Below are positions 1-21,051 of a DNA stretch of 21,051 nt, one piece after another. Under the pieces are notes generated by a model, which was given only the letters and a program-made list of their open reading frames with translations, was not told where the DNA came from and made no database searches. How positions within the stretch are numbered: position 1 is the first letter of the stretch; the number at the start of each line of letters is the position of its first letter. The translations under genes and the position numbers were made by a program. The stretch lies in IMG/VR virus record IMGVR_UViG_2579779002_000005. One strand, written 5' to 3'. Source of the stretch: a virus. Taxonomy: Duplodnaviria; Heunggongvirae; Uroviricota; Caudoviricetes.

Positions 1-910
1 GCGTGAGCAGTACGGGGTCGGACCGGTATGCAGCGAACTGCATATTGCCCCGTCAACGTATTACCATTGTCAGCAACAGCGACATCATCCGGATAAACGC
101 AGTGCCCGTGCGCAGCACGACGACTGGCTGAAGAGAGAGATACAGCGCGTATACGATGAAAATCATCAGGTGTACGGTGTGCGTAAAGTCTGGCGTCAGT
201 TGTTACGGGAAGGAATCAGGGTGGCCAGATGTACAGTGGCGCGCCTCATGGCGGTTATGGGACTTGCCGGTGTTCTCCGGGGTAAAAAGGTCCGCACTAC
301 CGTCAGCCGGAAAACCGTTGCCACAGGTGACCGCGTAAACCGTCAGTTCGTGGCAGAACGACCTGACCAGCTGTGGGTGGCTGATTTTACTTACGTCAGC
401 ACATGGCAGGGCTTCGTCTATGTGGCGTTTATCATTGATGTGTTTGCCGGATACATCGTGGGGTGGCGGGTCTCATCGTCTATGGAAACGACATTCGTGC
501 TGGATGCGCTGGAGCAGGCGTTGTGGGCCCGTCGTCCGTCTGGCACCATCCATCACAGCGATAAAGGCTCTCAGTATGTGTCACTGGCCTATACGGAGCG
601 ACTAAAAGAAGCCGGATTACTGGCATCAACAGGGAGTACAGGCGACTCGTATGACAACGCGATGGCTGAGAGCATCAATGGTCTTTACAAAGCGGAGGTA
701 ATACACCGTAAGAGCTGGAAAAACCGTGCAGAAGTGGAACTGGCCACACTAACGTGGGTGGACTGGTATAACAATCGACGATTGCTGGGAAGGCTGGGCC
801 ATACTCCTCCGGCAGAAGCAGAAAAAGCTTATTATGCTTCCATCGGAAACGATGATCTGGCAGCCTGAGTTCACAGATAAAACACTCTCCAGGAAACCCG
901 GGGCGGTTCA
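1..910 (+). mobile_element. IS3-family insertion sequence, right-hand portion (window begins inside the element); terminal inverted repeat at about 869..910 ending ...CGGTTCA
   Basis: The transposase ORF runs to the window start. The 42 bp after its stop read TGAACCGCCCCGGGTTTCCTGGAGAGTGTTTTATCTGTGAAC on the reverse complement, a TG...CA terminus typical of IS3-family ends and close to what I recall for IS629/IS1203 (from memory, not searched). Confidence 0.8.
2..868 (+). CDS. IS3-family transposase OrfB (DDE integrase domain), 5' partial at window edge
   Basis: Open frame from base 2 with no stops before the first Met at 170. DDE triad context is visible: VADFTYV, HSDKGSQY and DNAMAESINGLYKAE. 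Confidence 0.85.
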   Translation, partial: REQYGVGPVCSELHIAPSTYYHCQQQRHHPDKRSARAQHDDWLKREIQRVYDENHQVYGVRKVWRQLLREGIRVARCTVARLMAVMGLAGVLRGKKVRTTVSRKTVATGDRVNRQFVAERPDQLWVADFTYVSTWQGFVYVAFIIDVFAGYIVGWRVSSSMETTFVLDALEQALWARRPSGTIHHSDKGSQYVSLAYTERLKEAGLLASTGSTGDSYDNAMAESINGLYKAEVIHRKSWKNRAEVELATLTWVDWYNNRRLLGRLGHTPPAEAEKAYYASIGNDDLAA

Positions 911-1004
911 CAGTTTGGTAATTGACTAATCATGAGTCGCAACTCCCTAATCAGTTTGCTAAAATCAATCAAGGCAGCCTCCCATAGCTTACTGCCATAA
1001 AAAC

Positions 1005-1038
1005 AAAACCCCGCTTGCTGCCAACAAACGGGGTTTTT
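1005..1038 (-). terminator. Rho-independent terminator downstream of the endolysin gene (T/A runs on both sides, possibly bidirectional)
   Basis: aaccccg ... cggggtt stem followed by a T-run on the plus strand and preceded by AAAACAAAA, which gives a T-run on the minus strand. Confidence 0.5.
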
Positions 1039-1127
1039 ACTTTTATTCACTTACATTTTGCCAGTTCGCAGGATTTCGTGTTATCCGTCCGCCTTGGCCA
1101 ACGTCATTGATTAGCAAAATATTCTGC

Positions 1128-1661
1128 TTATCTGTCGATTCCCCAGCACGCCAGCGCGCTCTCCTGGTCACGACGGGATACCTGACCGTAACAGTTATTT
1201 GAGCGAATACGGCAGTCTCTGCCACCGTCCTTAATCCACCAGCGAATCGCCTCACACGCTCCCCTGCGATCACCTGCATTAATTCGTTTATAAAACGTCG
1301 ACGGAAAACACTTACCGGGGCCAATGTTGTACGGACAGAATGACGCGATCCCCGCTTTCTGGGGTTCACTCAATGGCACTCTGATGTTTTTCTCCACCCA
1401 TGCCAGCGCCTTATCACGCTCAATGGCGTTAACCCGGTCGCATTTTTCCTTCGACAACTTCATGCCCGGAACGACAGGTTTGCCATCCACCAGGATGGCA
1501 CCGCGGCAGATGGTCCAGATACCCGCGCCATCACGGTATGCCGTGGTGTGGTTACCTTCCTTTTCATCCAGAAACTGGTCGAGAATGTCAGGCGCAGGCG
1601 CACCAGCGGCAATCAGCGCCAGAACGGCAGCCGACAGGCCGTATCTGATTTTTGCGTTCAT
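1128..1661 (-). CDS. R: SAR endolysin (T4-lysozyme-like, GH24)
   Basis: 177 aa. N-terminal hydrophobic signal-anchor-like stretch YGLSAAVLALIAAGAPAP, then EGNHTTAYRDGAGIWTICRG matching the T4 lysozyme E-x8-D-x5-T catalytic pattern (E35, D44, T50). Sits downstream of the holin in the lysis cassette. Confidence 0.9.
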   Translation of the reverse strand: MNAKIRYGLSAAVLALIAAGAPAPDILDQFLDEKEGNHTTAYRDGAGIWTICRGAILVDGKPVVPGMKLSKEKCDRVNAIERDKALAWVEKNIRVPLSEPQKAGIASFCPYNIGPGKCFPSTFYKRINAGDRRGACEAIRWWIKDGGRDCRIRSNNCYGQVSRRDQESALACWGIDR

Positions 1662-1766
1662 GGATATTTATCAGGATTTATCGGTTTCTGAGCCCTGGAT
1701 ATGTTTATCAGTTCCAGCCTGTTGCCTCAGGCTGCTAACAGGTCAATACAATCATGAGGATTATTT

Positions 1767-2039
1767 ATGGACAATAACACCATTTCTCTACAGGAGTTGC
1801 TCGACAGCATTTCCAGGCTTCGGGAAGACGTGAATACCCTTACCGTCGCCTTCTCATATCTGGCATTCTCAATTCCAAGGGAACAGATGCAATCAACGCT
1901 GGCATCAATCCAGTTTGAATCATGCAATCCCAAATGGTCTCAGGAACAACAAGACTCTTTCAGGCGGCTTGCTGTATTACTGGATGAAAAATATGCTGGT
2001 AAAATTACCATTTCGGCGGACTCTTCAGAGAACCCGTAA
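1767..2039 (+). CDS. Hypothetical 90-aa protein encoded antisense within the lysis cassette
   Basis: Complete ORF with a GAGGA Shine-Dalgarno about 9 nt upstream of the ATG. It sits in the 343-bp gap between the YdfR-like and endolysin genes on the opposite strand, and its 3' end overlaps the YdfR-like ORF by 35 bp. No recognisable motifs. Confidence 0.3.
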   Translation: MDNNTISLQELLDSISRLREDVNTLTVAFSYLAFSIPREQMQSTLASIQFESCNPKWSQEQQDSFRRLAVLLDEKYAGKITISADSSENP

Positions 2040-2349
2040 TTATTCCCGGTAGTTTTCCTCTGTAGGTTATCAACACATCCTGCGCCTCTAAAATTACGGG
2101 GCGCTTTTCCGGCGACTGCTCATCCCCTTCACATAACCCGGCAGCAACATCCAGGAAGACCTGTCTGATGCTCCTTCTGGCTGCTGCCTCATAAAACTCC
2201 AGCGCGGCACCTTCAACACGGTCCAGCGAGATGTCCAGGTCAAAAATTTCACCGTCAAAGCGTTTTTTGTCCCGTAACGCTAAAGTTACCGTAACTTTAT
2301 TCTCAAAATTGCGGATCCCTTTCACAATCAGTTCATAGTTTTGAGTCAT
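2005..2349 (-). CDS. YdfR-like (DUF1327-type) lysis-cassette protein
   Basis: 114-aa ORF starting 5 bp after the holin stop. A protein of this size sits between holin and lysozyme in the E. coli Qin prophage (essQ-ydfR-rrrQ); the family assignment is from memory. Confidence 0.5.
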   Translation of the reverse strand: MTQNYELIVKGIRNFENKVTVTLALRDKKRFDGEIFDLDISLDRVEGAALEFYEAAARRSIRQVFLDVAAGLCEGDEQSPEKRPVILEAQDVLITYRGKLPGIITGSLKSPPKW

Positions 2350-2353
2350 TGAA

Positions 2354-2569
2354 TTACTCTCCCCGTGCAGCCTTACGACGGTCCTCTCTGATTTTGAAAT
2401 ACAGGTTAGTCAGATATGTCAGCAGCCCAAACAGCAGACTCCCCAGCACGCCTATTGCCGCCCACTGAGACGGGGAAACCCTGTCCAGCAACTGCAGGAA
2501 CCAGTAGCCCGTTCCCACCGCTGACGTGGTGTATGACACACCTGTTGTGATTTTTTCCATCTGGTACAT
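2354..2569 (-). CDS. S: Holin (lambdoid S-type, about 71 aa)
   Basis: Taking the internal start [13 protein letters not shown]..., the product has two hydrophobic segments (GYWFLQLL and [17 protein letters not shown]) and a charged C-terminus [11 protein letters not shown]. It lies immediately upstream of the lysis genes. Confidence 0.8.
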
Positions 2570-2719
2570 ACCCCGTCTCCCGTTATCCGGAAGCTGACAA
2601 CAATAAAAAAAGCCACCAGTTAAGTACTGATGGCTCTGATAACTCATGCAGGCATCTCAGACGACCCACTGACACTACCGGTGAGTTTAACGATACCTTC
2701 CATTTGACTGGCTCACTTT

Positions 2720-4576
2720 TTATGATGATGCTGGTGCATTTATCTCCAGCACCAGACTTTCTATCTCAACGCCATACGCTGCATTTTTGGTAATATCCGT
2801 CAGCGTCAGCGCATTCAGCCCCAGTGTCAGACTGTCTTTTATGACCTGGAATGCCGGGCCAGCCACTCCATTCAGTTTCGGAGTAACCGTGGCACTGCCG
2901 GCGGTGAACACCAGCTCCAGCGTCTGCCAGTCGTTACTGTAATTCCCGAACTCGCCCAACTTTGTGTTTCCTGCTTTCCTGTGATGCATCAGATTCAGTT
3001 TGCCGTCTGTGGTCTGGGTGAAGAACGACATCAGGAACGGGTTACCAGTCCCGGTCATCGCCACGACGTCAGGTAACGCTACATCGGTATACAGATAAAT
3101 TCCCAGACCGAACTGGTTGTTGGTCAGTGCGCCTGACAGTCGAAACTTACAGCTCAGTCTGCCACCCCGTGTCAGCAGGGAGACTGCGTCATCCACCGGA
3201 TGCATCAGGGACCAGGTTTTATTGCTCTGCTTGGTAACCTTAAACACACCATCTTCCAGCGCAACACTGCCGCCGGTGATGGTCCAGCCCTGCGCAGCAG
3301 CCTCTCCGGCTGTCGGCAGCAGGGAGACTGTACGAACGGATGTGTCACCATCAGACGGCCCCGATGGCGTGTCGCCGCCGGGCGAGGGTTTAATCTCCGG
3401 TGCGGTACCGCTGATGAAGGCGCTGGTTCGACCAACTGCGTTCAGAATAGCGGTTGCCAGGCGATCCGAAATAATGCCCCTGCGCGCCCATGAACTGAAA
3501 TGTGTCGGACGATTTGACGATACCCAATTACCATTACTACGGGATTGCGCGCCGTAATAACCTGCATCAGCAATATCCGGGTCTTCTGCCGGTAAGTTGG
3601 TGGGCGTGTTGTTGCCGTTACCGTCGGTCATGAACGGCACAAAGAAAACGTTGTCGCTCTCCCTGTTTTTGTACGCGCCGTAGACGGAGTCATACTGTGT
3701 GCCGTATGTGTTTTTCCAGTAATACGTCGTGTCGCCACAAATCCACGGTACAACTGCAGCACTGCCGCCATGGCACTGCGCCGCCAGCCCGGCAAGGTCA
3801 GCACGGAACTGCTGTACCATTGCAAGAAATGCTGCTGGCTGCTGGGCGTAACTGGCATTCGTCATATCGAATTCCCCCTGCATCCAGCATATCGCCAGCA
3901 AAACGTTTTTCGGGTTTTTCTGCAATGCTGCCTTCGTGCGGAAAAGCAGATCCTGATATAATGGTTTACCCACACCCCAGCGTGCCGAATCCTGGCTGGC
4001 CCCCGTGTCCGCACTGAATGTCCCCTCCGCGCCCTGGGTGAATGCCGAACCACCACGACAGCATGGTACCAGCAGGATCCCCGCATTATTAGGGATATAC
4101 GGAAGCAGTTTTTTGGCAATATGTAAGCCCTGTCCGACACAGCCGTACTGCCCTTTGCTCAGGTCAGCCCGGGGATGGTTAATCGTACTCATATCCTGAA
4201 CATCATGCAGACAATGGTCAGCAGGAATGATGTCGTTAAATACGCATACTTCACCACCGGGAGTCACTGTGTTACGACGGGCCAGTTGCTTAATGCGCGG
4301 ATGGGGCGCATCGTATGAATCCGGAAGCGGAAGCCCTTCACCGTAAGCCATGGCATTGGACTGCCCGGCCAGTACGATGACGTAGTACCACTCCGGCTCA
4401 GTTGCACCACTGACGACCACATCACCTTCTGCTGCAATCGCCTGCATCAGGGTATAAGGGGTTATGGCCACCGGACTACCAAACGGCTGCCAGCCCTCTT
4501 TCAGTTTATGTGTCAGCTTTTCCGCAAGATCTGACGGCGACGCCGCCCTGACAACATCATAGTGTTTAAATGCCAT
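2720..4576 (-). CDS. nanS-p: Prophage sialate O-acetylesterase (NanS-p-like, SGNH/SASA esterase domain)
   Basis: 618 aa with a GQSN nucleophile block (VIVLAGQSNAMAYGEG). Located between the tRNA cluster and the holin, as in Stx-type lambdoid phages. Confidence 0.75.
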   Translation of the reverse strand: MAFKHYDVVRAASPSDLAEKLTHKLKEGWQPFGSPVAITPYTLMQAIAAEGDVVVSGATEPEWYYVIVLAGQSNAMAYGEGLPLPDSYDAPHPRIKQLARRNTVTPGGEVCVFNDIIPADHCLHDVQDMSTINHPRADLSKGQYGCVGQGLHIAKKLLPYIPNNAGILLVPCCRGGSAFTQGAEGTFSADTGASQDSARWGVGKPLYQDLLFRTKAALQKNPKNVLLAICWMQGEFDMTNASYAQQPAAFLAMVQQFRADLAGLAAQCHGGSAAVVPWICGDTTYYWKNTYGTQYDSVYGAYKNRESDNVFFVPFMTDGNGNNTPTNLPAEDPDIADAGYYGAQSRSNGNWVSSNRPTHFSSWARRGIISDRLATAILNAVGRTSAFISGTAPEIKPSPGGDTPSGPSDGDTSVRTVSLLPTAGEAAAQGWTITGGSVALEDGVFKVTKQSNKTWSLMHPVDDAVSLLTRGGRLSCKFRLSGALTNNQFGLGIYLYTDVALPDVVAMTGTGNPFLMSFFTQTTDGKLNLMHHRKAGNTKLGEFGNYSNDWQTLELVFTAGSATVTPKLNGVAGPAFQVIKDSLTLGLNALTLTDITKNAAYGVEIESLVLEINAPASS

Positions 4577-4769
4577 GAATCCTCCCGGCCGGGATAATAT
4601 TGTGAGTAAAATGAGGAGCGGGCTGAAGTCCGGAAGTTACAGGACAATGGCAGAAGAGAGACAACAGCCCGCAATACGAAAAAGGCCGCGCTATTGCGCA
4701 GAGTGATTACTGTCGGATATTATTCGCCAGCTGAAATATTACTTCACGTTTTATTGTTTATTCCTTGCC

Positions 4770-4798
4770 GCCCGCGTCTCCCAGCGCGGGCTTTTTTT
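4770..4798 (+). terminator. Plus-strand intrinsic terminator with no obvious upstream plus-strand gene
   Basis: gcccgcg tctcccag cgcgggc hairpin (7-bp GC stem) followed by TTTTTTT. Confidence 0.5.
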
Positions 4799-4806
4799 GC
4801 CCACAA

Positions 4807-5044
4807 GAAAACCCCTCCGGAGAGGGGCTAAAGCCGCGTATCTGTATCATCATGCACATGGTGCCGGGTGCCTCCCGGTGAGTTCAGCCCGGTGCCACTA
4901 AACCCGCGTCATTCTCGTTTTGATAATCAGAGATTATACCGTCACCAGTCGCCCCTCCGCTCAGGGGGATTCACCATGCGAAATTTTTTTAACAAATGCC
5001 CAGTCTGACAGGCAACTGTCAACTTACTGAATTGTGAGCAACAT
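4807..5044. repeat. Copy 1 of an imperfect ~220-240 bp direct repeat (non-coding module)
   Basis: Shares with copy 2 the blocks cccctccggagaggggct, catggtgccgggtgcctcccggtga, gcccctccgc.cagggggattcaccatgc, ttttaacaaa and acagtcaac..ctgaattgtgag. Confidence 0.7.
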
Positions 5045-5292
5045 AGCATTTAACGGGGAACCTGTTTTCTGCAGTAAAAAGGCCCACCGGAGCGGATGGG
5101 CCTGGAAGGATAGCGGTCATGTGATGCCGGTTTCCCGGTAACTCAGCACCGGTATCTGAGTCAACGTTTTCTCTACTGGGTCATTTCCGATACGCCCTGC
5201 CTGCTGACAGGCTTTCATCACATCTGAAAATATAGCACCCTGACTGATACTGTAGTACCTAAGGTTCCAGAAACTGTGATGTATCCGGCACA

Positions 5293-5512
5293 GAAAAGCC
5301 CCTCCGGAGAGGGGCTGGAGAGTGGCGCTATGTGCCATTGCATGGTGCCGGGTGCCTCCCGGTGAATTCAGTACCAGCACCTGAATCCGCGATTATCCCA
5401 TATACCTACTCGCTGATTGCCCCTCCGCACAGGGGGATTCACCATGCCAGTTTCTTTTAACAAACTCCCCGCAAACCAGACAACAGTCAACCGCCTGAAT
5501 TGTGAGACATTT
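5293..5512. repeat. Copy 2 of the imperfect direct repeat
   Basis: Same conserved blocks as copy 1. On the minus strand its gcccctc tccg gaggggc hairpin is followed by TTTTCT, so it looks like a terminator. Confidence 0.7.
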
Positions 5513-5551
5513 AAAAAAAAGCCCGCAAAAGCGAGCCAGTGAAAATAAGTG

Positions 5552-5628
5552 TGGCGCGTTGTACTGGATTCGAACCAGTGACCGATTGCTTAGAAGGCAA
5601 TTGCTCTGTCCGGCTGAGCTAACAACGC
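5552..5628 (-). tRNA. tRNA-Arg (anticodon UCU)
   Basis: Minus-strand sequence folds as a cloverleaf: acceptor GCGTTGT/ACAACGC, D stem GCTC/GAGC, anticodon stem ATTGC/GCAAT with loop CTTCTAA, T arm ACTGG-TTCGAAT-CCAGT, encoded CCA. Confidence 0.85.
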
Positions 5629-5641
5629 AGGATACAGATAA

Positions 5642-5718
5642 TGGACCGCCTTCGGGGACCCGAACTCCGCGCAACCAGCTTCGAAGGCTGGCGCTCTTTC
5701 CTGATGAGCTAATGGCGG
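5642..5718 (-). tRNA. tRNA-Arg (anticodon UCG), slightly degenerate
   Basis: Cloverleaf with anticodon stem CCAGC/GCTGG and loop CTTCGAA. It has one acceptor mismatch (A6-A67), one T-stem mismatch and T-loop TTCGGGT (G at position 58). The anticodon loop is palindromic, so strand is assigned from the neighbouring tRNAs. Confidence 0.6.
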
Positions 5719-5725
5719 TATGTGA

Positions 5726-5801
5726 TGGTGGCCCTTGCTGGATTTGAACCAGCGACCTGGCGATTATGAGTCGCTCGCTCTCACCACTGAGCTAAAGGGC
5801 C
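5726..5801 (-). tRNA. tRNA-Ile2-like (anticodon CAU, ileX/ileZ-like; could be read as Met)
   Basis: Perfect acceptor GGCCCTT/AAGGGCC, D arm GCTC-AGTGGTGA-GAGC, anticodon loop CTCATAA, T arm GCTGG-TTCAAAT-CCAGC, CCA end. Closely resembles E. coli ileX as I recall it. Confidence 0.85.
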
Positions 5802-5850
5802 GGGAGCAGAATAATAATGGTGCGTAATTAATTCTGCAATCTCATCCGTT

Positions 5851-6900
5851 TCAAACGATTAAATCCTGAACTTCCCTGACTGTCTGCTCAAAACGTCCGG
5901 TCTCCAGCTCAACACCAATCGCACGACGCCCCAGTGCCATCGCCGCTTTTACCGTTGAACCCGACCCCATGAAAAAATCCGCAACCAGATCACCAGGACG
6001 GCTACTTGCGCTGATTATCTGCTGCAGCATTTCTGCCGGTTTTTCGCACGGATGTTTCCCGGGATAGAACTGCACCGGTTTATGCGTCCACACATCGGTA
6101 TACGGCACCTGCACCGTCACGCCAAAATACCGCCGCAGATGTTTATATTCACTCAGCAGCTCCGCATACTGCCGGTTCAGTGAGGTATACGTATCCACCA
6201 GCTGGTGGTGGAGCTTTTCCAGTTCACCACGCCGATGCTTCTCTTCTGCCACCCGGGCAAACAGCGCCTGTAATTTCAGATAATCGCTTTCATTCGGTAG
6301 CTGCCACTGACTGGCACTGAACCAGTGCGACACCATGTTTTTCTTTCCTGTGGCATCTGCAATCTGTTTTGCCGTTATCCCCAAGGCCGCGCGCGCATCA
6401 CGAAAGTAAGAAATCAGCGGGGCCATCACATGCTGTTTCAGTGCACTGCCCTTCGCCGCATACCCGGCATCTTTCGGACGATACGGCCCCTGATAATGTT
6501 CCGCGAACAGAATGCGCTCTGTGGCGGGGAAATACGCCCGCAGGCTTTCCTTGTTGCACCCGTTCCAGCGTCCGGACGGCTTCGCCCAGATAATATGGTT
6601 CAGCACACTGAAGCGTTCACGCATCATGATTTCGATATCAGATGCCAGGCGATGACCACAGAACAGGTAAAGACTTCCGGCAGGTTTCAGCACCCGCCAG
6701 AACTGCGCCAGACACTGGTCCAGCCATTTCAGGTAATCATCGTCGCCCTTCCACTGGTTATCCCAGCCCTCAGGCTTCACTTTAAAGTACGGCGGGTCCG
6801 TGACTATCAGGTCAACAGAATTTTCGGGTAACGACCGGATAAATTCCAGGCAGTCGGCGTTGATTAACTCACAACTGGATATTTTTACAGTATTAAGCAT
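5851..6900 (-). CDS. DNA N6-adenine (amino) methyltransferase, no cognate restriction enzyme evident
   Basis: 349 aa with the catalytic DPPY motif near the N-terminus (LIVTDPPYF) and an AdoMet-binding FFMGSGST motif near the C-terminus. No nuclease gene is adjacent. Confidence 0.85.
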   Translation of the reverse strand: MLNTVKISSCELINADCLEFIRSLPENSVDLIVTDPPYFKVKPEGWDNQWKGDDDYLKWLDQCLAQFWRVLKPAGSLYLFCGHRLASDIEIMMRERFSVLNHIIWAKPSGRWNGCNKESLRAYFPATERILFAEHYQGPYRPKDAGYAAKGSALKQHVMAPLISYFRDARAALGITAKQIADATGKKNMVSHWFSASQWQLPNESDYLKLQALFARVAEEKHRRGELEKLHHQLVDTYTSLNRQYAELLSEYKHLRRYFGVTVQVPYTDVWTHKPVQFYPGKHPCEKPAEMLQQIISASSRPGDLVADFFMGSGSTVKAAMALGRRAIGVELETGRFEQTVREVQDLIV

Positions 6901-7037
6901 GGATCATTAAGCCTGTCTCTGATAGGCTCATTCTGCTTTTGCGCAAAGCAGTGGGCCTGAGGTTTGCTTGTGAACCCAACGCATGAGCAGATGGCTGGTG
7001 GGTGCCCCTAACACCCACCAGCCGCCCATTTACCACA

Positions 7038-7064
7038 AATAAAAAAGCCTTCACTGCGGAAGGC
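7038..7064 (-). terminator. Rho-independent terminator at the end of the small winged-helix gene
   Basis: Minus strand reads gccttc cgcagt gaaggc followed by TTTTTTATTTG; the gene's stop codon lies inside the hairpin. Confidence 0.65.
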
Positions 7065-7248
7065 GTCTGTAACAACCGAACTGATAGTCTGCCAGACCCG
7101 CCATAACCAGCTGAGTCAGTATTAACTGGCAGCGTTCGCGTGAAAGGTAAGTATTCTGCGCAATCTCCCCGACTGTCGCCGGTTCGGTGACGCTTAATTC
7201 ATTAAACACCACTCTGGCGGTTTCTGTCATATCCTGCTGTTTTAGCAT
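7051..7248 (-). CDS. Small winged-helix-like protein (about 65 aa; PapI/FaeA-like by size and pattern)
   Basis: Internal start MLKQQDM preceded by a purine-rich ribosome-binding site. TVGEIAQNTYLSRERCQLILTQLVMAGLADY resembles small winged-helix regulators (weak, from memory). Confidence 0.4.
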   Translation of the reverse strand: MLKQQDMTETARVVFNELSVTEPATVGEIAQNTYLSRERCQLILTQLVMAGLADYQFGCYRRLPQ

Positions 7249-7368
7249 GTCTTTTTCCCTTTTCCGGTTAACGTGACACACCAATAACTCTTGTCGAAAA
7301 AGCCAGCAAGCTGAAAGACAGGTATTCACCGCCACCAGCGCGTTTACTGTACTGACGCGATTTCAGTC

Positions 7369-7392
7369 ATAAAAAACCCGCCAGGCGGCGGG
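7369..7392 (-). terminator. Rho-independent terminator about 85 bp downstream of the Q-like gene (possible tR'-like element)
   Basis: Minus strand cccgcc gcct ggcggg followed by TTTTTTA. A TAAATT hexamer lies upstream on the minus strand at about 7442..7447. Confidence 0.5.
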
Positions 7393-7474
7393 GTGTAAAA
7401 AATCTTCTAACGTCAGGCATAAAACGCCTATCGTTAGAGCAAATTTACCACAGATTCGGGAAAAATCAACAACA

Positions 7475-8296
7475 CTATCGCGTTACCCTCTTTAACTGCC
7501 GCTCCGCCCATGCCTCTTCAATGTCAAACCGAACCACCAACGTATCGTAAAAGCGTTTCACTGATTTTTTCCACGTATCAAGCGTGATAGCACTCGTCAC
7601 TTTGCGTATGGCATTAAATGCCTCCGTTGATGGTAGTCTTTCACAGCCACGACCACCACAACGCTGGCAGTCTCTGATAACAGGCATACCACGTTTTACC
7701 GACTCTTCACGATGAATGGCAACACCACGCCCACGGCAGTCTTTACAGGCAGTGGAAATCTCCCCCTTCCCTTTACATTCAGGACAAGAAACTTTCACCA
7801 CCTCCCGAATTTTTTTCCATTCTTCCCAGTAAGACGGATACACACCTTTCGTACACTTTGCCCATACTGGCGGCTTGCCATCCGGATACTGAACCTTGTT
7901 TGTAAAAACTTCGCCTTCAATAAATTTTTCCCCTCGGCAACAGGGGCACTGCTTTTTACTCGCTGCGCTGCGGGCATAATCCTCAAAAGCGTACGAAGCC
8001 ATAATGCGCATCACTACCGGTTTTATTTCTGCCGGAAGTTTTCTCAACGCCGCCACACGATCGCACCGACTGAGTGCATAATCTGCCAGTAATTCTGTTG
8101 CCCGCGCCCTGTCATTCATACTGATGCCCATTTTCCCCAGGAACGCAGAAAACCCCATCTCAGCCCGATTCTGTGTCATGCCCTGCGCGGCCATCACATC
8201 AGTGATACTCAGCGCATCTTTCGACGTTGAGGCCGATGCATCAGTCAGGCCGGGGGATTTTGGGGAGTAGTATTTCGGTAAATCTTCCAGTTTCAT
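7475..8296 (-). CDS. Putative late-gene antiterminator (Q-like) with four DnaJ-type CxxCxGxG zinc-finger repeats
   Basis: 273 aa containing CPCCRGEK, CPECKGKG, CKDCRGRG and CQRCGGRG. Its start overlaps the rusA stop (ATGA), and it occupies the Q position of the DUF1364-DUF968-rusA-Q order. Confidence 0.5.
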   Translation of the reverse strand: MKLEDLPKYYSPKSPGLTDASASTSKDALSITDVMAAQGMTQNRAEMGFSAFLGKMGISMNDRARATELLADYALSRCDRVAALRKLPAEIKPVVMRIMASYAFEDYARSAASKKQCPCCRGEKFIEGEVFTNKVQYPDGKPPVWAKCTKGVYPSYWEEWKKIREVVKVSCPECKGKGEISTACKDCRGRGVAIHREESVKRGMPVIRDCQRCGGRGCERLPSTEAFNAIRKVTSAITLDTWKKSVKRFYDTLVVRFDIEEAWAERQLKRVTR

Positions 8297-8673
8297 TTTT
8301 TGACCTGCTCTTCATGCATTATGGGGTAAATCTTCACCCCCAGACGTCCACCAGATACTGGCTGACCACGAACGATATTGATTTCATCAAACTGCTCATC
8401 GTCCATTAGCAACCCCGCATGCGTCAGCGCATCCAGCGGCGCTTTCAGAATATTGTCCAGATCACGGCGGCGCTTATCCGGTGGTTCTGCAATAATTTTT
8501 ATTGCCAACCTTCCGGACAGGCTTAATTTCAGCCGCTGCTGGCGAACAATAAGCGCCACTGCCCGGCGATAACGCTCCCCGGCTTTTGATACAAAATATG
8601 TGCTGCCACGACGACGCCAGTAAGTGTTCACCGTTGGCGGGTAAGGCAAAACAAATTCTATGCGTTCAGTCAT
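8293..8673 (-). CDS. rusA: Holliday junction resolvase RusA
   Basis: 126 aa; RRRDLDN and HAGLLMDDEQ match the RusA catalytic aspartate region; typical lambdoid position just upstream of Q. Confidence 0.85.
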   Translation of the reverse strand: MTERIEFVLPYPPTVNTYWRRRGSTYFVSKAGERYRRAVALIVRQQRLKLSLSGRLAIKIIAEPPDKRRRDLDNILKAPLDALTHAGLLMDDEQFDEINIVRGQPVSGGRLGVKIYPIMHEEQVKK

Positions 8674-9732
8674 TTATGCTTTCCACTTCAGAACACCCGA
8701 ATTTCTCGCGTGCATTAAAAAACGAATCAGCAACAACAGCTGGCTGCCGTGTTTTTCTTCAAAATCTTTTACCCCGGCGTGTAGTTCGCTATGGCATTTA
8801 CGGCACAGCGGAATAACAAACAAATCATCAGCCTTTGTTCCCATCCCTCCCAGTCCATGACCAATGATGTGATGCGGATCATCTGCCTGATTGCCACACG
8901 TCATGCATTTCTGCGTTTTTACCCAGCGCGTGTATACAGGCATCTCTTCCCGTTGTGATTTCTGGCGCTGGAGATACTGAGCCGGTGACTCGGGATCAAC
9001 GGCAATGCTGACCACCGTCTTTTCCTGTGGTGGGTTCTGTTGCTGGTGGGCGTGAGGCAGCGGCGCAAGATTTTTTGTGCGCTGTTTCAGTATGCTGGTG
9101 GCGGTCTGCTCTCCCGGTATGATGTCGCTTTCACTGTACACAGAGCGAATTTTTTCCGCACGCAACCCCAGCGAACGACGTAATACCGCTTCCGGTAGCG
9201 CGTCCGCCACCTGATTGCGGACCGCCCACCAGGATAATTCAGCCAGAGATAATTCACGCTCCTGCGTACCGCTTATTGCGTGACCGATGACGTCAATCAT
9301 CCATGCTGACAGGTTTTGATGAGCAAGTTGCCCGAGTGATTCGGATGTCTGGTCACGCAGCTGGTTGTCGCAGTGCCAGCACAACACCATTGCGCCGGTA
9401 CCATAACGGTGAATGACGGTTTCGCTGTGATGATAATCGCCGTGTGGCCACTGGCAGGATTTAATATGGCGCAACAGCCAGTCAGACAATGCACCAGCAC
9501 CACCAGCAGCACGAATCACCCGTGCGTTACTGAAAAACGGCAGCAATGTTTTGTCTTCCACCAGCGGCTGGCGAGCGGCAGGAACGACCCCGGACGGCAG
9601 ATTACGCATGCTTTTTGGTTCCGGCTCCACCAGTATTCTGCCGTTATGGAATGCTGACATTGATTCACGGCCTGGCTTAACGATAACCAGACCGAGTTCC
9701 GGTACCAGAACAGATCGAAGTAATACCCGCAC
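8674..9732 (-). CDS. DUF968-like phage protein (YdfU-like) with a C-terminal HNH-like Cys/His motif
   Basis: 352-aa ORF (the first codon appears to be GTG; an ATG lies 24 codons in). C-terminal CMTCGNQADDPHHIIGHG...CRKCHSELH. Synteny with rusA as in Qin and DLP12 prophages. Confidence 0.55.
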   Translation of the reverse strand: MRVLLRSVLVPELGLVIVKPGRESMSAFHNGRILVEPEPKSMRNLPSGVVPAARQPLVEDKTLLPFFSNARVIRAAGGAGALSDWLLRHIKSCQWPHGDYHHSETVIHRYGTGAMVLCWHCDNQLRDQTSESLGQLAHQNLSAWMIDVIGHAISGTQERELSLAELSWWAVRNQVADALPEAVLRRSLGLRAEKIRSVYSESDIIPGEQTATSILKQRTKNLAPLPHAHQQQNPPQEKTVVSIAVDPESPAQYLQRQKSQREEMPVYTRWVKTQKCMTCGNQADDPHHIIGHGLGGMGTKADDLFVIPLCRKCHSELHAGVKDFEEKHGSQLLLLIRFLMHARNSGVLKWKA

Positions 9733-9733
9733 A

Positions 9734-10012
9734 TTACCTCCAGATCCGTTGCTGGAATGTGCGGGACGGACGCGCTGGCCGTTCTGAGTAAGGGAGCCTG
9801 ACGGAGATTATCCAGTGACGGTAGTCGAGGCTAAGGGCTTTTTTAACCTCGCATCCGCGCCCGCGGTAACACTGAATGAGCCATTCAGCCTGTTCTTCGG
9901 TGCAGGGGTCGTGCTGATACCAGTCAGATTTGAATGCATGAGAACGCCGCCCGTGCCTGCTGGCAGGGGCGGCAGAGTTATCCGAATTGTAAAATTTGGT
10001 ATCGTGCGCCAT
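9734..10012 (-). CDS. Small phage protein, DUF1364/YbcO-like by position
   Basis: 92-aa ORF abutting the DUF968-like gene. Family assignment rests on synteny and memory only. Confidence 0.4.
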   Translation of the reverse strand: MAHDTKFYNSDNSAAPASRHGRRSHAFKSDWYQHDPCTEEQAEWLIQCYRGRGCEVKKALSLDYRHWIISVRLPYSERPARPSRTFQQRIWR

Positions 10013-10279
10013 CTGTTTTCTCTGCTGGCGCAGCAGGTGCCAGTTGTTCAGGCTGACGTATGAAGTATAAATAAACTGGCTCCAGTGTAAAGCCCCACCT
10101 TAATGGAATAAAAACCAAACAACAGATTGCTGGGATAAAAATACAACGCTTATTATTAAAAGCGGTTAGATAAATTAAATTTTAATGTTATGCAAATCTG
10201 CCAGATTAGCATAATATTTCATTTGAAAACCGCTGAAATAACAATCTTATCGGGATTAATCATATTAAGGTGAGTAAAT

Positions 10280-10366
10280 ATGGAAAACAACAAATCTGCA
10301 CATTACGCTCCTTTTTTATCTGTAATACTTTTTGTATTTTGTTGTGTATGGGCGGTATTTTTATAA
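10280..10366 (+). CDS. 28-aa small hydrophobic peptide (MENNKSAHYAPFLSVILFVFCCVWAVFL)
   Basis: AAGGTGAG Shine-Dalgarno 8 nt upstream of the ATG; a single predicted transmembrane helix; followed by the 10384..10410 hairpin. Below the 60-aa cutoff of the ORF track. Convergent with the protease gene. Confidence 0.3.
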   Translation: MENNKSAHYAPFLSVILFVFCCVWAVFL

Positions 10367-10383
10367 AACACACCCACAAATAA

Positions 10384-10410
10384 ATCAAACCCGCTACAGC
10401 GGGTTTGATT
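10384..10410 (-). terminator. Rho-independent terminator ending the ATPase-protease operon (shared hairpin with the convergent small ORF)
   Basis: Minus strand aaacccgc tgta gcgggttt followed by GATTTATTTGT, 11 bp after the protease stop. Confidence 0.6.
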
Positions 10411-10420
10411 TATATAGTTG

Positions 10421-12685
10421 TTATACGGAAACTGGCACACGAGCAGGCAATGGATAGTGAGCCCAGTTATTAGCATTTAAAGCTCTTACGCCATCAGCAT
10501 AAACTTGTGTTTTTCCATCTAATGATTTTAAAGTTACTACAATAGTTACAGGTAAAGGCTCCATTAAGGCCGGTTCATTCGCTCTCAACGTTGTTTTAGC
10601 TTGAAGAGCCCAGTTACCCGAAGTAATTCCTTTATTAAATGCCTTGCGATGAATTTTTACTGGTGACCACTTTCCACCATGCTCAATTTGAGCTCTCTCA
10701 TATCCAGATTGACCGTTTTCTCCTTCCATAGGTACTTTTCCTTTTATAGTATTATTCTCAATTAAGCCAAAACTTAGCTCTACGTTCGCGCGAACATATT
10801 CACTGCCGGCATTAGGGTTCAGTGGTGGTGCATATGCAGCAGTAATTACAATCTCACCTTTAAATTTTCCATTTTGAATAAGTGCCGATGGTATGGGATA
10901 GTTTTCCTTTCTCCACCTCACCCCAGGAACCAAGAATGTTTGGAAAATCAGAGTAAACCTATCATCACTATCATATAAGGTCTCAATAACCTCATTAGGA
11001 ATTCCCGCTCCCAAATAGCGTCTTTCACTTGGCGAGTAATCAGGAGAAGATAATTGAGCGGAATGAATTAATAATGCTTTAATCAATGATGGTGAAACAT
11101 TAAAGTCTGAATTAGTGGCTATTCTCTGCCATGTATGCGCAGCTAAACTTGCCACAATTGGAGCAGCAAAACTAGTACCAAAATTAGAGCAAAGCCTATT
11201 ATCTGGCCCTACGACCTTTAAACTGCTTGCTCCTACATTCCAAGGTCTATGAACCCCACCGCCAGCATGGATTATATCTGGCTTTGGAGTAAATACAGGC
11301 CCAGGGCCACGACGAGTATATGGTGTCGGTGTTCCAATTTCACTTAAAGCATCATTAGCTTCCATATGAGAAACTGAACCAACTGTTAGTGCTCGGACTG
11401 ACTCTCCAGGAGAGGAAATTAAATCAGCACCTCCAAGCGGATCAGGATTTGGCCATGTACGTATAGGTTCATCTACATAATTACCTGCAGCAACTACAAA
11501 CAAAATACCAAATTTATCGCTGAGCCGATCTAACTCCATCGCAAAATCACTAAACATCTGCTCATTACATGGTCCGCCTCCCAAAGATAAATTCCAGACT
11601 TTTATATCTGGTCTTTTATTTACAGCATCTGCTAGCCTCAGAATTAAATCTGATATATAAGATCCATTTTCATCTAAAGCACAAACATCATGGATTTTAG
11701 ATTTTGTATCAGGAATCCATGGATGATTGTCATTTAAAAAATGAGCGCCTGATATCAATGAAGACACCATAGTCCCATGTTCATAACTCGTATCAGGAGG
11801 AATTACGTATGTTTCCCTACTCACTACCCAAGGAGTAATTGTTGCCGCGATGGGGCTTACCCCAGTGTCAAATACAGCAACAATGGGTAATTCTTCTGAT
11901 GGTACGGGAAAGCTATTTGTTTCAATGCCAACAGAATCACTTACACTAACCGGGAATGCTGAATATTTTGGTTCTGGAATTAACGTTCTTATACCCGGGT
12001 AATCAATGAGAATGTCTAATATATATCTATCATTTGGGGATAAATCCATTATCCTTAATAAGGGAAGACCACATTTTGGTCTAATCTCATCATATTTAAC
12101 TCCGTGTTGTTCTAATATAGAAATAACGTTTTCATAGTTGTTGTAAGTTGCATCTTCACCTGTGTACTCAAATAGTCGTACAAGGATGTTTGATGATTCA
12201 AACAAACCATCAGTGCCTCCTGGAACCTTCCTATTCTCATCCCAAGGTTCAATGCGCTCAATCGCGCTTAGATTAGCCAAAATCGCTTTAATATTCCGAT
12301 GTAAAATGACTGACTCTAATACGTCAAAACAGCCGGCATGAGCAGCAACCAACATTTCATCTATTTTGGCATGACCGGCATTTTGCAATCCAGCCTCTTG
12401 AGCAATTTTGTTCGGCCTATGCGTTTTGGCTATTCCCTGGTCTCTTAATTTGAAAACCAAAGTACCCAAGCTTCCAGGGTACTCTGAAAGTTTGGATTCT
12501 AAATAATGTTTACTGGTTGTTAAATTTCTTACTAGCCCTTGTCTATATTCGGCTGTTACATCAACCAATACCTTTGCCCCACCGCCAGCGTTTACTATTG
12601 CACCCAAGTCACTACTGGAAAAAGGGATTCTTAACATTGGGTTTGTAACTTTTGCGTTACTAAACTGTGTACCCCTTCTGCTCAT
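10421..12685 (-). CDS. Subtilisin-like serine protease (peptidase S8) with large N- and C-terminal extensions; probably cytoplasmic
   Basis: 754 aa. Catalytic residues in D-H-S order: VAVFD273TG, YEH303GT, oxyanion AAGN402Y, GTS505FAAP. No N-terminal signal peptide is apparent. The ORF overlaps the upstream ATPase gene by 26 bp. Confidence 0.85.
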   Translation of the reverse strand: MSRRGTQFSNAKVTNPMLRIPFSSSDLGAIVNAGGGAKVLVDVTAEYRQGLVRNLTTSKHYLESKLSEYPGSLGTLVFKLRDQGIAKTHRPNKIAQEAGLQNAGHAKIDEMLVAAHAGCFDVLESVILHRNIKAILANLSAIERIEPWDENRKVPGGTDGLFESSNILVRLFEYTGEDATYNNYENVISILEQHGVKYDEIRPKCGLPLLRIMDLSPNDRYILDILIDYPGIRTLIPEPKYSAFPVSVSDSVGIETNSFPVPSEELPIVAVFDTGVSPIAATITPWVVSRETYVIPPDTSYEHGTMVSSLISGAHFLNDNHPWIPDTKSKIHDVCALDENGSYISDLILRLADAVNKRPDIKVWNLSLGGGPCNEQMFSDFAMELDRLSDKFGILFVVAAGNYVDEPIRTWPNPDPLGGADLISSPGESVRALTVGSVSHMEANDALSEIGTPTPYTRRGPGPVFTPKPDIIHAGGGVHRPWNVGASSLKVVGPDNRLCSNFGTSFAAPIVASLAAHTWQRIATNSDFNVSPSLIKALLIHSAQLSSPDYSPSERRYLGAGIPNEVIETLYDSDDRFTLIFQTFLVPGVRWRKENYPIPSALIQNGKFKGEIVITAAYAPPLNPNAGSEYVRANVELSFGLIENNTIKGKVPMEGENGQSGYERAQIEHGGKWSPVKIHRKAFNKGITSGNWALQAKTTLRANEPALMEPLPVTIVVTLKSLDGKTQVYADGVRALNANNWAHYPLPARVPVSV

Positions 12686-13814
12686 ATGCTCCTGACTCCT
12701 TCAGAATGTTTGAAATTACTCTTGATGTAAGTTTGTACAAATTAGCAAGAACTCTGATAGAAAATAATTTTTTATCTTTAGAACGTAACCAACGAATTTC
12801 ATCTTCGTAAGTGCTTAAATTTACACCTTCCATAAGCGATTGCGCAAGATACAAACGCCTATACAATTTATGGTGATTTATCACACTTGCACCTTCAATA
12901 ACTGCATCCCTACGTGCATCCAAGCTCACCTGTTCAATTATTGCTCCGGATAATCCCTCCGATTTTCTTGATAAATCACTTAAATCTAGATCGCTACATA
13001 TCATATTCTTTAAACGATTTTTCCAAATTAACTCTCTCTGATGTATGTCAGGCAGAGGCATTGGAATTCTGAAGCTAAATCGCCTCCAGATTGCAGGATC
13101 CAGAAGTTGCTCATGGTTAGTTGAGGCAATAATTACCGTATCCTCTGATGCCGCATCCATATTCTGCAATAGTGAAATGACAACTCGCTGAAGCTCACCT
13201 ATATCTCTCTCATTACCTCTTGCTCCAGCTAAAGCATCAAATTCGTCTAAAAAAAGCACTGATGGCCTCTGCATTACATAATCGAAAACCTGTCTAAGAT
13301 TTTTGCTGGTTTGTCCCAATAAACTACTAATCAAAGTATCGCAACGCACTGTAAGAAGTGGAAAATCTAAGCGGGTAGCGATGTACTTAGATAACATAGT
13401 CTTACCTGTTCCTGGCTTTCCATACACGAGCATACGACTCGGCAATGCTGCATCAGCTTTAACAAACTCATCATAACGTTGAACATTAGTGATAAACTCT
13501 TCAACACGGGTACTGATTGCTGCAGGCAGAAAAATCTCTGAACTGTCTAATTTAGGATAACTGACATCAACAGTGTTGAGTCGACTATCAATATCTACCG
13601 GTAATGAGCCCAGAGATATCCCACCTCCAGCCCTTTGAGCTCCTGCCAACGCCTGGGGAGCTCTAAGCAACCTTTCTCTTATCATTCTGGCTTGCTTGAC
13701 CTCCCCTTTTTGTTCGAGCTTATCTGCCAGCAACCCAGCATAATTACTAGCCATCGAAGCATTTGCCTTTGTTGCACCTTCAATGATTTTTAACACTTCT
13801 GATAAATAATCCAT
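12660..13814 (-). CDS. AAA+ ATPase (classical AAA clade)
   Basis: 384 aa. Walker A GKPGTGKT (K138), Walker B VLFLDEFD, sensor-1 IIASTNH, arginine-finger region DPAIWRRF. GGGAG ribosome-binding site upstream of the ATG. Confidence 0.85.
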   Translation of the reverse strand: MDYLSEVLKIIEGATKANASMASNYAGLLADKLEQKGEVKQARMIRERLLRAPQALAGAQRAGGGISLGSLPVDIDSRLNTVDVSYPKLDSSEIFLPAAISTRVEEFITNVQRYDEFVKADAALPSRMLVYGKPGTGKTMLSKYIATRLDFPLLTVRCDTLISSLLGQTSKNLRQVFDYVMQRPSVLFLDEFDALAGARGNERDIGELQRVVISLLQNMDAASEDTVIIASTNHEQLLDPAIWRRFSFRIPMPLPDIHQRELIWKNRLKNMICSDLDLSDLSRKSEGLSGAIIEQVSLDARRDAVIEGASVINHHKLYRRLYLAQSLMEGVNLSTYEDEIRWLRSKDKKLFSIRVLANLYKLTSRVISNILKESGAYEQKGYTV

Positions 13815-14007
13815 TCAACACTCCCACAACAAAAAGCCACAGCAATCAAAAAATGAGCACACAGAATCAAAATACTCTCTAATCGTAACGCATTTTGAGA
13901 TTTTTGATACGTTTTTTTGGGATTATGTAACGCCAAATGGTCATTTTGTGTCAGAAAAATAAATCTTAGTACCGAGAATATGTAGCTTCCATCCTTCATC
14001 GTTCTAT

Positions 14008-14439
14008 TCATCCCTGATCTCCAAGCCTCTCTCGAAAACCATTCTGATAAAACGCCAGCACACGCTGCATAACTTCGCTCTTCCGGCACTCGCGACAGAT
14101 TATGTTCAGACGCCTGTCGTAGCGGCGTATTTCTCCGTCTGGTAATGACCAGATAAGGTCCGGATCAACCACAGATGGTTTCTTCACCTTTGCCCTGGAT
14201 AGTTTTTTGCGGGCATTTTGCCAGTCCTTACGAGCCTGTTCAGACGGGAATAACCCGTAACCAGAGTTGTATACATCGCCACTGGCAACCAGCTCTCTGG
14301 CGAGAACGCTCATCAGATATCTTGTCGCACCTGTCTTGGCTTCCAGTTGCCGTAACGTCTCGCGCCCACTCCGGCGTACTAGCTCAACAACCTGCCCTTT
14401 AATTTTTTCCCGCTCTTCTTGTGTAAATACTTTTGCCAT
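14008..14439 (-). CDS. Hypothetical phage protein with putative HTH (about 143 aa)
   Basis: Start chosen at MAKVF, which has a GGAGG Shine-Dalgarno 5-6 nt upstream. Contains TLRQLEAKTGATRYLMSVLAREL and a CRECRK motif. No family recognised. Confidence 0.5.
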   Translation of the reverse strand: MAKVFTQEEREKIKGQVVELVRRSGRETLRQLEAKTGATRYLMSVLARELVASGDVYNSGYGLFPSEQARKDWQNARKKLSRAKVKKPSVVDPDLIWSLPDGEIRRYDRRLNIICRECRKSEVMQRVLAFYQNGFRERLGDQG

Positions 14440-14454
14440 AAGCGCCTCCGGCAA

Positions 14455-15216
14455 TCACTTTTCCGATACAACACGGCGGGAAGAATCAGTAATCTGTCGA
14501 ACAATATCCCGGTGCTTGTTCAGCTCCCGCAGCGCGGCGCAGACTCGCTCCCACTTCTGGACATGATTTTTCGCCCGACGCAGTTCGCGGTTTGCCATAT
14601 GCAGTGATGGTAAAACCAGGTCATCCGCTCGCGTTTCAGTAAACGATGGCAGCGACTGCACAATGTCCGCCACAGTTTCTGTTTTAATATCTTCCTGTGT
14701 TGCAGCCTCCTGTACTGGTAACGCAACACCTGCGGTATGAGGAAAGGCCTTACCATCAGTTTCCGCTACCGATGCTGCTTTCGGCTCTGCTGGTAAATTA
14801 TCGCCCGGTATGCAGTAACGAAATTTACCGCCCTGATTTACGCGAATCAGACGACCTTTGCTGATTGCCATTGCCAGCGTTGAAGCCACTTTGCGTGATG
14901 TGGTACCAAACAATGTAGCCAGCTCATCAGCCATTTGTGGTCCTCGTTGTTCAATCGTCGCGGTTAAATCGCACTCTGAGATTTTCGCTACTGTTGCTGT
15001 GGTGATTTCTTCCGGCAGTTCTGCCTGCGCTGGCTGTTCCTGCTGAACGTTGTTATCAGCCACACGCCAGGTGTACGCGCTTTTATCAACAAAACCAGCC
15101 TTTTTCAGTTCCCATAGTTCGTTCAGCACTTCTTCACGACTGATATCAAGTCGCGCAGCAAGTTCTATGGATGTGGCTTTTCCCATTGCTTTCAGTGCGT
15201 CAAAAACAGTCTCCAT
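14455..15216 (-). CDS. Hypothetical phage protein with two winged-helix-like segments (about 253 aa)
   Basis: Start chosen at METVFDAL (purine-rich site upstream). Two segments resemble winged-helix folds ([28 protein letters not shown] and [28 protein letters not shown]). Lies downstream of the DnaC-like gene. Confidence 0.5.
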
Positions 15217-15238
15217 TAAATTTTTCTCCCGGTAAAAA

Positions 15239-15985
15239 TTACTTCGCAATTCCTGGCTGGACGACATTCGGACGCCAGCTCTCCCAGTTAAAATTCACCC
15301 ATAGCCCGCCGTTCATGGTCATGCGATCCATAATCCGCTCGCCGAGCAATGTTTTCATGGCCTCATAGTTCAGGTTTGTCAGCATCCCCACGCTGCGCAT
15401 CGACGCTGTCCGGCGATCAACAATCTGGTGCAGTACCACCTGCTCGTTTTTCGTCTCGCGCTGAATGCCAATTTCATCAAGAACCAGCAGATCCACTTCG
15501 CACAGTTCCCGCAAAAATTTTTCGCCTGACTGCCCATCGTCATAGCTGGCGTGGAGGGCACTCATAACATCAGCCACGGTAACCACAATCACTGTCTGAC
15601 CGTCTTTCAGCAGGCGATTCCCGATAGCTGCTGCTAAGTGGTTCTTCCCGGTACCAGGTTTTCCGCTAAACGCGAAATTTGTGCATCCGGTCATCAGTTC
15701 ATCAGCGATAGATTTCGCCTGGCTCAACGCGTATCGCTGACCGTCGTTCTGCACCTGGTAATTCGCAAACGAGCATTTACGGTGCAACGGCTGGATGCCT
15801 GAGCGATTCAGAATTTTTTCCACCCGCAACTGGCGATTCAGGCGGTTGATCTCCTCGCTACGTTTCTGGCCTTCAGCAAGTTGCCACTCGTGCCACTCCG
15901 CTACCGTTCTGAATGGGGCGGTTACATGTGGCGGAGCCAGTCTTCGGATACGTTCAAGAACGCCGCCTGCCGCAATGTTTTTCAT
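15239..15985 (-). CDS. DnaC-like replicative helicase loader (AAA+)
   Basis: 248 aa. Walker [18 protein letters not shown], Walker [10 protein letters not shown]. Immediately downstream of the replication initiator. Confidence 0.85.
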
Positions 15986-15991
15986 GACACG

Positions 15992-16969
15992 TCACCCCCT
16001 GAATCCCGGCGGTATTTCAGTGTCCGGTTCAGAAATGTGATTCACGCAACGCTGCGCAGGCAAACGCCCCAGGCGGATAACCAGTTCATCCCATTTTTCC
16101 CGGAGTTTTGCCGGACTCATGATGTTTTTTACCCAGAACGAATCCCGCTGGAGACGCCCAAACATTTCACAAATTTGTCTGTGAGTTCTGCCATCCAGCA
16201 TCCGCATTGTGCGAACGTCATTGGCCCATGCTGTCCAGTTGGGTTCTTTCGGTCTAGTGATCTCGCCATCATAGCTGGCCGCCTGCTCGTAAAGACTCAC
16301 GATTCGTCCCCAGATCCACTGTGCGCACACCAAATCTTCCTGACTTCCCCACTGGCGTTTTTTCGCACTGAACACAACCGCGTCAGGGTGTCGGGTTAAA
16401 AAATCCTGTTCAGCCGTCTGCGGGTCCGGTTGCGAAGCGTCCGGACAAGAAGATCTTTTATCTGACGGATCAGGTTTTAATACTGACGGATCGGGGTCAA
16501 TCATCGGCCCCCTAATCGGCAGTTTTTTATCAACAGTTGATCCATCAAAATTTGACGGGTCAACCGTTGAGGGGTCAATATTTGACGGGTCAACTGTTAA
16601 CGGGTCATTTTTTGCCGGGCTAATTTTTCTTTTCGGTTTATATGACTCACGCGCCGCCGCCGCAGCTGCTTCGAGTTTTTCCACATTAAGCCGATAGATA
16701 TTGCTTACATTACGCCCACCGACCTTACGCTCTTCCTTCGTCAGCCAGCCCTCTTTCGCCAGTTCTGCAATAGCCGATTTCACTGTGGATTCACTTCTTG
16801 CACCGATCTGACGCCGGATAGTTTCAATGGCAGGCCATGACACGCCCTCGTCATTGCTGTAGTCTGCAAGACGGGCCATAACCGCCACCCTGGATAAGAT
16901 CATGCCGGTGAAGGCGCACCCTTCCCAGACAAGACCATGAAGCTTGCTGCTCATAAACCCCCCGAACAC
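15992..16969 (-). CDS. Replication initiation protein (O-like / YdaU-like) containing the internal iteron origin
   Basis: N-terminal HTH-like segment (WPAIETIRRQIGARSESTVKSAIAELAKEGWL), a central repetitive D/P/S-rich linker encoded by DNA iterons, and position upstream of the DnaC-like gene. The first codon appears to be GTG, with an ATG at 16954. Confidence 0.65.
   Translation of the reverse strand: MFGGFMSSKLHGLVWEGCAFTGMILSRVAVMARLADYSNDEGVSWPAIETIRRQIGARSESTVKSAIAELAKEGWLTKEERKVGGRNVSNIYRLNVEKLEAAAAAARESYKPKRKISPAKNDPLTVDPSNIDPSTVDPSNFDGSTVDKKLPIRGPMIDPDPSVLKPDPSDKRSSCPDASQPDPQTAEQDFLTRHPDAVVFSAKKRQWGSQEDLVCAQWIWGRIVSLYEQAASYDGEITRPKEPNWTAWANDVRTMRMLDGRTHRQICEMFGRLQRDSFWVKNIMSPAKLREKWDELVIRLGRLPAQRCVNHISEPDTEIPPGFRG
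16463..16610. repeat. Iteron array (putative replication origin) inside the initiator gene
   Basis: Four to six copies of TGACGG(A/G)TCA-like repeats (16463, 16484, 16553, 16584, plus variants at 16568 and 16598), followed by an AT-rich stretch at 16621..16650. Confidence 0.6.
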
Positions 16970-16976
16970 CGTGCTT

Positions 16977-17402
16977 TTAGTGCATCACCACAGCATTCCC
17001 TGCCGGGCCGCCGCGATTCATCTGGTCATACAAAACAACCGCTGACGCAACAAAATCATCGACATCCTTCCCCAGCCGATCCCTCCGTTCGACGATCTCA
17101 CGGTAATATTCAGAACTGTGGCTGCGCATACGGGCCACCAGCAAAGGCGGCATCGCCTTTTCGATCGCCGGTAACAGAGCCTGCATTTTTTCAACAGCAT
17201 CAGGGGTGTCTTTATCCAGCCAACGGAAAATTTTCTGGGTATTACGGGCCAGGGCTTCCGGATGGCTGTCGTCATACAGTTCCGGGAACGTCATTCCCAG
17301 CTCGAAATACGCTTTGGTAATTTTCGCAGCCGGCACTTTTTCGCCGTCCGGATGCGCCCAGACATTCATCGCCATGCGGATGTGTTCATGCTTGATTTTC
17401 AT
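16977..17402 (-). CDS. cII-position early protein (YdaT-like)
   Basis: 141-aa ORF overlapping the Cro-like gene by 17 bp, in the gene order found in the Rac prophage (racR / ydaS-ydaT-ydaU-ydaV). Assigned by synteny, not motif. Confidence 0.45.
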   Translation of the reverse strand: MKIKHEHIRMAMNVWAHPDGEKVPAAKITKAYFELGMTFPELYDDSHPEALARNTQKIFRWLDKDTPDAVEKMQALLPAIEKAMPPLLVARMRSHSSEYYREIVERRDRLGKDVDDFVASAVVLYDQMNRGGPAGNAVVMH

Positions 17403-17667
17403 GAATCAAGCTCCTAGAAAGTGGTTGTGTTAACGTTTTGGTATCTTCCAGCTCGGGCCAAATATTCATCCAATCAAAAGGCCTTAGTTGCTGACGTGTA
17501 ACTTCACCATTACTGGCTCGCTCAATAAGGACACATAACGATGCCCCTAACACTTGACCTTTACTCAATGCCTTTCTTAGATAACCGATGCTGGTACCAC
17601 ACTCGCATGCAAACATACGCTGTTCATCTGACGAAAGAGAATTGAGAAATATTCTTAATTCTTCCAT
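17386..17667 (-). CDS. Cro-like HTH regulator (YdaS-like)
   Basis: 93 aa with AAGGAG Shine-Dalgarno 5 nt upstream; HTH-like segment GTSIGYLRKALSKGQ; divergent from the repressor gene across an operator-bearing intergenic region. Confidence 0.6.
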   Translation of the reverse strand: MEELRIFLNSLSSDEQRMFACECGTSIGYLRKALSKGQVLGASLCVLIERASNGEVTRQQLRPFDWMNIWPELEDTKTLTQPLSRSLIHENQA

Positions 17668-17767
17668 AGCTACTCCTTAGTAAACACAGCAAAGAATACC
17701 CACAGGTAAACAAAAGTCAATACCCACAGGTTGTTTACCTTGCGGTAATCGCATCTATTATTTACCT
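17668..17767. promoter_or_regulatory. Divergent-promoter/operator region between repressor and Cro-like gene (OR-like)
   Basis: Two direct copies of TACCCACAGG(T) at 17697..17706 and 17721..17730, plus a gtaaaca/tgtttac inverted repeat. Confidence 0.55.
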
Positions 17768-18187
17768 ATGGACAAATATGAATTTAGACGACAGCAACTC
17801 ATCAAAATTCGTGATGAGAAATGCGATGGTAAAGCGGTTAACGTGGCCAGAAAGATCGGGCGCGAGCCTTCTTATGTATCAAGAATGTTGTACCCAGAGG
17901 GGAAAAAGGGAAAAAAACGGATCGCTGATGATATGGTGGAGATTATCGAAGAGTCCTTTGGGTTACCCCGGGGATGGATGGATGGTATCGTTTCATCATC
18001 AACGAACACAGCCTCCAGTTATGAAACAAGGGTTCTAACGCCACGACAACGTATTTTTTTAGATCTCTTAGACGAACTGCCAGAAAGTGAAGCGGATAAA
18101 TTATTAAAAACTCTTGAAGAGAAAAAACAGTATTACAATATGATCTACGAAGAAATCCGTAAAAAGAAAGCACAAAACGCATCATAG
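17768..18187 (+). CDS. Prophage repressor, short non-cleavable type (RacR-like)
   Basis: 139 aa with an N-terminal HTH (GKAVNVARKIGREPSYVSRMLYPEG) and no S24 peptidase domain. Divergent from the Cro-like gene. Confidence 0.65.
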   Translation: MDKYEFRRQQLIKIRDEKCDGKAVNVARKIGREPSYVSRMLYPEGKKGKKRIADDMVEIIEESFGLPRGWMDGIVSSSTNTASSYETRVLTPRQRIFLDLLDELPESEADKLLKTLEEKKQYYNMIYEEIRKKKAQNAS

Positions 18188-18229
18188 CTCACCAAACAAC
18201 TAGTCACCAGTTAAGACACCGCAAAAATT

Positions 18230-18266
18230 TACCCATGGGTATTTACTTTTTAAATACCTATGGGTA
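18230..18266. promoter_or_regulatory. OL-like operator pair downstream of the repressor gene
   Basis: Perfect 12-bp palindrome TACCCATGGGTA at 18230..18241 and the variant TACCTATGGGTA at 18255..18266. They share the TACC...GGTA half-sites with the sites at 17697 and 17721. Confidence 0.55.
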
Positions 18267-18452
18267 TCCTTCTTTTCATACCAACCCACCCCGCCCCACA
18301 GAATGCAGGGCAATACTTCGAGTTACCAGGCAGTGGTCAGGGGTTAAGTAGCCAGCCCGAGGCGTAAGAACATGACGGCAGGGTTCAACTTTAATAACTA
18401 TGCAGCAGGTTTTTGTTCCGCTACCCCGGCGTTAAGGGGAAATGAGGTCAAC

Positions 18453-18605
18453 ATGGATATGCTCAATCTTGGCAACAACGAATCTCTGGTATGTGGCGTG
18501 TTCCCCAACCAGGACGGCACGTTTACCGCGATGACGTATACCAGAAGCAAAACGTTTAAAACTGAAGCTGGCGCGCGTCGCTGGTTAACCAGAAACACTG
18601 ACTGA
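18453..18605 (+). CDS. Small 50-aa protein in the first position after the OL-like sites
   Basis: Start MDMLNLGNNESL with a GAGG Shine-Dalgarno 7 nt upstream. The ORF track lists a longer 77-aa form starting at 18372. Occupies the position of the small ydaG/ydaF genes in Rac (from memory). Confidence 0.4.
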   Translation: MDMLNLGNNESLVCGVFPNQDGTFTAMTYTRSKTFKTEAGARRWLTRNTD

Positions 18606-19018
18606 TGAGGTTGACGATGGAATTTAAAGATTTACCAGTACCATTCCAGGAAATGGCATCGAATGTGGTTCGCTCTCAACTGGCGACTCTTGACCTGAGT
18701 ACCGTAGAAAAAGAAACCATCGATACTATATCCGGTAACGTGCGTCGTGCCTTTATAGGTCTGTATGAAGAGAAGCGCCTATTCGGCGGACAGAATTCGC
18801 CTGAAAACAAGAATCAAGCAAATGATGAGAAGCTGAAACACATTATCGCCTTACTTTTGGAAGACGCAAAACGTCTACAGCAACTGGAACCAAATGCAGG
18901 CACAGAGGCCCGCATTTGGATTGCCATGAAATCACTCAAATGTGAAAGCAGTGATTATTTCAAAACAACAATTAAAACTACTCAACTTTCGGGAGAGCTA
19001 CTGAAGAAATTGCCATAA
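18605..19018 (+). CDS. Hypothetical soluble 133-137 aa protein
   Basis: The ATG at 18605 overlaps the upstream stop (TGATG); an alternative ATG at 18617 has a GAGG Shine-Dalgarno. No recognisable motifs. Confidence 0.45.
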   Translation: MRLTMEFKDLPVPFQEMASNVVRSQLATLDLSTVEKETIDTISGNVRRAFIGLYEEKRLFGGQNSPENKNQANDEKLKHIIALLLEDAKRLQQLEPNAGTEARIWIAMKSLKCESSDYFKTTIKTTQLSGELLKKLP

Positions 19019-19256
19019 GAGCATGGTCTTTCTCTTGTTCTGCAAGATGAGCATTAATACCTGGTATGGTTTTTTCAAATTTATCTATCTGTTGAATAAC
19101 AACTTCGCGGTATACGTTTGTTTTTGTACCACCAAGCGCAGCCGTTAATGCAGAAAGCATATTTAGTATCATATCAGTGCGATATGAAAGAATCCTGATA
19201 GCTTCATCTTGTTTTTCAATAATAGATTGCAGGGCCTCAATTTGCTTTTTATCCAT
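18978..19256 (-). CDS. Hypothetical 92-aa protein, convergent with and overlapping the preceding gene
   Basis: Start MDKKQIEALQ with a strong AGGAGG Shine-Dalgarno 5 nt upstream; heptad-like hydrophobic spacing suggests a coiled coil. Its 3' end overlaps 18605..19018 by about 40 bp. Confidence 0.45.
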   Translation of the reverse strand: MDKKQIEALQSIIEKQDEAIRILSYRTDMILNMLSALTAALGGTKTNVYREVVIQQIDKFEKTIPGINAHLAEQEKDHALMAISSVALPKVE

Positions 19257-19295
19257 TTCACCCTCCTGAGGGTTGGTAATTAAGGAGTTCTCCAC

Positions 19296-19700
19296 GGGTC
19301 AGGTGGAGTGCGTGCGCCGGACACGGGTGAACATCCGGCACTGACAGTTTACTGAAAGGATATGTCCCTGAAAAGTCAGGGCATAACGCGAAAGCGCACG
19401 GCGAAATTGGTCTCTCTGTACGGTGTCGTTAAATTTAGTTCGACCGTGCGCTTCCGGTTGTGGCAATCCGCGAAATGGTGCGGCGGTAAGTATGGCGGGG
19501 TTATTCCTTCCCCCGTTGAGGACACCGGGTTGTCAGGTTGACCATACGCTTAAGTGACAACCCCGCTGCAACGCCCTCTGTTATCAATTTTCTGGTGACG
19601 TTTGGCGGTATCAGTTTTACTCCGTGACTGCTCTGCCGCCCTTTTTAAAGTGAATTTTGTGATGTGGTGAATGCGGCTGAGCGCACGCGGAACAGTTAAA
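19296..19700. other. GC-rich structured non-coding region with nested hairpins and repeated GCGTGCGC / GCGCACG motifs in alternating orientation
   Basis: Hairpins ctccac..gtggag (about 19284..19308), ccgga..tccgg (19317..19340) and ccctga-aaag-tcaggg (19366..19381). CGTGCGC occurs at 19311 and 19445, and its complement GCGCACG at 19394 and 19681. The only long ORF here (19617..20222, minus) looks spurious. Confidence 0.3.
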
Positions 19701-19815
19701 ACCAAAAACAGTGTTATGGGTGGATTCTCTGTATCCGGCGTTAATTGTTAACTGGTTAACGTCACCTGGAGGCACCAGGCACCGCATCACAAAATTCATT
19801 GTTGAGGACGCGATA

Positions 19816-20004
19816 ATGGAAACGTTATTACCAAACGTTAATACGTCTGAAGGTTGTTTTGAAATTGGTGTCACTATCAGTAACCCAGTATTTACTGAAG
19901 ATGCCATTAACAAGAGAAAACACGAACGGGAGCTATTAAATAAAATATGCATTCTTTCAATGCTGGCCCGTTTACGTCCGATACAAAAAGGATGCTGGCA
20001 ATGA
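19816..20004 (+). CDS. Hypothetical 62-aa early protein
   Basis: Start METLLPNV with a GAGGA Shine-Dalgarno about 8 nt upstream; its stop overlaps the next start (ATGA). Confidence 0.4.
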   Translation: METLLPNVNTSEGCFEIGVTISNPVFTEDAINKRKHERELLNKICILSMLARLRPIQKGCWQ

Positions 20005-20192
20005 ATACAGCATTTGCACTTGTTCTGACAGTTTTTCTTGTTTCCGGAGAGCCAGTTGATATTGCAGTCAGTGTTCACAGGACAATGCAGGAGTGTGTGA
20101 CTGCAGCAACCGAACAGAAAATTCCCGGTAACTGTTACCCGGTCGATAAAGTTATTCACCAGGATAATAACGAAATCCCGGCAGGTCTTTAA
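20001..20192 (+). CDS. Hypothetical 63-aa protein with an N-terminal hydrophobic (signal or membrane) segment
   Basis: MNTAFALVLTVFLVSGEP...; AAGGA Shine-Dalgarno upstream; translationally coupled to the preceding ORF. Confidence 0.4.
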   Translation: MNTAFALVLTVFLVSGEPVDIAVSVHRTMQECVTAATEQKIPGNCYPVDKVIHQDNNEIPAGL

Positions 20193-20284
20193 AACAGTTC
20201 CGTAATAAATATCCGGTTTCATTCTTATATGCCAGCAATGGCAGGGATTTGTTCACCCTTAAATCTGTAATGAGGTAAAACAAA

Positions 20285-21051
20285 ATGAGTAAAGTCTTTA
20301 TTTGCGCCGCCATTCCGGACGAACAGGCAATAAAGGAAGAAGGTGCCGTCGCTGTAGCCACTGCCATTGAAGCCGGTGATGAACGTCGCGCCCGCGCAAA
20401 ATTTCACTGGCAATTCCTGGAACATTATCCGGCTGCTCAGGACTGCGCTTATAAATTTCTTGTCTGCGAGGATAAACCCGGTATACCCCGCCCTGCCCTC
20501 GATTCCTGGGATGCTGAATATATGCAGGAAAACCGCTGGGATGAGGCGTCTGCTTCCTTTGTCCCGGTCGAGACTGAATCCGATCCGATGAACGTCACTT
20601 TTGACAACCTAGCCCCTGAAGTACAGAACGCTGTCATGGTTAAGTTCGACACATGTGAAAACATCACTGTTGATATGGTGATTAGCGCACAGGAATTGTT
20701 GCAGGAAGACATGGCAACATTCGACGGCCATATCGTTGAAGCGTTGATGAAAATGCCAGAAGTTAACGCTATGTATCCGGAGCTTAAGCTGCATGCCATC
20801 GGGTGGGTTAAGCATAAATGTAAGCCTGGTGCCAAATGGCCCGAAATTCAGGCAGAGATGCGCATCTGGAAAAAACGTCGCGAAGGTGAACGCAAGGAAG
20901 CCGGAAAATACACGTCTGTTGTTGATCTCGCCCGCGCCAGAGCCAATCAACAGCACACTGAAAATTCAACAGGAAAAATCAACCCGGTCATTGCTGCCAT
21001 TCATCGCGAATACAAGCAGACATGGAAAACACTGGATGACGAACTGGCCTA
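20285..21051 (+). CDS. Hypothetical phage early protein, 3' partial (runs off the window)
   Basis: Open frame from the ATG at 20285 (MSKVFICAAIPDEQ...) to the window end, at least 255 codons, with a TGAGGT Shine-Dalgarno 9 nt upstream. Absent from the ORF track because there is no stop in the window. Overlapping minus-strand ORFs look spurious. Confidence 0.55.
   Translation, partial: MSKVFICAAIPDEQAIKEEGAVAVATAIEAGDERRARAKFHWQFLEHYPAAQDCAYKFLVCEDKPGIPRPALDSWDAEYMQENRWDEASASFVPVETESDPMNVTFDNLAPEVQNAVMVKFDTCENITVDMVISAQELLQEDMATFDGHIVEALMKMPEVNAMYPELKLHAIGWVKHKCKPGAKWPEIQAEMRIWKKRREGERKEAGKYTSVVDLARARANQQHTENSTGKINPVIAAIHREYKQTWKTLDDELA

Follow-up and report, generated by a model that had tools for sequence, protein, structure and literature searches.

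The lysis genes of phage 21 and of the Stx phages form a cassette that comprises a class II holin (S21), a SAR-type endolysin, and embedded Rz/Rz1 spanin genes. In shaken cultures, cells lyse without spanins as long as no millimolar divalent cations are added (PMC6139136). In EHEC, the insertion sequence IS629 is known to inactivate genes and to give rise to deletions, which are promoted by the IS-excision enhancer protein (PMC9943667). The prophage Sp5 of E. coli O157:H7 Sakai has an IS629 within its late operon, between stx2 and S, and despite this element it still yields infectious, transferable phage (PMC2669165).

The stretch of DNA analyzed here, referred to as the window, spans 21,051 nucleotides and carries a lambdoid prophage whose late genes are encoded by the minus strand. 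An IS629/IS1203-type element stands at its left edge, in the same relative orientation as the IS629 of Sp5. As in the cassettes of phage 21 and the Stx phages, the holin belongs to PF04971 and the lysozyme to PF00959, and uninterrupted relatives of the prophage have an Rz of PF03245 with an embedded Rz1 of PF06085. In contrast to those cassettes, a YdfR (DUF1327) gene separates S from R, R and Rz are set apart by a terminator and four small hydrophobic ORFs, and the window itself is without a spanin. Probably, an IS629-type element entered a small ORF of the R-Rz spacer by simple insertion, and the genes for spanins and packaging are situated just off the window.

The element at the left edge and the adjoining late genes

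The features of the left edge and of the late region are the following.

1 to 910, plus strand: 3' part of an IS629/IS1203-type element of the IS3 family (IS nucleotides 401-1310), from alignment to annotated IS629
2 to 868, plus strand: orfB, encoding a DDE transposase, C-terminal 288 of 295 residues with the frame open, from translation and NCBIfam
871 to 933, minus strand: truncated small ORF, seven native codons (MISQLPN, 933-913) followed by 13 IS-derived codons and a stop, from translation
886 to 910, plus strand: right terminal inverted repeat of the IS, ending ...GGTTCA (reverse complement TGAACC...), from the IS629 annotation in AP000422 and the ends of full copies
911 to 913, no strand: CAG, presumed right copy of a 3-bp target-site duplication, the left copy of which would lie outside the window
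943 to 948, minus strand: Shine-Dalgarno sequence AGGGAG with a 9-nt spacer to the ATG (933-931), read from the sequence
1005 to 1037, minus strand: hairpin resembling an intrinsic terminator, with a T run after it, immediately past R, from folding and conservation
1128 to 1661, minus strand: endolysin R, a phage lysozyme of 177 aa with an Ala/Gly-rich hydrophobic N-terminal segment, Pfam PF00959, 84 bits
2005 to 2349, minus strand: YdfR-family (DUF1327) gene between holin and endolysin, Pfam PF07041, 145 bits
2354 to 2569, minus strand: P21-type class II holin of 71 aa, for which M1 and M4 are both candidate starts, Pfam PF04971, 112.5 bits
2720 to 4576, minus strand: NanS-p-like SASA esterase
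5552 to 5801, minus strand: three tRNA genes with the anticodons CAT, TCG, and TCT (CAT is tRNA-Ile according to PGAP)
5851 to 6900, minus strand: DNA methyltransferase
7475 to 8296, minus strand: antiterminator Q

The first 910 nucleotides of the window align with the IS629 of phage VT2-Sakai (Sp5; AP000422), an element that is annotated all through E. coli O157:H7, at 99.0% identity, with 9 mismatches over 911 aligned nucleotides. The alignment stops at the annotated 25-bp right inverted repeat of that element, the end of which corresponds to window position 910. Full copies of the same IS variant are found elsewhere; they are 1310 nt long, differ from the 910 nt of the window by one mismatch, and encode a 108-aa orfA (PF01527) upstream of orfB. 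Window position 1 corresponds to nucleotide 401 of these copies, and the left 400 nt of the element, with orfA and the left inverted repeat, are outside the window. The boundary between IS and phage at 910 reads ...GGGGCGGTTCA|CAGTTTGG. The segment 886-910 is the IS629 right inverted repeat, and its end ...GGTTCA agrees with the terminal signature 5'-TG...CA-3'.

OrfB matches the NCBIfam model NF033516 (transpos_IS3) with 310 bits against a cut-off of 160, and the Pfam domains HTH_21 and rve were found on the copy of orfB in L025, an assembly that carries the same junction. The transposase, the right inverted repeat, and the nucleotide identity place the element in the IS629/IS1203 group of the IS3 family, in agreement with the initial annotation, which had placed the right end of an IS3-family element at 910. 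Other features of this group are a programmed -1 frameshift between orfA and orfB and a target-site duplication of 3-4 bp. The right inverted repeat is that of the IS629 in Sp5, and both elements have a DDE (rve) OrfB. Over the 3' 910 nt that are visible here, the element differs from the Sakai copy in a few substitutions, with three amino-acid changes in OrfB, and it occupies another insertion site. The transposase gene is oriented opposite to the late genes, and a promoter scan found no hybrid outward promoter at the IS end.

To the right of the element, R is annotated as a lysozyme or rrrQ in relatives, and its resemblance to SAR-type endolysins in the Ala/Gly-rich N terminus (YGLSAAVLALIAAGAPAP) suggests that it belongs to this type. 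On the minus strand, GTTTTTAT comes after the hairpin at 1005-1037. The 66-nt stretch that contains it folds with -25.8 kcal/mol (z = -4.6), and none of 200 shuffled sequences folds as well, which bears out the terminator previously noted directly after the endolysin gene. Because uninterrupted relatives have both the terminator and the spacer between R and Rz, both are native to the prophage.

The hairpin is invariant even where the adjoining downstream sequence is unrelated (O157 Z1815), and the terminator after R acts as a fixed border beyond which modules are exchanged. Between holin and endolysin, a plus-strand ORF of 90 aa (1767-2039, phrog_2411) converges on the minus-strand YdfR/DUF1327 gene (2005-2349) and overlaps its 3' end by 35 nt. 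This pair is conserved and is annotated in many relatives.

The late region on the minus strand (2720-5801) has the organization of a Stx phage, with Q, a methylase, three tRNAs, and a NanS-p-like esterase; the interval of roughly 1 kb that separates the tRNAs from the esterase is free of stx genes. The minus strand at 10421-13814 encodes an S8-family peptidase of 754 aa together with an AAA ATPase of 384 aa. The pair is annotated in the prophage of E. coli TUM14664 as the anti-phage pair IteS/IteA, and it sits between the replication genes and the DUF968-RusA-Q genes.

Position of the spanin genes in uninterrupted relatives

The absence of a spanin gene was confirmed for the window: tblastn searches of its 21 kb with the Rz and Rz1 of relatives returned noise (best E = 0.014 and 0.18, respectively), and a lipobox signal was found in none of its ORFs. 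A comparison with an intact relative, which the initial annotation had proposed, places this result in context. At least 14 complete E. coli genomes match the flank from 911 to 1700 at 100% identity, and E. coli TUM14664 contains the same prophage without the IS, with 15 mismatches and no gaps relative to window 911-21051 (99.92% identity). Ten of these 15 differences fall within a 436-nt segment close to the window's right end (20547-20982), a distribution that resembles a small patch of recombination more than scattered mutations.

In TUM14664, R is followed by the terminator, four ORFs of 31, 43, 51, and 28 aa, Rz (155 aa), TonB_C, YlcI, HNH, TerS, TerL, and capsid genes. The same order after R is found in strain 102651, L001, and L002, and Rz never directly follows R in these prophages, in TUM14664, or in many draft contigs. 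The Rz of the relatives matches PF03245 with 168.8 bits. Their Rz1 (61 aa, lipobox VSAC) matches PF06085 with 78.1 bits and is encoded in another frame inside Rz, where it spans 0.47-0.87 of the Rz length, a position typical of embedded spanins (PMC6139136).

In the coordinates of L001, the insertion point falls at 6001 and the start of Rz at 5575, about 425 nt further on. In this type of prophage the spanins are situated ~0.64 kb past R, behind the native terminator and the four small ORFs. The spanins are missing from the window because the window begins inside the IS. The initial annotation had gone on to propose that spanin and downstream functions were probably lost. This part of its interpretation is not supported, since the place of the spanin and packaging genes in the intact form is out of view; the truncation by the IS, the terminator, and the lack of a spanin within the window are retained.

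A search with the allele of the SASA esterase retrieved uninterrupted prophages only. Among the prophages reached in this way, L011, L013, and L014 are otherwise near-identical but carry internal deletions, by which the lysis or HNH region directly adjoins tail genes. This type of prophage thus decays often and independently of the IS.

Origin and consequences of the insertion

Four other assemblies, which come from different projects, share this junction between IS and phage (L025-L028): GCA_000627475.1, GCA_000627455.1 (E. coli 1-182-04_S3_C2), GCA_053192715.1, and an ENA metagenome scaffold. All four share the same rare iteS allele, by which they were searched; 18 contigs, all under 50 kb, were read for this allele. 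The only contig that crosses the IS is JJLS01000171.1 (GCA_000627475.1), which was compared up to window position 421. None of the complete E. coli genomes carries the junction. An exact 37-mer of the right junction gave no match in the genome_contigs, viral_contigs, and metagenome_contigs collections, and a predicted junction-spanning ORF of 37 aa had no exact match in the collection. Exact-sequence look-ups of the OrfB variants and of the downstream proteins reached either further IS copies or cassettes that are intact.

IS629 is a multicopy element, and repeats of this kind cause breaks or collapses in draft assemblies, so that a repeated IS joined to the wrong flank has to be considered. 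The identical junction in four other assemblies from different projects, one of them a metagenome scaffold, makes such an artefact highly improbable and indicates that the insertion is inherited in a small lineage. The IS copy of L025 (GCA_000627475.1) has a patch of 13 substitutions relative to the IS of the window (L025 22079-22145, equivalent to window 541-607). This patch would fit an assembly problem within the IS; it suggests either that IS copies have undergone gene conversion or that the consensus of the draft assembly contains an artefact.

In the sequence of events that we favor, an IS629/IS1203-type element of 1310 bp entered a lambdoid prophage that is stx-negative and has a lysis cassette of the P21 type; it transposed between R and Rz/Rz1 and landed after codon 7 of a 31-codon ORF. 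At the insertion point the uninterrupted relative reads TTTC-CAG-TTTGG. IS629-type copies elsewhere are flanked by 3-bp duplications, and by 4 bp in Sakai. The insertion would accordingly be a simple one with a 3-bp CAG duplication, the left junction of which would lie outside the window. At that junction the phage sequence ...AAATTTCCAG is predicted to stand immediately before TGAACCGCCCCGG, so that the sequence would run ...TTTCCAG|TGAACCGCC... into the IS; on the plus strand of the window, ...GACCAGCAAAAATTTCCAG|TGAACCGCCCCGGAAATCC... is predicted. Beyond the left end of the IS, the remaining small ORFs (43, 51, and 28 aa), Rz/Rz1, and the terminase genes would follow. A recent insertion is consistent with the rest of the window, which matches the TUM14664 copy at the level given above, with no gaps.

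The main rival is an IS-associated event of another kind, in which an adjacent deletion or recombination between IS copies removed the small ORFs, Rz/Rz1, and possibly the packaging genes, to leave a prophage defective in lysis or packaging. Insertions of the same element in the same R-Rz interval bear on both explanations. Such insertions are found in Z1815, CEC13002, ESDR8, 7.1_Anguil, strain 108, and O157:H7 F3113, often inside a small ORF upstream of Rz, and they differ from the present one in insertion point and flanks. Among these complete genomes, five of the six insertions have perfect 3-bp duplications: CAA in Z1815, CCG in CEC13002, GCC in ESDR8, AGT in 7.1_Anguil, and GTT in strain 108. 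Rz is intact just past the IS in four of the five. In strain 108 (L051 1602-2911), the IS with its GTT duplication lies at codon 2 of Rz.

The IS1203 of F3113 (L050 1602-2911) is next to R, has no duplication, and adjoins a truncated TerL; its right-hand site is that of strain ESDR8. The arrangement in F3113 points to an IS-associated deletion of the segment from the spanins to TerS, and it provides a precedent for a deletion at the present locus. Of nine full copies of the window's IS variant that lie elsewhere, seven are flanked by perfect 3-bp duplications, and the two without a duplication would also be compatible with deletion. Deletions by IS629, promoted by the IS-excision enhancer protein, are known (PMC9943667), and some relatives of the prophage, such as L011, L013, and L014, are visibly decayed. 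However, most of the comparable insertions are simple, and these base rates (five of six in the R-Rz interval and seven of nine at other sites) favor a simple insertion here. The near-identity to TUM14664 without gaps also argues against a deletion, and nothing in the window points to one. We regard the deletion as unlikely and the simple insertion as the likely origin of the junction.

All of the copies next to R that were surveyed are oriented as that of the window. This was dropped as evidence of an orientation bias, since the query, which consisted of the 3' end of the IS and R, recovers that orientation only.

The simple insertion would separate R from the rest of the late genes by 1.3 kb of antisense IS. 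In lambdoid phages, Q antiterminates late transcription, as is established for lambda, and this transcription already has to pass the native terminator after R. Q-antiterminated transcription would be expected to read through the IS as well, in which case the prophage is not necessarily defective. The suggestion that it may be defective describes a possible outcome but is unsupported, given the precedent of Sp5 and the lysis of shaken cultures without spanins.

The interrupted ORF and the small ORFs between R and Rz

The ORF that is interrupted by the IS was described in the initial annotation as a minus-strand ORF with an AGGGAG Shine-Dalgarno sequence (943-948) and an ATG at 933 that is cut after seven codons (MISQLPN), and both the sequence and the intact 31-codon relative agree with this description. 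The ORF enters the IS at codon 8 and continues as a 20-aa fusion peptide, MISQLPNCEPPRVSWRVFYL, with its stop at 871. In uninterrupted relatives the native gene has 31 codons and encodes the hydrophobic peptide MISQLPNWKFLLVWSIPFLWVVSQLIVAIKG. The insertion certainly destroys the 31-codon ORF, and the conserved core from W8 onward is gone.

Whether the ORF is a functional gene is a separate matter, and the IS may instead have entered an effectively non-coding spacer, which would be compatible with either a simple insertion or a deletion. PGAP mostly leaves the 31-codon ORF uncalled, or calls a 70-aa version with a GTG start that extends across the terminator. The intact 31-aa peptide, seven codons of which remain in the window, gives a weak match to phrog_6632 (E = 6e-5, 23.9 bits), and the ORF is shortened to 24 codons in the relative L019. 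On the other side, the version in L021/L022, which is ~72% identical in DNA, keeps the Shine-Dalgarno sequence as GGGAG as well as the ATG and the frame (MAEKLSTWKFILIW...IRWW). At the same location, phage PhiR5_1, which was isolated on E. coli C, carries an annotated ORF that is likewise exactly 31 codons long; its codons 8-31 show 6 synonymous and 3 non-synonymous differences, and the two stop codons differ as well (TAG against TAA). Taken as a whole, the comparative evidence that the truncated ORF is a gene appears moderate, and a non-coding spacer is possible but doubtful.

Matches of the 31-aa peptide to Salmonella phages (50-53% identity, E about 0.01) were dropped as homologues. In SEN34, the one context that was checked, the match sits amid baseplate genes, so that these look like chance hydrophobic matches; as such they are in line with a spacer that is not coding.

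The interrupted ORF is the first of an array of small hydrophobic ORFs, which lies on the minus strand of L001 at 5577-6023, to the left of the equivalent of window position 911, and which is also found in L015, L016, L018-L022, and L024. The ORFs of 31, 43, 51, and 28 aa correspond to phrog_6632, phrog_4906, phrog_3246/1115, and phrog_4493, which are PHROGs without assigned function. Their number and order differ between prophages, and the ORFs are shuffled among phages. The ORF that adjoins Rz ends with ...IRWW in most of the versions examined, and in L001 its stop is 1 nt before the ATG of Rz, a spacing that suggests translational coupling. For the 43-aa ORF, pN/pS is about 0.25-0.36 relative to the common allele but is not below 1 among closer pairs, which is a mixed signal.

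One tentative idea, which we consider rather improbable, is that these small ORFs encode real micro-membrane proteins of the lysis cassette that are shuffled between phages and could tune the action of pinholin, endolysin, and spanin. The lineage that carries the IS would then be a natural knock-out of the first of them.

IS629-type insertions in E. coli lambdoid prophages are well documented, including in and around the lysis genes. The insertion described here is an ordinary event with nothing new in kind; it is not evidence of a crippled phage and by itself matters little. For prophages of this type, a spanin that is missing at the edge of a window should not be read as the loss of a gene.

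What the first reader, a model, noticed from the sequence alone, without database searches (positions are those of the whole stretch)
4577..5520. Duplicated ~220-bp structured module in the position where Stx phages carry stxAB
Seen in sequence: two imperfect direct repeats (about 4807..5044 and 5293..5512) lie between the tRNA cluster and nanS-p. Each copy has a GC hairpin that reads as a terminator on the minus strand (gcccctc-tccg-gaggggc plus a T-run). Each also has a second hairpin (cccctccgc.caggggg) overlapping a GGGGG Shine-Dalgarno and an ATG on the plus strand, opening short peptides with a conserved start (MRNFFNK... and MPVSFNK...), and a TTGACT hexamer on the minus strand. Established knowledge: in Stx-converting phages the Q - tRNA - stxAB - nanS-p - S - R order puts toxin cargo exactly here; this window has no AB5 toxin ORFs. 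Inference: the repeats may be small RNA genes, leader-peptide regulatory units, or remnants of a cargo-exchange site.
Basis: partly seen in the sequence, partly recalled or inferred. Interest (0 to 1): 0.55.

Follow-up and report, generated by a model that had tools for sequence, protein, structure and literature searches.

The report
Tandem STnc100-family prophage small-RNA genes
The duplicated module is a tandem set of known prophage small regulatory RNA genes (Rfam family STnc100, relatives of EcOnc27/sRNA103 and PasD), with a third, diverged copy between them, so it is real but largely ordinary.

Summary
The repeats are real: 69% identical, and the alignment score is z = 17.7 against shuffles. 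Both are full-length matches on the minus strand to Rfam RF02076 (STnc100): 161 bits at 5008..4799 and 136 bits at 5476..5286. The minus strand is the late-operon strand. The "spacer" between them is a third, diverged copy (5247..5074). It scores 30 bits, below Rfam's cut-off of 47, but keeps the family fold through compensatory changes.

Each unit has a conserved extended -10 promoter and its own intrinsic terminator. The most promoter-distal unit converges on a plus-strand sRNA (about 4617-4798). That sRNA is 98% identical to an Hfq-bound sRNA candidate from enteropathogenic E. coli (EPEC), of the EcOnc42/21/08 class.

This is the published "convergent sRNA" arrangement at the moron site of lambdoid prophages. 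Stx phages carry stxAB followed by one STnc100 copy at the same place.

The plus-strand "leader peptides" are artefacts. Their ATG is the complement of the closing-stem CAT, and "FFNK" is the complement of the -10 box. The ORF runs 5-32 aa and is sometimes absent.

In passing, I found that the dicF-dicB spacer (19643-19809) holds a terminator-less copy of the same RNA domain.

Verdict: known family, known site, low novelty.

The parts
5512..5537 (-). Intrinsic terminator directly after the tRNA cluster (GGCTCGC-TTTT-GCGGGCT plus T8). It marks the upstream edge of the sRNA array.
   Evidence: Terminator scan. 933W annotates a terminator at the equivalent place between argO and stxA.
5448..5505 (-). 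Promoter region of unit B. It contains a conserved upstream box TCACAATTCAG (5505-5495), TTGACT (5490-5485), a -35-like TTGTCT (5483-5478), an 18-nt spacer and an extended -10 TGTTAAAAG (5462-5454).
   Evidence: Coordinates. TGTTAAAAA is nearly invariant in 15 of 16 family members, although it lies upstream of the fold. PasD2, whose 5' end was mapped by RNA-seq and Northern blot, starts at the homologous GCAUGG, 7 nt after its TAAAAA box.
5292..5447 (-). sRNA unit B (STnc100 family), predicted transcript about 156 nt. The Rfam match spans 5476..5286. The terminator stem is 5316-5297.
   Evidence: RF02076 at 136.3 bits, E 2.4e-30, full length. The MFE fold reproduces the family architecture.
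5225..5247 (-). Promoter of the middle unit: extended -10 TGCTATATT (5237-5229), with no good -35.
   Evidence: Read from the sequence. This is inference only.
5075..5224 (-). sRNA unit M, a diverged third paralogue, about 150 nt. Closing stem AUGUGAUG/CAUCACAU. Terminator 5103-5080 followed by UUUUU.
   Evidence: RF02076 at 30.1 bits, below the cut-off of 47; E 6e-4 in a 3.6-kb search and 4e-5 in a 251-nt search, full-length alignment. My own model R1 gives 36.7 bits, E 1.7e-8. The MFE fold has the same helices.
4980..5037 (-). Promoter region of unit A. It contains the upstream box TCACAATTCAG (5037-5027), TTGACA (5022-5017), a -35-like TTGCCT (5015-5010), an 18-nt spacer and an extended -10 TGTTAAAAA (4994-4986).
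4803..4979 (-). sRNA unit A (STnc100 family), predicted transcript about 177 nt. The Rfam match spans 5008..4799. The terminator stem is 4829-4810.
   Evidence: RF02076 at 161 bits, E 1.1e-36, full length.
4617..4798 (+). Convergent plus-strand sRNA gene of the EcOnc42/21/08 class, antisense to the nanS-p 5' leader. Terminator 4770-4791 plus T7. Putative seed CCUUGCC just before the terminator. The 5' end is uncertain: 4617 by homology, or a short form of about 54 nt starting near 4745.
   Evidence: 98% identical to EPEC E2348/69 1444797-1444978. RIL-seq lists that region as an Hfq-bound sRNA candidate with cfa and dppA chimeras and EHEC homologues EcOnc08/21/42. Terminator.
5552..5801 (-). 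Context: tRNA cluster Met/Ile(CAT), Arg(TCG), Arg(TCT), upstream of the array.
   Evidence: ARAGORN and Rfam.
2720..4576 (-). Context: nanS-p-type esterase gene (DUF1737 + SASA + DUF6645), immediately downstream of the array.
   Evidence: Pfam.
19643..19809 (+). Related feature elsewhere in the window: a terminator-less STnc100-like 5' domain in the dicF-dicB spacer. Its closing helix is 21 bp (19649-19669 paired with 19780-19800).
   Evidence: R1 at 58.6 bits, E about 1e-14. RF02076 at 38.7 bits, below the cut-off. Fold z = -5.2. Nearly identical in E. coli K-12 Qin.

Best explanation
The region is a head-to-tail array of three paralogous small-RNA genes of the STnc100/PasD family. They lie on the minus strand, the late-operon strand, in the moron site of a non-Stx lambdoid prophage, between the tRNA cluster and nanS-p.

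Each unit is an independent gene. It has a sigma-70 promoter dominated by an extended -10 element and a transcript of about 150-180 nt. The first nucleotides of the transcript pair with a distal segment and close a conserved multi-helix 5' domain. A short, unit-specific single-stranded linker follows, then a Rho-independent terminator.

In the lysogen, the units are transcribed and stop at their own terminators (inferred from homologues). The products act in trans as Hfq-associated base-pairing regulators. The linker just before the terminator serves as the seed, as RIL-seq indicated for PasD. The three linkers differ, so the array would supply three regulators on one scaffold.

Unit A converges on a plus-strand sRNA of the EcOnc42/21/08 class, which gives the published "convergent sRNA" arrangement. 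During lytic growth, Q-modified RNA polymerase is expected to read through all four minus-strand terminators into nanS-p and the lysis genes.

Shown here: family membership of A and B, the shared fold, the terminators, the conserved promoter box, the synteny and the distribution. Inferred: expression of these particular copies, Hfq dependence, seed position and targets.
For: 1. Rfam RF02076 gives full-length hits at 161 and 136 bits (cut-off 47) on the minus strand. A third full-length hit of 30 bits lies between them.
2. A covariance model built from 16 family members finds all three units, PasD1/2 and nothing else in the late region.
3. On the 25-sequence alignment, 98.1% of cells form standard pairs. 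22 of 35 pairs show changes on both sides, against 8.3 +/- 2.0 in shuffles and 2-5 with slid partners. The middle unit keeps the closing stem through UGGUG/CACCA changing to UGAUG/CAUCA.
4. TGTTAAAAA upstream of the fold is nearly invariant. It sits 7 nt before the position where PasD2 RNA starts.
5. Terminators are enriched, 10 found against 1.7 expected.
6. Synteny holds in every locus examined: the hits lie on the same strand as stx/nanS-p, between the tRNAs or stxB and nanS-p.
7. Homologues have been detected experimentally. EcOnc27/sRNA103 was seen by Hfq-CRAC and Northern blot downstream of stx2B (PMC4104026, PMC7873438). PasD1/2 were seen by RIL-seq and Northern blot (PMC8550237). EDL933 has eleven STnc100 copies, most of them transcribed, and one is Northern-confirmed (PMC5331693). 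ChIP-exo figures for RpoD and RpoN binding are shown for the Salmonella LT2 copies (PMC10794520).
8. The 5' 174 nt are conserved across 356 phage records, while the 3' linker is swapped in a mosaic way. This fits a constant scaffold carrying variable seeds.
Against: There are no expression data for these particular copies or for this host.

The middle unit is below Rfam's gathering score and has no recognisable -35, so it could be a decaying copy.

The U-tails are short and interrupted (UUUUCU, UUUUCUU), which is weak for a classical Hfq 3' module.

No target of any STnc100 member has been validated by compensatory mutation. In the EPEC data table, PasD levels did not fall in the hfq comparison, so Hfq dependence of stability is uncertain.

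Unit A's single-sequence MFE fold differs from the consensus, and its energy is not better than shuffles (z = -0.9).

The loops of the 5' domain are invariant at the nucleotide level, and the domain also occurs inside the dicBF operon without a terminator. Both point to an additional role that the seed-pairing model does not explain.
Confidence: 0.8

Rival explanations
1. The modules act mainly in cis on the late operon. On this view they are a stack of terminators and structured RNA domains. They would keep nanS-p and the lysis genes silent in the lysogen, and after Q antitermination they would serve as processing or stabilising elements of the late transcript. The small RNAs would be by-products.
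For: Four minus-strand terminators lie within 750 bp, directly upstream of nanS-p. The same 5' domain occurs without a promoter or terminator inside the dicBF operon. There, its 21-bp closing helix coincides with the RNase III site reported to give the 72-nt DicF (PMC9438474). StxS sets a precedent for a terminated late-transcript by-product that became a regulator (PMC7547250).
Against: Each unit carries its own conserved -10 box placed to start transcription exactly at the closing stem. The closing stem of the sRNA units is only 8 bp, so it is not an RNase III substrate. Homologues are abundant, discrete, Hfq-crosslinked RNAs in uninduced lysogens and form chimeras with many mRNAs (PMC4104026, PMC8550237, PMC5331693). 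The two roles are not mutually exclusive.
Confidence: 0.1
2. The repeats are leader-peptide regulatory units read on the plus strand, with a GGGGG Shine-Dalgarno sequence, an ATG and a short conserved peptide (MRNFFNK / MPVSFNK).
For: Both copies have an ATG 6-7 nt after a G-run, and the first residues look similar.
Against: Across 21 family members the ORF is 5, 10, 13, 16, 17, 21, 28 or 32 aa long. It is absent in 4: the ATG is lost in two (GCGTGG in PhiR5_2 unit B; GATGTG in the window's middle unit), and the 5'-arm motif the script keyed on is missing in two. The ATG is the complement of the CAT in the closing stem GCAUGG. The G-run is the 3' arm of the 5' hairpin. FFNK is the complement of TTGTTAAAAA. 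No plus-strand promoter was found upstream, and nothing lies downstream on that strand for such a leader to regulate.
Confidence: 0.02
3. The repeats are non-functional recombination debris. On this view the conserved blocks are the homology patches at which lambdoid phages exchange cargo. The extra copies (unit B, and especially unit M) would be leftovers of unequal crossovers that replaced or removed a moron such as stxAB.
For: The family is strikingly mosaic. Promoter-proximal, internal-loop and 3' linker segments occur in different combinations in different phages. Most Stx phages align to the 975-bp query as a single collapsed unit. The partner sRNA on the other strand is swapped for AsxR or AgvB at the same breakpoint. 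The EPEC PP6 copy is split by ISEc13.
Against: All three units keep a promoter box, the full fold with compensatory substitutions, and a terminator. The triple array is maintained in two sequence variants that differ by about 14% in the middle unit. It occurs in 673 of 5426 complete E. coli genomes and in 5 phages, which is not what decay predicts. Mosaicism is equally expected for functional modules.
Confidence: 0.06

Closest known systems
STnc100 (Rfam RF02076), also known as EcOnc27 in E. coli O157 Sakai and sRNA103 in EDL933
   Same: Units A and B are full-length members (161 and 136 bits). They share the strand relative to the late operon and the position immediately upstream of nanS-p. 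They also share the 5' hairpin, closing stem, CCGGG-AGGCA-CCCGG hairpin and terminator.
   Different: Here stxAB does not precede the RNA, and there are three units in tandem instead of one. The 3' linkers of A and B differ from that of 933W EcOnc27. A's linker matches phage ASU11. B's matches Stx2_EC3283, phi296, PhiR12_2, vB_EcoS-640R1 and EPEC PP6. My inferred transcription start lies about 30 nt inside the Rfam model, whose first 30 positions look like promoter.
PasD1/PasD2 of EPEC E2348/69 (RIL-seq sRNAs; Pearl Mizrahi 2021; Zhu, Shabalina and Storz 2026 preprint)
   Same: PasD has the same promoter box, the same 5' start GCAUGGUGAAUCC, the same closing stem and the same position upstream of the sialate esterase gene. 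It scores below Rfam's threshold against STnc100 (41 and 38 bits), just as the middle unit does at 30 bits.
   Different: The PasD seed UUCCUUGUGAG and its terminator are absent from all three units here. [quoted passage not shown]
Convergent sRNA pairs at the moron site of lambdoid prophages (Tree et al. 2014): EcOnc27/AsxR, EcOnc06/AgvB
   Same: A sense sRNA and an antisense sRNA sit with back-to-back terminators between the moron and the conserved esterase ORF. In 933W, STnc100 is followed by AsxR on the other strand. In Shigella phage 75/02 it is followed by an AgvB-like RNA.
   Different: The antisense partner here is not an AsxR/AgvB-type anti-sRNA. Neither Rfam family hits the window at E up to 5. 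It is the EcOnc42/21/08-type RNA instead. The two types share the promoter-proximal 125 nt next to nanS-p and are swapped after that point.
Tandem paralogous sRNAs such as OmrA/OmrB and PrrF1/PrrF2, and the multi-copy Qrr sRNAs
   Same: This is a resemblance in how they work. Adjacent or multiple copies share a scaffold and terminator but differ in a short segment, which gives overlapping or distinct target sets.
   Different: There is no sequence relationship. Those sRNAs are core-genome genes with known regulators, whereas these are phage cargo with unknown inputs and targets.
dicF-dicB spacer of Qin-type prophages
   Same: It contains the same 5' domain: closing stem, GAAU, hairpin and CACCUGGAGGCACCAGGCACC (58.6 bits with R1, 38.7 bits with RF02076).
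   Different: It has no promoter box, 3' linker or terminator. Its closing helix is 21 bp. It lies inside an operon transcript between DicF and the dicB start codon.

Membership tests
STnc100 (Rfam RF02076) | Covariance-model score at or above the curated gathering score of 47 bits | tested here: met
   Unit A scores 161 bits and unit B 136.3 bits, both covering model positions 1-206.
STnc100 (Rfam RF02076) - middle unit only | Covariance-model score at or above the gathering score of 47 bits | tested here: not met
   30.1 bits; E 6e-4 in a 3.6-kb search and 4e-5 in a 251-nt search. It is homologous (R1: 36.7 bits, E 1.7e-8). By Rfam's criterion it is a diverged relative, at about the same distance as PasD (38-41 bits).
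STnc100 / PasD family | Shared secondary structure: closing stem, 5' hairpin, central hairpin, CCGGG hairpin and terminator | tested here: met
   98.1% of cells are paired and 22 of 35 pairs change on both sides. No shuffle out of 500 reaches the observed values, and slid controls give 31-48% paired. The alignment was fitted to the model, which inflates these counts somewhat. An independent MAFFT plus RNAalifold run gave the same helices.
STnc100 / PasD family | Own promoter and Rho-independent terminator, that is, an independent gene | tested here: inconclusive
   Terminators are present for all three units. A conserved extended -10 box lies 7 nt before the fold. The generic promoter scan did not call these sites, because TAAAAA lacks the final T. 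No transcription-start data exist for these copies.
STnc100 / PasD family | Location in the late region of a lambdoid prophage, co-directional with Q, upstream of the sialate O-acetylesterase gene | tested here: met
   Q is at 7475-8296, the methylase at 5851-6900, the tRNAs at 5801-5552, nanS-p at 4576-2720, then holin and lysozyme. The same order holds in 12 related loci.
Hfq-dependent trans-acting sRNA | Hfq binding and base-pairing with target mRNAs | not testable with these tools
   Known only for homologues (Hfq-CRAC in PMC4104026; RIL-seq in PMC8550237).
Anti-sRNA class (AsxR RF02703 / AgvB RF02702) for the convergent plus-strand RNA | Match to the AsxR or AgvB model; a 51-60 nt RNA with the conserved 42-nt 3' region | tested here: not met
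   Neither family hits window 2300-5900 at E up to 5, although both are found at the equivalent place in 933W and Shigella phage 75/02. The 3' 95 nt differ.
EcOnc42/21/08 class, equivalent to EPEC E2348C_1409.E2348C_1408.IGR sRNA | Sequence identity to the experimentally delimited RNA, same terminator and CCUUGCC seed, antisense to the esterase leader | tested here: met
   98% identity over 272 columns, including the whole 182-nt RNA. The link to the EcOnc names rests on the paper's table S6, not on my own comparison.
Shiga-toxin (AB5) moron | stxA/stxB ORFs between the tRNA cluster and the sRNA/nanS-p | tested here: not met
   Only two ORFs over 60 aa lie in 4577-5551, and neither has a Pfam match.

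The most novel reading that the evidence does not exclude
The conserved 5' domain of STnc100/PasD would be a portable phage RNA module with a function of its own, not merely a scaffold for a seed. The same domain sits, without promoter or terminator, between DicF and dicB in Qin-type prophages, including E. coli K-12. There, its lengthened closing helix coincides with the RNase III cut reported to make the 72-nt DicF. In the late region the module has been multiplied into a three-gene array carrying different 3' seeds.

On this reading the domain is an RNase III/RNase E processing element, a 5'-end-protecting element or a protein-binding element. Lambdoid phages would place it after terminators in both their early-left and late operons. 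STnc100-type sRNAs would have arisen when such a module captured a promoter and a terminator.
Probability: 0.25. Interest if true: 0.5.

Novelty: already known. Interest (0 to 1): 0.22.

Why it matters
The practical value is in annotation. RefSeq labels this stretch "hypothetical protein" or leaves it blank. It actually holds four small-RNA genes, at the position where Stx phages carry their toxin genes.

STnc100 relatives next to stx2 have been linked to clinical outcome in O157 (PMC12711010) and to the RNA content of outer membrane vesicles (PMC12370729), yet no target has been validated.

The array shows that non-Stx prophages of extraintestinal E. coli (S88, IHE3034, UM146, NU14) carry up to three differently "seeded" versions side by side. 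That makes these strains a convenient place to test what the family does. The link to the dicF-dicB spacer gives a K-12 handle on the conserved domain.

Tried and rejected
1. I scanned genome contigs with the 15-base pattern CATGGTGAATCCNCCT to sample other species. The pattern was too short for 596 Gb.

2. I tested the TTGACA/TTGACT hexamers as -35 elements and rejected them. They lie 25 nt from the conserved -10. The adjacent TTGCCT/TTGTCT at 18 nt fits better.

3. I tested whether the middle unit is PasD and rejected that. It has no PasD seed or terminator, and direct alignment is poor.

4. I tested whether the plus-strand RNA is AsxR or AgvB and rejected that.

5. I considered a pseudoknot between GAAUCC and GGAUUC/GGGUUU inside the 5' domain. 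I dropped it because it competes with two covarying helices and is absent from the dicB copy.

6. I considered pairing of unit M's CCUUCC linker with the nanS-p Shine-Dalgarno sequence. I did not pursue it, because any CU-rich linker pairs with any strong Shine-Dalgarno sequence.

7. I folded the units singly. Units B and M reproduce the family fold, but unit A's MFE does not (z = -0.9). Single-sequence folding is therefore weak evidence, and the covariation counts carry the argument.
Full report
CONTEXT. The window is the early-right and late region of a lambdoid prophage read on the minus strand. In order, it carries antiterminator Q (8296..7475), a DNA methylase (6900..5851) and three tRNAs (5801..5552). 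Next come the region in question, a nanS-p-type esterase (4576..2720; DUF1737 + SASA + DUF6645), a holin, a DUF1327 protein and a lysozyme. The 975 bases from 4577 to 5551 occur at 99-100% identity and full length in 353 of 5426 complete E. coli genomes. These include the extraintestinal strains S88, IHE3034, UM146 and NU14, and the type strain ATCC 11775. RefSeq annotates nothing there except fragments of "hypothetical protein". There is no AB5 toxin gene, and the two ORFs over 60 aa in the region have no Pfam match.

THE OBSERVATION. The two repeats are real. The Rfam-delimited units score z = 17.7 above shuffles. The repeat finder gives three co-linear blocks at 80-97% identity. Both GC hairpins followed by T-runs are called as minus-strand terminators, and the region holds 10 terminator-like sites against 1.7 expected.

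WHAT THE REPEATS ARE. A scan of the whole window against Rfam gives two full-length matches on the minus strand to RF02076, STnc100. They score 161 bits (5008..4799) and 136 bits (5476..5286), against a gathering score of 47. A permissive scan shows that the 240 bases between them are a third full-length match of 30 bits (5247..5074), below the cut-off.

I built a covariance model from 16 family members taken from phages and prophages. It finds the middle unit at 36.7 bits (E 1.7e-8). It finds the EPEC sRNAs PasD1 and PasD2 at 38 bits. The middle unit is therefore about as far from canonical STnc100 as PasD is. A 2026 preprint from the Storz laboratory has already linked PasD to STnc100 by structure (10.64898/2026.05.13.724894).

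The fold is well supported. On the 25-sequence alignment, 98.1% of cells form standard pairs. 22 of 35 pairs change on both sides, far above both controls. The alignment is fitted to the model, so these counts lean towards the structure. An independent MAFFT plus RNAalifold run gave the same helices, with six compensatory pairs. The middle unit keeps the closing stem as AUGUGAUG/CAUCACAU, where the family has GCAUGGUG/CACCAUGC.

ANATOMY OF A UNIT. The 5' end of PasD2 was placed by RNA-seq coverage and Northern size at CGCAUGGUGAAUCC, 7 nt after a TAAAAA box. The same box, as TGTTAAAAA, is nearly invariant in 15 of 16 STnc100 members, even though it lies outside the fold. It is an extended -10 element with a -35-like TTGCCT/TTGTCT 18 nt upstream.

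I therefore infer that transcription starts at G4979 (unit A), G5447 (unit B) and about 5224 (unit M, which has TGCTATATT). If so, the first 30 positions of the Rfam model are promoter rather than RNA.

The transcript begins inside an 8-bp stem that closes a domain of three or four hairpins. A linker of 15-30 nt follows, which differs between units. A terminator ends the RNA. In PasD, the seed inferred from RIL-seq targets lies in this linker.

Across 356 phage records the first 174 nt are conserved while the 3' part is exchanged. In the alignment, promoter-proximal, internal-loop and linker segments occur in different combinations. Unit A's linker matches the Stx2a phage ASU11. Unit B's linker matches Stx2_EC3283, phi296, PhiR12_2, vB_EcoS-640R1 and EPEC PP6. 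Neither matches that of 933W EcOnc27.

THE OTHER STRAND. The plus-strand "leader peptides" do not hold up. The ATG is the complement of the CAT in the closing stem, and the G-run is one arm of the 5' hairpin. FFNK is the complement of the -10 box. In 21 family members the ORF is 5 to 32 codons long and is missing in four.

Window 4560-4830 is 98% identical to the EPEC E2348/69 region that contains the RIL-seq sRNA candidate E2348C_1409.E2348C_1408.IGR. That RNA is 182 nt, has the seed CCUUGCC and forms many chimeras with cfa and dppA leaders. The authors equate it with EcOnc08/21/42 of E. coli O157. In the window it runs from about 4617 to 4798 and ends at the terminator 4770-4791, back to back with the terminator of unit A.

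COMPARISON WITH STX PHAGES. In 933W, ASU11 and other Stx2 phages the order is tRNAs, terminator, stxA, stxB, one STnc100 unit, then an antisense sRNA, then nanS-p. In 933W the antisense partner is AsxR, and in Shigella phage 75/02 it is AgvB-like. Tree et al. described this as convergent sRNAs at the moron insertion site in eight Sakai prophages (PMC4104026; PMC7873438).

In the window, units B and M occupy the place of stxAB. The antisense partner is swapped at a sharp breakpoint about 125 nt from the nanS-p start.

The triple array is not unique to this window. The middle unit occurs in 673 of 5426 E. coli genomes, as two variants about 14% apart, and in five phages. It is absent from every Stx phage in the collection. 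PhiR5_2 and vB_EcoS-640R1 show the same canonical, weak, canonical pattern.

HOW IT MOST LIKELY WORKS. Homologues are abundant, discrete RNAs in uninduced lysogens. EDL933 has eleven STnc100 copies. Most are transcribed and one is Northern-confirmed (PMC5331693). EcOnc27 is crosslinked to Hfq (PMC4104026). PasD forms Hfq-dependent chimeras with core and virulence mRNAs (PMC8550237). Overexpression of sRNA103 raises fimZ and espA transcripts, by an unknown route (PMC7873438, PMC12711010).

The best-supported reading is that the three units are independent sRNA genes. Their products would pair with targets through their different linkers. Their terminators are expected to be ignored by Q-modified polymerase during lytic growth. 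Expression of these copies, Hfq dependence, seed position and targets are all inferences. The cis-acting, leader-peptide and debris alternatives are weighed in the rival explanations.

A RELATED ELEMENT FOUND IN PASSING. The covariance model also hits window 19643..19809 on the plus strand at 58.6 bits. RF02076 scores 38.7 bits there. This stretch is the spacer between DicF (19590-19641) and the dicB start codon (19816). It has the 5' domain but no promoter box, linker or terminator.

Its closing helix is 21 bp long (19649-19669 with 19780-19800; fold z = -5.2). The 72-nt DicF species attributed to RNase III (Faubladier 1990, as summarised in PMC9438474) would end at 19661, inside that helix. 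The same element is present in E. coli K-12 Qin. I did not find this homology mentioned in the papers I could search, but the search was limited.

VERDICT. The feature belongs to a curated RNA family, at a site whose sRNA content has been described since 2014. Three points go beyond what is already known:
- the tandem arrangement;
- a third, sub-threshold paralogue;
- the terminator-less copy of the domain in the dicBF operon.
These are modest additions rather than a new kind of system.

Noticed in passing
window 19643-19809 (+); also L136 (E. coli K-12 MG1655) 1137-1303: The dicF-dicB spacer contains a terminator-less copy of the STnc100/PasD 5' domain (R1 at 58.6 bits; RF02076 at 38.7 bits, below its cut-off). 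Its closing helix is 21 bp (19649-19669 paired with 19780-19800). The reported RNase III-generated 72-nt DicF would end at 19661, inside that helix.
   Followed up: partly
window 4617-4798 (+): A plus-strand sRNA gene convergent with STnc100 unit A and antisense to the nanS-p leader. It is 98% identical to the EPEC RIL-seq sRNA E2348C_1409.E2348C_1408.IGR (EcOnc42/21/08 class, seed CCUUGCC). An extended -10-like TGAAATATT near 4730 could also give a short form of about 54 nt, similar in size to AsxR and AgvB.
   Followed up: partly
window 4577-4703 compared with L132 (933W) and L131 (Shigella phage 75/02): There is a sharp mosaic breakpoint. The 125 nt next to the nanS-p start are shared with 933W. 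After that point the antisense sRNA is either AsxR/AgvB-type or EcOnc42-type.
   Followed up: partly
window 5495-5505 and 5027-5037 (-); also 4599-4607 (+): A conserved box TCACAATTCAG lies about 40 nt upstream of each canonical unit and is followed by GTTGAC. Its complement reads GAATTGTGAG(C), which equals a lac-operator half-site. A similar ATTGTGAG sits in the putative promoter of the plus-strand sRNA. Its function is unknown.
   Followed up: no
L132 (933W) about 1537-1550: Two variants downstream of stx2B were reported as tied to features predictive of haemolytic uraemic syndrome: a T/C SNP at +90 and a T deletion at +103 (PMC12711010). By my coordinates (+/-1 nt), they fall in the extended -10 region and in the TTT run between the -10 and the inferred start of the STnc100 unit. 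That suggests promoter mutations rather than changes in the RNA.
   Followed up: partly
window 5726-5801 (-): ARAGORN calls this tRNA Met(CAT). RefSeq annotates the homologous gene in S88 and EPEC as tRNA-Ile (ileZ-like, lysidine-modified), as in 933W.
   Followed up: no
L009 (EPEC E2348/69 PP6) 1549-1670 and 3121-3297: The STnc100 copy of prophage PP6 appears to be split by an ISEc13 insertion. The two halves score 29.8 and 136 bits with model R1.
   Followed up: no
L135 (phage vB_EcoS-640R1) 1299-2317: The same three-unit array is followed here by an iraM-like anti-adapter gene on the opposite strand, in place of the antisense sRNA. This is another example of cargo exchange at this junction.
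   Followed up: no
window 19590-19641 (+): A canonical DicF sRNA gene (RF00039, 76.7 bits), followed by dicB (19816-20004, Pfam DicB). The window therefore spans a Qin-like immunity/kil region as well as the late region.
   Followed up: yes

Follow-up and report, generated by a model that had tools for sequence, protein, structure and literature searches.

A long-form Q-lambda-family antiterminator gene and its probable late promoter cassette in a lambdoid Escherichia coli prophage

The window analysed here, a 21,051-nucleotide stretch of caudoviricete DNA from IMG/VR record IMGVR_UViG_2579779002_000005, carries what is very probably the late switch of a lambdoid E. coli prophage: a late antiterminator of the Q-lambda family, encoded by the open reading frame at 7475..8296 (273 residues; the Q ORF), and, in the 105 bp downstream, the late promoter cassette cognate to it. 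With its four cysteine-pair motifs, the protein represents the long form of that family. Coordinates are window positions unless a locus is named, and all features located below lie on the minus strand.

The gene sits where the first-pass annotation had placed it, at the Q position and overlapping rusA. Its upstream neighbour (8293..8673) matches Pfam RusA at E 2e-16, the rusA stop codon and the Q ATG share four nucleotides (ATGA, 8293..8296), and the Q stop codon occupies 7477..7475. Family and fold membership can be read directly from the searches. Profiles of antiterminator families, the check proposed in that annotation, returned PF03589 'Antitermination protein Q' (170.4 bits against a cut-off of 26.7, E 9e-51) and, over the full length, phrog_127 'anti-termination protein Q-like' (E 8e-110); phrog_25523, which carries the same label, also matches. 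The sole significant PDB sequence matches are the Q-lambda entries 7ubm, 4mo1 and 7ubj (best 7ubm_Q, E 2e-38). An AF2 model generated from a 42-sequence alignment (mean pLDDT 80.8) adopts the fold of the Q-lambda structures, a helical helix-turn-helix (HTH) body with a zinc-ribbon arm; a Foldseek search of the PDB gives it eight significant matches, each of them a Q-lambda structure (E 1e-13 to 2e-6, target TM 0.61–0.78), the best being 7ubn_Q and 7ubm_Q (TM 0.72–0.78 on target). RefSeq E. coli genomes label the region 'antitermination protein'. Family, fold and gene position, along with the conserved cis elements, all speak for the proposed role of late regulator.

PF03589 is the Q-lambda family, separate from Q21 (PF06530) and Q82 (PF06323), whose function and genome position in lambdoid phages are alike (PMC9388147). 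Neither of the latter matches the Q ORF in sequence or fold: the Pfam scan at E ≤ 0.01 returned no PF06530 or PF06323 match, and no Q21 structure appears among the PDB sequence or fold matches. The literature treats the families as functional analogues, not homologues. We rejected Q21 or Q82 membership, given the PDB search and the placement of PF03589 as the Q-lambda family (PMC9388147).

Pairwise alignment with lambda Q (207 residues, one zinc ribbon) gives 40% identity over residues 1–113 and 183–273, equivalent to lambda Q 1–113 and 117–207, and leaves a 66-residue gap in lambda Q opposite about residues 114–182. Lambda Q comprises an HTH four-helix body (residues 61–113 and 153–207), a zinc-ribbon arm (114–152) that touches the Q-binding element (QBE), sigma region 4 and the beta' zinc-binding domain, and residues 1–44, which refold together with NusA into a nozzle at the RNA-exit channel (PMC9388147). 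All three parts are found in the Q ORF. Residues 1–45 align gaplessly, including SPKSP, TDVMAA and G39, and lambda L202 and T206 have conserved counterparts in L268 and T272; judged by this alignment, both the nozzle segment (codons 1–44, 8165..8296) and its C-terminal contact residues appear to be present. Residues 1–30 of the model have low pLDDT (51–57), as expected if the segment is disordered when free. The lambda-type arm (codons 183–218, 7643..7750; C184/C187 and C210/C213) aligns to lambda Q 117–152, with a cysteine spacing of 26 residues in both proteins. The Q ORF thus has PF03589, gene position, nozzle segment, HTH body, arm and C-terminal helix in common with lambda Q (PDB 4MO1, 7UBJ–7UBN), and differs from it by a 66-residue insertion that carries a second ribbon.

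This insertion (codons 114–182, 7751..7957), delimited by the alignment gap and the AF2 model, probably forms the extra zinc ribbon, using C117/C120 and C171/C174. Four CxxCxGxG repeats had been proposed for the protein. There are indeed four cysteine-pair motifs, of which the second to fourth are exact (C171PEC174KGKG, C184KDC187RGRG and C210QRC213GGRG), but the first, C117-P-C-C120-RGEK, reads CxxCxGxK, one position off. All eight cysteines are invariant across the 42 aligned sequences (54–91% identity to the Q ORF), and so are not there by chance. Surveying the family through 36 full-length representatives (50%-identity clusters) that have the Q N-terminus, we found four motifs in 27 and two, as in lambda, in only four. 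Spacing between motifs 1 and 2 ranges from 14 to 63 residues (54 in the Q ORF); that between motifs 2 and 3 is 13 in 26 of the 27 four-motif representatives, as it is here, and that between motifs 3 and 4 stays at 23–27 across the family (26 in the Q ORF and lambda). Motif 3 is CxC instead of CxxC in many members. The fixed 2-to-3 and 3-to-4 spacings, the variable 1-to-2 spacing and the fact that motifs 3 and 4 are homologous to those of lambda argue for pairing as two tandem zinc ribbons (1+2 and 3+4) rather than a nested arrangement.

In the AF2 model the extra ribbon encloses a long beta hairpin (strands 125–136 and 159–170). Mapping the 42-sequence alignment to it identifies F125, I126, V130, F131 and K134 as invariant or nearly so, and the first strand, FIEGEVFTNK in the Q ORF and FIE(A/G)EVFTNK in its conserved form, ranks with the best-conserved peptides of the subfamily; the hairpin tip is variable. 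A conserved strand with a variable tip hints that the partner is a conserved one, RNA polymerase for instance, and not the variable QBE. The insertion lies at the body–arm junction, and the corresponding site in lambda Q touches the beta' zinc-binding domain of RNA polymerase (PMC9388147); the extra ribbon may accordingly add or alter a polymerase contact. The contact could also involve sigma or upstream DNA, or the ribbon could change NusA dependence. On a reading that we hold less likely than not, most members of the Q-lambda family would owe to it a way of loading, or a contact with a partner, that is unseen in the lambda structures, and lambda Q would be a reduced, atypical form. The textbook model and sole structurally characterized member of the family represents a minority, two-pair form, as approximately three-quarters of the representatives carry the extra ribbon. 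Literature searches (QuuQ, antitermination protein Q, zinc) found no paper on the extra ribbon of long-form Q. Gifsy-1 AntQ was set aside as functional evidence for the long form, its family and length being unstated in the paper concerned. The insertion may or may not have arisen as a duplicate of the lambda-type arm: residues 114–182 and 183–273 share a nine-residue cysteine motif only (BLASTP E 0.013). One E. coli homologue of 337 residues (P0001) has six cysteine-pair motifs, the motif-1/motif-2 segment occurring twice; misassembly might explain this, or the extra ribbon may truly have been duplicated within the protein.

Immediately 3' of the gene lie a TAAATT hexamer and an intrinsic terminator, both of which had been noted in the first-pass annotation and both of which hold up. 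TAAATT (7447..7442) begins 27 nt past the Q stop codon and is the same −10 hexamer as that of lambda PR'. In the alignment with lambda, TTGATT (7464..7469) takes the position of the lambda −35 element TTGACT. The 16-nt spacer between them (7448..7463), TTTCCCGAATCTGTGG, ends in TGG, thereby providing the TG of an extended −10, and from its position and conservation is our candidate QBE. Read in order, the window has TTGATT-16-TAAATT-TGCTCT-AACGATAGG and lambda PR' has TTGACT-17-TAAATT-TGACTC-AACGATGGG. In the window TGCTCT separates TAAATT from AACGAT (7430..7435); the latter hexamer, and its 6-nt distance from the −10, are identical in the two promoters. At lambda PR', AACGAT at +1..+6 is a −10-like, sigma-dependent pause element, and the QBE lies within the promoter spacer. 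By analogy, AACGAT is a predicted sigma-70-dependent pause element here, with transcription predicted to start at 7435. The lambda spacer is TATTGAATAAAATTGGG and that of the window TTTCCCGAATCTGTGG; the putative QBE differs between them, on what is a qualitative comparison. The general arrangement of QBE and pause element at lambda PR' is described in PMC9388147.

TAAATT-N6-AACGAT has a single match in the window at zero mismatches; allowing one mismatch yields two matches, against 0.18 expected from shuffles. A simple sigma-70 scan did not call PR', because its score of 8 of 12 consensus positions falls below the threshold of 9. Terminator scanning and RNA folding place the tR'-like intrinsic terminator at 7371..7392, with a stem at 7392..7377 (six G–C pairs, 4-nt loop) and a T6 run at 7376..7371. 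As far as sequence can indicate, the putative cassette therefore has every element of a cognate late promoter: a candidate QBE in the spacer, a predicted pause element at +1..+6 and a terminator downstream.

These cis elements recur beside the gene in relatives, as observed directly in 58 loci (one genome per species). A block TTTCC(C/G)GAA(T/A)CTGTG(G/T)TAA(T/A)TT, followed after 6–7 nt by AACGATGGG, is kept 3' of Q genes of 55–95% identity in Klebsiella, Enterobacter, Kluyvera, Silvania, Pseudescherichia, Yokenella, Leclercia, Erwinia and other genera. A degenerate 22-mer, TTTCCSGAAWCTGTGKTAAWTT, occurs once per locus, directly 3' of Q, in 19 of 60 loci, several genera being represented; the pause hexamer stays AACGAT in most related loci, and in many it is followed by a G+C-rich hairpin and a T run. 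In distant Q subgroups (43–46% identity) AACGATGGG is kept and the spacer differs (ACGTGGCGGAATTTGG), a change with Q subgroup that is expected of cognate Q–QBE pairs. The DNA downstream of ydfT in the K-12 Qin prophage has the same promoter, AACGATGGG and terminator design.

In other genera the DNA separating the Q stop codon from PR' contains an inverted repeat, ATAGCTyAC...GTGAGCTAT, for example at locus L006 (about 3319–3358), with equivalents at L004, L008, L011, L018, L022, L024, L027 and others. Its 3' arm continues into the −35 region, CTATTTAC, with a T-rich tail, and it may be an early-transcript terminator or a regulatory hairpin. The repeat is absent from the window, in which GTGTTGTTGATT directly follows Q.

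By analogy with lambda, we infer that the Q ORF product binds the QBE, forms a nozzle and confers read-through. PR' (TTGATT-16-TAAATT) would be constitutively active, and RNA polymerase with retained sigma-70 would pause around +16, because sigma region 2 would rebind the −10-like AACGAT at +1..+6. Without Q, the transcript would end at the terminator some 65 nt downstream. When Q is present, its HTH body and lambda-type arm would bind the candidate QBE TTTCCCGAATCTGTGG in the promoter spacer and Q would dock onto the paused complex, whereupon its N-terminal 44 residues, conserved here, would refold together with NusA into a nozzle at the RNA-exit channel. Polymerase modified in this manner would resist hairpin terminators and pass tR' and all intervening terminators, reading through the winged-helix ORF, the methylase, three tRNAs, the STnc100-like units and the esterase to the holin and lysozyme genes. 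As the extra ribbon is without a solved counterpart, loading may follow a geometry other than that of lambda.

Gene order along this route can be read directly, every gene from Q through the lysis module lying on the minus strand. Beyond tR' come a 65-residue ORF with a weak winged-helix (TrmB-like) match (7051..7248, phrog_331), a DNA methylase (6900..5851), tRNA-Met(CAT), tRNA-Arg(TCG) and tRNA-Arg(TCT) (5801..5552), three STnc100-like units (5476..5286, 136 bits; 5247..5074, 30 bits, below the gathering score; 5008..4799, 161 bits) and a DUF1737-SASA esterase (4576..2720), beyond which lie a P21-type holin, a DUF1327 protein and lysozyme. The CAT tRNA may be of the Ile (lysidine) type, the ileZ of Stx phages. 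Terminator-like hairpins are enriched between 4500 and 8400 (14 found, 3.8 expected). The 65-residue ORF, the first gene past tR', has a good ATG, belongs to a PHROG of unknown function and has its own terminator-like hairpin (7064..7047); the tandem STnc100-like units each end in such a hairpin as well.

The route of late transcription had been thought unclear, with a methylase, tRNAs and further terminators lying between Q and the lysis genes. This layout matches that of the Stx2a-converting phage Stx2_EH1910, whose Q region is of the same type (90% identical, annotated quuQ), and the route is therefore not unclear. Both have the order ydfU-rusA-Q-small ORF-methylase-tRNA-Met/Arg/Arg, with the same members and order in the tRNA trio, and the phage continues with (stx2AB), a nanS-p-like esterase, holin and endolysin, stx2AB being within the late transcript. 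The slot between tRNAs and esterase differs, the phage having stx2AB there and the window the STnc100-like units. In Stx phages the late operon is read from PR' by Q-modified, terminator-resistant polymerase (PMC7547250). Identifying the late switch of the prophage would thus unite the methylase, tRNAs, sRNA-like units, esterase and lysis genes in one Q-dependent late transcript.

We considered whether the cassette has a product of its own. The terminated leader, predicted to run from 7435 to about 7371, would be roughly 65 nt, compared with about 194 nt for lambda 6S RNA, the terminated leader of that phage. Folding of a 68-nt leader gives −23.1 kcal/mol (z = −4.0) and two hairpins, one at the 5' end and that of the terminator. 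The 5' hairpin (7409..7435) is closed by an AACG...CGUU stem, its 5' arm being the pause element itself; it is also seen in lambda, in K-12 Qin, at locus L001 (1388–1412), at L061 (about 6390–6422) and at many other loci, and its inner stem varies in sequence by genus with pairing kept. Such a hairpin could stabilize the 5' end or act after pause escape. In lambda and Stx phages PR' is constitutive and its transcript ends at tR'; StxS, as the product is called in Stx phages, is a regulator of RpoS (PMC7547250). The main product in lysogens might by extension be a trans-acting PR'–tR' RNA like StxS, in addition to antitermination, for which the strong structure and the conservation of the 5' hairpin across genera would speak. 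We consider this rather unlikely: an Rfam search of 4000..9000 at E ≤ 1 put no family on the leader, the leader is unrelated in sequence to the 258-nt StxS precursor, and its conserved parts (AACGAT and GGG) are accounted for by the pause element. That the cassette is instead an inactive relic, intact in sequence within a defective prophage that has no lytic programme, is a reading encouraged by the K-12 homologue ydfT, located in cryptic Qin, and by matching DNA that turns up in roughly half of the complete E. coli genomes, many of which probably carry degraded prophages. It appears improbable for this window, in which the Q ORF is full length with all conserved family residues retained, the promoter, pause element and terminator are intact, and the holin, lysozyme, replication-side and nin-region genes are complete and in one orientation; moreover, sequences of 99.7–100% identity recur in unrelated strains.

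More distant still is the reading suggested by the cysteine motifs themselves, that the Q ORF is a DnaJ-like zinc-finger protein (a chaperone, disulfide isomerase or anti-TRAP-like protein) with no role in transcription, its promoter and terminator nearby by coincidence. The DnaJ cysteine-rich domain likewise consists of repeated CxxCxGxG zinc knuckles with four cysteine pairs, three motifs of the Q ORF are exact, and one homologue bears the source name 'chaperone protein DnaJ'. Pfam DnaJ_CXXCXGXG (PF00684) reaches 30.0 bits (E 6e-7), TIGR02349 DnaJ 24.7 bits and anti-TRAP RtpA a sub-threshold match, while DnaJA2 is the next Foldseek match after Q-lambda (E 0.49). Yet every DnaJ-type match falls below its curated cut-off (32.7 bits for PF00684, 377 for TIGR02349) and covers some 50 residues. 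The Pfam scan finds neither a J domain nor the C-terminal client-binding domains, the flanks being Q-lambda body helices; elsewhere the protein aligns with Q-lambda from one end to the other, and the cis elements are conserved together with the gene. DnaJ pairs its motifs in nested fashion (1+4, 2+3), whereas the 54/13/26 spacing here, taken with the lambda homology, favours tandem ribbons. We rejected DnaJ or anti-TRAP membership, as the matches are sub-threshold and at motif level, and Q-lambda homology effectively refutes the reading, leaving it almost no probability. Describing the protein as built on DnaJ-type repeats, as had been done, was an overstatement for a Q-lambda homologue.

Turning to the distribution of this antiterminator, a 1-kb Q region matches DNA in 2,653 of 5,426 complete E. 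coli genomes, with 357 records at ≥99% identity, and homologues of 260–277 residues are spread through Enterobacterales. K-12 YdfT/QuuQ (Qin prophage) has the same four-motif long form at 44% identity, and differs in its length (250 residues) and in a shorter extra-ribbon hairpin; quuQ of Stx2_EH1910 shares the four-motif architecture as well. Within the Q-lambda family this long form is the common one, and it is already annotated. The gene described here is therefore known in kind and of little importance beyond its correct annotation, its one under-studied aspect being the second zinc ribbon. The Q allele is relevant to toxin-expression typing, since stx2 is under the control of this Q type in at least one Stx2a phage.

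The prophage also carries, upstream of its DUF968-rusA-Q block, an IetAS anti-phage defence pair (10421..13814), composed of an IetA ATPase (12660..13814; PADLOC PDLC02196, E 9e-143) and an IetS subtilase (10421..12685; PDLC02197, E 6e-300; Pfam Peptidase_S8).

Follow-up and report, generated by a model that had tools for sequence, protein, structure and literature searches.

We find that the gap of 408 nt beside an IetAS cassette in a lambdoid prophage of E. coli holds a frame of 28 codons that very probably encodes a tiny membrane peptide annotated in no database. Our preferred reading, which we hold at a probability of roughly 40%, is that the gap is a self-contained accessory gene of Qin/Rac-like E. 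coli prophages whose product is a toxin-like membrane peptide. The window, by which we mean the whole stretch of 21,051 nucleotides analysed here, is such a Qin/Rac-like lambdoid prophage; its leftward, minus-strand order runs from replication genes through IetA-IetS, the gap, a 92-aa ORF, DUF968 and RusA to the Q antiterminator, with DicF and the repressor region to the right (Table 1).

In the arrangement that we propose, the unit would comprise, in order, a 64-nt block, a stem-loop, a variable spacer, the Shine-Dalgarno (SD) sequence, the 28-codon ORF and a hairpin just past the stop, and it would be transcribed against the early-right/Q operon. Its mRNA would begin with a leader at least ~100 nt long, stem-loop included, and synthesis of the peptide would be limited at the RNA level. 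The peptide itself may be anchored in the inner membrane by a C-terminal helix of ~18-20 residues, its 10-residue polar N-terminus facing the cytoplasm, and could act in the membrane in a dose-dependent, toxin-like manner, either depolarising or perturbing the bilayer or poisoning a membrane protein. This mode of action is drawn from analogy and is offered tentatively; the label of type I toxin is likewise a plausible analogy.

If translated, the small ORF would represent an unannotated protein family in about 1 in 5 complete E. coli genomes, that of the model uropathogen CFT073 included. Its position is exactly the edge of a prophage slot in which toxin and anti-phage modules accumulate (hok/sok, IetAS, HEPN and ATPase systems), and its independence from IetAS guards against a model of that defence system in which a third gene is wrongly included. 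Its carriers include tractable strains, which makes the candidate-toxin question directly testable.

Table 1. Features of the gap and of the adjoining cassette, in coordinates of the window.
Feature	Coordinates	Strand	Description
Sigma-70-like promoter TTTACA-16-TATACT	10064..10091	-	Directed toward 92-aa ORF/DUF968/RusA/Q; divergent from the small ORF
Conserved 64-nt non-coding block	10137..10200		Upstream of the ORF; overlaps the 5' arm of the stem-loop at 10185-10217
Weak 5-bp hairpin CGCTT/AAGCG with T-run	10147..10164	-	Possible terminator of a minus-strand RNA, weakly supported
Conserved stem-loop	10185..10217	+	Outer stem ATGTTATG(C)/(G)CATAAYAT; inner stem variable yet complementary
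Shine-Dalgarno sequence AAGGTGAG	10267..10274	+	5 nt before the small-ORF ATG
Small ORF (28 codons)	10280..10366	+	Encodes MENNKSAHYAPFLSVILFVFCCVWAVFL; start ATG 10280-10282, stop TAA 10364-10366 (stop included in coordinates)
Bidirectional terminator hairpin, 16 bp, G+C-cored	10380..10413	both	Arms 10380-10395/10398-10413, 100% complementary
IetS	10421..12685	-	754-aa ORF; PADLOC E=6e-300; Pfam Peptidase_S8
IetA	12660..13814	-	PADLOC E=9e-143; Pfam AAA

Conservation and distribution of the small ORF

The original prediction had placed a 28-codon ORF on the plus strand of an AT-rich gap. Sequence and translation confirm the ORF, and the gap has a G+C content of 34% against 48% for the whole window. 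The SD sequence had been put 8 nt upstream of the start, a distance that holds when counted from the GGTG core, whereas AAGGTGAG itself ends 5 nt before the ATG. Fourteen ORFs of 20 aa or longer overlap the gap, among which this one is unremarkable for length alone; it is in its conservation, that is, in its integrity, its retention of the SD sequence and its slow evolution, that it beats chance.

Lack of conservation in related prophages had been named beforehand as evidence against the ORF, and the opposite was found: start, stop and exactly 28 codons are intact in 187 of the 187 recovered copies, which comprise 22 distinct DNA variants. A first search, with a degenerate pattern built on the peptide, returned 125 copies in 11 variants, all of 28 codons. 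As a control for the bias of such a pattern, a second search relied on conserved sequence 90-130 nt upstream and was independent of the ORF; here the frame was intact at every locus long enough to judge (141/141), and new amino-acid variants appeared among these loci. Metagenomes contributed 71 copies, every one intact and all of known variants. A longer version of the ORF was found in none of the copies recovered.

The pattern of change within the unit points the same way. A minimum spanning tree of the variants places 52 substitutions within the ORF; with 7-11% of random substitutions being disruptive (loss of start or stop, or a new stop), the probability of observing no disruption is ~0.003-0.02. 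The ORF evolves about twice as slowly as the neighbouring spacers (0.60 substitutions per nt, compared with ~1.3 in the spacers that adjoin it upstream), and the fastest-evolving part lies directly after the stop (2.6). An excess of synonymous changes is seen in the ORF (dN/dS 0.34-0.42, p = 0.002-0.005), but dN/dS is ~0.45 also in frames +2 and -1, and the measure thus fails to set the frame of the small ORF apart; stop codons interrupt those two alternative frames in 5 and 18 of the 22 variants, respectively. The SD sequence keeps a purine-rich core and an unchanged spacing while its letters vary among AAGGTGAG, AAAGTGAG and AAGGTGGT, and rarely AAAGCGAG or AAGGTAAG.

At the protein level, a polar segment (residues 1-10, mean Kyte-Doolittle hydropathy -1.4) is followed by a hydrophobic one (residues 11-28, +2.6), and the mean for residues 11-28 stays between +2.3 and +2.7 across four representative variants. 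All relatives keep a hydrophobic segment long enough to span a bilayer, as in a single-pass membrane protein, and membrane insertion is predicted. Sixteen residues are invariant (M1, E2, N3, N4, H8, P11, L13, S14, I16, L17, F18, C21, W24, A25, F27 and L28), and replacements within residues 11-28 are to hydrophobic or small residues in every case, the hydrophobic character having survived at least 15 amino-acid replacements. Inspected by eye, residues 18-21 read FVFC, FVLC or FACC in most variants; the lipobox L-[AS]-[GA]-C was not found before Cys21, and only the rare FAGC and FVSC variants come near it.

Might the ORF be incidental, its apparent conservation owed to non-coding function such as a divergent Q-operon promoter region, a protein-binding palindrome, the 3' end or terminator of hok, or an RNA from either strand? 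We think this improbable. It is favoured by a non-coding block that is conserved to the same degree, by the similar dN/dS of two other frames, by the near-invariance of the first 16 codons within clade A, synonymous sites included, by the lack of a promoter found for the ORF and by the shallow total divergence. It fits poorly, on the other hand, with a start, stop and length kept in 22 of 22 variants where the other two plus-strand frames run into stops in some, with the 0.003-0.02 probability of escaping disruption, with an SD sequence and a hydrophobicity that outlast changes in the underlying letters and residues, and with a burst of change that begins directly past the stop. The family is shallow and confined to Escherichia and Shigella, and its conservation may therefore partly reflect youth; even so, we regard the small ORF as likely to be a real translated gene.

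A still less probable view, which we rate as highly unlikely, is that the frame is a leader peptide or attenuator, or else the signal-peptide relic of a truncated gene. The ORF is short and Phe-rich with a terminator 13 nt on, and the Rfam Phe and Leu leaders give weak matches (E = 0.13-0.15; 21-25 bits against gathering scores of 50-55), but no same-strand gene lies downstream and the next gene is convergent. As to a relic, the C-terminal ...VWA-VFL of MENNKSAHYAPFLSVILFVFCCVWAVFL does resemble one, ...CVWA|VFL looking by eye like a signal-peptidase site. Against this, no copy contains a longer version, and since the stop falls in the same place in both clades despite unrelated downstream DNA, any truncation would predate their split, yet the frame has remained intact.

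By sensitive BLASTN, the small ORF is present in 1176 of 5426 complete E. coli genomes (~22%), with one or two copies in each; CFT073 is among the carriers (NZ_CP058222.1, 3049644-3049730, plus strand). Outside E. coli it was found only in Shigella and E. ruysiae: a strict pattern search of 185,579 GTDB species representatives returned only S. flexneri and E. ruysiae, phage and plasmid records held only copies of the same length, from E. coli, and a search of IMG/VR for diverged relatives in which the Pro codon had changed gave 0 matches. The 408-nt gap was matched in 2496 E. coli records, 740 of which span most of it, and in no matching RefSeq or GenBank record does an annotated feature lie inside the gap. 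Exact look-up of five peptide variants in a collection of 15 billion proteins found none, as is expected of a gene that at 87 nt lies below the usual minimum length of gene callers, which miss it for that reason. A full-text search of the literature for the peptide string gave no match, and Pfam, NCBIfam and PHROGs, searched at E values up to 10, returned only chance matches to the peptide (Sec20, 0.17; Lp6.6, 0.05). A preprint combining Ribo-seq and RNA-seq in CFT073 lists 78 small ORFs in intergenic regions and predicts a transmembrane helix for 15, six of these being novel (doi 10.64898/2026.09.28.754932); SMP3 and SMP7, the only candidates with published coordinates in that source, are distinct from the small ORF.

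RNA elements and control signals in the gap

Conservation within the gap is concentrated in three islands: 10030-10095, 10137-10200, and the SD sequence with the ORF. The left island contains the promoter of Table 1, which matches the consensus at 10 of 12 positions and is identical in all representatives. At the opposite end, a G+C-rich hairpin had been predicted to double as terminator of the convergent protease gene, and its properties agree: the 16-nt arms are perfect, U-rich tails flank both sides, and it lies 7 nt past the IetS stop and 13 nt after the end of the small ORF, with a terminator-like score and a folding energy close to -22 kcal/mol for both strands. Related loci have a homologous terminator behind hok, AAACCCGC-loop-GCGGGTT, and on these sequence features the hairpin is a terminator common to the small ORF and the convergent IetS.

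The 64-nt block evolves as slowly as the ORF (0.67 substitutions per nt, against ~1.3 in the flanking spacers) and occurs in essentially the same set of E. coli genomes (1177, compared with 1176 for the ORF). It may serve the ORF mRNA as leader or promoter, or else be a gene for a ~65-nt RNA from the minus strand. Bridging this block and the following spacer is the stem-loop at 10185-10217, whose inner stem is wholly different between the clades; pairing holds in 87% of its cells and drops to 23-53% on sliding the partners, both sides have changed in three pairs, and its covariation score (0.158 versus 0.071) was reached in 0 of 500 shuffles. In 11 of 18 variants, one of its pairs reads G-U in a plus-strand transcript and would be A-C in a minus-strand one, a mild argument for a plus-strand RNA, in other words an mRNA leader with its 5' end upstream of 10185.

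Scans of the gap found no plus-strand sigma-70 consensus promoter common to both clades. TATTAT at 10151 is invariant in 72 of 72 variants, with a -35 element in clade A only. On the minus strand, a -10-like TATGNT (10213 to 10208) is likewise present in 72/72, with an extended TGn in most; as a promoter it is weak in the variant that the window carries. We found no robust structure that hides the SD sequence, a predicted 5-bp helix between block and SD being weak. As observations on the locus as a whole, its place in a toxin/defence slot, the size of the ORF, a tightly conserved RNA element and the lack of a strong promoter give it a resemblance to type I toxin loci, and an SD sequence that is not convincingly hidden, the lack of a detected antitoxin RNA and the lack of toxin-family homology point to a benign modulator or exclusion factor.

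These minus-strand signals bear on one explicit form of control, a new type I pair in which the 28-aa peptide would be the toxin and a ~65-nt minus-strand RNA, running from ~10201 to ~10137 against the long leader, would be its cis-antisense antitoxin. The TATGNT element lies directly upstream of the block, which ends in a minus-strand hairpin and T-run; C-to-T changes on the minus strand keep G-U pairing in that hairpin, one pair running through C-G, U-G and U-A; and hok/sok is next door in relatives. If, as the plus-strand G-U pairs of the stem-loop imply, the same DNA is transcribed into the mRNA leader, leader and antisense RNA would overlap. Yet the terminator hairpin has only 5 bp, with a consensus energy of just -3.1 kcal/mol, and would be almost unstable in clade B; its changes are mostly one-sided wobbles, with one variant breaking a pair on the minus strand, and the form found in E. 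ruysiae speaks for the other strand. The 70-nt RNA folds like its shuffles (z = -0.08), the promoter is weak in the variant at hand, and no antitoxin family of Rfam was found, whether in the gap or at the clade B locus, at E values up to 10 (at gathering scores, Rfam 15 returned nothing in the gap). The candidate block RNA also has no trans complementarity to the start region of the small ORF. We consider such a pair unlikely, and the analysis of the gap does not lend the candidate antisense RNA support. It is correspondingly doubtful that ~22% of complete E. coli genomes carry an unrecognised type I toxin-antitoxin family arranged tail to tail with hok/sok; were that so, two toxin loci would share a 3' hairpin and might influence each other through convergent transcription.

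Several further candidates were set aside. A 9-nt anti-SD repeat (10096-10104/10264-10272) is mismatched in the commonest variant and absent from clade B, and chance alone would yield ~0.3 such repeats. As a pairing site for the block RNA, the direct repeat CAAATCTGC (10193/10291) was dismissed: it is not conserved, and its duplex energies are no better than those of shuffles (z -1.1 to +1.2). An upstream ORF at 10190..10273 is frameshifted in relatives, and an analogy with IsrK of Gifsy-1 found no Rfam match in the gap; isrK presumably also differs in position from the small-ORF unit, lying downstream of a Q-like gene.

Changing neighbours in a prophage slot

The small-ORF unit was always found within Qin/Rac-like lambdoid prophages, and what lies on either side of it varies. 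Among 110 distinct IMG/VR contexts, hok stands to the right in 61, a truncated hok in 14, a 43-aa ORF in 27 and IetS in 8. On its left, the unit has the 92-aa/DUF968 pair or else DUF1367. Diverged relatives have hokD in place of IetS, convergent with the small ORF and ending at the homologous hairpin, an arrangement also found beside the ORF in CFT073; the hok loci of CFT073 and of locus L002 are complete hok/sok systems (Rfam sok, 101 bits). In clade B, where the peptide is MENNNYAHLAPFLSVILFAGCFIWALFL (71% identity) and the SD sequence AAGGTGGT, there is no hok, and the right-hand neighbour is the convergent and unrelated 43-aa hydrophobic ORF. The small ORF persists where hok is truncated; conversely, the Qin prophage of K-12 has hokD and its terminator, with different sequence beyond and no small ORF. 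The unit thus recombines independently of its right- and left-hand neighbours. The left boundary at locus L072, considered as a module boundary, turned out to be the end of an IS. Together with the conservation of the frame, these different neighbours on both sides uphold one of two roles originally suggested for the ORF, that of a small, independent moron whose product has a polar N-terminus followed by a single hydrophobic helix.

The other suggested role was that of an accessory component of the ATPase-protease module, IetAS (AAA ATPase and S8 protease), a cassette named iteS/iteA in an identical E. coli chromosome in RefSeq. The two are adjacent in the window, and all 16 full-length IMG/VR loci with a 99-100% identical IetS carry the ORF, 13 nt from the shared hairpin. 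To this extent the ORF is conserved beside homologous cassettes, as had been proposed for a check, but these loci belong to a single prophage lineage, and the association does not extend to the one diverged IetS found (75% identity, locus L188); behind it come a terminator and, in place of the small ORF, an unrelated, putatively DinI-like 77-aa ORF that begins MKVELTIDRTKEL. IetS adjoins the unit in only 8 of the 110 contexts, against 75 with hok or its remnants and 27 with another small ORF, and a junction of the IetS type at 99% identity or more occurs in only ~59 of ~1176 carrier genomes. From the 8/110 contexts and the diverged IetS lacking the ORF it follows that the ORF is not an IetAS component, and from the convergent orientation that it is not co-transcribed with IetS. 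We hold its independence from IetAS to be nearly certain, and a part in that system as a third component to be extremely improbable. What the window records is that IetAS has landed in the slot usually held by hok.

A different view of the peptide is that it is a benign inner-membrane moron product that binds and modulates a host or phage membrane protein, such as a transporter, sensor kinase, protease or DNA-entry channel, for example in superinfection exclusion or stress adaptation, with no toxin-antitoxin logic. We judge this possible and nearly as likely as the toxin-like mode of action. All of the coding evidence applies to it equally, the strong SD sequence is not convincingly hidden and an antisense RNA is not evident. 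The ORF has been kept where hok decayed, and the invariance of Cys21, Trp24, His8 and Pro11 suggests a specific interaction surface. A short polar N-terminus with a helix running to the C-terminus is, moreover, the layout of many non-toxic small membrane proteins of E. coli. Speaking against a modulator, no gene other than the flanking promoter region is consistently co-inherited with the ORF, leaving no partner that could be named, and the long conserved block with its stem-loop suggests tighter control at the RNA level than such genes usually have.

Comparison with known systems

The short type I toxins of E. coli are of similar length (Ibs, 19 aa; ShoB, 26 aa; DinQ, 27 aa; TisB and ZorO, 29 aa), and like the small ORF product they consist of one hydrophobic helix with a few polar residues at one end. 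Their genes, too, are monocistronic, with their own SD sequence and terminator, and reside in horizontally acquired DNA beside a conserved non-coding region. The peptide nevertheless has no sequence similarity to these toxins in Pfam, NCBIfam or PHROGs, and unlike type I loci its locus contains no known antitoxin RNA and an SD sequence that looks accessible. With hok/sok, its usual physical neighbour, the unit is arranged tail to tail around a common hairpin, and the two small membrane-peptide genes occupy one prophage slot. The small ORF nonetheless lies on the other strand, outside the hok mRNA, mok and sok; it is missing from the hokD locus of K-12; clade B and the IetS-linked copies have it but no hok; and in relatives Sok turned up solely next to hok.

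Non-toxic small inner-membrane proteins of E. coli, such as YohP, YkgR, MgtS and AcrZ, are single helices of ~27-50 residues that have often gone unannotated until discovered by ribosome profiling. The small ORF product has no homology to them and differs in being prophage-borne and limited to Escherichia and Shigella.

Classical phage morons, for example lambda bor and lom or HK97 gp15, are autonomous units of promoter, gene and terminator. Although the small-ORF unit is much smaller than these and has no plus-strand consensus promoter common to both clades, it resembles them in running opposite to the surrounding operon, in being AT-rich relative to its flanks and in having its own terminator, and it has their mosaic distribution, with recombination breakpoints on both sides. 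In kind, then, the gene is one for a small prophage-borne membrane peptide, possibly type I-like.

Cargo slot beside the hok/small-ORF unit

Flanked by the DUF977 gene on one side and the hok/small-ORF unit on the other is a slot (10421-14100 in the window, with an equivalent in the related loci L002, L003, L004 and L193) that forms a cargo hotspot. It is occupied in the window by the defence cassette IetAS, in L003 by an LA2681-type HEPN protein and in L004 by an AAA ATPase together with a DUF262 protein; in L002 and CFT073 it holds only small hypothetical genes.

Hairpin, hok decay and insertions around the small ORF

In hok-linked copies (L002, ~5350-5460; L193, 3606-3720), the hairpin shared by the small ORF and its convergent neighbour carries a U-tail on the hok side only. 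Plus-strand transcription of the small ORF may thus continue beyond the hairpin and yield RNA antisense to the 3' region of hok, which controls activation of hok mRNA. Downstream of the small ORF, hok is itself truncated or replaced in 14 contexts (L130, L132, L160 and similar) by what look like IS ends or deletions, with the hok 3' UTR and the small ORF still intact.

Natural insertions also occur on the other side of the small ORF, next to the conserved 64-nt non-coding block that precedes it. A natural insertion in strain 3PT (NZ_CM137004.1, 2439774-2441071) places block and small ORF ~1.1 kb apart, and in L072 an apparent IS end, judged by eye, abuts the left side of the block ~160 nt upstream of the small ORF. 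Both could act as natural experiments on the block's role.

The second clade, represented by L006, has a different arrangement: there (~4160-4530) the convergent partner of the small ORF is a hydrophobic ORF of 43 aa annotated as hypothetical (MKHIIDMLIRGEDRINMVVFRITICFTFSLCILCVRNNLLKFN), and a 13-bp inverted repeat, AGGATGCCTTTAC...GTAAAGGCATCCT, lies between the two. A search of this region returned no Rfam family match.

A putative Q-operon promoter and Rfam RNAs in the window

An invariant sigma-70-like promoter precedes the 92-aa/DUF968/RusA/Q genes at the left of the gap, suggesting that in these prophages the Q operon is served by a promoter of its own and does not depend on transcripts reading through the hok/IetS terminator. 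At its left edge, the gap has 59 nt that are contained in ~2500 E. coli records, O157 among them.

Promoter and Rfam-match regions in the window
Feature	Position	Strand	Detail
Sigma-70-like promoter	10064-10091	minus	TTTACA-16-TATACT
Rfam-match regions	4799-5008, 5286-5476, 5555-5801	minus	
Rfam-match region	19590-19641	plus	

Taken together, the gathering-level Rfam matches in the four regions tabulated comprise two STnc100-family sRNAs, three tRNAs and DicF. Qin-like prophages typically carry all of these in their late-regulatory and immunity regions.

What the first reader, a model, noticed from the sequence alone, without database searches (positions are those of the whole stretch)
10421..13814. 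AT-rich two-gene insert: AAA+ ATPase plus cytoplasmic S8 subtilase, a candidate anti-phage module
Seen in sequence: two overlapping minus-strand genes (26-bp overlap, suggesting translational coupling). The upstream gene encodes a 384-aa AAA+ ATPase with intact Walker A, Walker B, sensor-1 and arginine-finger motifs. The downstream gene encodes a 754-aa S8 protease with an intact D273/H303/N402/S505 catalytic set. The pair has its own AT-rich upstream region and an intrinsic terminator, and looks clearly more AT-rich than the flanking phage genes (by eye, not computed). It interrupts a conserved lambdoid gene order (replication genes, then this insert, then DUF1364-DUF968-rusA-Q). Established knowledge: this nin-region neighbourhood is a known moron and defence hotspot in lambdoid prophages (hokD/relBE/rem next to ydfU in Qin). 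An ATPase plus S8 protease pair matches the architecture I recall for the IetAS family reported in large defence-island screens, whose mechanism is still uncharacterised. Inference: a prophage-borne, ATP-dependent protease-based defence or abortive-infection module; whether it belongs to IetAS or is a distinct ATPase-protease system cannot be decided from sequence alone.
Basis: partly seen in the sequence, partly recalled or inferred. Interest (0 to 1): 0.85.

Follow-up and report, generated by a model that had tools for sequence, protein, structure and literature searches.

The report
Prophage-borne IetAS anti-phage gene pair
The two genes are a standard copy of IetAS, a known bacterial anti-phage system made of an ATPase and a protease, carried in a variable slot of an E. 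coli prophage; databases already name it, so the finding is correct but not new.

Summary
Two minus-strand genes, ietA (12660..13814, 384 aa) and ietS (10421..12685, 754 aa), overlap by 26 bp. GC is 0.39 against 0.50 for the rest of the window.

Both proteins match the PADLOC IetA and IetS profiles over their full length. Both pass NCBI's curated equivalog cut-offs (IteA 526.6/510, IteS 1039.4/900). RefSeq already annotates the identical DNA as iteA/iteS in 78 of 5,426 complete E. coli genomes.

The same cassette from strain ECOR52 appears to have been cloned and phage-tested: one published cloning primer matches the window exactly, the other matches a phage that carries the cassette.

The slot between the DUF977 gene and the DUF968 gene is a real variable hotspot. 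Related prophages hold hokD, rem plus hokD, a QueH fragment, or almost nothing there.

Two corrections. The 92-aa neighbour is not detectably DUF1364. The AT-rich DNA and terminator core downstream of ietS are shared prophage backbone, also found behind hokD.

The mechanism is still unpublished. The best inference is a toxin-antitoxin-like abortive-infection system. Verdict: already known, low interest.

The parts
12660..13814 (-). ietA (NCBI spelling iteA): 384-aa classic-clade AAA+ ATPase, the antitoxin or regulator partner. It has an N-terminal four-helix region (1-62), an AAA core (about 98-255), a lid (257-306) and extra C-terminal helices (314-372).
10421..12685 (-). ietS (iteS): 754-aa cytoplasmic S8 subtilase, the toxin or effector. 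The catalytic domain spans about 268-545. It is preceded by two beta-alpha-beta-beta-alpha-beta modules (about 74-147 and 167-237) and followed by a beta-sandwich domain (about 576-720).
12660..12685 (-). 26-bp overlap between the ietA stop and the ietS start. The ietS Shine-Dalgarno sequences (AAGGAG at 12701..12696 and AGGAG at 12693..12689) lie just upstream, inside ietA. This arrangement is consistent with translational coupling.
   Evidence: Sequence. An overlapping arrangement is conserved in Klebsiella, Pseudomonas and Burkholderia. IetA lies directly upstream of IetS in 27 of 27 informative IMG/VR loci.
13815..14007 (-). AT-rich intergenic region upstream of ietA, with the ietA Shine-Dalgarno GGGAG at 13825..13821. 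A 37-nt block at 13918..13882 (AAAAAAACGTATCAAAAATCTCAAAATGCGTTACGAT) is conserved with the 74%-identical Klebsiella cassette. It is a candidate promoter or operator; this is unproven.
   Evidence: Sequence. Alignment A3. No sigma-70 consensus match was found here. The forward cloning primer for ECOR52 ietAS matches 14007..13985 exactly, so this region was included in the tested clone.
10380..10413 (-). Terminator-like hairpin: 15-bp stem, 4-nt loop, followed by a U-rich tract. It starts 7 nt after the ietS stop codon and sits at the junction between cassette and backbone.
   Evidence: dG -26 kcal/mol, z -6.6. The core AACCCGC...GCGGGTT is homologous to the hairpin downstream of hokD in prophages that lack ietAS.
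10030..10405 (-). AT-rich non-coding prophage backbone that is not specific to ietAS. It includes a conserved Shine-Dalgarno plus 12-codon mini-ORF (10303..10265, MCRFVVFHIYSP) and a promoter-like site TTTACA-16-TATACT (10091..10064).
   Evidence: 10072..10420 is found in 743 of 5,426 E. coli genomes against 78 for the cassette. In those genomes it lies between hokD and the nin genes. Alignment A4. No Rfam family reaches its threshold.
14008..14439 (-). DUF977 gene, the left flank and the last gene of the replication-side module. Homology to ietAS-less prophages stops at about 14028-14080, so the recombination junction lies in its 3' end.
   Evidence: Pfam DUF977. blastn boundaries.
8674..10012 (-). 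Right flank: a 92-aa ORF (9734..10012; phrog_1212, no Pfam hit) and the DUF968/HNH gene (8674..9732). RusA (8293..8673) and antiterminator Q (7475..8296) follow.

Best explanation
This is a canonical two-gene IetAS defence system (NCBI spelling IteA/IteS). It is carried as a cassette of about 3.6 kb of foreign composition in the variable slot between the replication genes and the nin/Q genes of a lambdoid E. coli prophage integrated next to ompW.

Likely mechanism, inferred from family literature rather than shown for this locus:
1. IetS is a cytoplasmic subtilisin-type protease that is toxic when unrestrained.
2. IetA is a classic-clade AAA+ protein-remodelling ATPase, made from the same overlapping and probably translationally coupled transcript. 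It keeps IetS harmless in uninfected lysogens.
3. A protein or activity of an infecting phage upsets this balance.
4. IetS then cleaves cellular or phage proteins, and the infected cell stops growing or dies before releasing progeny (abortive infection).
5. This protects the lysogen population, and with it the prophage.

The IetS model shows prodomain-like modules ahead of the catalytic domain. This suggests that the restraint acts on a zymogen-like state.

Confidence is about 0.97 for the identity as IetAS and about 0.6 for the mechanism; the score given is for the mechanism.
For: Identity (shown here):
- Full-length PADLOC IetA and IetS hits.
- NCBIfam equivalogs above their curated cut-offs.
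- RefSeq annotation of identical DNA as iteA/iteS in 78 genomes.
- The exact proteins are named IteA/IteS in public databases.
- Catalytic and ATPase residues are invariant.
- The pair is conserved with an overlap across Klebsiella, Pseudomonas and Burkholderia, and in 27 of 27 informative viral loci.

Hotspot (shown here): the slot holds alternative cargo in related prophages, and the Klebsiella cassette sits in the equivalent slot.

Same cassette tested: the ECOR52 cloning primers match the window and phage 683R6.

Mechanism (from the literature):
- The protease is the toxin and the ATPase the antitoxin, in pTiC58 IetAS and SGI1 SgiAT (PMC5006074; PMC13069673).
- The B. cereus ietAS shows an abortive-infection phenotype and becomes toxic on expression of phage SPbeta yosG (bioRxiv 10.1101/2022.08.27.505566).
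- Protease activity is needed for defence, and an ietA mutant could not be cloned (PMC13069673).

Structure:
- The IetA fold matches protein unfoldases and remodellers.
- The IetS model aligns with pro-forms of subtilases beyond the catalytic domain.
Against:
- The abortive-infection and trigger data come from a distant Bacillus homologue.
- The toxin-antitoxin data come from Agrobacterium and Salmonella homologues (SgiT is only 36% identical to pTiC58 IetS).
- The ECOR52 clone was among the single systems reported to give limited protection on their own against a 29-phage panel. Its clearest effect was synergy with Zorya II against T3.
- SgiAT gave no post-segregational killing from its own promoter.
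- No sigma-70 consensus promoter was found upstream of ietA, so expression in the repressed prophage is not established.
- The substrates of IetS are unknown, and several papers up to 2026 state that the mechanism is unknown.
Confidence: 0.6

Rival explanations
1. IetA and IetS form a bona fide ATP-dependent protease, like FtsH, Lon or PAN-proteasome. IetA recognises and unfolds a specific phage protein and hands it to IetS for degradation. This would give direct, non-suicidal immunity.
For: The closest sequence and fold relatives of IetA are the ATPase modules of proteolytic machines and unfoldases: PAN, FtsH and Cdc48. The genes overlap, consistent with translational coupling and fixed stoichiometry. 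Both activities are reported as needed for defence in family members.
Against: The pore-loop-1 position of IetA is S-L-L-G-Q with no aromatic residue, and this is invariant in 30 homologues. That is atypical for a processive translocase. Subtilases are open monomeric enzymes, not gated chambers. In homologues the protease alone is toxic and the ATPase neutralises it. The Bacillus system collapses cultures at high multiplicity of infection.
Confidence: 0.2
2. The pair serves mainly as an addiction or stabilisation module for the prophage, through post-segregational killing or exclusion of competing elements. Any anti-phage effect would be incidental.
For: IetAS was first described as a plasmid-stability and incompatibility toxin-antitoxin system on pTiC58, and SgiAT stabilises SGI1. 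The slot otherwise holds hokD, another toxin-antitoxin-type locus. The ECOR52 clone was among the single systems with limited protection on their own.
Against: SgiAT showed no post-segregational killing from its own promoter. Family members give measurable phage defence with specific phage triggers. An integrated prophage gains little from post-segregational killing. The cassette is also found chromosomally outside mobile elements, in Burkholderia.
Confidence: 0.12
3. The cassette is a silent passenger in this prophage. It lies in the repressed early-right operon with no promoter of its own, so it is expressed only during the prophage's own lytic growth, or not at all.
For: No sigma-70 consensus site was found in 13815..14007. 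It is co-oriented with the pR-side operon. One genome carries an IS3 insertion in the cassette (H16).
Against: The ORFs are intact and at least 99% identical in 78 genomes. IetA is 100% identical in 18 viral loci. A conserved 37-nt block upstream of ietA is shared with a cassette that is only about 70% identical in DNA. The consensus scan is crude.
Confidence: 0.08

Closest known systems
IetAS / IteAS anti-phage system (Gao et al. 2020, Science 369:1077; PADLOC IetA/IetS; NCBIfam NF042959/NF042956)
   Same: Two-gene operon with the AAA+ ATPase upstream of the S8 protease. Full-length profile matches above the curated cut-offs. Intact catalytic sets. The identical DNA is already annotated iteA/iteS.
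   Different: Nothing of substance; this is a member. I could not read Gao et al., so I cannot say whether their tested allele is this one.
ECOR52 ietAS tested by Wu et al. (bioRxiv 10.1101/2022.08.21.504612)
   Same: The forward cloning primer matches window 14007..13985 exactly. The reverse primer matches exactly at the cassette edge in phage vB_EcoS-683R6, whose cassette is 99.2% identical to the window. This is very probably the same cassette.
   Different: The nin-side flank differs: the reverse primer is absent from the window. The ECOR52 sequence itself was not available. In that study the clone was driven by pBAD.
IetA/IetS of Agrobacterium pTiC58 (Yamamoto et al. 2009) and SgiA/SgiT of Salmonella Genomic Island 1 (PMC5006074)
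   Same: Same AAA-ATPase plus subtilase pair. The ATPase is the antitoxin and the protease the toxin. This is the source of the toxin-antitoxin model applied here.
   Different: They sit on a plasmid or an integrative element, not a prophage. They were studied for stability, not phage defence. Sequence identity to the window proteins was not measured here.
ietHAS and the SNF2-linked ietAS of E. coli E24377A (PMC13069673)
   Same: Homologous ATPase-protease core.
   Different: These carry an extra SNF2 helicase gene and, in E24377A, an adjacent methyltransferase and helicase. Their proteins are of different lengths (326 and 795 aa). The window has none of these partners.
Bacillus cereus m1293 ietAS (Stokar-Avihail et al., bioRxiv 10.1101/2022.08.27.505566)
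   Same: Same named system. It provides the abortive-infection phenotype and a phage trigger (SPbeta yosG).
   Different: A distant homologue in a Gram-positive host. Neither the trigger nor the phenotype has been shown for the E. coli cassette.
CBASS-associated Trip13/HORMA and other AAA+-regulated defence effectors
   Different: There is no HORMA protein, no cyclase and no nucleotide signal. The effector here is a protease.

Membership tests
IetAS (IteAS) defence system | AAA+ ATPase that matches the IetA family profile over its full length | tested here: met
   PADLOC PDLC02196, 474 bits, residues 1-374 of 384. NCBIfam equivalog NF042959, 526.6 bits against a cut-off of 510.
IetAS (IteAS) defence system | S8 subtilase that matches the IetS family profile over its full length, including the N- and C-terminal extensions | tested here: met
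   PADLOC PDLC02197, 995 bits, residues 12-753 of 754. NCBIfam equivalog NF042956, 1039.4 bits against a cut-off of 900.
IetAS (IteAS) defence system | The two genes are adjacent, on the same strand, with the ATPase first, forming one operon | tested here: met
   26-bp overlap. The same order is seen in 27 of 27 informative viral loci and in three other genera.
IetAS (IteAS) defence system | Intact ATPase motifs (Walker A/B, sensor-1, Arg finger) and protease motifs (Asp/His/Asn/Ser) | tested here: met
   K138, D190/E191, N233, R244/R245 in IetA; D273, H303, N402, S505 in IetS. All are invariant across homologues.
IetAS (IteAS) defence system | Confers resistance to phage infection | not testable with these tools
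   Literature only. The ECOR52 cassette, linked to this one by primer matches, was among the single systems with limited activity on their own, and it synergised with Zorya II against T3.
IetAS/SgiAT toxin-antitoxin pair | The protease is toxic alone and is neutralised by the ATPase | not testable with these tools
   Shown for SGI1 SgiAT and cited for pTiC58. Not tested for this allele.
ietHAS (helicase-containing variant) | An SNF2-family helicase gene in the same operon | tested here: not met
   There is no such gene between DUF977 and the 92-aa ORF. Contrast E24377A.
Secreted or classical pro-subtilisins | A signal peptide and a cleaved I9 propeptide | tested here: inconclusive

The most novel reading that the evidence does not exclude
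IetS is an intracellular zymogen that keeps two uncleaved prodomain-like modules. IetA is a classic-clade AAA+ whose pore loop has lost its aromatic residue (invariant L-L-G). It acts not as a feeder but as an ATP-dependent clamp or resetter holding IetS in the inhibited state. A phage protein that blocks IetA then lets IetS process itself and kill the cell. This would be a new logic for regulating a subtilase, and it would give the first mechanism for IetAS.
Probability: 0.2. Interest if true: 0.55.

Novelty: already known. Interest (0 to 1): 0.15.

Why it matters
For genome annotation it matters little, because PADLOC, DefenseFinder-type tools and NCBI's PGAP pipeline already name this pair.

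Its residual value has two parts:
- It is a clean natural example of a defence cassette swapped into the hokD/rem slot of lambdoid prophages, with junctions mapped to within a few tens of bases.
- IetAS as a family still lacks a published mechanism, substrates or a solved structure. This well-conserved E. coli allele sits in a genetically tractable prophage and is a convenient model for that work.

Tried and rejected
- Gao et al. 2020 and Yamamoto et al. 2009 are not held in the library. I could not check which allele Gao tested or read the original toxin-antitoxin data, so those points rest on secondary citations.
- Searching papers for the RefSeq protein accessions found nothing.
- Searching for an IetAS structural or mechanistic paper found none.
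- The PDB holds no IetS or IetA structure. The best IetS hits are generic subtilases at E about 1e-5. IetA hits only generic p97/Cdc48-type AAA domains.
- The sigma-70 scan found no site upstream of ietA.
- Rfam found nothing at threshold in either flanking non-coding region; the sub-threshold hits are driven by the terminator hairpin.
- The ECOR52 reverse primer is absent from the window. This is explained by a different nin-side flank.
- I first took the insert to be 10030..14043 from blastn boundaries. I revised the ietS-side edge to about 10410 after finding that 10072..10405 is ten times more common than the cassette and lies behind hokD elsewhere.
- Rejected: a distinct, non-IetAS ATPase-protease system.
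- Rejected: a secreted protease. No evidence for it; all family context is cytoplasmic toxin-antitoxin or defence.
- Rejected: a decaying pseudogene pair.
Full report
**1.

The window has two minus-strand ORFs at exactly the stated coordinates: 12660..13814 (384 aa) and 10421..12685 (754 aa). They overlap by 26 bp. The ietS start codon is preceded by AAGGAG and AGGAG inside the 3' end of ietA.

The long N-terminus of IetS is conserved in homologues: M1, N15 and P16. Overlaps of 26, 44 and 53 bp recur in Klebsiella, Pseudomonas and Burkholderia. The overlap is therefore a family feature, not an artefact of ORF calling.

- IetA: Walker A K138, Walker B D190/E191, sensor-1 N233, R244/R245.
- IetS: D273, H303, N402, S505.

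All are invariant across 30 IetA and 34 IetS homologues that share only 50-86% identity with the window proteins. Pfam gives AAA (PF00004) and Peptidase_S8 (PF00082).

The composition claim, made by eye, holds when computed. GC is 0.392 for 10013..14007 against 0.504 elsewhere. GC3 is 0.27-0.33 against 0.44-0.62 in ten neighbouring genes.

A strong hairpin follows the ietS stop codon: 15 bp, dG -26 kcal/mol, z -6.6.

**2. What it is**

It can.
- Both proteins match the PADLOC IetA and IetS profiles end to end, at 474 and 995 bits.
- Both exceed the curated whole-protein cut-offs of NCBI's equivalog models: NF042959 at 526.6/510 and NF042956 at 1039.4/900.
- The 4.1-kb stretch occurs at 99% identity or more in 78 of 5,426 complete E. 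coli genomes, where PGAP already labels the genes iteA and iteS.
- The exact protein sequences carry those names in public databases, and the IetA sequence is seen on at least 1,000 contigs.
- Both proteins also have full-length PHROG families of unknown function.
- 29 IMG/VR viral contigs carry relatives. An IetA gene lies directly upstream in all 27 loci where the upstream DNA is present.
- A sequenced phage, vB_EcoS-683R6, carries the cassette at 99.2% identity.

**3. The same cassette has probably been tested already**

Wu et al. cloned ietAS from E. coli ECOR52. The gene-specific part of their forward primer matches window 14007..13985 exactly. The reverse primer is absent from the window. 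It does match exactly at the edge of the cassette in phage 683R6, which has a different nin-side neighbour.

So the tested clone is very probably this cassette, including its native upstream region. In that study all single systems except Gabija gave limited protection against 29 phages, and ietAS was one of those single systems. It improved Zorya II's defence against T3.

**4. Context and boundaries**

RefSeq annotation of a near-identical locus places the pair in a lambdoid prophage next to ompW (L001). On one side is the replication module: an O-like HTH protein, the DnaC-like YdaV, DUF1627 and DUF977. On the other side is the nin/late-control module: a 92-aa ORF, DUF968, RusA and Q.

The slot is a true hotspot. 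An artificial empty-site query found related prophages with several different contents there:
- about 260 bp between the flanking genes;
- a QueH pseudogene fragment;
- rem plus hokD, as in Qin;
- about 5 kb of small genes including hokD.

A Klebsiella cassette that is 74% identical in IetS sits in the equivalent slot of a different lambdoid prophage. Pseudomonas and Burkholderia copies lie in unrelated chromosomal contexts.

On the replication side, homology to ietAS-less prophages resumes at 14028-14080, inside the 3' end of the DUF977 gene.

On the other side I first placed the edge at about 10029. However, the non-coding stretch 10072..10420 is present in 743 genomes, ten times more than the cassette. 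In those genomes it lies just downstream of hokD. Alignment shows that homology begins at the terminator hairpin itself, whose core AACCCGC...GCGGGTT is shared.

The ietAS-specific DNA is therefore about 10410..14043, roughly 3.6 kb. The terminator counted as the pair's own is a junction or backbone element. The low-GC tract extends beyond the cassette into shared backbone.

**5. How it most likely works**

Nothing about function could be tested here, so this section is inference from family literature plus structure prediction.

Literature evidence:
- In pTiC58 IetAS and SGI1 SgiAT the protease is a toxin and the ATPase its antitoxin.
- A Bacillus cereus ietAS behaves as an abortive-infection system and becomes toxic when phage SPbeta yosG is expressed.
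- In the helicase-containing ietHAS variant, protease activity is required for defence, and an ietA mutant could not be constructed.

Structure prediction:
- The pore-loop-1 position of IetA reads S-L-L-G-Q with no aromatic residue, and this is invariant across the family.
- The IetS model (pLDDT 83, pTM 0.87) has two beta-alpha-beta-beta-alpha-beta modules ahead of the S8 domain and a beta-sandwich after it.

My best reading, at confidence about 0.6 for the mechanism and about 0.97 for the identity, is as follows. IetA holds a zymogen-like IetS in check by ATP-dependent remodelling. A phage factor disturbs this. IetS then cleaves cellular or phage proteins, and the infection aborts.

Rivals:
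- A true ATP-dependent protease that degrades a phage protein (0.2).
- A mainly addictive or stabilising role (0.12).
- A silent passenger expressed only from the phage early operon (0.08). This rival is kept alive by the absence of a sigma-70 consensus match upstream of ietA. It is weakened by a 37-nt upstream block conserved with the divergent Klebsiella cassette.

**6. Comparison and novelty**

This is a member of IetAS in every respect testable by sequence. It is the plain two-gene form, unlike the SNF2-linked subtype found in E. coli E24377A and studied as ietHAS.

The system, its presence in prophages and its name in annotation pipelines are all established. Wu et al. also note ietAS within prophages. 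The verdict is therefore "already known".

What remains open is the family's mechanism. Papers up to 2026 call it unknown, and the PDB copy holds no IetA or IetS structure. That open question is not something this window adds to.

**7.

- The 92-aa ORF 9734..10012 has no Pfam match, so the DUF1364 label is unsupported. A real DUF1364 gene occurs in a different nin-region type.
- The insert is shorter on the ietS side than drawn.
- The terminator core is shared with hokD loci.
- No consensus promoter was found.

Interest 0.15.

Noticed in passing
window 10072..10405 (-): An AT-rich, unannotated non-coding segment of about 330 bp is present in 743 of 5,426 E. coli genomes, always in lambdoid prophages. 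There it lies between hokD (here ietS) and the nin genes. It is far more widespread than the ietAS cassette.
   Followed up: partly
window 10303..10265 (-), with SD AAGGAG at 10313..10308: A 12-codon mini-ORF (MCRFVVFHIYSP) with a strong Shine-Dalgarno sits in the most conserved part of that segment. It is nearly invariant in the three prophage types aligned, with one Pro-to-Leu change at the last codon. It could be a leader peptide or a chance ORF. No Rfam family matches.
   Followed up: partly
window 10091..10064 (-): A promoter-like site, TTTACA-16-TATACT (10 of 12 matches), lies about 50 nt upstream of the 92-aa ORF. It is conserved in ietAS-less prophages. It might drive the nin-side genes independently of pR.
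   Followed up: no
window 13918..13882 (-): A 37-nt block upstream of ietA (AAAAAAACGTATCAAAAATCTCAAAATGCGTTACGAT) is almost identical in the Klebsiella cassette, whose DNA is otherwise about 70% identical. It is a candidate promoter or operator for autoregulation.
   Followed up: partly
window 4799..5008 (-) and 5286..5476 (-): Two copies of the sRNA family STnc100 (161 and 136 bits, gathering score 47) lie between the DUF6645 gene and the tRNA cluster.
   Followed up: no
window 5552..5801 (-): A prophage tRNA cluster downstream of Q: Arg-UCU, Arg-UCG and a CAU-anticodon tRNA. PGAP calls the last one Ile and ARAGORN calls it Met; it is probably Ile2.
   Followed up: no
window 19590..19641 (+): DicF antisense sRNA (76.7 bits) lies just upstream of dicB and ydfD on the immunity-left side of the prophage.
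   Followed up: no
IetA residues 163-170 (window about 13328..13305, -): The pore-loop-1 position reads S-S-L-L-G-Q-T-S. S163, S164, L166, G167, Q168, T169 and S170 are invariant in 30 homologues, L165 is nearly so, and there is no aromatic residue. This is unusual for a substrate-threading classic AAA+ and resembles the p97 D1 ring; the p97 comparison is from memory.
   Followed up: partly
L012 (E. coli E24377A NC_009801.1 3330029..3340792): E. coli has a second, unrelated-looking ietAS subtype embedded in a five-gene block: SNF2 protein, AAA (326 aa), S8 (795 aa), DNA methyltransferase and DEAD/DEAH helicase. PGAP does not name its ATPase and protease IteA/IteS.
   Followed up: partly
H16, E. 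coli F2_81 NZ_CP043542.1 2591177..2596561: One genome has an IS3-family element inserted within the ietAS cassette, a natural knockout.
   Followed up: no
L003 (E. coli NT1F25) 1896..2333: In one related prophage the same slot holds a truncated epoxyqueuosine reductase (QueH) pseudogene. This suggests that queuosine-pathway cargo once sat in this hotspot.
   Followed up: no
L015-L036 (IMG/VR loci): Across 18 E. coli-type viral loci IetA is 100% identical while IetS varies from 99.2 to 99.9%. The protease accumulates changes slightly faster than the ATPase.
   Followed up: no

Follow-up and report, generated by a model that had tools for sequence, protein, structure and literature searches.

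A prophage-borne IetA-IetS locus and the predicted domain architecture of its subtilisin-like protease IetS

The open reading frame at positions 10421-12685 of the virus DNA analysed here (IMG/VR record IMGVR_UViG_2579779002_000005, 21,051 nucleotides, in the following called the window) most probably encodes, with a three-part architecture, IetS (IteS in the spelling of NCBI), a cytoplasmic protease of the subtilisin type and one of the two components of the IetA-IetS toxin-antitoxin and anti-phage system. We put the probability of this reading at about 0.9. The locus is a member of an already described and already annotated system and does not differ from it in kind. According to the citations in PMC8562856 and PMC13069673, Yamamoto et al. 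(2009) described IetA-IetS as a toxin-antitoxin system of Agrobacterium pTiC58, and Gao et al. (2020) described it as a defence against phages. We found no paper in which the present allele was tested in phage assays.

The ietA-ietS genes and their identification

The earlier note on this DNA had located the reading frame of 754 amino acids correctly and had left its strand unstated. The frame lies on the minus strand. A reading of 10421..12685 on the plus strand was rejected, as its translation is stop-rich. The features of the locus are as follows.

10421..12685, minus strand: ietS (iteS in RefSeq), ATG-started open reading frame of 754 amino acids; S8 subtilase, the toxin/effector of IetAS
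12660..13814, minus strand: ietA (iteA), encoding the antitoxin partner, an AAA ATPase of 384 amino acids with a single module of the classic clade
10380..10413, minus strand: intrinsic terminator hairpin with a 15-bp perfect stem, a 4-nt loop and a T-rich tail
10013..14000, no strand assigned: low-GC cargo cassette, flanked by the prophage replication module and the nin/Q region

The ietA gene is situated immediately upstream of ietS on the same strand, and its 3' end shares 26 nt with the start of ietS, where the motif AAGGAG/AGGAG was found just 5' of the start ATG. The two overlapping genes are probably co-translated, and the 26-nt overlap with ietA in the first position is consistent with an antitoxin-first operon. 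The order of AAA ATPase first and S8 protease second is that of the described IetAS system. The terminator hairpin begins 8 nt past the ietS stop codon. A simple scan found no sigma-70-like promoter directly upstream of ietA; both genes may be transcribed as part of the prophage early-right transcript, or a promoter missed by such a scan may serve them. A third component or an RNA element 3' of ietS was considered and rejected, the 400-nt AT-rich spacer containing neither a credible open reading frame nor an Rfam match.

Both proteins were recognised by curated models of the system, which bore out the proposal of the earlier note that the protease and the adjacent AAA ATPase form a phage-defence pair. 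IetS matched the PADLOC IetS model PDLC02197 over residues 12-753 (E=6.3e-300) and the NCBIfam equivalog NF042956 (IteS_antiphage) over residues 15-752, with 1039.4 bits at a cut-off of 900 bits. IetA matched the PADLOC IetA model (E=8.9e-143), NCBIfam NF042959 (IteA_antiphage; 526.6 bits, cut-off 510 bits) and Pfam AAA (E=2.6e-30). The IetS sequence is 100% identical to WP_032183377.1, and the RefSeq cluster with identical IetS, named "S8 family anti-phage peptidase IteS", comprises 1093 member sequences. The 4.1-kb locus occurs with 100% identity in E. coli 102651, within a prophage in which iteA and iteS are annotated by RefSeq. Of 5426 complete E. coli genomes, 78 contained at least 80% of it. 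A related system, ietHAS (Liu-DS4; PMC13069673), is a variant of ietAS with an additional SNF2-type helicase and has the IetA and IetS modules in common with the present locus. In contrast to ietHAS no helicase gene adjoins ietAS here, its neighbours being genes of the prophage replication module and the nin region.

In IetA the Walker A motif GKPGTGKT starts at residue 132 and the Walker B motif LFLDEFD at residue 187, and both are intact. The closest solved relatives of IetA are the D2 modules of p97/Cdc48 (E=1e-53), and PAN and FtsH were also found. The pore-loop 1 reads S-L-L-G and aligns with KLAG of p97 D1 and MWFG of D2; the aromatic residue is missing.

Predicted domain architecture of IetS

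To describe the regions around the protease core we used an AF2 model of IetS, built from a 69-sequence alignment, that reached a pLDDT of 86 and a pTM of 0.89. The following parts were distinguished.

12644..12685, minus strand: N-terminal tail, residues 1-14; basic, length-variable and predicted disordered
12236..12643, minus strand: domain N1, residues ~15-150; predicted ferredoxin-like alpha/beta domain, AF2 pLDDT ~90
11960..12193, minus strand: domain N2, residues ~165-242; predicted beta-alpha-beta-beta-alpha-beta, adjoining the core on its N-terminal side; more variable than any other domain
11891..11959, minus strand: linker, residues 243-265; poorly conserved, indel-rich and of low confidence
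11006..11890, minus strand: S8 catalytic core, residues ~266-560
11867-11869, minus strand: D273, in the context VFDTG (DTG)
11777-11779, minus strand: H303, in the context HGT
11480-11482, minus strand: oxyanion residue N402, in the context AAGN (GN)
11171-11173, minus strand: S505, in the context GTSFAAP (GTSxAxP)
10451..10972, minus strand: C-terminal beta-sandwich domain, residues ~572-745; conservation equal to that of the core or higher

Pfam assigned Peptidase_S8 alone to IetS, at residues 268-544 (E=5.6e-26). The core of the earlier note, residues 265-530, lies near this match; its C-terminal boundary was set too early, as the modelled core extends to ~560 and the C-domain starts from ~572. 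In the alignment D273, H303, N402 and S505 were unchanged across the 69 homologues. The protease triad of IetS, like the Walker motifs of IetA, is intact as judged by sequence.

No signal peptide, Tat motif, lipobox or transmembrane segment was detected in IetS by hydropathy and motif heuristics, in agreement with what the earlier note had claimed for the signal peptide. Within the first 60 residues the maximal 10-residue Kyte-Doolittle mean was 1.15. Over the whole protein the maximal 19-residue window gave 1.48, which corresponds to the buried strand bearing the catalytic Asp, and no window reached 1.6. The N-terminus is basic and polar, with four K/R and zero D/E among the first 20 residues. 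Since IetS contains neither a hydrophobic N-terminus nor a transmembrane segment, the heuristics support the cytoplasmic location that had been proposed, as does the known cytoplasmic toxin behaviour of the family.

At the N-terminus the model had a pLDDT below 50 at residues 1-7. The tail has a mean conservation of 0.40 and a 13-column insertion site after residue 4. Domain N1 carries a conserved NPxxxIPFxxxDL segment and the motif AK(S/T)HRP, and its invariant residues are N15, P16, D26, A86, K87, R90, P91, G104, E110 and W148. The segment of residues 11-30, containing NPxxxIPFxxxDL, was modelled with a pLDDT of 85-89 in the full-length protein vs 51-56 in the fragment. As its confidence was high only in the full-length model, this segment is likely to pack against either the core or the C-domain. 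Domain N2 is predicted to adopt a fold resembling that of a subtilase I9 pro-domain. It is followed by the linker, the stretch of IetS with the lowest conservation and the most indels, where the pLDDT was 62-70 and fell below 50 at residues 247-250, the conservation was 0.28 and most of the alignment insertions were located. No conserved cleavage site after N2 was found in the alignment of the linker 243-265, and with so little conservation and model confidence in this stretch a site of autoprocessing cannot be pinpointed. The C-terminus had been suggested to be beta-rich, and the AF2 model agrees with this, placing 8-9 strands at residues 576-720 together with two helices at a pLDDT of mostly 83-95. 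Many charged or aromatic residues of the C-domain are invariant.

The terminal regions had been reported as matching no recognised family. This holds with respect to Pfam, where the fragments 1-155, 156-265 and 560-754, searched separately at E<=10, gave nothing meaningful. In NCBIfam the extensions are part of the curated family model NF042956, which covers residues 15-752, so that they are a hallmark of the IetS family and no new feature. At the sequence level no subtilase pro-domain was recognised in the N-terminal extension: Inhibitor_I9 (PF05922) gave no match at E<=10, neither in IetS nor in 31 N-terminal homologues. A Foldseek search of the N-terminal model against the PDB returned nothing at E<=0.001, so that beyond the fold class no specific homologue of the N-terminal region is indicated, and searching the PDB by sequence with a profile of the N-terminal region yielded just a designed protein and noise. 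We also compared N2 with known I9 pro-domains and inhibitors, namely POIA1 (1v5i_B), the PCSK9 pro-domain (2w2m_P and 2p4e_P) and Aspergillus Alp1 (8gko_A). No match was found at the sequence level, and the fold is generic, ACT domains scoring equally well. The missing sequence-level homology between N2 and Inhibitor_I9 (31 homologues; Foldseek at E<=0.001) and the lack of a recognisable autoprocessing site in the linker are observations that speak against a restraining function of N2.

Comparison of the IetS model with solved subtilases gave aligned lengths that differed with the domains present. Mature-only subtilases aligned over 231-247 residues, and larger core-only matches over at most ~290. 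Chains that retain the pro-domain aligned over 304-332 residues (pro-subtilisin E 317/355, EpiP 325, CylA 306, CspC 332), and still longer alignments were obtained with KP-43 (366/434 residues) and ProN-Tk-SP (371). The KP-43 crystal structure is not known to include a pro-domain, so that the C-terminal beta-barrel must account for the additional residues aligned in KP-43; pro-subtilisin E is not known to have a C-domain, and here the surplus must be due to the pro-domain. From these aligned lengths, which are not coordinates, we infer that in the model N2 would be located roughly at the position of a pro-domain. The aligned lengths of the full-length model likewise suggest that the C-domain of IetS would sit roughly where KP-43 and Tk-SP have theirs. 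Furin and the Aeromonas ASP, both of which bear a P-domain, aligned over 285-288 residues, that is over the core alone. A reading of IetS as a proprotein convertase (kexin/furin-type, with P-domain) was rejected on these alignments and on the finding that the P-domain (PF01483) had no Pfam match in IetS.

Among the solved structures Tk-SP of Thermococcus kodakarensis (PDB 3afg, ProN-Tk-SP) consists of an N-propeptide, a subtilisin domain and a C-terminal beta-jelly-roll. Tk-SP is secreted and autoprocesses its own propeptide. IetS differs from it in having no signal peptide, an extra domain N1 and an AAA ATPase partner, and outside the core no sequence similarity between the two was detectable. 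KP-43 (a Bacillus sp. alkaline protease, PDB 1wmd) combines an S8 domain with a C-terminal beta-barrel; unlike IetS it is a secreted detergent-type protease without a partner ATPase, and its sequence similarity to IetS is limited to a part of the core (residues 413-543 of IetS).

The mean identity of homologues to the IetS of the window was 53% in N1, 33% in N2, 62% in the core and 64% in the C-domain. When a profile of the N-terminal module was searched against 1.84 billion representative proteins, 293 matches were obtained, all of them N-terminal in IetS-sized or truncated S8 proteins. The full-length proteins among them measured 722-787 amino acids, and in each of the ten of intermediate length a truncated S8 domain was present at an identical offset. 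As all 293 matches lie at the N-terminus of IetS-type S8 proteins, the module is, at the level of sequence, specific to this type of protein. Distant plasmid homologues aligned from ~255 to ~736, i.e. over the core and the C-domain. An S8 protein of Agrobacterium pRiO132, encoded beside an ATP-binding protein, aligned with a hhalign probability of 99.8% over columns 68-744, the N1 motif included. The three-part architecture is therefore characteristic of the family and not an oddity of the present copy.

Proposed restraint and release of the protease

Published work assigns opposite roles to the two proteins. IetS acts as the toxin and IetA as the antitoxin, defence requires protease activity, and ietA mutants were not constructible (PMC13069673). 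In B. cereus the mode of action of ietAS is abortive infection, and expression of SPbeta yosG renders the system toxic, directly or indirectly (bioRxiv 10.1101/2022.08.27.505566), and AAA-ATPase/subtilase pairs of Mycoplasma are functional toxin-antitoxin systems (PMC8562856).

For the present pair we propose that IetS would be produced as a latent cytoplasmic enzyme whose active site is held in check by the retained N2 with its pro-domain-like fold, and that hexameric IetA would keep it harmless in an ATP-dependent manner. Upon infection a phage product would upset this restraint, and the freed protease would cleave cytoplasmic proteins, leading to cell death or arrest before phage progeny mature. 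Taken as a whole (restraint by N2, neutralisation by IetA and the infection trigger) we hold this mechanism tentatively, at somewhat less than even odds.

The earlier note had suggested that the extensions could hold IetS inactive until the ATPase acts, which in the present terms would mean that an unfoldase-type IetA pulls the pro-domain-like segment away during infection. The pro-domain-like fold of N2 and its position adjoining the core agree with such a model, as does the proximity of IetA to the substrate-remodelling machines Cdc48/p97, PAN and FtsH, and the basic, disordered N-terminal tail of IetS could serve as a handle. In the study of Gao and colleagues both genes are said to be required for defence, a requirement that an activating ATPase would explain. 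The genetics are contrary to it: in three settings the ATPase is the antitoxin, and loss or mutation of IetA is toxic or unobtainable (PMC13069673, PMC8562856), whereas a pure activator would be expected to show the reverse. Moreover, the pore-loop 1 of IetA is without the aromatic residue that is typical of strongly translocating AAA modules. We therefore regard activation by IetA as unlikely. The similarity of IetA to the AAA modules of PAN, Cdc48 and FtsH would also suit a two-component AAA+ protease. In such a machine, comparable to FtsH, Lon or the proteasome, IetA would unfold selected substrates and deliver them to IetS, with the extensions serving as the docking interface. The overlap of the genes and their probable co-translation agree with this, and the conserved residues 11-30, probably docked in the full-length model, could add to such an interface. 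Yet the active sites of subtilases are open and not self-compartmentalising, and in homologous systems IetS is toxic without IetA (PMC13069673, PMC8562856), so the protease acts alone. This makes a joint proteolytic machine quite improbable.

A sensing role for the extensions, which the earlier note had also raised, is possible. The tandem of N1 and N2, as a ferredoxin-like (ACT-like) module, or the C-domain would then bind a phage protein or a small molecule and gate the protease allosterically, and IetA would reset or buffer it. We consider this doubtful, though well worth keeping in mind. Virtually no weight is given by us to a reading of IetS as a conventional exported subtilase without a role in defence, which would carry a pro-peptide and, at its C-terminus, a domain for anchoring or stabilisation. 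A pro-domain-like N2 and a C-domain like those of KP-43 and Tk-SP do occur in secreted subtilases too, but the export signals and membrane segments searched for by heuristics (signal peptide, Tat motif, lipobox, TM segment) were absent, the curated anti-phage IetS family is matched over the full length with IetA as partner, and the gene is located on a prophage cargo island.

The prophage setting and its meaning

According to the annotated context (NZ_CP189662.1) the surroundings of the locus are a lambdoid prophage. The genes before ietAS are, in order, integrase, excisionase, dicB, the repressor region, an O-like gene, ydaV, DUF1627 and DUF977, and those after it are DUF968, RusA, Q, a DNA methyltransferase, three tRNAs and the lysis genes. 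In the composition profile the cassette has a GC content of ~35-45% vs ~50-56% in the flanks. The temperate phage vB_EcoS-683R6 carries the cassette at 99.6% identity in the same slot, with a different nin region downstream, and the ietAS of other E. coli strains was also reported to be located in prophages (bioRxiv 10.1101/2022.08.21.504612). The low GC content, the slot in common with vB_EcoS-683R6 and the reported prophage location in E. coli fit an interpretation of ietAS as horizontally acquired mobile cargo (a "moron") of E. coli lambdoid prophages.

The locus itself brings nothing new: the defence system is catalogued, automated annotation recognises it by name, and the copy found here is a textbook one. 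It illustrates how IetAS travels as low-GC cargo in the slot between the replication module and the nin region of lambdoid prophages. By sequence no member of the IetS family was found in the PDB, and in the searched literature we found no paper on the folds of the terminal domains. For these reasons the domain map, drawn from a predicted model, is a small useful addition: at the level of folds it distinguishes N1, N2, the S8 core and a conserved C-terminal beta-sandwich, and thereby offers concrete constructs.

Borders of the IetAS cassette

Two stretches at the edges of the low-GC cassette that carries the ATPase gene ietA and the subtilase gene ietS were inspected.

13790-14089, minus strand: ORF of 99 aa with a GTG start, upstream of ietA
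10013-10420: spacer of 400 nt with approx. 35% GC, separating the ietS terminator from the prophage gene that comes next

The 99-aa ORF overlaps two genes: ietA, at that gene's 5' end, and the DUF977 gene, at its end. Phage ON470595.1 bears the annotation 'kinase (fragment)' on a shorter portion of the ORF, and in RefSeq the ORF is unannotated. A sigma-70-like promoter was sought directly upstream of ietA and none was found.

On the opposite side, neither a credible ORF nor an Rfam match was found in the spacer, which is probably a leftover edge of the inserted cassette. When the temperate phage vB_EcoS-683R6 was compared, the neighbours downstream of its cassette were not the same as in the window.

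Other prophage genes in the window

2720-4576, minus strand: ORF of 618 aa, annotated solely as a DUF6645 protein
5552-5801, minus strand: three prophage tRNA genes, Arg-TCT, Arg-TCG and a tRNA with a CAT anticodon (ARAGORN and RefSeq)
5851-6900, minus strand: DNA methyltransferase of 349 aa (Type II MTase model match)

The methyltransferase matched the Type II MTase model over its full length (E=5e-166), and no restriction gene adjoins it. It is probably an orphan methylase of the anti-restriction type.

A cluster of tRNA genes downstream of Q is a typical feature of lambdoid and Stx-type phages. Here the trio was flanked by the methyltransferase gene on one side and the late region on the other. 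Its last member, with the CAT anticodon, was assigned to Met by ARAGORN and to Ile by RefSeq; reading it as Ile would imply that the anticodon is lysidine-modified.

The DUF6645 ORF has the tRNA cluster on one side and the holin on the other, in a slot that in lambdoid phages is often home to cargo such as toxins. None of the PADLOC models matched the ORF.

Pore-loop 1 of IetA

~13311-13328, minus strand: IetA residues 163-168, with pore-loop 1 (S-L-L-G)

In strongly translocating AAA modules an aromatic residue is found in pore-loop 1. In the alignment to p97, S-L-L-G of IetA corresponded to KLAG in D1 and MWFG in D2. Since its pore-loop 1 is without an aromatic residue, IetA may remodel or hold its target instead of threading it.

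Follow-up and report, generated by a model that had tools for sequence, protein, structure and literature searches.

A probable lambdoid immunity switch with TACC-N4-GGTA operators and a repressor lacking an S24 domain in an E. coli prophage

The control region described here is very probably the immunity switch of a lambdoid E. coli prophage with TACC-N4-GGTA specificity, and the 139-aa protein encoded within it the repressor of that switch. The kind of switch is well understood; this one is a new, uncharacterised member with a previously undescribed specificity. The window (the whole stretch of DNA analysed, 21,051 bases) contains five 12-bp TACC-N4-GGTA sites in the control region, three of them intergenic and two downstream of the repressor gene (Table 1), and the comparative evidence, drawn from sequence, is very strong that these are operators in an OR/OL layout, accompanied by an HTH repressor without S24 domain and by a Cro-like neighbour. 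If the predictions hold, the region provides a testable operator map that comprises five sites and three promoters, with a leaderless mRNA for the repressor, for a switch that controls the toxic division inhibitors DicB and DicF.

Operator sites and promoter-like elements

Exact matches to TACCNNNNGGTA numbered four in the window and all fell inside 17697-18266 (570 bp); dinucleotide-preserving shuffles gave an expectation of 0.17 +/- 0.40, and a count of four was reached in 0 of 100 shuffles. The first-pass annotation had listed four sites, two of them intergenic, at 17697, 17721, 18230 and 18255; each is present where it was placed, and the site at 18230 (TACCCATGGGTA) is indeed a perfect palindrome, but the exact intergenic site at 17736 had been overlooked and brings the total to five. 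The 18230/18255 pair does lie just downstream of the repressor gene, as had been said, although its role is better read as that of sites on a PL-type promoter than of a gene end, and the likeness seen in that annotation to OR and OL of lambdoid phages is backed by the layout conserved in 42 species (below). The extended operator consensus is wTACC-YRYR-GGTAw. OR1 and OR2 are 24 bp apart, as in lambda, and OL2 and OL1 25 bp; the OR2-OR3 spacing of 15 bp is unlike that of lambda, and the half-site centres, about 8-9 bp apart, are tighter than in lambda or 434 operators, and both of these features count against the main reading. A possible sixth site at 17763 (TACCTATGGACA), over the start codon, was rejected: it has the left half-site only and is not conserved in relatives.

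The divergent repressor and cro genes, recognised as ORFs, flank the three-site region, which overlaps two divergent promoters found by promoter scan. The string TCAATACC (reverse complement of the PR -35 plus the left half-site of OR2) is conserved across species. The predicted PRM start is the A of the repressor ATG at 17768, and the centre of OR2 lies at -41.5 relative to it. No Shine-Dalgarno sequence was seen upstream of this ATG, and among 46 related loci a -10-like hexamer ends 6-7 nt upstream of the ATG in 31, with no enrichment at other offsets; the repressor mRNA is probably leaderless.

The second operator set (18230/18255) lies on the -35/-10-like hexamers of PL, and the same architecture was found in 35 related loci. 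The PL hexamers of the window, matching the consensus at 8 of 12 positions, are weak and fall under the promoter-scan threshold, which counts against the main reading; relatives have TTGAC and TAnnnT at the equivalent positions relative to the paired PL sites, and the layout site / -35 / site / -10 is conserved in them at both PR and PL. A literature search on the motif string and on mEp043 operators found nothing, and the searchable literature held no binding experiment for any member of the TACC-N4-GGTA specificity group, which likewise counts against the main reading.

Table 1. Features of the control region and its two arms (positions of the window).
Feature	Position	Strand	Sequence or elements	Basis or remark
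YdaT-type CII analogue, 141 aa	16977..17402	-		Pfam YdaT_toxin PF06254, E 3e-10; intact ORF
Cro-like gene, 93 aa	17386..17667	-		Distant YdaS family; intact ORF
YdaT operator (OM-type), predicted	17392..17409		TTGATTTTCATGAATCAA	cro/ydaT junction; PRE-like promoter site by analogy
PR-like promoter	17693..17720	-	-35 TTGACT (17715-17720), 16-nt spacer, -10 TATTCT (17693-17698)	Promoter scan
OR1	17697..17708		TACCCACAGGTA	Overlaps PR -10
OR2	17721..17732		TACCCACAGGTT	One mismatch, right half-site weak; abuts PR -35
PRM-like promoter	17734..17761	+	-35 TTTACC (17734-17739), 16-nt spacer, -10 TATTAT (17756-17761)	Promoter scan
OR3	17736..17747		TACCTTGCGGTA	Exact site, between PRM -35 and -10
Repressor, 139 aa	17768..18187	+		Intact ORF; N-terminal HTH, linker, DicA-like hairpin
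OL2	18230..18241		TACCCATGGGTA	Perfect palindrome; directly upstream of PL -35
PL-like promoter	18242..18270	+	-35 TTTACT (18242-18247), 17-nt spacer, -10 TATCCT (18265-18270)	Read by eye
OL1	18255..18266		TACCTATGGGTA	Overlaps PL -10
ydfA-like, first gene of leftward (PL) operon	18372..18605	+		Pfam DUF1391, E 5e-28
DicF sRNA	19590..19641	+		Rfam RF00039, 76.7 bits; PL operon
dicB, cell-division inhibitor	19815..20003	+		ORF; RefSeq annotation of 99.7% identical E2348/69 locus; PL operon

Co-inheritance of sites, repressor N-domain and cro

Related loci were gathered by profile search of genome contigs with tight alignment, giving a comparison set of one locus from each of 42 species (Enterobacterales, Aeromonas, Neisseria, Burkholderiales, Xanthomonadales and others). 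In these species, which share the repressor N-domain, the motif recurs at offsets -72, -47 and -32 and as a downstream pair 25-26 bp apart; 116 exact motifs were counted against 3.3 expected. Either the stretch between -90 and -25 or the region over 400 bp downstream contains 115 of them, and in the downstream group of 55 motifs 51 are paired. An exact site equivalent to OR1 (-70 to -76) is present in 34 of the 42 loci and one equivalent to OR3 in 24 (33 with at most one mismatch), and at the OR2 position almost every relative has a degenerate site (exact in 1 of 42, at most one mismatch in 26). Loci of Salmonella, Pantoea, Klebsiella and Yersinia and the functional coliphage mEp043 have the N-domain, the motif and the upstream offsets in common, along with the 25-26-bp motif pair ahead of the leftward operon; their repressors mostly have S24 C-domains, that of Yersinia being short, and a profile search identified the S24-type relatives as true lambda-CI-type proteins. 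Judged from these comparisons the conservation of the TACC-N4-GGTA specificity extends from E. coli as far as Xanthomonas and Neisseria. Phages Tritos and vB_EcoS-666R9 have the same C-domain and downstream flank with a different N-domain, and different repeats exactly at the OR and OL positions of the window.

The profile search of viral contigs returned only copies with a 100%-identical N-domain, and these were used for population variation, not for diversity. Across 80 near-identical copies most variable columns belong either to the central N4 of a site or to a spacer between sites; no variation was seen in either quartet of OR1 or in the left one of OR2, and of all TACC/GGTA quartets only position 9 of OR3 changes recurrently, in about 20 of the 80. 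Of 5,426 complete E. coli genomes, 821 (about 15%), EPEC E2348/69 among them, contain at least 80% of the 1.4-kb module.

The repressor, the Cro-like protein and the two arms

The repressor, named "hypothetical protein" in RefSeq, consists of an HTH domain (about residues 1-72), a flexible linker (about 73-90) and a helical hairpin (92-138). In its AlphaFold model (pLDDT 89) helices 23-30 and 34-40 make up a helix-turn-helix within a four-helix N-domain, and a fold search returned Xre/lambda-cI-type DNA-binding domains; the best structural match to the whole model, a weak one, was SPC32H Rep (PDB 5d50; Foldseek E 1.7e-3, TMq 0.46). The protein matches phrog_5736 (E 6e-70). It has no Pfam match at all, Peptidase_S24 included, the C-terminus being a two-helix hairpin in the model, and scans against Pfam, NCBIfam and PADLOC gave no domain call beyond weak similarity to the C-terminus of DicA (NCBIfam DicA model, E 2e-5). 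Direct comparison aligned the C-terminal ~46 residues with DicA at 33% identity (E 2e-7). A sequence search of the PDB gave nothing significant, and a profile search matched only the S24 part of the repressor's relatives. The N-domain is 64-82% identical to the N-domain of S24-type cI repressors, mEp043 cI included; it showed no HTH_3 match and no alignment to the N-domain of DicA. By homology the repressor is thus a two-part protein, an mEp043 cI-type HTH domain joined to a DicA-like helical C-domain. Lacking an S24 domain it would not undergo RecA-induced self-cleavage, and the loss of RecA cleavage is well supported.

The Cro-like gene has a Shine-Dalgarno sequence (AAGGAG) at 17673-17678, and its product matches phrog_35 (E 5e-23) and is 61-73% identical to the divergent neighbours of repressor homologues in Salmonella, Pantoea, Yersinia and mEp043. 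A cro homologue was found in 37 of 47 related loci, at 43-73% identity in most and 36% in one Neisseria locus. Against the YdaS_toxin model (PF15943) the protein scored 25.8 bits, below the cut-off of 30, and it aligns with K-12 YdaS at 54% identity over 28 residues only; on these scores it is only a weak YdaS relative. Homology to DicC was considered, and sequence comparison showed none. The gene that follows encodes YdaT, with 40.8 bits for PF06254 (cut-off 21), 139 of 140 residues identical to CP-933P YdaT (PDB 8bt1), and 31% full-length identity to K-12 YdaT. The predicted YdaT operator is the sole exact match to TTGATTN6AATCAA in the window; this motif and its position at the cro/ydaT junction were footprinted in CP-933P (PMC9986795). 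The right arm is, from its sequence matches, CP-933P-type. The two protein features in the first-pass annotation, a short HTH repressor without peptidase domain and a divergent Cro-like gene, agree with the above, and its term Rac-type applies to the right arm through YdaT, but not to the repressor (BLASTP against K-12 RacR, best E 2.3) and only faintly to the Cro-like protein.

The left arm, with its DUF1391/ydfA-like gene, DicF and dicB, is by gene content Qin/dic-type. OL2 begins about 42-43 bp past the repressor stop codon, and from 18271 on the DNA matches the flank in phage vB_EcoS-666R9 at about 97% identity.

Alternative readings, proposed regulation and known switches

It is highly improbable that the Cro-like (YdaS-family) protein is the sole reader of the sites, with the 139-aa protein acting elsewhere or being no DNA-binding repressor. 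Since cro adjoins the sites in most loci, the co-occurrence fits Cro as well as the repressor, and because both genes usually travel with the sites, comparison does not fully separate the binding of the one from that of the other. However, cro, the PR -35 and OR2 are all gone from six Klebsiella loci that nevertheless retain the repressor, OR1, the OL sites and the site at the OR3 position (exact in 3 of the 6), which argues for binding by the repressor and not by Cro alone. Loss of the motif also tracks changes in the repressor's predicted recognition helix, the motif being missing in three loci where this helix is altered (L116, L132 and L136); moreover, in lambda-CI-type S24 repressors, mEp043 cI among them, this N-domain is the part that binds DNA, and in characterised switches the operators are common to both proteins (PMC8630535). 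The 18230/18255 pair taken separately could be primarily an intrinsic terminator stem ending the repressor transcript: a terminator scan flagged 18230-18266 followed by TCCTTCTTTT, the RNA folds as a 16-bp hairpin (-22.2 kcal/mol, z -6.3), and the segment lies about 43 bp past the repressor stop codon. This is very unlikely as its main function, for two similar adjacent palindromes pair with each other automatically, and in relatives other genes separate the pair from the repressor stop, 0.7-2.5 kb away, while its place is always directly on -35/-10-like hexamers of the leftward operon, in many cases with no T-run; in the phages sharing C-domain and flank, exactly this segment is exchanged along with the N-domain. 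A secondary terminator role of the OL pair is possible in the lineage of the window.

Many E. coli prophages of comparable type are cryptic, and the module might be a decayed remnant in which sites and genes are inherited and the switch no longer works. The weak PL hexamers, the occurrence of copies whose repressor gene is frameshifted in its A-runs (P0010-P0019) and the mutated position 9 of OR3 would fit such decay. We consider it very unlikely, given that the repressor, cro and ydaT ORFs are intact, that the OR1 quartets and the OR2 left quartet stay invariant while neighbouring bases vary, and that the module is carried by so many of the complete E. coli genomes; it also guards the toxic dicB and dicF, which in the case of Qin must be repressed for growth (PMC10448788).

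For a working immunity switch, we infer from the arrangement the following regulation. The N-terminal HTH domain would read the TACC/GGTA half-sites as a dimer, and the DicA-related C-terminal hairpin would most likely provide dimer and tetramer contacts. Dimers bound cooperatively to OR1 and to the intrinsically weak OR2 would cover the -10 and -35 of PR, turning off the Cro-like gene, ydaT and the replication genes. Lambda CI activates PRM from the corresponding OR2 position, and OR2 at -41.5 from the predicted PRM start would allow the same activation here, with occupancy of OR3 at high repressor level giving negative autoregulation of PRM. Dimers on 18230 and 18255 would bracket the PL -35 and overlap the PL -10, silencing the ydfA-like/dicF/dicB/exo/xis/int operon. 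The Cro-like protein probably acts on the same sites in the opposite order of preference, and YdaT at 17392-17409 probably drives a PRE-like promoter for establishing repression.

Derepression would most likely come about via an antirepressor, or by stochastic or stress-driven flipping of the switch. Induction by a non-RecA route is a reasonable supposition from analogy: DicA/DicC/Rem provides a precedent for induction through an antirepressor (PMC10448788), and CP-933P PaaR2/YdaS/YdaT, with a leaderless repressor mRNA, OR and OL and no peptidase, is not mitomycin-inducible (PMC8630535). A scan of the window for LexA boxes (CTGT-N8-ACAG) gave none that was exact, and those with one mismatch were about as frequent as expected by chance. 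An antirepressor route such as that of DicA/Rem might operate; the ten large ORFs of the window examined by Pfam scan or tblastn included no gene like Ant, Rha or Rem, and K-12 Rem as tblastn query matched neither the window nor the 37-kb E2348/69 locus better than at E 0.58. These negative results likewise count against the main reading.

The switch resembles that of lambda in the divergent repressor and cro genes, the three operators over back-to-back promoters, OR2 near -42 from PRM, the (predicted) leaderless repressor mRNA, the second operator set on a leftward promoter past the repressor gene, and a CII-type activator gene after cro. It differs in having 12-bp rather than 17-bp sites and two OL sites rather than three, a repressor without the S24/RecA-cleavage domain, YdaT as the CII analogue, and a PL operon that leads to ydfA-like/dicF/dicB; it has no N or rex genes. 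The CP-933P switch of E. coli O157:H7 is alike in its nearly identical YdaT with the exact operator at the cro/ydaT junction (PMC9986795), and in a repressor without peptidase motif, the leaderless mRNA (predicted in the window) and the OR and OL logic (PMC8630535). Its operator consensus, however, is GTTTAGTAA-type (PMC8630535) and that of the window TACC-N4-GGTA, and therefore the immunity specificities differ; the window also lacks the paaA2-parE2 pair after the repressor, with only ~42 bp from stop codon to OL2. With Qin DicA/DicC/dicBF the window shares the related repressor C-terminus and a short, non-cleavable repressor guarding a ydfA-dicF-dicB operon from a promoter just past the repressor gene, whereas the N-terminal DNA-binding domain is unrelated to the HTH_3 of DicA, the Cro-like protein is no DicC homologue, and a homologue of the Qin antirepressor Rem (PMC10448788) is absent from the window and from the E2348/69 prophage copy. 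Rac of K-12 has the same gene order (repressor, then divergent ydaS-ydaT-replication genes), a YdaT alike over its full length and a short repressor without S24, but RacR has no detectable similarity to the repressor, the YdaS similarity is limited as described, and the left arm is different. Rep/Ant of Salmonella phage SPC32H and the Gifsy systems also have non-cleavable two-domain repressors, inactivated by antirepressors; SPC32H Rep, although the best structural match, matches weakly and shows no similarity in sequence, and the window yielded no antirepressor.

Another close relation is to mEp043, whose repressor N-domain is 65% and cro 73% identical, and which has a three-site OR and two-site OL with the same motif, offsets and spacing. 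N-domain, cro and operator geometry being in common, the window and mEp043 would form one immunity specificity group, and resident prophages and free phages (mEp043, for example) are predicted to be cross-immune. The repressor of mEp043 and many S24-type repressors of Salmonella, Klebsiella, Pantoea and Edwardsiella prophages have a lambda-CI-type S24 C-domain and should be SOS-inducible, whereas that of the window has the DicA-like helical C-domain. Because the same DNA-binding domain, cro and operators occur with a cleavable or a non-cleavable C-domain, these phages offer a natural system for a change of induction signal without a change of immunity. Lambdoid immunities are known for diversifying. 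We offer tentatively, as a possibility that we would not favour, that the cro/operator/N-domain cassette is one ancient specificity, nearly fixed in operator sequence and geometry across beta- and gamma-proteobacterial phages, whose repressor repeatedly swaps its C-terminal "input" domain (S24 SOS sensor, DicA-like helical domain, or others), the E. coli version being a natural rewiring. The N-domain family itself comprises 709 clusters (50% identity) that match at E <= 0.001; it is without a Pfam model, the S24 domain was present in only 33 of 133 representatives, and Pfam HTH models match few of the 133, possibly through other domains. The family could be defined together with its DNA motif.

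Operator-like sites and predicted promoters of the switch region

The window is part of an E. coli lambdoid prophage; several E. coli chromosomes were 100% identical to a 1.4-kb probe around the switch, the prophage adjoining ompW in EPEC E2348/69 was 99.7% identical to it, and at least 80% of the probe was found in 821 of 5,426 complete genomes. The first-pass annotation had placed four operator-like sites around a short repressor gene. All four were present at those positions, and its list had left out an exact site (OR3), giving three intergenic sites (OR1, OR2, OR3) and two downstream of the gene (OL2, OL1). The motif, TACC and GGTA quartets around four central bases (TACC-N4-GGTA; TACCNNNNGGTA), had four exact occurrences in 21 kb, all within 17697-18266, against 0.17 expected, and none of 100 shuffles reached four; OR2 has one mismatch.

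Features of the immunity region and neighboring genes (promoters are predicted)
Feature	Position	Strand	Detail
STnc100 pair and tRNA genes	4799-5008, 5286-5476, 5555-5801	-	
IetA/IetS	10421-13814	-	384 aa / 754 aa
DnaC-like	15239-15985	-	
Replication-initiator-like	15992-16969	-	
YdaT-type protein	16977-17402	-	
Cro-like protein	17386-17667	-	93 aa
YdaT operator match	17392-17409		TTGATTTTCATGAATCAA
PR-like, -35	17720-17715	-	TTGACT, spacer 16 nt (consensus scan)
PR-like, -10	end 17693	-	TATTCT
OR1	17697		exact
OR2	17721		TACCCACAGGTT
PRM-like, -35	17734	+	TTTACC, spacer 16 nt (consensus scan)
OR3	17736		TACCTTGCGGTA, exact
PRM-like, -10	end 17761	+	TATTAT
Repressor	17768-18187	+	139 aa
A5 and A7 runs	17901-17918		GGGAAAAAGGGAAAAAAACGG
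OL hairpin	18222-18282		16 bp
OL2	18230		exact
PL-like, -35-like	18242-18247		TTTACT
OL1	18255		exact
PL-like, -10-like	18265-18270		TATCCT
DUF1391/ydfA-like gene	18372-18605	+	
105-aa ORF	18978-19295	-	
DicF sRNA	19590-19641	+	Rfam 76.7 bits
dicB	19815-20003	+	

A consensus scan of 17500-18500 returned exactly two promoter-like sites, one for the repressor (PRM) and one reading leftward into cro (PR). The PR -10 is overlapped by OR1 and its -35 is abutted by OR2, and OR3 lies between the PRM -35 and -10. Since the PRM -10 ends six bases 5' of the repressor ATG and no Shine-Dalgarno sequence precedes that ATG, a leaderless repressor mRNA is predicted, like the PRM transcript of lambda cI. The intergenic site centers fall at -65.5, -41.5 and -26.5 relative to the predicted PRM start; lambda CI at OR2 is centered near -42. 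The downstream pair flanks the -35-like hexamer and overlaps the -10-like hexamer of a candidate PL, the promoter of the ydfA-like/dicF/dicB operon. These hexamers match consensus at 8 of 12 positions, under the scan threshold, and the PL assignment therefore rests on comparison of relatives. Across species PR and PL were built alike: an operator, a TTGAC arising from its last bases, and a second operator (24-26 bp from the first) whose final TA starts the -10. OR2 was weak in all relatives because its right half-site is degenerate, as would be expected for a site filled cooperatively from OR1.

The switch would control two cell-division inhibitors, since DicF and dicB are both found downstream of the PL-like promoter. 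The 105-aa ORF is convergent with a 137-aa gene of the PL operon and overlaps its end; it matches phrog_18692 (unknown function), with a weak RelB-like match (E 0.015).

Composition of the repressor

The repressor has a helix-turn-helix (HTH) and no S24 domain, as first annotated. No Pfam family was found for the 139-aa protein, which matches PHROG 5736 'transcriptional regulator' (E 6e-70) and is labeled a hypothetical protein in RefSeq. Over its first 75-90 residues the protein shares 64-82% identity with the N-termini of Peptidase_S24 (LexA-family) prophage repressors of 221-242 aa from Salmonella, Edwardsiella, Yersinia, Klebsiella and Pantoea, whose C-domains match the lambda CI C-terminal domain (E 7e-18); coliphage mEp043, which is functional, has a cI that is 65% identical in this stretch. 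Residues 89-134 resemble the C-terminal end of the Qin prophage repressor DicA (33% identity, E 2e-7), and the NCBIfam DicA model also matches there. The AlphaFold model (pLDDT 89) has three parts: a four-helix N-domain with the HTH at 23-30 and 34-40, a disordered linker (residues 77-85 below pLDDT 50) and a C-terminal two-helix hairpin (92-103 and 106-138). In Foldseek the model weakly matched Rep of Salmonella phage SPC32H (5d50), a non-cleavable repressor, along with Xre, controller-protein and lambda-cI N-terminal domains. Relatives of the N-domain form a large family fused to several C-termini (709 clusters at 50% identity, E <= 0.001); of 133 representatives, only 33 carried S24.

The conserved KKGKK loop is encoded by the A5 and A7 runs. 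Among database proteins of 135-136 aa (P0010-P0019) there are several frameshift variants, which start at ATG 17778 in another frame and rejoin at KKRIADD, losing the HTH and keeping the C-domain. They may reflect sequencing error, or may be genuine slippage variants that have dominant-negative potential.

Operator motif across relatives and the probable binding protein

Exact sites stood at -72 and -32 from the repressor ATG in the Salmonella, Pantoea, Klebsiella and Yersinia loci and mEp043, with a degenerate site 24-25 bp past the first and a site pair 25-26 bp apart before the leftward operon. Thus where the N-domain is in common and the C-domain and flanks differ, the motif is unchanged. 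A breadth scan, limited to a single genome for each species, yielded 42 loci from Enterobacterales, Aeromonas, Neisseria, Burkholderiales, Xanthomonadales, Nitrosomonas and others. These loci contained 116 exact sites, where their length predicts 3.3; 115 of these fell in the interval -90 to -25 or beyond 400 bp downstream, and 51 of 55 downstream exact sites were paired at 24-27 bp. The OR1 position was exact in 34/42 loci (37 within one mismatch), OR3 in 24 (33) and OR2 in 1 (26), and the extended consensus was wTACC-YRYR-GGTAw. The most notable result is that operator sequence and geometry are rigid across beta- and gamma-proteobacteria while the repressor C-domain is exchanged.

In phages Tritos and vB_EcoS-666R9 the 139-aa CI proteins differ in the N-domain and have a C-domain about 75-80% similar. 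In this comparison the window DNA is about 97% identical from 18271 onward, and the OL segment and entire OR/N-domain segment are unalignable, with GTAC-type repeats there instead; with C-domain and downstream flank in common and the N-domain different, the repeats change. The motif was also absent from the three loci with an altered predicted recognition helix, two from Advenella (HPASISHMLY and HPATISHLLL instead of EPSYVSRMLY) and one from Nitrosomonas (QSYVNRIFY). The Advenella loci (L132, L136) carry a CATACCGC...GCGGTATG palindrome about 30-60 bp 5' of the repressor ATG, in which the quartets stand 12 bp apart and TACC-N4-GGTA is absent. This hints at a change in half-site spacing, not half-site sequence. 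S24-type relatives have a longer inverted repeat upstream of the OL pair, at a distance of about 20-30 bp (about 3885-3915, 3255-3285 and 3550-3578 in loci L002, L004 and L012). This repeat, TTACCTGAAA...TCAGGTAA, has the same quartets with about 12 bp between them; it was absent from the window and may represent a third, differently spaced OL element.

The sites might instead be bound by Cro alone. The divergent Cro-like gene is as first annotated, with homologues in 37 of 47 related loci and 61-73% identity to its counterparts in the Salmonella, Pantoea and Yersinia loci and mEp043. However, six Klebsiella loci that lost cro, OR2 and the PR -35 keep the repressor, OR1, the OL sites and the OR3-position site (exact in 3/6), which favors the repressor as a binder of the sites and makes binding by Cro alone unlikely. 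That the module has decayed and is non-functional is likewise unlikely; among 80 IMG/VR copies whose N-domain is 100% identical, the columns that varied within the 100-bp OR region fell mostly in the central N4 and the spacers between sites, the OR1 quartets and OR2 left quartet were invariant, and one recurrent quartet exception was seen (a G-to-A change at OR3 position 9, in about 20/80). Possibly the OL pair serves in this lineage as terminator of the repressor transcript, in a secondary role: the operators with the bases between them fold as RNA into a strong hairpin (-22.2 kcal/mol, z -6.3), and a T-rich tract, UCCUUCUUUU, comes after it. But two similar palindromes pair with each other automatically, and in relatives the site pair travels with PL, not with the repressor gene end.

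Proposed switch, induction and mosaic composition

With the repressor as binder, dimers on OR1 + OR2 and OL1 + OL2 would shut PR and PL, occupied OR2 would stimulate the leaderless PRM, and OR3 would mediate autorepression; Cro on the same sites would flip the switch, and YdaT would act in establishment from a PRE-like promoter. As the S24 domain is absent, RecA-stimulated self-cleavage cannot inactivate the repressor. No LexA box, Rem homologue or Ant/Rha-type gene was found in the window. There are three precedents. PaaR2 of CP-933P, without a peptidase motif, gives no mitomycin response (PMC8630535). The antirepressor Rem inactivates DicA, which can also flip stochastically or on exposure to urea or heat (PMC10448788); GfoR and GfhR, the Gifsy repressors, are cited there as uncleaved in the SOS response and removed by LexA-controlled antirepressors.

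The region is of the classical lambdoid immunity kind. The best description is of a mosaic with four components: an mEp043-type specificity cassette (cro, operators and repressor N-domain), a DicA-type repressor C-domain, a CP-933P-type right arm and a Qin-type left arm. The 'Rac-type' label held in that a YdaT-type gene is present; the cro analogue is only a remote YdaS relative, and a RacR module was rejected, the 139-aa protein showing no similarity to RacR. The YdaT protein is identical at 139/140 residues to the crystallized CP-933P protein (PDB 8bt1), whose footprinted operator, TTGATTN6AATCAA, lies at the cro/ydaT junction (PMC9986795); the window has it exactly once, likewise across the cro stop/ydaT start overlap. 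No description of the operator motif or of the mEp043 operators was found in the searchable literature, and with the RefSeq label this makes the member new and the kind of system known.

The early genes carry an inserted IetA (AAA ATPase)/IetS (subtilase) anti-phage defense pair (PADLOC, E 9e-143 and 6e-300), which in the E2348/69 prophage copy is apparently replaced by three unrelated hypothetical genes around the same region. In the prophage late region two tandem copies of the sRNA family STnc100 (161 and 136 bits) lie beside three tRNA genes.

What the first reader, a model, noticed from the sequence alone, without database searches (positions are those of the whole stretch)
18372..19295. 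Accessory genes in the lysogeny-expressed position after the repressor, including a convergent overlapping pair
Seen in sequence: downstream of the repressor and OL-like sites are a 50-aa ORF, a roughly 135-aa ORF, and a minus-strand 92-aa ORF with a strong AGGAGG site whose 3' end overlaps the 135-aa ORF by about 40 bp. None has recognisable motifs. Established knowledge: the region next to the repressor (rexAB or sieB in lambda) often carries exclusion or defence genes expressed in the lysogen. Inference: candidate superinfection-exclusion or toxin-antitoxin-like functions, with the convergent overlap allowing antisense regulation.
Basis: partly seen in the sequence, partly recalled or inferred. 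Interest (0 to 1): 0.45.

Follow-up and report, generated by a model that had tools for sequence, protein, structure and literature searches.

The report
Antisense accessory gene inside dicB operon
The three small genes are real, but two of them are the first genes of a prophage's repressed early (dicB/DicF) operon, and the third is an uncharacterised small gene that points the opposite way, sits where lambda and Rac carry the exclusion gene sieB, and follows a conserved upstream leader that precedes unrelated small genes in other E. coli prophages.

Summary
In detail: ORFs of 50 aa (18453-18605,+), 133 aa (18617-19018,+) and 92 aa (18978-19256,-) exist, all under purifying selection, with a 41-bp convergent overlap and an AGGAGG site.

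The placement was misread. Two palindromic operators (18230-18266) lie between the repressor and these ORFs. The + ORFs are therefore the promoter-proximal genes of a Qin-type dicBF early-left operon (ydfA/DUF1391, then a two-module 133-aa protein, then the DicF precursor, dicB and ydfD). That operon is repressed in K-12 lysogens; this is not a rexAB-like position.

Only the minus-strand gene is a candidate lysogen-expressed accessory gene. It sits in the antisense slot held by sieB in lambda and Rac. It has a -10-like hexamer at a fixed distance and an ~85-nt leader whose third hairpin pairs the ribosome-binding site.

That leader occurs in 61% of complete E. coli genomes. It precedes at least four unrelated small ORF families, or none (K-12 Qin).

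The 92-aa protein is soluble and three-helical, from a tiny enterobacterial prophage family with no sequence or fold match. A toxin-antitoxin pairing is not supported. Expression and function remain untested.

The parts
17768..18187 (+). Prophage repressor, 139 aa. Not a DicA orthologue; only the C-terminal ~50 aa resemble DicA.
   Evidence: phrog_5736 'transcriptional regulator', E 6.4e-70. NCBIfam DicA model matches residues 86-136 only, E 1.9e-5 and below cut-off. The gene is divergent from a cro/YdaS-like gene (17386-17667) and a cII/YdaT-like gene (16977-17402).
18228..18268 (.). OL-like operator pair (TACCCATGGGTA at 18230 and TACCTATGGGTA at 18255). It overlaps a predicted + strand promoter, TTTACC-17-TAAATA (18228-18256), which would be the dicBp/PL equivalent.
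   Evidence: TACC-N4-GGTA occurs 4 times in the window, all flanking the repressor gene, against 0.17 expected. Inverted repeat I6. The promoter was read from the sequence; its activity was not tested.
18453..18605 (+). ydfA homologue (DUF1391, 50 aa), first gene of the dicBF-type early-left operon.
   Evidence: Pfam PF07151, E 4.7e-28. 89% nucleotide identity to K-12 ydfA. dN/dS 0.19. PGAP calls it a 'DUF1391 family protein'.
18617..19018 (+). 133-aa protein of unknown function built from two modules. The N-module (~1-66) is shared with many E. coli prophage proteins. The C-module (~71-133, 'LLEDAKRLQQLEPNAGTEARIWIA') exists as a stand-alone 71-aa protein in Salmonella prophages and as the N-terminus of Cronobacter phage phiES15 gp10.
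   Evidence: phrog_1363 over the whole length, plus separate PHROGs for residues 5-66 and 73-118. 259 clusters, many covering only ~47% of the query. Sequences. dN/dS 0.30 (N-module) and 0.18-0.54 (C-module). No Pfam, NCBIfam, PADLOC or PDB match.
18978..19256 (-). 92-aa soluble, acidic, three-helix protein of unknown function. This is the cargo of the antisense cassette.
   Evidence: phrog_18692, E 9.6e-63. dN/dS 0.08-0.25; against L009 the annotated frame (0.17) is the lowest of six. AF2 model pLDDT 83.7, helices 3-41, 46-59 and 69-85. No TM segment and pI 5.7. 13 representatives among 1.84 billion proteins. Always antisense to its early-lytic neighbours in related loci.
19257..19341 (-). 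Conserved leader of the cassette, read on the minus strand: hairpin 1 (19340-19315), hairpin 2 (19308-19290), then an anti-SD CUCCUU (19287-19282) paired with the SD AGGAGG (19267-19262).
   Evidence: RNAalifold consensus of three hairpins. 95.4% of cells paired; covariation 0.165 against 0.062, 0/500 shuffles. The minus strand folds at -36.2 kcal/mol, z -2.43; the plus strand gives z 0.04. The same leader precedes four unrelated ORF families.
19346..19374 (-). Candidate sigma-70 promoter of the cassette: -35 TTTTCA (19374-19369), 17-nt spacer, -10 TAAACT (19351-19346).
   Evidence: Read from the sequence. It scores 8/12, below the scan threshold. A -10-like hexamer, often with an extended TGn, lies 5-9 nt upstream of hairpin 1 in each diverged lineage although the surrounding sequence differs. 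No repressor operator overlaps it. The start site was not measured, and a covarying hairpin at 19364-19382 overlaps the -35.
19271..19589 (+). Long untranslated DicF-precursor region, 95% identical to K-12 Qin. It includes the inverted repeat 19389-19401/19444-19456, which lies where RNase III makes the 190-nt DicF 5' end in K-12.
   Evidence: blastn against K-12. Inverted repeat I21. Processing data from PMC10448788; the position was transferred by alignment, which is inference.
19590..19641 (+). DicF sRNA.
   Evidence: Rfam RF00039, 76.7 bits against a gathering score of 48.
19816..20192 (+). dicB (19816-20004) and ydfD/DUF1482 (20001-20192), the distal genes of the operon.
   Evidence: Pfam DicB E 6.2e-37 and DUF1482 E 7.8e-25. 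PGAP annotation.

Best explanation
The locus is the immunity-proximal part of a Qin/Rac-type early-left (dicBF) operon in an ompW-integrated lambdoid prophage of E. coli.

Shown: a repressor gene is followed by two operator palindromes. After these come ydfA, a mosaic 133-aa gene, the DicF precursor, dicB and ydfD, all on the + strand.

Inferred from K-12 data: this operon is transcribed from a promoter that overlaps the operators and is shut off in the lysogen. The two + ORFs are therefore early-lytic genes.

Shown: the minus-strand 92-aa gene is a separate, mobile cassette inserted antisense between the ydfA side and the sRNA/division-inhibitor side. This is the slot held by sieB in Rac and lambda. 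The cassette consists of a conserved ~85-nt leader with two hairpins and an anti-SD/SD hairpin, followed by the ORF. The same leader, up to the start codon, precedes at least four unrelated small ORF families in other prophages, and none in K-12 Qin.

Inferred: a promoter just upstream of hairpin 1, free of repressor operators, transcribes the cassette in the lysogen. Translation is throttled by the SD-sequestering hairpin. On induction, or on entry of a related phage, the strong converging early-left transcript collides with and base-pairs to this mRNA, so the two transcription units inhibit each other. This resembles sieB and its antisense RNA.

Guess: the protein's role is a host- or phage-directed accessory function such as exclusion of other phages.
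For: - Operon identity: Pfam/Rfam hits for DUF1391, DicF, DicB and DUF1482; 89-95% nucleotide identity to K-12 Qin on both sides of the variable segment; operators found only around the repressor gene; K-12 experiments on dicBp and the polycistronic transcript (PMC10448788).
- Real genes: dN/dS.
- sieB slot: lambda sieB is the only + gene among N, ral, ea10, cIII, kil and gam, and it abuts N. Rac has racR-ydaG-ydaF(DUF1391)-[sieB antisense, 4-nt overlap]-kilS sRNA-kilR.
- sieB link by sequence: the Rac sieB upstream block aligns with the leaders of two 92-aa-family members.
- Orientation: antisense in every related locus examined, including lambdoid, P2-like/Cox-side and integrase-adjacent contexts.
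- Leader: conserved sequence, compensatory pairs, strand-specific folding and G-U pairs.
- Cargo swapping: 133 leader instances, of which about 68 have no ORF and the rest carry families A, B, C or D. B, C and D are unrelated to A and to each other by hhalign.
- Frequency: leader in 3315 of 5426 complete E. coli genomes; 92-aa gene in 125.
- General rule: genes antisense to lytic genes are typical accessory loci with their own promoters (PMC7067206). sieB is expressed from the prophage (PMC10883804).
Against: - No transcript or protein data for the minus strand were found.
- The candidate promoter matches only 8/12 consensus positions and was not reported by the consensus scan.
- A covarying hairpin (19364-19382) overlaps its -35, so the start site might lie further upstream.
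- About 330 nt upstream of the ORF is also part of the + strand DicF precursor and is conserved even where there is no cargo. Some of the conservation may therefore serve the + strand RNA.
- No intrinsic terminator follows the 92-aa ORF.
- Most leader copies carry no ORF.
- The 92-aa protein matches no family, defence model or fold. It is not membrane-bound as SieB is expected to be from prior knowledge (hydropathy).
- The K-12 study saw no evidence for additional promoters in the region, although it probed the + strand.
Confidence: 0.62

Rival explanations
1. The 133-aa and 92-aa genes form a dedicated two-gene module, toxin-antitoxin-like or sensor-effector. In this reading the last ~20 residues of the + strand protein ('DY[LF]..I..[TS]..[LI]S.ELL..') are a peptide that binds or neutralises the 92-aa protein, and the 41-bp convergent overlap couples their expression.
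For: The 41-nt overlap and a similar C-terminal tail recur wherever the 92-aa family is found with an incoming ORF, even though the rest of the partner is unrelated: a 71-aa protein, the 133-aa protein, and 171-214-aa HTH proteins. The tail extends a few codons beyond the overlap and shows some synonymous differences there (sequences). Partners in P2-like prophages are HTH proteins with a tail, an architecture reminiscent of antitoxins.
Against: There are no toxin or antitoxin family hits above noise; the RelB-like hit has E 0.011 and 15.9 bits against a cut-off of 50, and PADLOC finds nothing. The genes are convergent, not co-transcribed. Family members exist with no annotated partner (L007, L013). 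The same N-module protein is paired with an unrelated antisense ORF in PPompW. A similar 'ENYFAT.SIN' motif also precedes cargo families A2 and C, so the motif may simply mark a recombination boundary. The tail is too short for a selection test.
Confidence: 0.1
2. The element acts as RNA, not protein. The conserved promoter and leader produce an antisense transcript that damps leaky expression of the toxic dicBF operon in lysogens, and the ORFs downstream are passengers.
For: About half of the leader copies sampled (about 68 of 133), including K-12 Qin, have no ORF after the leader and simply run antisense into ydfC. The leader is far more conserved than any cargo. The operon encodes toxic DicB and DicF (PMC10448788). 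Prophage antisense RNAs with exclusion or regulatory roles are known (PMC7067206).
Against: The 92-aa ORF is under clear purifying selection in its own frame only. It keeps its length across 33-74% identical homologues. The leader carries a strong SD and start codon that are conserved with every cargo. The two roles are not mutually exclusive.
Confidence: 0.15
3. The 'leader' is conserved because it is part of the + strand early-left transcript, either as a DicF/KilS precursor processing element or as a mosaic boundary sequence. The minus-strand ORFs would then be opportunistic insertions with no dedicated promoter, or not expressed at all.
For: [quoted passage not shown] It is 95% identical in K-12, where no cargo exists. 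The whole ~330-nt block, including the RNase III-type stem, is conserved upstream of 92-aa homologues in Salmonella P2-like prophages.
Against: The plus strand of this segment folds no better than shuffles (z 0.04), while the minus strand gives z -2.43 and forms the covarying hairpins. Three G-U pairs in hairpin 1 would be A-C mismatches on the + strand. The anti-SD/SD pairing only makes sense on the minus strand. The block is kept in loci that lack DicF. The ORFs begin exactly at a conserved SD-ATG.
Confidence: 0.13

Closest known systems
sieB of Rac, lambda and P22 (prophage-expressed superinfection exclusion / abortive infection gene with antisense RNA control)
   Same: It is embedded antisense in the early-left operon, convergent with and touching or overlapping the upstream early gene. 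In Rac it lies between the DUF1391 gene (ydaF) and the sRNA plus division inhibitor (kilS-kilR), which mirrors ydfA ... DicF-dicB here. The Rac sieB upstream block aligns with the leaders of two members of the 92-aa family. sieB is expressed in the lysogen, and its translation is switched by an antisense RNA (PMC10883804; PMC7067206; PMC12197685).
   Different: There is no sequence similarity to SieB: no Pfam or other family hit. The protein is 92 aa against 162-192 aa. It has no hydrophobic segment; SieB is expected to be membrane-associated, which is prior knowledge and was not tested here. Expression and exclusion phenotype are untested.
dicBF operon of the Qin cryptic prophage (E. coli K-12)
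   Same: Order and sequence match: repressor, operators, ydfA, long untranslated DicF precursor, DicF, dicB, ydfD. Nucleotide identity is 89-95% in the shared parts. K-12 also carries the leader sequence on the minus strand.
   Different: ydfB and ydfC are replaced by the 133-aa gene and the antisense 92-aa gene. The repressor and operators are of a different specificity; the repressor resembles DicA only in its C-terminal ~50 aa. The prophage here appears largely intact: int, xis, exo, Q and lysis genes are present.
Prophage 'morons' / accessory loci encoded antisense to lytic genes
   Same: A small gene in reverse orientation within a lytic operon, with a candidate promoter of its own. This arrangement is described as characteristic of accessory loci (Owen et al. 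2020, PMC7067206).
   Different: Here one conserved leader is shared by several unrelated cargo ORFs, and by cargo-less copies, in thousands of genomes. The papers read here did not describe that pattern for this locus.
lambda rexAB
   Same: Accessory genes close to the repressor gene.
   Different: rexAB lie between cI and OL and are co-transcribed with cI (co-transcription is established knowledge). The ORFs here lie beyond OL, two of them in the repressed operon and one antisense to it.

Membership tests
dicBF-type (Qin/Rac-like) early-left operon | Repressor gene followed by operator sites and a promoter reading away from it | tested here: met
   TACC-N4-GGTA occurs twice at 18230-18266 and twice in the cro-repressor intergenic region, 4 matches against 0.17 expected. 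A TTTACC-17-TAAATA promoter-like site overlaps them (sequence). Promoter activity and repression were not tested.
dicBF-type (Qin/Rac-like) early-left operon | ydfA (DUF1391) as the promoter-proximal gene | tested here: met
   PF07151, E 4.7e-28, 97 bits against a cut-off of 27.3.
dicBF-type (Qin/Rac-like) early-left operon | DicF sRNA followed by dicB and ydfD | tested here: met
   RF00039, 76.7 bits. PF05358 E 6.2e-37 and PF07358 E 7.8e-25.
dicBF-type (Qin/Rac-like) early-left operon | ydfB and ydfC between ydfA and the DicF precursor | tested here: not met
   No similarity to K-12 between 18585 and 19270. That segment holds the 133-aa gene and the antisense 92-aa gene instead.
SieB superinfection exclusion | Gene antisense within the early-left operon, next to the first early genes | tested here: met
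   Annotated lambda and Rac layouts compared with the window.
SieB superinfection exclusion | Sequence homology to SieB | tested here: not met
   No Pfam, PHROG-annotated, NCBIfam or PADLOC hit to SieB for the 92-aa protein or its homologues.
SieB superinfection exclusion | Hydrophobic / membrane-associated protein (prior knowledge of SieB) | tested here: not met
   The maximum 19-residue Kyte-Doolittle mean is 0.93. The AF2 model is a three-helix soluble bundle.
SieB superinfection exclusion | Expressed from its own promoter in the lysogen; aborts superinfecting phage | not testable with these tools
   Only a candidate promoter (19346-19374, minus strand) and comparative conservation of a -10-like hexamer are available.
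Type II toxin-antitoxin pair | Homology of either protein to a known toxin or antitoxin | tested here: not met
   The best hit is a RelB-like antitoxin, E 0.011, 15.9 bits against a cut-off of 50. PADLOC and Pfam find nothing.
Type II toxin-antitoxin pair | Two adjacent co-transcribed genes that always occur together | tested here: not met
   The genes are convergent. The bulk of the partner differs between loci or is absent. Only a ~20-aa tail travels with the 92-aa gene.
rexAB-like lysogenic position (co-transcribed with the repressor, upstream of OL) | Location between the repressor gene and OL | tested here: not met
   The operators lie at 18230-18266 and the ORFs begin at 18453. Lambda layout for comparison.
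AroQ chorismate mutase (lead from weak NCBIfam hits) | Significant match to CM profiles or a CM-like fold | tested here: not met

The most novel reading that the evidence does not exclude
The conserved antisense promoter and leader in dicBF-type prophages marks a polymorphic cargo hotspot: a fixed expression platform into which small, unrelated proteins are swapped at the start codon. The candidates so far are the 92-aa family, the 77-aa, 73-aa and 63-69-aa families, and, behind a related leader, sieB. In this reading the cargos are a set of prophage-expressed anti-phage or host-modulating factors. The SD-sequestering leader and the converging early-left transcript would tie their expression to the lysogenic or lytic state. 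The 92-aa protein would be the founding member of a new exclusion or regulatory family.
Probability: 0.15. Interest if true: 0.7.

Novelty: new member of a known kind. Interest (0 to 1): 0.4.

Why it matters
The dicBF operon is among the best-studied cryptic-prophage loci in E. coli, yet the papers read here treat it as a single + strand transcription unit.

This analysis points to a second unit on the opposite strand. Its leader occurs in about 61% of complete E. coli genomes and carries different small proteins in different strains, in the position where lambda and Rac keep sieB.

If the cassette is expressed in lysogens, it offers three things:
- a ready-made set of candidate exclusion or host-modulating proteins to test;
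- a possible explanation for how leaky expression of toxic DicB and DicF is restrained;
- an example of gene swapping at a fixed translation start.

If it is not expressed, the locus is an ordinary mosaic joint between prophage modules.

Tried and rejected
- **Sequence searches of the PDB.** The 92-aa profile, the 133-aa protein and the repressor found nothing.
- **PADLOC.** No defence-system hit for any of the three ORFs or for remote homologues.
- **Deposited phages.** tblastn of the 92-aa protein and of the A2 variant found no match in 50,697 records. One plasmid matched.
- **GTDB representative genomes.** No relative of the 92-aa protein. The leader was found only in E. albertii plus two assemblies of unrelated taxa (Chryseobacterium, a Collinsella MAG), which I take to be contamination; not checked.
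- **Rfam at a permissive threshold over 18900-19720.** Only DicF.
- **Consensus promoter and terminator scan.** It reported neither the cassette promoter nor a terminator for the 92-aa gene.
- **Published start-site data for the K-12 copy of the leader.** The Thomason 2015 paper is not held. The Cappable-seq supplement is cut before this coordinate. No paper mentions the protein accessions.
- **Alignment A5.** Too diverse for the search for related loci.
Full report
**1. What is in the sequence**

The window matches E. coli chromosomes at 100% identity and EPEC E2348/69 at 99.5%. It is a lambdoid prophage integrated beside ompW.

Around the finding the order of features is as follows:
- a cII/YdaT-like gene (16977-17402, -);
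- a cro/YdaS-like gene (17386-17667, -);
- a 139-aa repressor (17768-18187, +);
- the three ORFs of the finding;
- DicF (19590-19641, +; Rfam 76.7 bits);
- dicB (19816-20004) and ydfD (20001-20192).

The three ORFs are annotated by PGAP at 18453-18605 (+, 50 aa), 18617-19018 (+, 133 aa) and 18978-19256 (-, 92 aa). The convergent overlap is 41 bp. AGGAGG precedes the minus-strand ATG by 5 nt. The 50-aa ORF does have a recognisable family, YdfA/DUF1391 (Pfam E 4.7e-28).

**2. Are the ORFs genes?**

Comparison with diverged homologues gives these dN/dS values:

| Gene | dN/dS |
|---|---|
| ydfA | 0.19 |
| 133-aa protein, N-module | 0.30 |
| 133-aa protein, C-module | 0.18-0.54 |
| 92-aa gene | 0.08-0.25 |

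For the 92-aa gene against L009, the annotated frame (0.17) has the lowest ratio of the six frames; the others range from 0.34 to 2.96. All three ORFs are under purifying selection as proteins.

**3. Position relative to the immunity switch**

The palindrome TACC-N4-GGTA occurs four times in 21 kb. Two copies lie between cro and the repressor gene, and two lie at 18230 and 18255, just downstream of the repressor gene. Chance expectation is 0.17. A TTTACC-17-TAAATA promoter-like site overlaps the downstream pair.

The flanks match K-12 Qin: ydfA at 89% identity and 19271-20300 at 95%. In K-12, dicBp lies between dicA and ydfA. It is repressed 22-fold by DicA and yields a single ydfABC-dicF-dicB-ydfD transcript, from which RNase III and RNase E release DicF (PMC10448788).

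By homology of layout and sequence, the two + strand ORFs are the promoter-proximal genes of a repressed early-left operon. They are not in the rexAB position, which in lambda lies between cI and OL. This step is inference: neither the promoter nor its repression was measured for this repressor. The repressor is not a DicA orthologue; only its C-terminal ~50 residues resemble DicA.

**4. The variable segment**

Between ydfA and the DicF precursor, K-12 has ydfB and ydfC. The window has the 133-aa gene and the antisense 92-aa gene instead.

The 133-aa protein has two modules:
- Residues ~1-66 recur in many E. coli prophage proteins with other C-termini, for example PPompW_070.
- Residues ~71-133 ('LLEDAKRLQQLEPNAGTEARIWIA') form a stand-alone 71-aa protein in Salmonella prophages and the N-terminus of Cronobacter phage phiES15 gp10.

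No function could be assigned.

**5. The 92-aa gene family and its contexts**

The family is very small: 22 clusters from a single-sequence search, 13 representatives among 1.84 billion proteins, and 33 clusters from a profile. Members come from E. coli, Salmonella, Klebsiella and a few metagenomes. The gene is in 125 of 5426 complete E. coli genomes. It is in one plasmid and in no deposited phage genome.

In every locus retrieved, the gene points against its early-lytic neighbours:
- lambdoid early-left operons in Salmonella (L004-L009, L015, L019);
- the Cox-side early operon of P2-like prophages (L012, L016-L018);
- next to an integrase (L013).

**6. The overlap is not a specific gene pair**

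The 41-nt overlap recurs in eight loci, but the incoming ORFs are unrelated: the 71-aa protein, the 133-aa protein, and 171-214-aa HTH proteins. They share only their last ~20 residues ('DY[LF]..I..[TS]..[LI]S.ELL..'). The end of that tail is the antisense reading of the 92-aa C-terminus 'SVALPK.E'. Some family members have no annotated partner (L007, L013).

A related motif ('ENYFAT.SIN') precedes other cargo types too. The tail therefore looks like the 3' boundary of a mobile unit that the upstream gene reads into. A functional tail-protein interaction cannot be excluded and is kept as a low-probability rival.

**7. A conserved leader shared by different cargos**

Upstream of the ORF, on its own strand, all close and several remote homologues share this sequence: GCCGGAUGYUYACCYGUGUCCGGC (hairpin 1), a second hairpin with compensatory changes (CUCCAC/GUGGAG, UCCCGAC/GUCGGGA, UCCCAAC/GUUGGGA, CCACACG/CGUGUUGG), then ACUCC, a spacer, and the SD GGAGG.

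RNAalifold predicts three hairpins, the third pairing an anti-SD with the SD. In the alignment, 95.4% of cells are paired and the covariation score is 0.165 against 0.062 in shuffles (0/500). This rests on only seven sequences.

The minus-strand RNA of 19240-19360 folds to -36.2 kcal/mol (z -2.43). The plus strand is no better than shuffles (z 0.04) and does not form these hairpins. Three G-U pairs in hairpin 1 also fit only the minus strand.

A -10-like hexamer, often with an extended TGn, lies 5-9 nt upstream of hairpin 1 in each diverged lineage, although the surrounding sequence differs. Examples are TAAACT here, TAAGCT, TAAAAT, TGtTATTAT and TGcTATAT. In the window the candidate promoter is TTTTCA-17-TAAACT (19374-19346, minus strand). 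No repressor operator overlaps it.

I scanned IMG/VR for hairpin 1 and combined the hits with loci already in hand, giving 133 instances:

| What follows the leader | Instances |
|---|---|
| No ORF (K-12 Qin type; leader runs into the antisense of ydfC) | ~68 |
| 92-aa family (A1) | ~30 |
| Distant 91-aa relatives (A2; hhalign probability 96.9% to A1) | 7 |
| 77-aa ORF (B; PPompW type) | 15 |
| 73-74-aa ORF (C) | 8 |
| 63-69-aa ORF (D) | 2 |

B, C and D are unrelated to A and to each other (hhalign probability below 1%). None has a known function. The leader is essentially identical through GGAGGGTGAA, and the sequences diverge at the start codon. The 129-nt promoter-plus-leader occurs in 3315 of 5426 complete E. 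coli genomes, at up to five copies each.

**8. The sieB parallel**

In lambda, sieB (34482-35036, +) is the only rightward gene among N, ral, ea10, cIII, kil and gam, and it abuts the end of N.

In Rac the order is racR, ydaG, ydaF (DUF1391), then sieB antisense (overlapping ydaF by 4 nt), then kilS sRNA and kilR. The window has repressor, ydfA (DUF1391), the 133-aa gene, then the 92-aa gene antisense, then DicF sRNA and dicB. This is the same slot.

The sequence upstream of Rac sieB shares a block (GTGCCCGGTT..CCACCTC.GGGC..CGGTGG) with a second leader type. That leader type precedes 92-aa-family members in L015 and L019 and an unannotated antisense ORF in phiES15.

sieB is one of the systems expressed from the P22 prophage (PMC10883804). 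Its translation is switched by the antisense RNA sas (PMC7067206, PMC12197685). Genes encoded antisense to lytic genes with their own promoter are described as typical accessory loci (PMC7067206).

The 92-aa protein is not a SieB homologue and is not hydrophobic. It works from the same place, but it is not a member of that family.

**9. Most likely mechanism**

Shown:
- the gene content and order;
- the operators;
- purifying selection on all three ORFs;
- the antisense orientation in every related locus examined;
- the conserved, strand-specific leader;
- cargo replacement at the start codon.

Inferred:
- The + ORFs are silent in the lysogen and are expressed early after induction.
- The cassette is transcribed from its own operator-free promoter in the lysogen.
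- Translation is limited by the SD-sequestering hairpin.
- Converging transcription and full complementarity make the cassette and the early-left operon mutually antagonistic. On induction the cassette is switched off. In the lysogen its transcript may help keep leaky ydfA-DicF-dicB expression down.

Guess: the protein has an exclusion or other accessory role.

**10. Weak points**

- No expression data were found for the minus strand.
- The promoter is a weak consensus match (8/12) and was missed by the scan.
- A covarying hairpin (19364-19382) overlaps its -35.
- The ~330-nt block upstream of the ORF doubles as the DicF precursor. It is conserved even in Salmonella P2-like loci without DicF, so its conservation may serve either strand.
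- No terminator follows the ORF.
- Half of the leader copies sampled carry no cargo.

**11. Verdict**

The toxin-antitoxin idea is not supported.

The two + strand genes are ordinary uncharacterised early-operon genes. The minus-strand gene is a new, uncharacterised member of the class of antisense prophage accessory genes. The added point of interest is that its leader is a widespread platform shared by unrelated small ORFs.

Noticed in passing
L003 2563-2660 (E. coli K-12 MG1655, about 1649062-1649160, minus strand): K-12 Qin keeps the cassette's candidate promoter, hairpins 1-2 and anti-SD, but no SD or ORF follows. Any transcript would run antisense into ydfC. This is the commonest form of the leader, about 68 of 133 instances.
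   Followed up: partly
L011 2886-3119 (PPompW prophage, minus strand); IMG/VR loci L109, L128, L122, L103 and others: Three further small ORF families (77 aa, 73-74 aa, 63-69 aa; PHROGs 10348, 7249, 2605; all of unknown function) start at the same SD-ATG behind the identical leader.
   Followed up: partly
L010 2735-3022 (Cronobacter phage phiES15, minus strand): An unannotated 95-aa antisense ORF (phrog_8894) overlaps the 3' end of gp10 by 30 nt. It sits in the same slot, behind a second leader type that resembles the sequence upstream of Rac sieB.
   Followed up: partly
window 10421-13814 (-): An iteA/iteS pair (anti-phage ATPase plus S8 peptidase, as named by PGAP in the identical genome) lies between the replication genes and the Q antiterminator region. 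This is a defence system carried by the same prophage.
   Followed up: no
window 4799-5008 and 5286-5476 (-); 5555-5801 (-): Two copies of the sRNA STnc100 (161 and 136 bits) lie beside a cluster of three tRNA genes, downstream of the Q region.
   Followed up: no
window 4302-4637 (+): An IraM anti-adapter gene (RpoS stabilisation), as annotated in the identical genome, is encoded opposite to the flanking late-region genes. It is another antisense accessory gene in this prophage.
   Followed up: no
window 19362-19541 (+): A 59-aa ORF matching phrog_8854 lies wholly inside the untranslated DicF-precursor region and spans the RNase III-type stem. It is probably a spurious ORF call that became a phage protein family.
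   Followed up: no
window 19364-19382: The hairpin GCCCUGACUUUUCAGGG (minus-strand reading) shows a compensatory variant (CUCUGA/UCAGAG) and minus-strand-compatible wobble pairs among loci. It overlaps the candidate -35. Its 5' half on the + strand (CCCUGAAAA) resembles the start of lambda boxB. Its role is unknown.
   Followed up: partly
L018 4670-5000; L012 1-250: Salmonella P2-like prophages that lack DicF still carry about 330 nt homologous to the E. coli DicF-precursor region, including the 13-bp stem CGGAAGCGCAC/GTGCGCTTTCG, upstream of their 92-aa homologue.
   Followed up: partly
L007 4001-4318: A Salmonella copy of the 92-aa gene has a replaced C-terminus after residue ~73 and lies directly convergent with the repressor gene. 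It is probably a recombination remnant. A ParE/Phd toxin-antitoxin pair and an sRNA-Xcc1 match lie nearby.
   Followed up: no
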